Origin: Macrostomum lignano
Lineage: Eukaryota
Length of the DNA: 22,576 nucleotides
Assembly (NCBI GenBank): GCA_002269645.1
Contig: NIVC01002402.1
Location: forward strand, 121,743 to 144,318
Direction: 5' to 3'
Part shown: positions 1 to 22,576 of the stretch, piece after piece
How positions within the stretch are numbered: position 1 is the first letter of the stretch
Layout of the letters: each line of letters begins with the position of its first letter
Position numbers and translations under genes: made by a program
The notes under the pieces: model-generated
What the model was told of the DNA's origin: nothing
The model's database searches: none
Seen by the model: the letters and a program-made list of their open reading frames with translations, nothing else

Positions 1-332
1 ATCCTCCGAATCTATCAGATGCGGAATGTACATCCTCCTAATCTATCAGATGCGGAATGTAGATTCTCCCAGTCCAAATCTATCAGATACGGAATGGTTA
101 CGTTCTCCCAACTTATCAGATCCGGAATGTGACGTTCTCTCAGTCCAATCTATCAGATTCGATAATTACAATCTCCCAACCTATCAGATACGATATGTAC
201 AATCTCCCAATCTATCAGATACGATATGTACAATCTCCCAATCTATCAGATGCAGAATGTACATTCTCCCAATCTATTCTATCAGATACGGAATGTACAT
301 TCTCCCAATCTTTCCTATCAGATACGCGAATG
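1..332. repeat. 31/36-bp minisatellite, left part (continues off the window edge)
   Basis: Units such as TACAATCTCCCAATCTATCAGATACGATATG (31 bp) and TACATTCTCCCAATCTTTCCTATCAGATACGGAATG (36 bp) in tandem; interrupted by the mariner at TA 333-334. Confidence 0.95.
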
Positions 333-334
333 TA

Positions 335-1652
335 CGAGGGGTGATCAAAAAAGTTCTGCAACCTTTTGTTATAGCTTTTAGTATAGAATCGGGAAAAGAC
401 AAAAAACTTACACATATGCAGCTGTATCTGTTTGCTATATTTATATGCATTTTTGGCCTTCCAAATGTGCTCCAGTAAAATTTCACAGCCATATATTTTC
501 CATGTGTTTTTCAGTAGCTGATGGAAACAACAAAAGACAGTGTTCGCTTCTATATCTTTATGTGCATGCAACTTGGTTGCAAAGTGACTGAGATTCACAC
601 CCGATCTGGTGAATGTTTTAGCTGACTCTGCTCCATCATTTGACATGTTGCCCGCTGGCTGCGCCATTTCTTGGAAGGCTGGGACAGCTTCAACGATGAA
701 CCGAGGTCTGGCTGACCCCGGACATCCGTGACGAAGATGTCGGCCCATGCCGATGCAATAATTTCGTGAGGATTGAAGCATTATGCTAAGATTCATTGCC
801 TATGAGCTTGGTGTCAGCTGTGGAAGTGCTCATAACATCATGCATGAGCAACTAGGCCGCACAAGACCTGCGCTCGGTGGCGGTACCCCATCTTCTCACT
901 CCGGAGCAGCAAGCAGAGAGGGTGCGCATCTGTCGCTTGTGCTGCAAATTTTTGAGCCCCACGGCCCACGACGACTGTCGGATGTCATCACAGGAGACGA
1001 ATGTTGGATCTCCTTCTTTTACCATGAAGGATAAGCAGTCCAACATGGTCTGGCTGGCAGAAGATGAGCCAAGGCCTGAGGTGCTGAAGACCGGATTCCG
1101 CAGTCGGAAGCGGATGTTCACCATTTTTTTCAACTCTCAGGGTGTTGTATCGGTGAACATCCTTCCAGCGGGTGCCACAGTGACTGCCAGGTACTACACA
1201 GACACTGTTCTGCCAGGCGTGCTGCAGGAGCGGCAGGAACGTGCGCGAACCAGGCATGGACCTCGACTCCTGCTGCACCATGACAATGCGGCACCGCACA
1301 GAGCGGCATCAACCATGGCGTACCTGGAGCAGCAGGGGGTCCGGCTGCTGCCCCATCCACCCTACTCTCTAGACCTAGCACCTTGCGACTTTTGGCTGTT
1401 CCGAGGATCAAATCCGTCATTTCTGGGAGGCCGTTTTCACGCATGCAAGACCTTGCCCAAGCGGTACATTCAGCTCTACAGGCATACCAACTTCGGAGTA
1501 CCAGGACTGCTTTCAGACATGGTGCACACGGATGCGACGGTGCATAGATAGTGGTGGAAAGTACTTTTAGGGAATGTGACACTGATTAGACGCCTCGGCT
1601 GCTGTAGCACAGAGTTGTGAGGTCACTTGCAGAACTTTTTGATCACCCCTCG
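335..1652 (+). mobile_element. Mariner (Tc1/mariner, DD34D) DNA transposon, full length 1318 bp, decayed
   Basis: TIRs CGAGGGGTGATCAAAAAAGTTCTGCAA (335-361) and TTGCAGAACTTTTTGATCACCCCTCG (1627-1652; one-base indel in the A/T run); TA duplication at 333-334 and 1653-1654; internal transposase remnants. Confidence 0.97.
521..1579 (+). pseudogene. Mariner transposase pseudogene
   Basis: ATG 521 (METTKDSVRFYIF...), SG*P for SGRP (stop 713-715), W(A)VPHLLT motif, TGDECW (D1), LLHHDNAAPH (D2), HPPYSLDLAPCDFWLF (D3) with 34 residues between D2 and D3, C-terminal GGKYF*GM*. Motifs are split across frames by several frameshifts and stops. Confidence 0.95.
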
Positions 1653-2361
1653 TACATTCTCCCAATCTTTCCTATCAGATACGGAATGTACATTCTCCCA
1701 ATCTTTCCTATCAGATACGGAATGTACATTCTCCCAATCTATCCTATCAGATACGGAATGTGCATTCTACCAATTTATCAGATGCAGAATGTACATTCTC
1801 CAAGTCTATCCTATCAGATACGGAATGTACATTCTCCCAATCTATCCTATCAGATACGGAATGTGCAGTCTACCAATTTATCAGATGCGGAATGTACATC
1901 CTCCTGATCTATCTGATGCGGAATGTAGATTCTCCCAGTCCAAATCTATCAGACACGGAATGGTACGTTCTCCCAACTTATCAGATCCGGAATGTGACGT
2001 TCTCTCAGTCCCAATCTATCAGATTCGATAATTACAATCTCCCAACCTATCAGATACGATATGTACAATCTCCCAATCTATCAGATACGATATGTACAAT
2101 CTCCCAATCTATCAGATGCAGAATGTACATTCTCTCAATCTATCCTATCAGATACGGAATGTACATTCTCCCAATCTATCCTATCAGATACGGAATGTGC
2201 ATTCTACCAATTTATCAGATGCGGAATGTACATTCTCCAAGTCTATCAGATACGGAATGTGCAGTCTACCAATTTATCAGATGCGGAATGTACATTCTCC
2301 AAGTCTATCAGATACGGAATGTGCAGTCTACCAATTTATCAGATGCGGAATGTACATTCTC
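1653..2361. repeat. 31/36-bp minisatellite, right part
   Basis: Same units as 1-332, resuming exactly at the duplicated TA. Confidence 0.95.
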
Positions 2362-3144
2362 TTGTGCAGAGAAAGATCAGCAACAAGACACTCCTAGACC
2401 TGAAAAACTTCTCTAAGATTGACAGCCATTTTTCAGAGTAAAGAAACAATTTGCATACAGTTTGCTAGCTTGCTGAATGCAAATTAGCAAAGCAGTGATA
2501 TTCTACATGTTTACCAAGCAGCATATGCTTCAGCCAATTTTTTTACATAAGAATGTCCTACATTCAACTAACGAAAAAATGTTTAAAAACAGAATACAAA
2601 CAATTTGAAAATTAGCGTTGTTATTCTATGTTGAACAATCTGAATAAAAAGGGATAGGTAAGGGGTTTAATGGCAATTTTTATGCGTTAAGGCTGAAAGC
2701 GAATTTGGGATTCCTTAGATACTTAGTTACTGTGTATTTATCGTATTAAATAATATCATAGTTTATATATCTGGGAAAAATATAATTTCAAACAAGATGA
2801 TTAGGCTTGTCTTGACAATAAACTTTTAAGCACAATTTTGAGTTGTTACAACTGAAACTTATTATTTTAACTTCTAATTTATAGTACTTCTTATTATTTT
2901 GCAATCCTAAACTGGTTAGTGTTGCGAATGCAGACAGCCAAGTCTGTTAACTGACTAGTTGCTTTCAACAACTCAATAAACAATTTCTTTTATCAAAATA
3001 AAATAAAAAGAAGACACAGAATAACTAGACAATTGAAAACTGCAATAAATAATTCGAGTAAGAAATTTACAGCTTAAAAAGCGTTTAAAGCAATAAATAT
3101 CTGCGCTACACTGGTCTAGTAATCCCCTAGCCGTGTCCTTCTCT

Positions 3145-3449
3145 AATAATAATAATAATTGATTTCACCTGCCCCAATTGGGCCAGATGTGCAACCGACA
3201 GCTCAGCCGCAGCTATTTGCGCAGCGCATCTGAAGGCTGCGTACGGCTGTTCAGTCCAAGGACTGGGGGTCGCCACACACAGCCTCAGTTACCCCAGCTA
3301 ATGCTGGCACCCATTTTACAGCTGGGTGAACTGAAGCAGTGCAGAGTTAAGTGACTTGCTCAAGGACACAAATTGTTCCAGTGGGATCGGGAATCGAACC
3401 CCCGACCTTCAAGTCGTGAGTCCGACGCTCTAACCACTAAGGCTACAAC
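3145..3449 (-). mobile_element. tRNA-derived SINE, about 305 bp, with CORE/Meta-like central domain and (ATT)n tail
   Basis: Minus strand: A box TAGCCTTAGTGGTTA (3445-3431), B box GGTTCGATTCC (3400-3390), central GTGTCCTTGAGCAAGTCACTTAAC...CAGCTGTAAAATGGG resembling the CORE-SINE domain, (ATT)n tail ~3160-3145; direct repeat CCTTCTCT at 3137-3144 and 3450-3457. Confidence 0.9.
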
Positions 3450-4517
3450 CCTTCTCTGCTAACCACCCGAAACTTGCAATAGCTATTAACAATAATGTAT
3501 AAGCCTATAAATAATAATAAAAATTTAGATAGTAAACTTTGCTTCAATTTCTACTATGAGTAGAGTGGGACAAAATTTAAACATCAATGGCAACAAAAAG
3601 CCATGTACGAATATGTGCATGAGTAACTGAAAGCAAACACAATTTACAGATAGCAATATAGATAGGAGTTTGATTGTGGCATAACTAAAACTGGGGACAA
3701 TATAAAATTATAGATAACTAATTACGAGTAAGAACCATGCTTTAGCCAGTGAGTAAAAATCAGATAAAATATTGTCCGAAGTGCTTACATCATATCAATG
3801 GTTAGAAAAATATTACCTCGTCATGGTGTCCTGTGAATTGAATATAAATAATTAAAAGACTTTCAATTGCTACAAAGCATTGAACATGATTATATTATGG
3901 CGACTCGGTAGATTGCAATATTGTGTGTGTACTGTTCTTATTAGCAGGATTGCGAATTGCGGACACAATAACAAATAAAAGTACACACAAAAGTACACAC
4001 GCCAAAGGGCGAGCAATCGTTTAAAAACATTGGTACAATTTTTTGCAGCTTAAGCAAAAATAATATTTAGTTTGCACAATAAAAACACACAAAGAGTATC
4101 CCATTTATACATATTGCACCCAATATTGTATAAACAAGCAATCAAAATCAAAATCGTATAGGAAAACTACTTATAGTAGCCGGAGAGAATATTTAAAGTA
4201 GAAAATACTTGCGGAAAATTGAAAACGGAGCGAGCAAGGGTCAAGAAGGCTGCTTACATAGCTAGTAGCATATATATTTAGCATATAAAGATAAACATAA
4301 CTTAAAAAGAAGCAGAGTTGTAGGAAATATGACTTTCATGTAAATAGAATACACTACTCAGTCACAAGTAGGCATGAGTAACTTCATGTATAATAATAAT
4401 AATAAAACAATAAAACAAAGCGAAGCGCATTATGACAATAAAGGAACAAGCAAAGATGCAAATTGTACACTACTGTGATTATTCATTACTATAAGTAGGA
4501 TGGGTGGCAGTAAGCAC

Positions 4518-4523
4518 TTTATT
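4518..4523 (-). promoter_or_regulatory. Candidate Rab10 polyadenylation signal AATAAA
   Basis: First AATAAA/ATTAAA I found on the minus strand downstream of the Rab10 stop codon; no transcript evidence. Confidence 0.3.
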
Positions 4524-4599
4524 GTATTGTAATTTTGTACCTTAGCAAAGAAAACACATATATAGCATTTTACTGATCCTATCCAGAGTGCTTAGAGTA

Positions 4600-5032
4600 T
4601 TATCCCAGTCTGTAGTGTAGTGTCTGTAACAGGGAGTTATCCCAGTCTGTAGTGTCTGTAACAGGGAGTTATCCCAGTCTGTAGTGTAGTGTCTGTAACA
4701 GGGAGTTATCCCAGTCTGTAGTGTCTGTAACAGGGAGTTATCCCAGTCTGTAGTGTCTGTAACAGGGAGTTATCCTAGTCTGTAGTGTCTGTAACAGGGA
4801 GTTATCCCAGTCTGTAGTGTCTGTAACAGGGAGTTATCCTAGTCTGTACTGTCTGTAACAGGGAGTTATCCTAGTCTGTAGTGTCTGTAACAGGGAGTTA
4901 TCCTAGTCTGTACTGTCTGTAACAGGGAGTTATCCTAGTCTGTAGTGTCTGTAACAGGGAGTTATCCCAGTCTGTAGTGTCTGTAACAGGGAGTTATCCT
5001 AGTCTGTAGTGTCTGTAACAGGGAGTTATCCC
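4600..5032. repeat. 32-bp minisatellite, about 13 copies
   Basis: Unit TATCCCAGTCTGTAGTGTCTGTAACAGGGAGT with CCC/CCT and GTAG/GTAC variants; two early units carry an extra 5 bp. Confidence 0.95.
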
Positions 5033-5292
5033 GCTATTATATTAAAGTACACTGCCATATTAAAGCACAACAAGGGACCCAGAAACTCGTATTGGAAGCA
5101 AAAAAGTTATTAAAACAAGACAAGAGTTAAGCACGCATATATAAGAATCAAAACATTTAGCCAATCTACTAAAGTCCATATATCTCACTATTACAAGGGC
5201 CATAGAAGTATTATCATAAACATTTAACAGTTATAGTTGTTACAATATTGAACGCGCTCATCAAGCTCAAGCAGGGCTCTCGAGTCTCTCTC

Positions 5293-5611
5293 TCAGCAGC
5301 ACCGGCTGCGCGAGTGGCCCCCGGCAGAGTCCTGACCAGCCCGGATGTTGCCGCCAGCTCCGCCATCAGTGCGGTCTGCCAGGCCGCCAGCCGGAGTCTT
5401 GCGCAGAATAATCTCAGTCAAGGCGCGGAACGAGGCTTCAACACCGTCGCCAGTTTTAGCCGAGGTTTCAAAGAACGGGATGTCCTTTTCTTTTGATAGG
5501 CGATGGCCTTCTTCGACGGTTACTTGGCGTTTCTCGTTTAAATCCTTCTTGTTGCCGATTAGGACGCGTTCCACTTCTTCGCTGGCGTGCTCGTCAATGT
5601 TGCGCAGCCAC
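5293..5611 (-). CDS. RAB10: Rab10 small GTPase, coding exon 3 (terminal)
   Basis: Acceptor CAG 5614-5612; encodes (R)WLRNIDEHASEEVERVLIGNKKD (G4)...FFETSAK (G5)...ILRKTP...SRSRCC* with a CC geranylgeranylation motif; phase matches exon 2. Confidence 0.95.
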
Positions 5612-5639
5612 CTGCGCGGGGTGGTTGGGTATTTTGGTT

Positions 5640-5775
5640 GTTAGGTAGGTTAGGTATAGGTTAGGTAGGGTAGGTTAGGTAGGTAAGGTAGGTAGGTAGG
5701 TACTAGGTAACTAGGTAGGTAGGTTAGGTAGGTAAGGCAGATATGGTAGGTAGGTTGGTAGGTTAGGTAGTTAGT
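5640..5775. repeat. Imperfect (TAGG/TTAGG)n microsatellite in Rab10 intron 2
   Basis: Mixed TAGG and TTAGG units filling most of the 215-bp intron 5612-5826. Confidence 0.85.
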
Positions 5776-5825
5776 CAGTGAGTCAGTCAACATTAATCAA
5801 TAAAAGATCCACAGTGCAAATCTCA

Positions 5826-6105
<280 letters not shown>

Positions 6106-6659
6106 AGAGTGAGACAAGTTGTACAATAAGATAGTACTAAAGTAACTAAACGAAAGGAAACTATTTCCTAAACCAACTACATTGCAAGCAGGCACATTAG
6201 TTCATGTAATATTTTAACTTCGCAGGAAGCTTATCCAGTTCAAACATTTGTTTGCTAGGAAACTCGGTGTTGCGCAGTACAACGCAGTGAAGCAGTTTGA
6301 ATTTAGTTACTAAAAAAGAAGATCGCAAAACTCAATTCAACAGTCTAACTGATAACAGAAGTAGTAAAAAACAGAATGCCATTTGTCTCTTTCTACTTGT
6401 GTGCCTGTCTGAGTGTCTGACACTGTTTGACTCAAACACAGACTTATCCATAATGCATGCTATATTGCTTTAATTGTTTAAGCATTTATATCATGTACTT
6501 GCAGCCACTGCTTTCCTGTTGTAGCCAATAGCTGCATAAATTTGATACAGTCAGTTATATATCAGCATCTGTGGATAGTTGGAAATAGAAATTCCCACGG
6601 CACAACCTCAGCCTGAATGTTTAGGCTCGCGAATGAAGGATACAAATGTCAAGGTCTAC

Positions 6660-6880
6660 CCTGAAGGTCAAAGAAGTACACAGTAAAGTCTGAAGATCAA
6701 GAAAGTACACTGATGTTACAATATACACTGACGAACCGAAGATCCTGAAGGTCAAAGAATGAAGCACACTGGAGATCCTGAAGGTCAAAGACAGAGTACA
6801 TAGAAGTTGAAAGAATGAAGCACACTGGAGATCCTGAAAGTCAGAGACATACCGGTAAAGTACGCAGTTCAAAGAATGAA
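6660..6880. repeat. Degenerate direct repeats in Rab10 intron 1
   Basis: Recurrent CTGAAGGTCAAAGA and AAAGAATGAAGCACACTGGAGATCCTGAA blocks. Confidence 0.7.
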
Positions 6881-6984
6881 GTTAAAATATTTTAAGGACT
6901 TTGAGGTTTGAAATTTATCAAGGTAAAAATATTCTATTAGTTGTGAAATAAATAAGTGCATAATTAAAAACAATTCAAACCCAC

Positions 6985-7167
6985 CTGCAGCTTTATCTTC
7001 TTCCCTTCAACTTCTATAGTCTTAATTTTAAAGTCTATGCCAATAGTGGAAATGAATGATGTCTGAAAAGTGTTGTCAACAAATCTGAATAGTATGCAGG
7101 TTTTGCCAACGCCAGAATCGCCAATAAGCAGCAGTTTGAATAGGAGATCGTAGGACTTCTTTGCCAT
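6985..7167 (-). CDS. RAB10: Rab10 coding exon 1
   Basis: 183 nt, [23 protein letters not shown] (P-loop)...[13 protein letters not shown]...KKIKLQ, donor CAG|GTGGGT. Exons 183+122+319 = 624 nt = 207 aa plus stop. Confidence 0.96.
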
Positions 7168-8959
7168 GTTTCTGTAGTCATGAATTGTAGCAGTTCAATT
7201 ATAATTATACTTTTAATGCTTCAATAGTTATAACTGAAAGTATAAAAATCACTTCAATCCATACATCTAAGTGCTGTTAATAAAGTGTAAAAAGTGGTAT
7301 TAAAACTTTAAAAAATTTAACTCTAAAACTAAATAAAATTATTTGAGAATGTATTTATAACACAAAACCAGGTTTGATTAGAATCAAATAATTTAGTATG
7401 AATGAAAATCCACTACTGTAACGCTTTAGTCATTTAATTTAAGTTTACAGTAATTAAGGTTTCATATTTCTTTTCAAAGAGAATAAAAACGAATCAATTT
7501 GCAAATAGAAGCAAACTAAGTCACATTTTTGGTCAGAATCGAGTCACACAGCCAATGTAATTTTAGAGTTTGCACATATAGCCTGTATTGTAGGCTTAGG
7601 CCTATTCAATAAGCCAAGGTTGAAGGAAGTGATTATTCATCTGATATTAGACAAATGTTGCTTTTTGTTCCTAACTGAGTACATTGATTAGGACTTGGAA
7701 CTTTGATCCTATCTGTGTCTTGCTATCTATGCTATCTTGCTATTTATGCTAAGAGGGTATGATAGATCCCTTTGTATACCAAGTTATATGCCAATAGTAT
7801 ATTCTAAGTCTTGTTGTATCCTAGAATTTTCTGGCATATATGTATACCCATCTAGAGTCTAGGTAATATGAACCAAAAATGAAGAAATTAGACTATTAAT
7901 AATAGTCACAATAGTTTTCCATAAATATAAAACTATATAACTATTTAACACAAAACTGATTTCCATGTTTTTACAAAGTAAAAAATTTGAAATTTTAACA
8001 AAAATTCACAATTTTTTTGTATAGAGCCTATATAAAACTTTGTTTATACTTCTTATTTTCTTATTTCTTATCTTATTTCTTATTTTTAGTTTTTACCTTT
8101 ATCTAGGCCAAATTTAAATCAAATATTACTATCACTAATGTAGTACCATATTCCATAGTCTGGAAAATAAAGAAGCCTTTATGCTAGAAATTCCAGCATA
8201 TTTTTGCTCTTGCTGACAATCTTAGTGTACACTTGGCATATAGAATTTTTAGGTTCAATATGAATTGTACATAGTCAGCATATTAAAAATAACCAAGTTT
8301 AGGGCTATCATGTAGTTAAATATCAACAAACAAAAGCTTTTTTAAAATAATGGGAAACTAGAATTTAGAAAAAATATTAATACAATTTATAAAATTGTAT
8401 TATTATATATTATTATATTAATATATTATTATATTATATTATTAATATTAGTTCTTAGCAAAAACAAATGTTAAAGTTTAGTAAAACTATTTAATTTCTA
8501 ATAATATATATGTTCTCTTAAATTAAGCCTAAAAAAATTGCACATAAACAATTCTGGGCTGTGTAATTTTTTAAAATTTATATTGGCCATGGCATAAAAT
8601 AAAAAAACATGAATTTTCATTTTGGCTCTAGCATAGGCTTATGCTATGTAGGCTAGGCCTATGCCTAAGCCTACCATGATCCAGACTATGGGTATAATAT
8701 TAGACTTAGTAGTAGGGCCTGACATTTCAAAATTGACAATTTGGAGCTTTGTGTAAGGTAATGTATTAAGCGTACATTCATTGGCATGCACTACTATTTT
8801 ATTTATAAAATGACTTTATTCATTGATTTACCTTGGTACTGGCACAAATAAAAGCAACATTATCCATCTAATACTTGATGAATAGTCATTGCCTAGTTCT
8901 CGCAACTCTAGTTTATTTAGGCCTAATATCTAGTGTTCGGCCTAGTGACCAGATTGAAT

Positions 8960-9425
8960 TAGGCAATGGTCAATTTTAATGAATTGGCAATTGTTATTTG
9001 TCCAGTTAAATTGCTTAACATAAGTATCTTATTTGCTTCATGATGAATATTCTAGATTTTTAAGACTTTTACTTGTATATTGATTAATATTTTCTTGTAT
9101 TCTAGAGTATAAGCAAAGAATTTGGCATAATTTGGTGTATAAGACACACACTACACTAGTATAACAATGAATATAGGCCCCTAATAATCACGATACAAGT
9201 AGGCCTTAAGAAGTCTTTGAAGTCTAGTAATATTTACCCTTGTGGTTTTTATGAACTAGATATTTTAGCATTATCAATTTAACTGGACAAATAACAAAAT
9301 GTCTTTTTGTCCAGTATTAACTGGATGAATAGGAAAGCATGGTCAGCATCCGCCATCCAATAACTGGACAAATAACCACATCGCTATTTGTCTGGTCACC
9401 GGACAAATAACAACTGCCTAATGAA
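8960..9425. mobile_element. Degenerate foldback / MITE-like remnant
   Basis: Perfect 23-bp inverted repeat 8991-9013 / 9275-9297 plus further GGACAAATAA copies at 9366 and 9401 and inverted partial copies near 9307 and 9385; true termini and TSD not found. Confidence 0.5.
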
Positions 9426-10121
9426 TTTGCATTACTACAGTAAACTAGGCTAGCTAAAGTAAAAATAACTATGCTTTAATCTAAGTCTAATACCTAAGAC
9501 AAAAAGAAAATTTGACAGATTGACGATGTGTGGCTACGACTAGGCCCTATGTCCTAGCCTATAGTCATAGCATAGCATAAGCCATAAGCCTATATTCCTA
9601 TAAGGCATAATAAAGCTGGGCCTAAAACTAAAACTAAAAGTAGAAGATTGGGATAAAACAGTATACTATAGCCTCAGTGTAGCATGCATGCCATTGCATG
9701 GTAGGGCGATTTTGACTGCTCTGATATCAAGTTTTCATAATTCAATCTAACTCAAACTCCACTTTACTGCTACGACCCTCGTGTCGCGGATGATGGACTT
9801 CCTATAATGCAGATACACTACACTGTACATACTGTGGTAGTCGCCCTACCACTATGAATCGATTGAATTTAATTTTAATAATAATGTGGCAGGCGAGTTG
9901 CCACGAAGTAATTAATTTGCGAATTTTTCAATTTTGAATTTTTGCATGCTAGAGTTGAAATTTTGCGTTTTTCCGTTACTTGGAGTGATGTCACTCCCGA
10001 CGTTGAATTTGCACGTTTCCCTCATTATGCATTTGCTTACCCGACGCTGGACGAGAGCCGTAGTTTTTGTTTTTTTCCATGTGTTTAATGCCGCCCCGCT
10101 ATATGCCCCTTTGCTTCCATG

Positions 10122-10156
10122 CAAGGACTTCTAGACTTCTAGTCTAGAAGTCCTTG
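10122..10156. mobile_element. 35-bp hairpin insertion with 8-bp TSD (candidate micro-hAT element 1)
   Basis: CAAGGACTTCTAGACT-TCT-AGTCTAGAAGTCCTTG (16-bp perfect arms) flanked by CTTCCATG at 10114-10121 and 10157-10164. Confidence 0.8.
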
Positions 10157-11218
10157 CTTCCATGTTTATGTCCAGCCGATGCTCCAATTTGGGAACCGTT
10201 ATTCCTTTTGTATATTTAAACGCGATGCAACATGATTTTCTGCAACCGCTGGCTTACCCTTCCTCTCCCCCGTCTCATCCTCGATCATAGTGTCGAGTCG
10301 ATTAAGTAATTTTCAATTTATCCAGCCTGCTAAATAATAACGCAACTCAATAAACTTGAACTTCCTAAATAATTATCCGTTGAACCAAAAGCCATAGTAT
10401 TTCTTGAGTCATTTGCCCGTGGGGCGTAAAATAACCAAGTTCTCAGCTCAAAGAAAGCTCCGAGACTGAATCGTTCCGTAATACGTAAATTACGGTGGTG
10501 GCAGCACTACCCGAAAGTAACTGAAAGTAACCAGCTCAGCAAATCTACACATTAAGCTACGGTGTCAGAATCTCCGGTGTTTCATCAATTGAACGGCCGC
10601 GCCGCTACAAGACCGCTCTGCTACGATTACGACTACCCTCCCCCCGGACTTGAGAACCCGGCTGTCGGAGTAAAACAGGAGAAAGATTTCGTTGTGATTC
10701 TTCTGCGCGATTTCCGGCTTTATTCTTGCGAACGCAACGCCGATCGATTTTCGAAGAAAAACTCCAATTCAAAGCCCCAGTTCATTCAATTTTCTTTCTC
10801 CGCCCCCACCTCAATATTAACACTTTATGGACTCTAAATTTACGCTCTCCCCAATTTCTGGTCCCACCTGTCCACCCCGTGGCGCAAATAATGACGTATT
10901 TTTCTGCATGCCCTTTTTCTGTTTTTTATCGTCCCATTTTCTGGTCTTGTATGCCCCTTTTATGGTTATTTTGTTTTTCCCCGTGCGTTTCTGCGGAGTT
11001 TTTCCTTTACCATGTTCTGGACCCTGGTGTCCTCTGATCGCCCCTTCCCATTTTCTGGGCTACTTTGACCACTTTTTGCGCCTTGTTTGGGTATTAACCC
11101 CCGCCCTCTTGCGCCTGTCTCCCCCCCCATGCCTCTCCCGTTTTCCCTTTCCCGTTTCTCCTTCCTTGCTGATATGCAGTCGTTGGTCCGCCCGAAAAGA
11201 AAACAGAAGTGAGTCGAG

Positions 11219-11792
11219 TCAGTTTCCAACGACATTGTTGCGCTTGAGGTGGACGAGGACCGCGCTGAACGAGCGCTCCGGGCGGCTGACGCAGAAGGGA
11301 GGCACAGATTGTCCGCACGCAGCAACCCCCAGAAACCGACCAGCAGGCAGCACCAGAAGGCCGCGCCGCGTCAGGATGTTGTGTCGATTTGGGATCTGAG
11401 ATGCTGCAGCATGGCGGGGGTAAAGCCGACTTTCTGTCTTGCATGGGCGCCCCGTTGCCGTTTGACACCTTGAAGGGCGAGGCGCACTACTAGAGGATGG
11501 ACAGTCGGGTCGGCCCCCCCCCCAGCCAGCTTGTAGAGCCACGAAACCGCGTGCAGGTAGGTGGAGAAGCTGGCGAATGCGGCCAGGTGCTTGAGGTGTA
11601 GGTGAGAGACGTAGAGTGACACCGTCGGTCCGTCGGCCTCTAGAGGTTGCACGCTGATGTCGCTGCAGAAGCGCTCCCAACAGCTCAGCTGGGACCTGAG
11701 CTGGGCTCGTCTCGTATTCGGTGCACGTGCCAGGGCTTGGTTGAGCAGCCGGTCTCGTTCCGTCCTCAGGGGCTCCGCTGCAGCTGCTGAAC
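11219..11792 (-). pseudogene. Tyrosine recombinase (YR), N-terminal SAM-like domain and first catalytic Arg; C-terminal H-x-x-R/Y part missing
   Basis: Single frame reads LLNQALARAPNTRR...CWERFCSDISVQP...SFSTYLHAVSWLYKLAG...DPTVHPLVVRLALQGVKR...; in-frame TGA 11373-11371; then LLVGFWGLLRADNLC; homology fades near 11200. Confidence 0.85.
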
Positions 11793-11911
11793 CTGTGAGA
11801 GGAGAGATTGACAGGAAGCAGCAGACAGGGCGTGCGATGCGATAGCAGATGGGTCAATGTAGATAGTGCCATAGTAGCGAAATAAGAAATTAACTAGGCC
11901 ATGCTTATGAT

Positions 11912-13390
11912 TCAGGCGAGAAGCTGGCCGTCACTAAAAATTTGAAACCGGCCAGGGACATGAAACACCTCGGAGTAAATGCGGTGCTTCAGCGCGAGTA
12001 AAATAGCCGTGCGCATCATGGCGCTTGAACCACAGGGGGCTTGGCAGAGCCCTCGCGCAGCATCCCAGCCACAGACGAGTTGTCGGTGTAAAAAACGATG
12101 TGGAAGTTAGCTAGGTGCTCTTTAAAAAGGATAATAAAAAGCAGAGGCATCACACACTCCAGGTAGTTGATGTGCAGTCCATGAAGGGCACCACTAAAGT
12201 CAGCCAACCAGTTGGCATACATCCAGTCGGTCCTATACTTCCGTCAGAAATGACAGCAGCGCCACCTGATAGGCAAGCGTCCGTCTCAACCACCAGCCGG
12301 TTCGTGAAGGCCGGCCACAGTTCGATTCCATGCATCCAGTTCGTCGCTGATCGCCAGAAAGGCAGTTGCTCACCAAGTTGACCTTTGATGCGCATCTTGT
12401 GGTGAGGCAAGTCCAAGCTGTTGGTCAGGTTGATGAGGCCAAAGTAACGATCTACCAGCGCGGGCGACCTCGCAGAACCAACCGATTTTACCACAGAGCT
12501 TCTGCAGTTGCTTTTTGCTGAGTCGCTTGCAAGAGAGTCAGGCGGCCTTCAGCCGTATCAATGTGGATGCCGAGAAAAACCATGGATTTGCTGGGTGGAG
12601 ATAGCTTCTCCCTGTTGATTGAAAAACCCAGGCGGCGCAGCAGACTCAGAAGAGTGCTATAGGCTTCCTGGCAGGCTTCCAGCGTGCTCGCGGCAACGGC
12701 AAAGTCATCGAGGTAGTTGCAGATGACGTGGTACCCTCGCCGAACCATCATACGCTTAACGCTTAACGCTTCCGACAAGCGGTGGAAAATGTCGACGCTA
12801 GCGGCAAACCCGAAGCCGAGGCAGGTGTTAACTAGGTACCTGGGCTCACTCTCGCCGCTGAAGGTCCACCGGAGTCCTGTGATGGAGTAGGCTGTAGAGC
12901 TGACGGGGCAGGAGCGGTAGGATTTGGTCAGATCGATTTTAGTCATAAACCAGCCCGGCTTCAGCTTCTTGGTAAACGCGTTGACAGTCGAAAAGCGAAG
13001 CTTCTTGTCCTGCTTAAAGTACTCATTGATGCTCCGGCCGCGAGGCAGACTGGCGTCGTGGATCAGCCGGAGACCTCCAGAGGACTTGGCCACCGCTCAC
13101 AGGGGGCTGACGATGTGCGGTTTATCCTTCACTAGCATGTATCTGTTGTTCTTCACTTCCTCCAGGATCAGTTTCTCAACTTGCTCACGATTCTCAGGAC
13201 AAGTGGCGGATCTGTGGTTTTCTTCGCTAGCTGCGAGACTGTTGCTCTGGTTGGTGATTTCGAAATCTCTTCTGATGCCGTTCAAGATGGACTCGGCGCC
13301 TGGATCCGACGATTGTGCAGCCCGGAGCAGGAAAGCGCAGCGCGGCTTCGGACATGGCTTGAGGGTTTAAAAGACTAAAAGTTTGAGGCT
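11912..13390 (-). pseudogene. pol: reverse transcriptase and RNase H
   Basis: ILNGIRRDFEI...PHIVSPL*AVAKSSGGLRLIHDAS...KIDLTKSYR...LGFGFAAS...NYLDD (YLDD 12715-12704)...FLGIHIDT; RNase H pieces VVETDAC, HINYLE, FYTDNSSV, FHVPG across shifted frames; stop 11914-11912. Confidence 0.92.
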
Positions 13391-13394
13391 GGAC

Positions 13395-13430
13395 CAGGGA
13401 CAACTTAAGTTGTAGTTTTAGTTGTCCCTG
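13395..13430. mobile_element. 36-bp insertion with 11-bp TIRs and 8-bp TSD (candidate micro-hAT element 2), nested in the retrotransposon
   Basis: CAGGGACAACT-TAAGTTGTAGTTTT-AGTTGTCCCTG flanked by GGCTGGAC at 13387-13394 and 13431-13438. Confidence 0.85.
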
Positions 13431-13490
13431 GGCTGGACCCAGCTCGCTGACATCGATGACATCGAGGAGCTCGATGGCTGGCCCCCGTAC

Positions 13491-13700
13491 TCAGTTTTTT
13501 GTAGCTTGTGCACCCGACTCATGCGCACAGGCCGGGTGGTTGCTTTGCAGACTCGGCAGATATGTTGGAAATGGCAGGCCTTGCTCAAGCTTTTGTCGGC
13601 GTTGAAATTGTTGCAGATGGATCGATTCGCTGGATATTGCGAAGTCTTGGACTTCAACAGTCTTGGAGCGGCAGCAGCGCCCTCTCGCGCTGAGCTGAGC
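13491..13700 (-). pseudogene. gag C-terminal zinc-finger remnant
   Basis: ICNNFNADKSLSKACHFQHICRVC then, after a frameshift, NHPACAHE...TKN*: CCCH-like plus CCHC-like knuckles typical of YR-retroelement gag; N-terminal part absent. Confidence 0.7.
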
Positions 13701-14197
13701 AACGTATATATAAAACACATGCACACCGGGGATTAGGGGTGTTGAGTCAGAGCACGTACGTACAGCGCGTATAAAACAAGCACGAGTACAAGGTCGGGGC
13801 GATAAAAAAGAGGGGCAGCGAGGCAGGTCACTCAGCCATTAAAAACGGCTAAAGCCCACTTGCTTTACCCGCCCATTATTCGAATATTCAAAATTGATCA
13901 CAATACTTTTTGATATTATTGACTATATTATCCTACTTCCTACTAAGAGTAGATGAAATAGCGCGTGCGTAGAACAGTTTCTAAAAATGTACGATCGCTT
14001 TATACAAATTCTTTCGTTGGAGAACTGCTGCCGCTTGTTGACCAATTGACAGTGGGCTGCGATATGATTGGCTGAAAATTCCTGCATGTCATTCGAGTTC
14101 GCTTTAAATGCAAGTGAGAATAGATTAACAAGGCCGCTGAAAATCCCAAACAAAAGGCAAAAAACTAAAAGAACAGCAAAAGCGTTGGCTTAGTAAA

Positions 14198-14306
14198 ATG
14201 CGGAAAATCACTGCAGTAGCTGTCGTGGCCCTTCTCTGCTTGCCAAGCAGTTGCTGGGCAGTATTCGACCTATTTGTACCAAAGGACGCCATGCGAGAAG
14301 TCATCA
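14198..14306 (+). CDS. RYK: RYK/Derailed-like Wnt receptor, coding exon 1 (signal peptide)
   Basis: MRKITAVAVVALLCLPSSCWAVFDLFVPKDAMREVI+A, donor GTGAGT 14307; phase-1 intron of 89 bp joins in frame to exon 2. Confidence 0.82.
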
Positions 14307-14395
14307 GTGAGTTTGTCATTAAAAAATTATTTTAATTTTTTTCCAGATTTCTTCTATCGCAAACCATTGCAATCACAATTCCTGCCTCCCCCCAG

Positions 14396-14529
14396 ACACA
14401 TTTACGAACTCAAAGGTGTACTATGTCTACAATGGCACGGTGAACAAGTACGCTTTGCAGTTCAAGATTTCTGTGCCGCTGCGGGTCAACAAGCTGCATT
14501 TCTGTTGGGTTAGCAGATCTCAAAGAGAT
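14396..14529 (+). CDS. RYK: RYK/Derailed-like, coding exon 2 (WIF domain)
   Basis: Acceptor CCTCCCCCCAG, donor GTAAGT; (N)[44 protein letters not shown] resembles the RYK WIF segment LYYVRNDLISHYALSFSLLVPSETNFLHFTW. Confidence 0.87.
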
Positions 14530-14560
14530 GTAAGTAAAACCTCTTTCATTTTTAACCTTT

Positions 14561-16188
<1,628 letters not shown>

Positions 16189-16231
16189 GCCGAAGACACA
16201 CCCTTCACACCCGTGCACCCGAACTGCGCAG

Positions 16232-16331
16232 ACGCCCTACTCCATTGCCTTCACCGTTGACAATAAGCTGGCAATGCTAGCACCGCAGTTGAACATCTCA
16301 AACCGTGGCCTGGTGCCCAAGACCGTGTCTG
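16232..16331 (+). CDS. RYK: RYK/Derailed-like, coding exon 3 (WIF domain); gene continues beyond recognisable sequence
   Basis: Acceptor CTGCGCAG, donor GTGAGC; [33 protein letters not shown] resembles RYK VEYKLGFQVDNVLAMDMPQVNISVQGEVPRTLS; phase 0 matches exon 2. Confidence 0.88.
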
Positions 16332-16627
16332 GTGAGCCTCTAATTATTATACGAGTCTTACATGCTACAGCGGCTCTTTTACGCAGAAGCGTCTTTGTCC
16401 TTAATTGGGGTCTTTGTTTGTTTTCGCTCGATTATGCGATGGTGTTAATAATTTCGCAGTTTCAATATTGCTTGCTAAACTTTTTTTCTTTAAAGCAATG
16501 GCTCAGTGGAACGGGTTAAATCAGAGTCGAGAGTGCGTGAAACCGTGCAAAAGAAGTGAAAATTTGTCAAACAGAGAGTGAAATTGTGACGAAGAGACTG
16601 AAGTTATGGCAGGGGAAATGGAACTGA

Positions 16628-17120
16628 GATAGAGTGATACTGAGACAGACAGAGTGAAATTAAGACAGAGTGAAATTGGGACAGAGTGAGTTTAAGACCG
16701 AGTGAAATCAAGATAGACAGAGTGAGATTAAGACAGAGTGAAATTGGGACAGAGTGAGTTTAAGACCGAGTGAAATCAAGATAGACAGAGTGAGATTAAG
16801 ACAGAGTGAAATGTGGACAGAGTGAGTTTAAGACAGAGTGAAATTGAGACAGAGTGAGGTTAAGACAGAGTGAGATTGGGACAGAGTGAGGTTAAGACAG
16901 AGTGAGATTGGGACAGAGTGAGGTTAAGACAGAGTGAGATTGGGACAGAGTGAGGTTAAGACAGAGTGAGATTGGGACAGAGTGAGGTTAAGACAGAGTG
17001 AGATTGGGACAGAGTGAGGTTAAGACAGAGTGAGATTGGGACAGAGTGAGGTTAAGACAGAGTGAAATTGGGACAGAGTGAGGTTAAGACAGAGTGAAAT
17101 CAAGATAGCCAGAGTGAAAT
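16628..17120. repeat. 16-bp minisatellite with 32-bp dimer structure
   Basis: Alternating GACAGAGTGAGATTGG and GACAGAGTGAGGTTAA units; more diverged at the left end. Confidence 0.93.
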
Positions 17121-17636
17121 TCAGAGCAAGTGCACTTTATTCACGAAAGGCACTGAAGCCTCATTAAAGAGCGCTACTAAATGTCCGCAGACAATTAAAC
17201 TCCCAAAGTCGACACAATGCAACGGTTCAATATAAATGAGGTTGTAAATAAAAAAATGATGTTAATGATGATGTTTGCAAGCAAAACGAGCGGCCTCCTA
17301 TGCGGTTTTTGTGGCTGGCTGTTTTTAACGACCTTTTTTGAGGCTCATTACTCGAGGATATATAGATAAGATAGACATACTACAAAGGCTGCTCAGAGTA
17401 AAAAGAAGCAGCCTCTTAAACTAGAAAAAGTGATGAGTAAAAAAATGATCTTATTTACTAAGCAAGCAAGCTCTCGGCGCGTAAGGTTTTCTCAATTGGA
17501 GCAGTCATCCGAACTGTTTGTACAGCACCGCCTACCCATAGTCTGCCTTGGTCTGAGTACCATTGAATATTTTCAAGCCATCGTTGCTGCGTGATTGCTC
17601 AACTTTGCATTCTCATCCATTCGAGATTCAGTTTTG

Positions 17637-18965
17637 GCGCCATTTAAGCATCAGTTTAAGCGCCATTTAAGCATCAGTTTAAGCGCCATTCAAGCATCAG
17701 TTTAAGCGCCATTTAAGCATCAGTTTAAGCGCCATTTAAGCATCAGTTTAAGCGCCATTTAAGCATCAGTTTAAGCGCCGTTCAAGCATCAGTTTAAGCG
17801 CCATTTAAGCATCAGTTTGAGCGCCATTCAAGCATCAGTTTAAGCGCCATTCAAGCATCAGTTTAAGCGCCATTTAAGAATCAGTTTAAGCGCCATTTAA
17901 GCATCAGTTTAAGCGCCAATTAGGCATCAGTTTAAGCGCCAATTAGGCATCAGTTTAAGCGCCAATTAGGCATCAGTTTAAGCGCCAATTAGGCATCAGT
18001 TTAAGCGCCATTCAAGCATCAGTTTAAGCGCCAATTAGACATCAGTTTAAGCGCCATTTAAGAATCAGTTTAAGCGCCATATTTAAGCATCAGTTTAAGC
18101 GCCATATTTAAGCATCAGTTTAAGCGCCATATTTAAGCATCAGTTTAAGCGCCATATTTAAGCATCAGTTTAAGCGCCATTTAAGAATCAGTTTAAGCGC
18201 CATTTAAGAATCAGTTTAAGCGCCATTTAAGAATCAGTTTAAGCGCCATTTAAGCATCAGTTTAAGCGCCATTTAAGCATCAGTTTAAGCGCCATTTAAG
18301 CATCAGTTTAAGCGCCGTTCAAGCATCAGTTTAAGCGCCATTTAAGCATCAGTTTAAGCGCCATTTAAGCATCAGTTTAAGCGCCGTTCAAGCATCAGTT
18401 TAAGCGCCAATTAGGCATCAGTTTAAGCGCCATATTCAAGCATCAGTTTAAGCGCCATTTAAGAATCAGTTTAAGCGCCATATTTAAGCATCAGTTTAAG
18501 CGCCATTTAAGAATCAGTTTAAGCGCCATTTAAGAATCAGTTTAAGCGCCATTTAAGCATCAGTTTAAGCGCCATTTAAGAATCAGTTTAAGCGCCATTT
18601 AAGCATCAGTTTAAGCGCCATTTAAGCATCAGCTTAAGCGCCATTTAAGCATCAGTTTATGCGCCATTTAAGCATCAGTTTGAGCGCCATTCAAGCATCA
18701 GTTTAAGCGCCATTCAAGCATCAGTTTAAGCGCCATTTAAGAATCAGTTTAAGCGCCATTTAAGCATCAGTTTAAGCGCCAATTAGGCATCAGTTTAAGC
18801 GCCAATTAGGCATCAGTTTAAGCGCCGTTTAAGCATCAGTTTAAGCGCCATTCAAGCATCAGTTTAAGCGCCATTTAAGCATCAGTTTAAGCGCCGTTTA
18901 AGCATCAGTTTAAGCGCCGTTTAAGCATCAGTTTAAGCGCCATTCAAGCATCAGTTTAAGCGCCA
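17637..18965. repeat. 23-bp minisatellite, about 57 copies
   Basis: Unit GCGCCATTTAAGCATCAGTTTAA with ATTCA, GTTCA, AATTAGG, GAATC and +AT (25-bp) variants. Confidence 0.97.
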
Positions 18966-19541
18966 CTTGAGCATAAAATAAACTAAGACTTTATAAAAGC
19001 TCATTCAAAAGTAAAATCGTGCACTTGCTATAGCCAGCTTGGAATCAAAATCAAGCAAGGGTCTGTTTCCAAATGGAACTCACTCTCGTGGGAACCGTTC
19101 CAGTTGTCAATGACTCACTGGAGTTCTTTCTCTCTTCATCTTCATAGTTCATACGAGCTACAGCCATAGTTGATTGAAGTGTTTTGTAGCAAAATACCCG
19201 ACCGCGGGGGCCTTGAATATTGAATTAAATTATTCTCAGCTCTTCGACCATCTCAGACTCAATTTTGGCGGCTTTGATATTACTGTTTACTGAACTAGAG
19301 AACTGTTTGGTCATGGCTTTGCTTTTCAATGTTGTAAAGACAAGTTTGACAATCCAGCACGTGTGCAAGTGTGAGTGTGTGTGTATCAGTCTGGAGTAGA
19401 CTGGAAAACACACATTTCCAGACTCAAGTCGCTTTGTTTGAGTATATATATATATATCCATAACAGTTAGAGGCCTGGTGGGTGGTTGTGAAGCACTTCA
19501 GTCTGTGAGGTCCTCATCTTATTACCTTTGGCTGCAGTGCG

Positions 19542-22500
19542 TCTGACACAGCTAGCTATCATTTCTGACACAGCTAGCTATCATCTCTGACACAATCTAG
19601 CTACAATATCTGACACAATCTAGCTACAATATCTGACACAATCTAGCTACAATATCTGACACAATCTAGCTACAATATCTGACACAATCTAGCTACAATA
19701 TCTGACACAATCTAGCTACAATATCTGACACAATCTAGCTACAATATCTGACACAATCTAGCTAGCCATCTCTGACACAATCTAGCTACAATATCTGACA
19801 CAATCTAGCTACAATATCTGACACAATCTAGCTACAATATCTGACACAATCTAGCTACAATATCTGACACAATCTAGCTAGCCATCTCTGACACAATCTA
19901 GCTACAATATCTGACACAATCTAGCTAGCCATCTCTGACACAATCTAGCTACAATATCTGACACAATCTAGCTAACATCACTGACACAATCTAGCTACAA
20001 TCTGACACAATCAAGCTATCATCTCTGACACAATCTAGCTACAATATCTGACACAATCTAGCTACAATATCTGACACAATCTAGCTACAATATCTGACAC
20101 AATCTAGCTAGCCATCTCTGACACAATCTAGCTACAATATCTGACACAATCTAGCTACAATATCTGACACAATCTAGCTACAATATCTGACACAATCTAG
20201 CTACAATATCTGACACAATCTAGCTAGCCATCTCTGACACAATCTAGCTACCATCTCTGACACAATCTAGCTACAATACAATATCTGACACAATCTAGCT
20301 ACAATCTCTGACACAATATAGCTACAATCTCTGACACAATCTAGCTACAATATCTGACACAATCTAGCTACGATATCTGACACAATCTAGCTACAATCTC
20401 TGACACAATCTAGCTACAATACAATATCTGACACAATCTAGCTACAATCTCTGACACAATCTAGCTAGAATATCTGACACAATCTAGCTACAATATTTGA
20501 AACAATCTAGCTACAATATCTGACACAATGTAGCTACAATATCTGACACAATCTAGCTACAATCTCTGACACAATCTAGCTACAATCTCTGACACAATCT
20601 AGCTACAATCTCTGACACAATCTAGCTACAATACAATATCTGACACAATCTAGCTAGAATATCTGACACAATCTAGCTACAATCTCTGACACAATCTAGC
20701 TACAATCTCTGACACAATGTAGCTACAATATCTGACACAATCTAGCTAGAATGTCTGACACAGTCTAGCTACCATCTCTGACACAATCTAGCTACCATCT
20801 CTGACACAATCTAGCTACCATCTCTGACACAATCTAGCTACAATATCTGACACAATCTAGCTACAATCTCTGACACAATCTAGCTACAATCTCTGACACA
20901 ATCTAGCTACAATCTCTGACACAATCTAGCTACAATCTCTGACACAATCTAGCTACAATCTCTGACACAATCTAGCTACAATCTCTGACACAATCTAGCT
21001 ACAATATCTGACACAATCTAGCTACCATCTCTGACACAATCTAGCTACAATATCTGACACAATCTAGCTACAATCTCTGACACAATCTAGCTACAATATC
21101 TGACACAATCTAGCTACAATATCTGACACAATCTAGCTACAATCTCTGACACAATCTAGCTAGCCATCTCTGACACAATCTAGCTACAATCTCTGACACA
21201 ATCTAGCTACCATCTCTGACACAATGTAGCTACAATATCTGACACAATCTAGCTACAATCTCTGACACAATCTAGCTACAATATCTGACACAATCTAGCT
21301 ACAATCTCTGACACAATCTAGCTACAATACAATATCTGACACAATCTAGCTACAATATCTGACACAATCTAGCTACAATGACTGACACAGTCTAGCTACC
21401 ATCTCTGACACAATCTAGCTACAATGTCTGACACAATCTAGCTACCATCTCTGACACAATCTAGCTACCATCTCTGACACAATCTAGCTACAATATCGGA
21501 CACAATGTAGCTACAATCTCTGACACAATCTAGCTACAATCTCTGACACAATCTAGCTACCATCTCTGACACAATCTAGCTACAATATCTGACACAATCT
21601 AGCTACCATCTCTGACACAATCTAGCTAGAATATCTGACACAATCTAGCTAGAATATCTGACACAATCTAGCTACAATATCTGACACAATCTAGCTAAAA
21701 TCTCTGACACAATCTAGCTACAATCTCTGACACAATCTAGCTACAATCTCTGACACAATCTAGCTACAATACAATATCTGACACAATCTAGCTAGAATAT
21801 CTGACACAATCTAGCTACAATCTCTGACACAATCTAGCTACAATCTCTGACACAATCTAGCTACAATCTCTGACACAATGTAGCTACAATATCTGACACA
21901 ATCTAGCTAGAATGTCTGACACAGTCTAGCTACCATCTCTGACACAATCTAGCTACCATCTCTGACACAATCTAGCTACCATCTCTGACACAATCTAGCT
22001 ACAATATCTGACACAATCTAGCTACAATCTCTGACACAATCTAGCTACAATATCTGACACAATCTAGCTACAATCTCTGACACAATCTAGCTACAATCTC
22101 TGACACAATCTAGCTACCATCTCTGACACAATCTAGCTACAATCTCTGACACAATCTAGCTACCATCTCTGACACAATGTAGCTACAATATCTGACACAA
22201 TCTAGCTACAATCTCTGACACAATCTAGCTACAATCTCTGACACAATCTAGCTACAATCTCTGACACAATCTAGCTACAATACAATATCTGACACAATCT
22301 AGCTACAATATCTGACACAATCTAGCTATCATCTCTGACACAGTCTAGCTACCATCTCTGACACAATCTAGCTACAATGTCTGACACAATCTAGCTACCA
22401 TCTCTGACACAATCTAGCTACCATCTCTGACACAATCTAGCTACAATATCGGACACAATGTAGCTACAATCTCTGACACAATCAGCTACAATCTCTGACA

Positions 22501-22576
22501 CAATCTAGCTACCATCTCTGACACAATCTAGCTACAATATCTGACACAATCTAGCTACCATCTCTGACACAATCTA
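19542..22576. repeat. 23-bp minisatellite, over 3 kb, runs off the window
   Basis: Unit TCTGACACAATCTAGCTACAATA with ACAATC, ACCATC, AGAATA, AGCCATC and +ACAAT variants. Confidence 0.98.

Follow-up and report, generated by a model that had tools for sequence, protein, structure and literature searches.

The analysed window is a 22,576-nt stretch of the Macrostomum lignano contig NIVC01002402.1, in which two tiny inverted-repeat units, each directly bordered by a perfect 8-bp direct repeat, were found where a preliminary description had placed them. At site 1, the left copy of the target-site duplication (TSD; CTTCCATG, 10114-10121) adjoins a 35-bp insert (10122-10156), which is followed by the right copy of CTTCCATG (10157-10164). 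The insert reads CAAGGACTTCTAGACT-TCT-AGTCTAGAAGTCCTTG and can be parsed as 17 nt + C + 17 nt. With arms that are perfect over 16 nt and a centre of 3 nt, it is a near-perfect palindrome, the symmetry of which exceeds the 14-nt ends reported initially. Folded as a DNA hairpin, it reaches -18.8 kcal/mol (z = -9.9).

At site 2, a 36-bp insert (13395-13430, CAGGGACAACTTAAGTTGTAGTTTTAGTTGTCCCTG) is enclosed by two copies of the perfect 8-bp repeat GGCTGGAC (13387-13394 and 13431-13438). It is parsed as CAGGGACAACTTAAGTT / GT / AGTTTTAGTTGTCCCTG, i.e., 17 + 2 + 17 nt. The arms are perfect over 11 nt and match at 14 of 17 positions without gaps, and the centre contains AGTTGT-AGTTTT-AGTTGT repeats as templated filler would give. 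Chance identity between element and flank extends the raw direct repeats to 11 nt (site 1) and 9 nt (site 2); at both sites, only the 8-bp register yields inverted-repeat termini.

Site 2 is located in a degenerate retroelement on the minus strand (11219-13726), which forms the context of the insert and is not part of the scar. Its reverse transcriptase (approximately 12551-13288) contains in-frame stops, was recognized as Pfam RVT_1 (E = 2e-11), and the retroelement is matched by the proteins P0001-P0004 in tblastn. The insert lies between the upstream ORF of the retroelement and the reverse transcriptase, and on the minus strand it provides the TAA stop codon (13418-13420) that terminates the ORF 13418-13726. 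The M. lignano protein P0004 matches on either side of site 2 (13475-13555 and 12953-13096). It is the only close relative; its gene model is chimeric and does not span the site, and it yielded no empty site. Neither terminal repeats of the host retroelement nor paralogous empty sites were found within the window.

The window was also scanned without a predefined sequence pattern for perfect 8-bp repeats directly flanking an insert of 16-120 bp with terminal inverted repeats of at least 7 nt. Sites 1 and 2 were the only matches, compared with a mean of 0.003 and a maximum of 1 in 300 dinucleotide-preserving shuffles. The inserted sequence is not derived from the flanks, and no Rfam match was obtained in the window. 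The relatedness of the two pairs of ends proposed earlier was verified for the common CARGGAC...GTCCYTG and is non-random (P about 3-5e-4), with the identity corrected from 11/14 to 10/14 positions. Two related transposon families are represented, CAAGGACTTCTAGA... (family 1, site 1) and CAGGGACAACT... (family 2, site 2), and the transposon origin by independent insertion events is supported.

A pattern search in public metagenome contigs revealed two more family-1 members of similar size (contigs L001 and L002, both 37 bp); this search could return only inserts of 28-42 bp, and the total sample comprises four inserts. Both copies have the same 14-nt ends as site 1 in other flanks; one is bordered by an 8-bp and the other by a 7-bp duplication. 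Together with sites 1 and 2, this gives insert lengths of 35, 36, 37, and 37 bp. Each of the four inserts has a flanking duplication of its own, 8 bp long in three cases and 7 bp in one, and can be parsed as 17 + (1-3) + 17 nt. The palindromic arms of family 1 break after 16, 16, and 18 nt in the three copies, around the centres TCT, CTATT, and T. Between the identical 14-nt arms, the copies read CTTCTAG, TGCTATTCA, and TAATTATTA in this small sample, which possibly includes several species. As these three centres differ, they give no evidence that any copy derives from another. In bacterial and archaeal genomes, which served as a negative control, the site 2 arms occur as hairpins of 23-46 bp (n = 11), and a flanking direct repeat is present in 0 of the 11. 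The viral contigs contained one unrelated 45-bp hairpin without a TSD. Queries of full-text papers with the terminal sequences returned unrelated primers only, and the Macrostomum transposon literature that was found concerns LTR elements only.

Both structures are probably immobile donor-site scars of a cut-and-paste DNA transposon of the P-element type, with about 17 nt of each end kept. A full-length element with CARGGAC... inverted-repeat ends would have inserted and generated a TSD of 7-8 bp. In a later excision, the transposase would have made staggered cuts in the manner of the Drosophila P transposase, with one strand broken at the tip of the element and its partner about 17 nt further in, within the inverted repeat, so that each flank would have retained a 3′ tail of roughly 17 nt of element sequence. 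As such tails are identical and not complementary, end joining would have ligated them nearly intact with 1-3 filler bases. The product would be TSD + ~17 nt + filler + ~17 nt + TSD with an insert of 35-37 bp, a scar that is no longer mobile. The earlier suggestion that full elements repeatedly collapse to head-to-head inverted repeats comes close to this, except that the collapse would be the excision event itself. To our knowledge, a 17-nt stagger has been demonstrated biochemically for the Drosophila P element only, which counts against this interpretation.

Cleavage by the P transposase takes place 17 nt within each inverted repeat, and the joining of the ends leaves TSD-(at most 17 nt)-filler-(at most 17 nt)-TSD (PMC2895639); the 17-nt stagger is likewise given in PMC10983969. 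Among 44 sequenced Drosophila P{wa} excision junctions with both TSDs, 28 are 30-37 bp and nine are 35-37 bp long (PMC2895639, Table 1), examples being 17 + 2 + 16 = 35, 17 + 3 + 16 = 36, and 16 + 4 + 17 = 37. The common size of the four inserts, which is 2 × 17 nt plus 1-3 bases, matches these leftovers of P-type staggered excision and end joining (PMC2895639). Like the fly footprints, the units are enclosed by a TSD and hold at most about 17 nt per inverted repeat with the tips facing outward, along with few filler bases, which in the fly range from none to a few and are sometimes templated. Their total lengths of 35, 36, 37, and 37 bp lie within the typical 30-37 bp of the immobile P footprints. 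The TSDs are perfect in three cases of 8 bp and comprise 7 bp in the fourth, which is within the 7-9 bp of the P superfamily, where the length varies within one family (PMC3698922). In contrast to the fly, the terminal sequence is CARGGAC... instead of CATGATG..., the host is a different one, and the common 30- and 32-bp microhomology classes are absent from these four inserts. From this anatomy we infer an excision history with a stagger of roughly 17 nt and an assignment to the P superfamily; the excision itself would be P-like with a long stagger, while the superfamily is unproven.

The termini of P-type elements were compared with those of the families described here. A P-type element in contig L015 encodes an 852-aa transposase with THAP, RNaseH, GTP-binding, and C-terminal domains and has the terminus CAAGGCGTTTA (CAAGGCG...), i.e., a CAAGG tip in common with the family found here, and the other P-type elements end with CGTGGTG, (C)CAATGTT, and CATGATG. 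A hAT-like insertion from another organism (contig L026) has the terminus CAGGGATGAGC (CAGGGAT). Given the termini of these four P-type families and the hAT-like element, a superfamily assignment by terminal bases was rejected as undiagnostic, since the P-type tips vary too much. The tips CAAGG and CAGGG fit the YARNG of hAT elements, and together with the hAT-like end in L026 they count against the P assignment. Ac begins with CAGGGATGAAA. In general, animals contain hAT elements more frequently than P elements, which also counts against the P assignment. The target sites were compared with P and hAT motifs as well, which was uninformative: the 14-bp palindromic P motif ATRGTCCGGACWAT (PMC2577343), a motif known for the fly element only, is matched at 7 of 14 positions by site 2 (TGA-GGCTGGAC-CCA) and at 6 of 14 by site 1. 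Searches for a P-type transposase with a single sequence and with a profile led to 116 and 196 protein matches, of which most are unnamed, the named ones are all from arthropods and none is from Macrostomum; these searches required shared 5-residue words, and their reach may fall short. Parent elements or single ends with these termini, the longer elements that the preliminary description proposed to look for, were not present in the window or in L001 and L002, where only partial matches at chance level occurred, and this counts against the scar interpretation.

The initial assignment to hAT was not supported. Like hAT elements (Ac/Ds, hobo, Hermes), the inserts have tips that fit YARNG (CAAGG and CAGGG), and three of the four TSDs are 8 bp long; these features are also found in P-type elements and are therefore not discriminating. 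Unlike the four inserts, which as scars would retain 16-18 nt of each end, hAT scars are altered TSDs that carry no element sequence: hAT, Transib, and MULE transposases free the whole element end via a hairpin formed in the flanking DNA, which leaves nothing of the element at the donor site (PMC5499845). That the inserts are instead ultra-short (35-37 bp) non-autonomous hAT MITEs, each moved as a unit by a hAT transposase that acts in trans, is improbable, even though four inserts of similar size with distinct TSDs and YARNG tips, and the CAGGGAT end of the hAT-like element elsewhere, would suit such a family. The outer 14 nt of the family-1 copies are identical, but the three centres are unrelated and no two copies look master-derived; in this small sample, possibly from several species, many near-identical copies as in MITEs were not seen. 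Two families would each have had to shrink independently to equal length, and one copy has a 7-bp TSD. The mobility of hAT non-autonomous elements needs subterminal transposase-binding repeats, for which the 1-5 nt between the inverted arms leave no room, and a stiff 35-bp duplex would not be expected to join its ends in one transposase complex, judged from DNA mechanics. The constant size of 2 × 17 nt plus 1-3 bases, the three centres and the missing space for subterminal sites thus argue against the previously considered mobility as 35-36-bp units. MITEs are usually tens to hundreds of bp long and share terminal inverted repeats and flanking TSDs with the non-coding units found here, but they occur as near-identical copies, whereas these units have only the outer arms in common. 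The same likeness applies to BuT5, a P-associated MITE, which in contrast to the 35-37 bp found here is about 1 kb long and keeps THAP-binding sites (PMC3698922).

Three further explanations were weighed against P-type scars. Excision of an element of any superfamily, hAT included, could have been followed by abortive gap repair, in which only the first few nt of each end are recopied from the sister chromatid and then joined. In wild-type flies, P excision is most often followed by incomplete synthesis-dependent repair and then end joining (PMC2895639), and the short centre repeats (GACTTCTA twice; AGTTGT...AGTTGT) resemble templated filler. Such repair would be expected to leave broad, asymmetric lengths, but in all four inserts some 17-18 nt are left on each side, with symmetric arms (16/16, 16/16, and 18/18), which makes this route quite unlikely. 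A non-P transposase, either hAT-like or from an uncharacterised superfamily with 8-bp TSDs, that cuts about 17 nt inside the ends would leave an identical anatomy; the YARNG tips would fit it, and no P transposase has been linked to the host. It is nonetheless an unlikely source, as every hAT, MULE, and Transib enzyme characterised so far works through hairpins in the flank (PMC5499845). An origin without any transposon, through chance hairpins, local inverted duplications or an assembly artefact, has a precedent in a 36-bp scan match in L015 (7-nt arms, 8-bp repeat), which was rejected because a 19-bp inverted duplication of local origin accounted for it; false positives of this kind therefore exist in the scan. 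Here, the two matches against 0.003 in shuffles, arms of 11-18 nt instead of 7 nt, the insert sequence foreign to the flanks and the recurrence of the 28 terminal bases in two unrelated contigs, where they are likewise bordered by duplications, effectively refute such an origin. We know of no enzyme outside the P superfamily that cuts about 17 nt inside the element ends. It is possible, though rather doubtful, that the CARGGAC elements either belong to a hAT-like or other superfamily with 8-bp TSDs and an excision stagger of about 17 nt, or that the 35-37-bp palindromes are mobile as units. The former would represent a new cleavage mode, and the latter would be the smallest eukaryotic transposable elements known.

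If the interpretation as P-type excision scars is true, the scars record the geometry of the cuts made in a transposon family that is uncharacterised, and the 17-nt staggered cut would be suggested to operate in lophotrochozoan animals too. Scars of 30-40 bp escape standard repeat annotation but can break reading frames, and site 2 adds a stop codon. As they could be taken for a novel "micro-MITE" class, recognising the signature of a TSD with 2 × ~17 nt is useful to curators. Two scars in 22 kb hint at much past excision in this genome, and scar counts may offer one of the few direct ways to quantify excision rather than insertion in genome history.

The whole window was scanned, free of any motif, for perfect 8-bp direct repeats abutting an insert of 16-120 bp with inverted-repeat ends of at least 7 nt. 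The sole matches were the two inserts of 35 and 36 bp already reported in the preliminary description, which confirms that observation; 300 dinucleotide-preserving shuffles gave a mean of 0.003 matches per shuffle, and looser criteria added nothing but AT-rich low-complexity noise. At site 1 (10114-10164), the target-site duplication (TSD) CTTCCATG (10114-10121 and 10157-10164) directly adjoins both sides of a near-perfect palindrome of 35 bp (10122-10156; CAAGGACTTCTAGACT-TCT-AGTCTAGAAGTCCTTG). At site 2 (13387-13438), an insert of 36 bp (13395-13430; CAGGGACAACTTAAGTTGTAGTTTTAGTTGTCCCTG) lies between the two copies of the TSD GGCTGGAC (13387-13394 and 13431-13438); the ends of this insert are complementary over 11 nt and, when ungapped, at 14 of 17 positions. 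Both inserts end in CARGGAC. They are assigned to two families, whose ends are related as previously proposed (P about 3-5e-4), although the identity was recounted as 10/14 instead of 11/14.

The window is eukaryotic and repeat-rich, with one (GATA)n array and several minisatellites. The (GATA)n microsatellite (14561-16188, about 409 copies, 97% purity) is responsible for an extreme GC skew and for long ORFs that are spurious. Two large 23-bp minisatellite arrays with unlike units are located at 17628-18974 (about 58 copies) and 19542-22576 (about 131 copies, continuing past the window end), and more arrays, built of 31/32-bp and 16/32-bp units, at 1-311, 1672-2361, 4616-5032 and 16647-17105. 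The search of the window against Rfam gave no match. Site 2 is hosted by a decayed reverse-transcriptase (RT) retroelement on the minus strand (11219-13726; Pfam RVT_1) with in-frame stops and frameshifts, one such stop lying within the RT alignment (12551-13288). Judging by its sequence (RLIHDAS motif), we take this RT to resemble DIRS-type elements most. Its only close database relative is one Macrostomum lignano protein (76% identity over the RT piece), a chimeric gene model annotated as POP4-domain protein, which aligns to the left and to the right of site 2. This one short match points to a Macrostomum-like animal as the probable source of the window. The TAA that ends the minus-strand ORF 13418-13726 comes from the insert. 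Neither a full-length element nor a lone end with CARGGAC-family termini was found in the window. Clustered direct and inverted copies of TTATTTGTCCAG(TTA) at 8986-9418, among them a perfect inverted pair of 23 nt with a spacing of 261 nt, are unrelated to the CARGGAC ends and look like the subterminal repeat region of another transposon or a foldback element.

Public metagenome contigs were scanned for the family-1 arms, CAAGGACTTCTAGA-N0-14-TCTAGAAGTCCTTG, and two contigs were obtained that have no other sequence in common with the window. L002, which is animal DNA because it carries a Kunitz-domain exon, contains a 37-bp insert with 18-nt arms (CAAGGACTTCTAGATAAT-T-ATTATCTAGAAGTCCTTG) between perfect 8-bp repeats GTGAATAC. 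The 37-bp insert of L001 has 16-nt arms (CAAGGACTTCTAGATG-CTATT-CATCTAGAAGTCCTTG) and 7-bp repeats GCCTGTG on either side. The same contig holds inverted repeats of roughly 34 nt, about 170 bp apart and rich in CAAGAWTCTTG palindromes (2127-2362), which may be a small MITE. As a control, bacterial and archaeal genomes yielded 11 occurrences of the site-2 arms, all of them 23-46-bp hairpins and none with a flanking direct repeat; the single match in viral contigs is likewise a plain hairpin. Flanking duplications are therefore confined to the animal instances.

The four inserts (35, 36, 37 and 37 bp) lie between four different duplications of 8, 8, 8 and 7 bp. In the family-1 copies, the two sides mirror each other over the outer 16, 16 and 18 nt, after which the symmetry is lost. 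Positions 15-18 vary between copies but are complementary inside each copy, and each insert therefore carries both ends of the particular element from which it derives. The centres are unrelated (TCT, CTATT and T in family 1; GT at site 2 in a 17+17 parse), and a parse of 17 nt + 1-3 nt + 17 nt fits all four inserts. The centres are bordered by short direct repeats (GACTTCTA twice; AGTTGT...AGTTGT) that resemble templated filler.

This anatomy matches that of Drosophila P excision junctions. Cleavage by the P transposase is staggered: the 3′ strand is cut at the tip of the element but the 5′ strand 17 nt into the inverted repeat, and the donor flanks thus keep non-complementary 3′ tails consisting of 17 nt of the element (PMC10983969, PMC2895639). 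Sequenced end-joining junctions read tsd-CATGATGAAATAACAT(A)-filler-(T)ATGTTATTTCATCATG-tsd, e.g., 17+2+16 = 35, 17+3+16 = 36 and 16+4+17 = 37; among those keeping both duplications, 28/44 measure 30-37 bp and 9/44 measure 35-37 bp (PMC2895639, Table 1). The best-supported reading, held with moderate confidence, is that the inserts are immobile excision footprints, left by two related CARGGAC-ended transposon families whose excision would involve a stagger of the P type, about 17 nt long. The same size in two families and at least two sources would arise because length is set by the mechanism.

The remaining probability is shared by three alternatives. True mobile units of the 35-bp class, advanced earlier as a 'micro-hAT family', found no support: the centres differ though the outer arms are identical, so that descent from a 35-bp master does not explain the common size. 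Moreover, a 35-bp duplex is too short for subterminal binding sites and presumably cannot loop, which would leave its ends unpaired in one transposase complex. From extreme deletions by abortive gap repair, broad and asymmetric lengths are expected. Finally, an enzyme other than P could have made the same scars; hAT, Transib and MULE transposases release the element via a flanking-DNA hairpin, and none of its sequence stays behind (PMC5499845).

The excision signature is P-like, and the 7- and 8-bp duplications fall within the 7-9 bp of the P superfamily (PMC3698922). For comparison of termini, contigs encoding P-type transposases were retrieved. A complete element of about 3.4 kb (L015 1433-4863; also L016-L018) has imperfect terminal inverted repeats (TIRs) of about 35 nt starting CAAGGCGTTTA and an intron-less 852-aa transposase with THAP, RNaseH, GTP-binding and C-terminal domains. 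The Logan contigs break exactly at its ends, indicating a multi-copy family, which is probably young. Other P-type elements have termini CGTGGTG... (8-bp duplications verified) or (C)CAATGTT.... Inside a P-type element lies a 1.4-kb hAT-like insertion (L026 8119-9543; TIR CAGGGATGAGCAACC, terminus CAGGGATGAGC, 8-bp TSD TATTAGAT) with a FAM200/GTF2IRD2-like ORF, for which the paralogue L027 shows a clean empty site at about 8095. CAAGG/CAGGG tips therefore fit both superfamilies and do not decide between P and hAT. In large protein searches for P transposases, those matches that carried a name were all from arthropods, and no match from Macrostomum appeared. An apparent TSD with 36-bp insert at L015 4631-4682 was rejected as a 19-bp inverted duplication relative to the sister copies L016/L017; it usefully illustrates how a scan for footprints can yield false positives.

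The terminal bases of the 8-bp TSDs at site 1, site 2 and L002 3130-3182 are complementary (C..G, G..C and G..C), so each palindrome reaches 1 nt into the flanks (chance probability about 1/64, n = 3). A preference for palindromic targets may lie behind this; in the fly P motif, too, position 1 is G and position 8 is C. As superfamily evidence, target-site motifs were uninformative. Excision footprints of this kind are well known in flies; the novelty is modest and lies in the transposon family and the probable host lineage.
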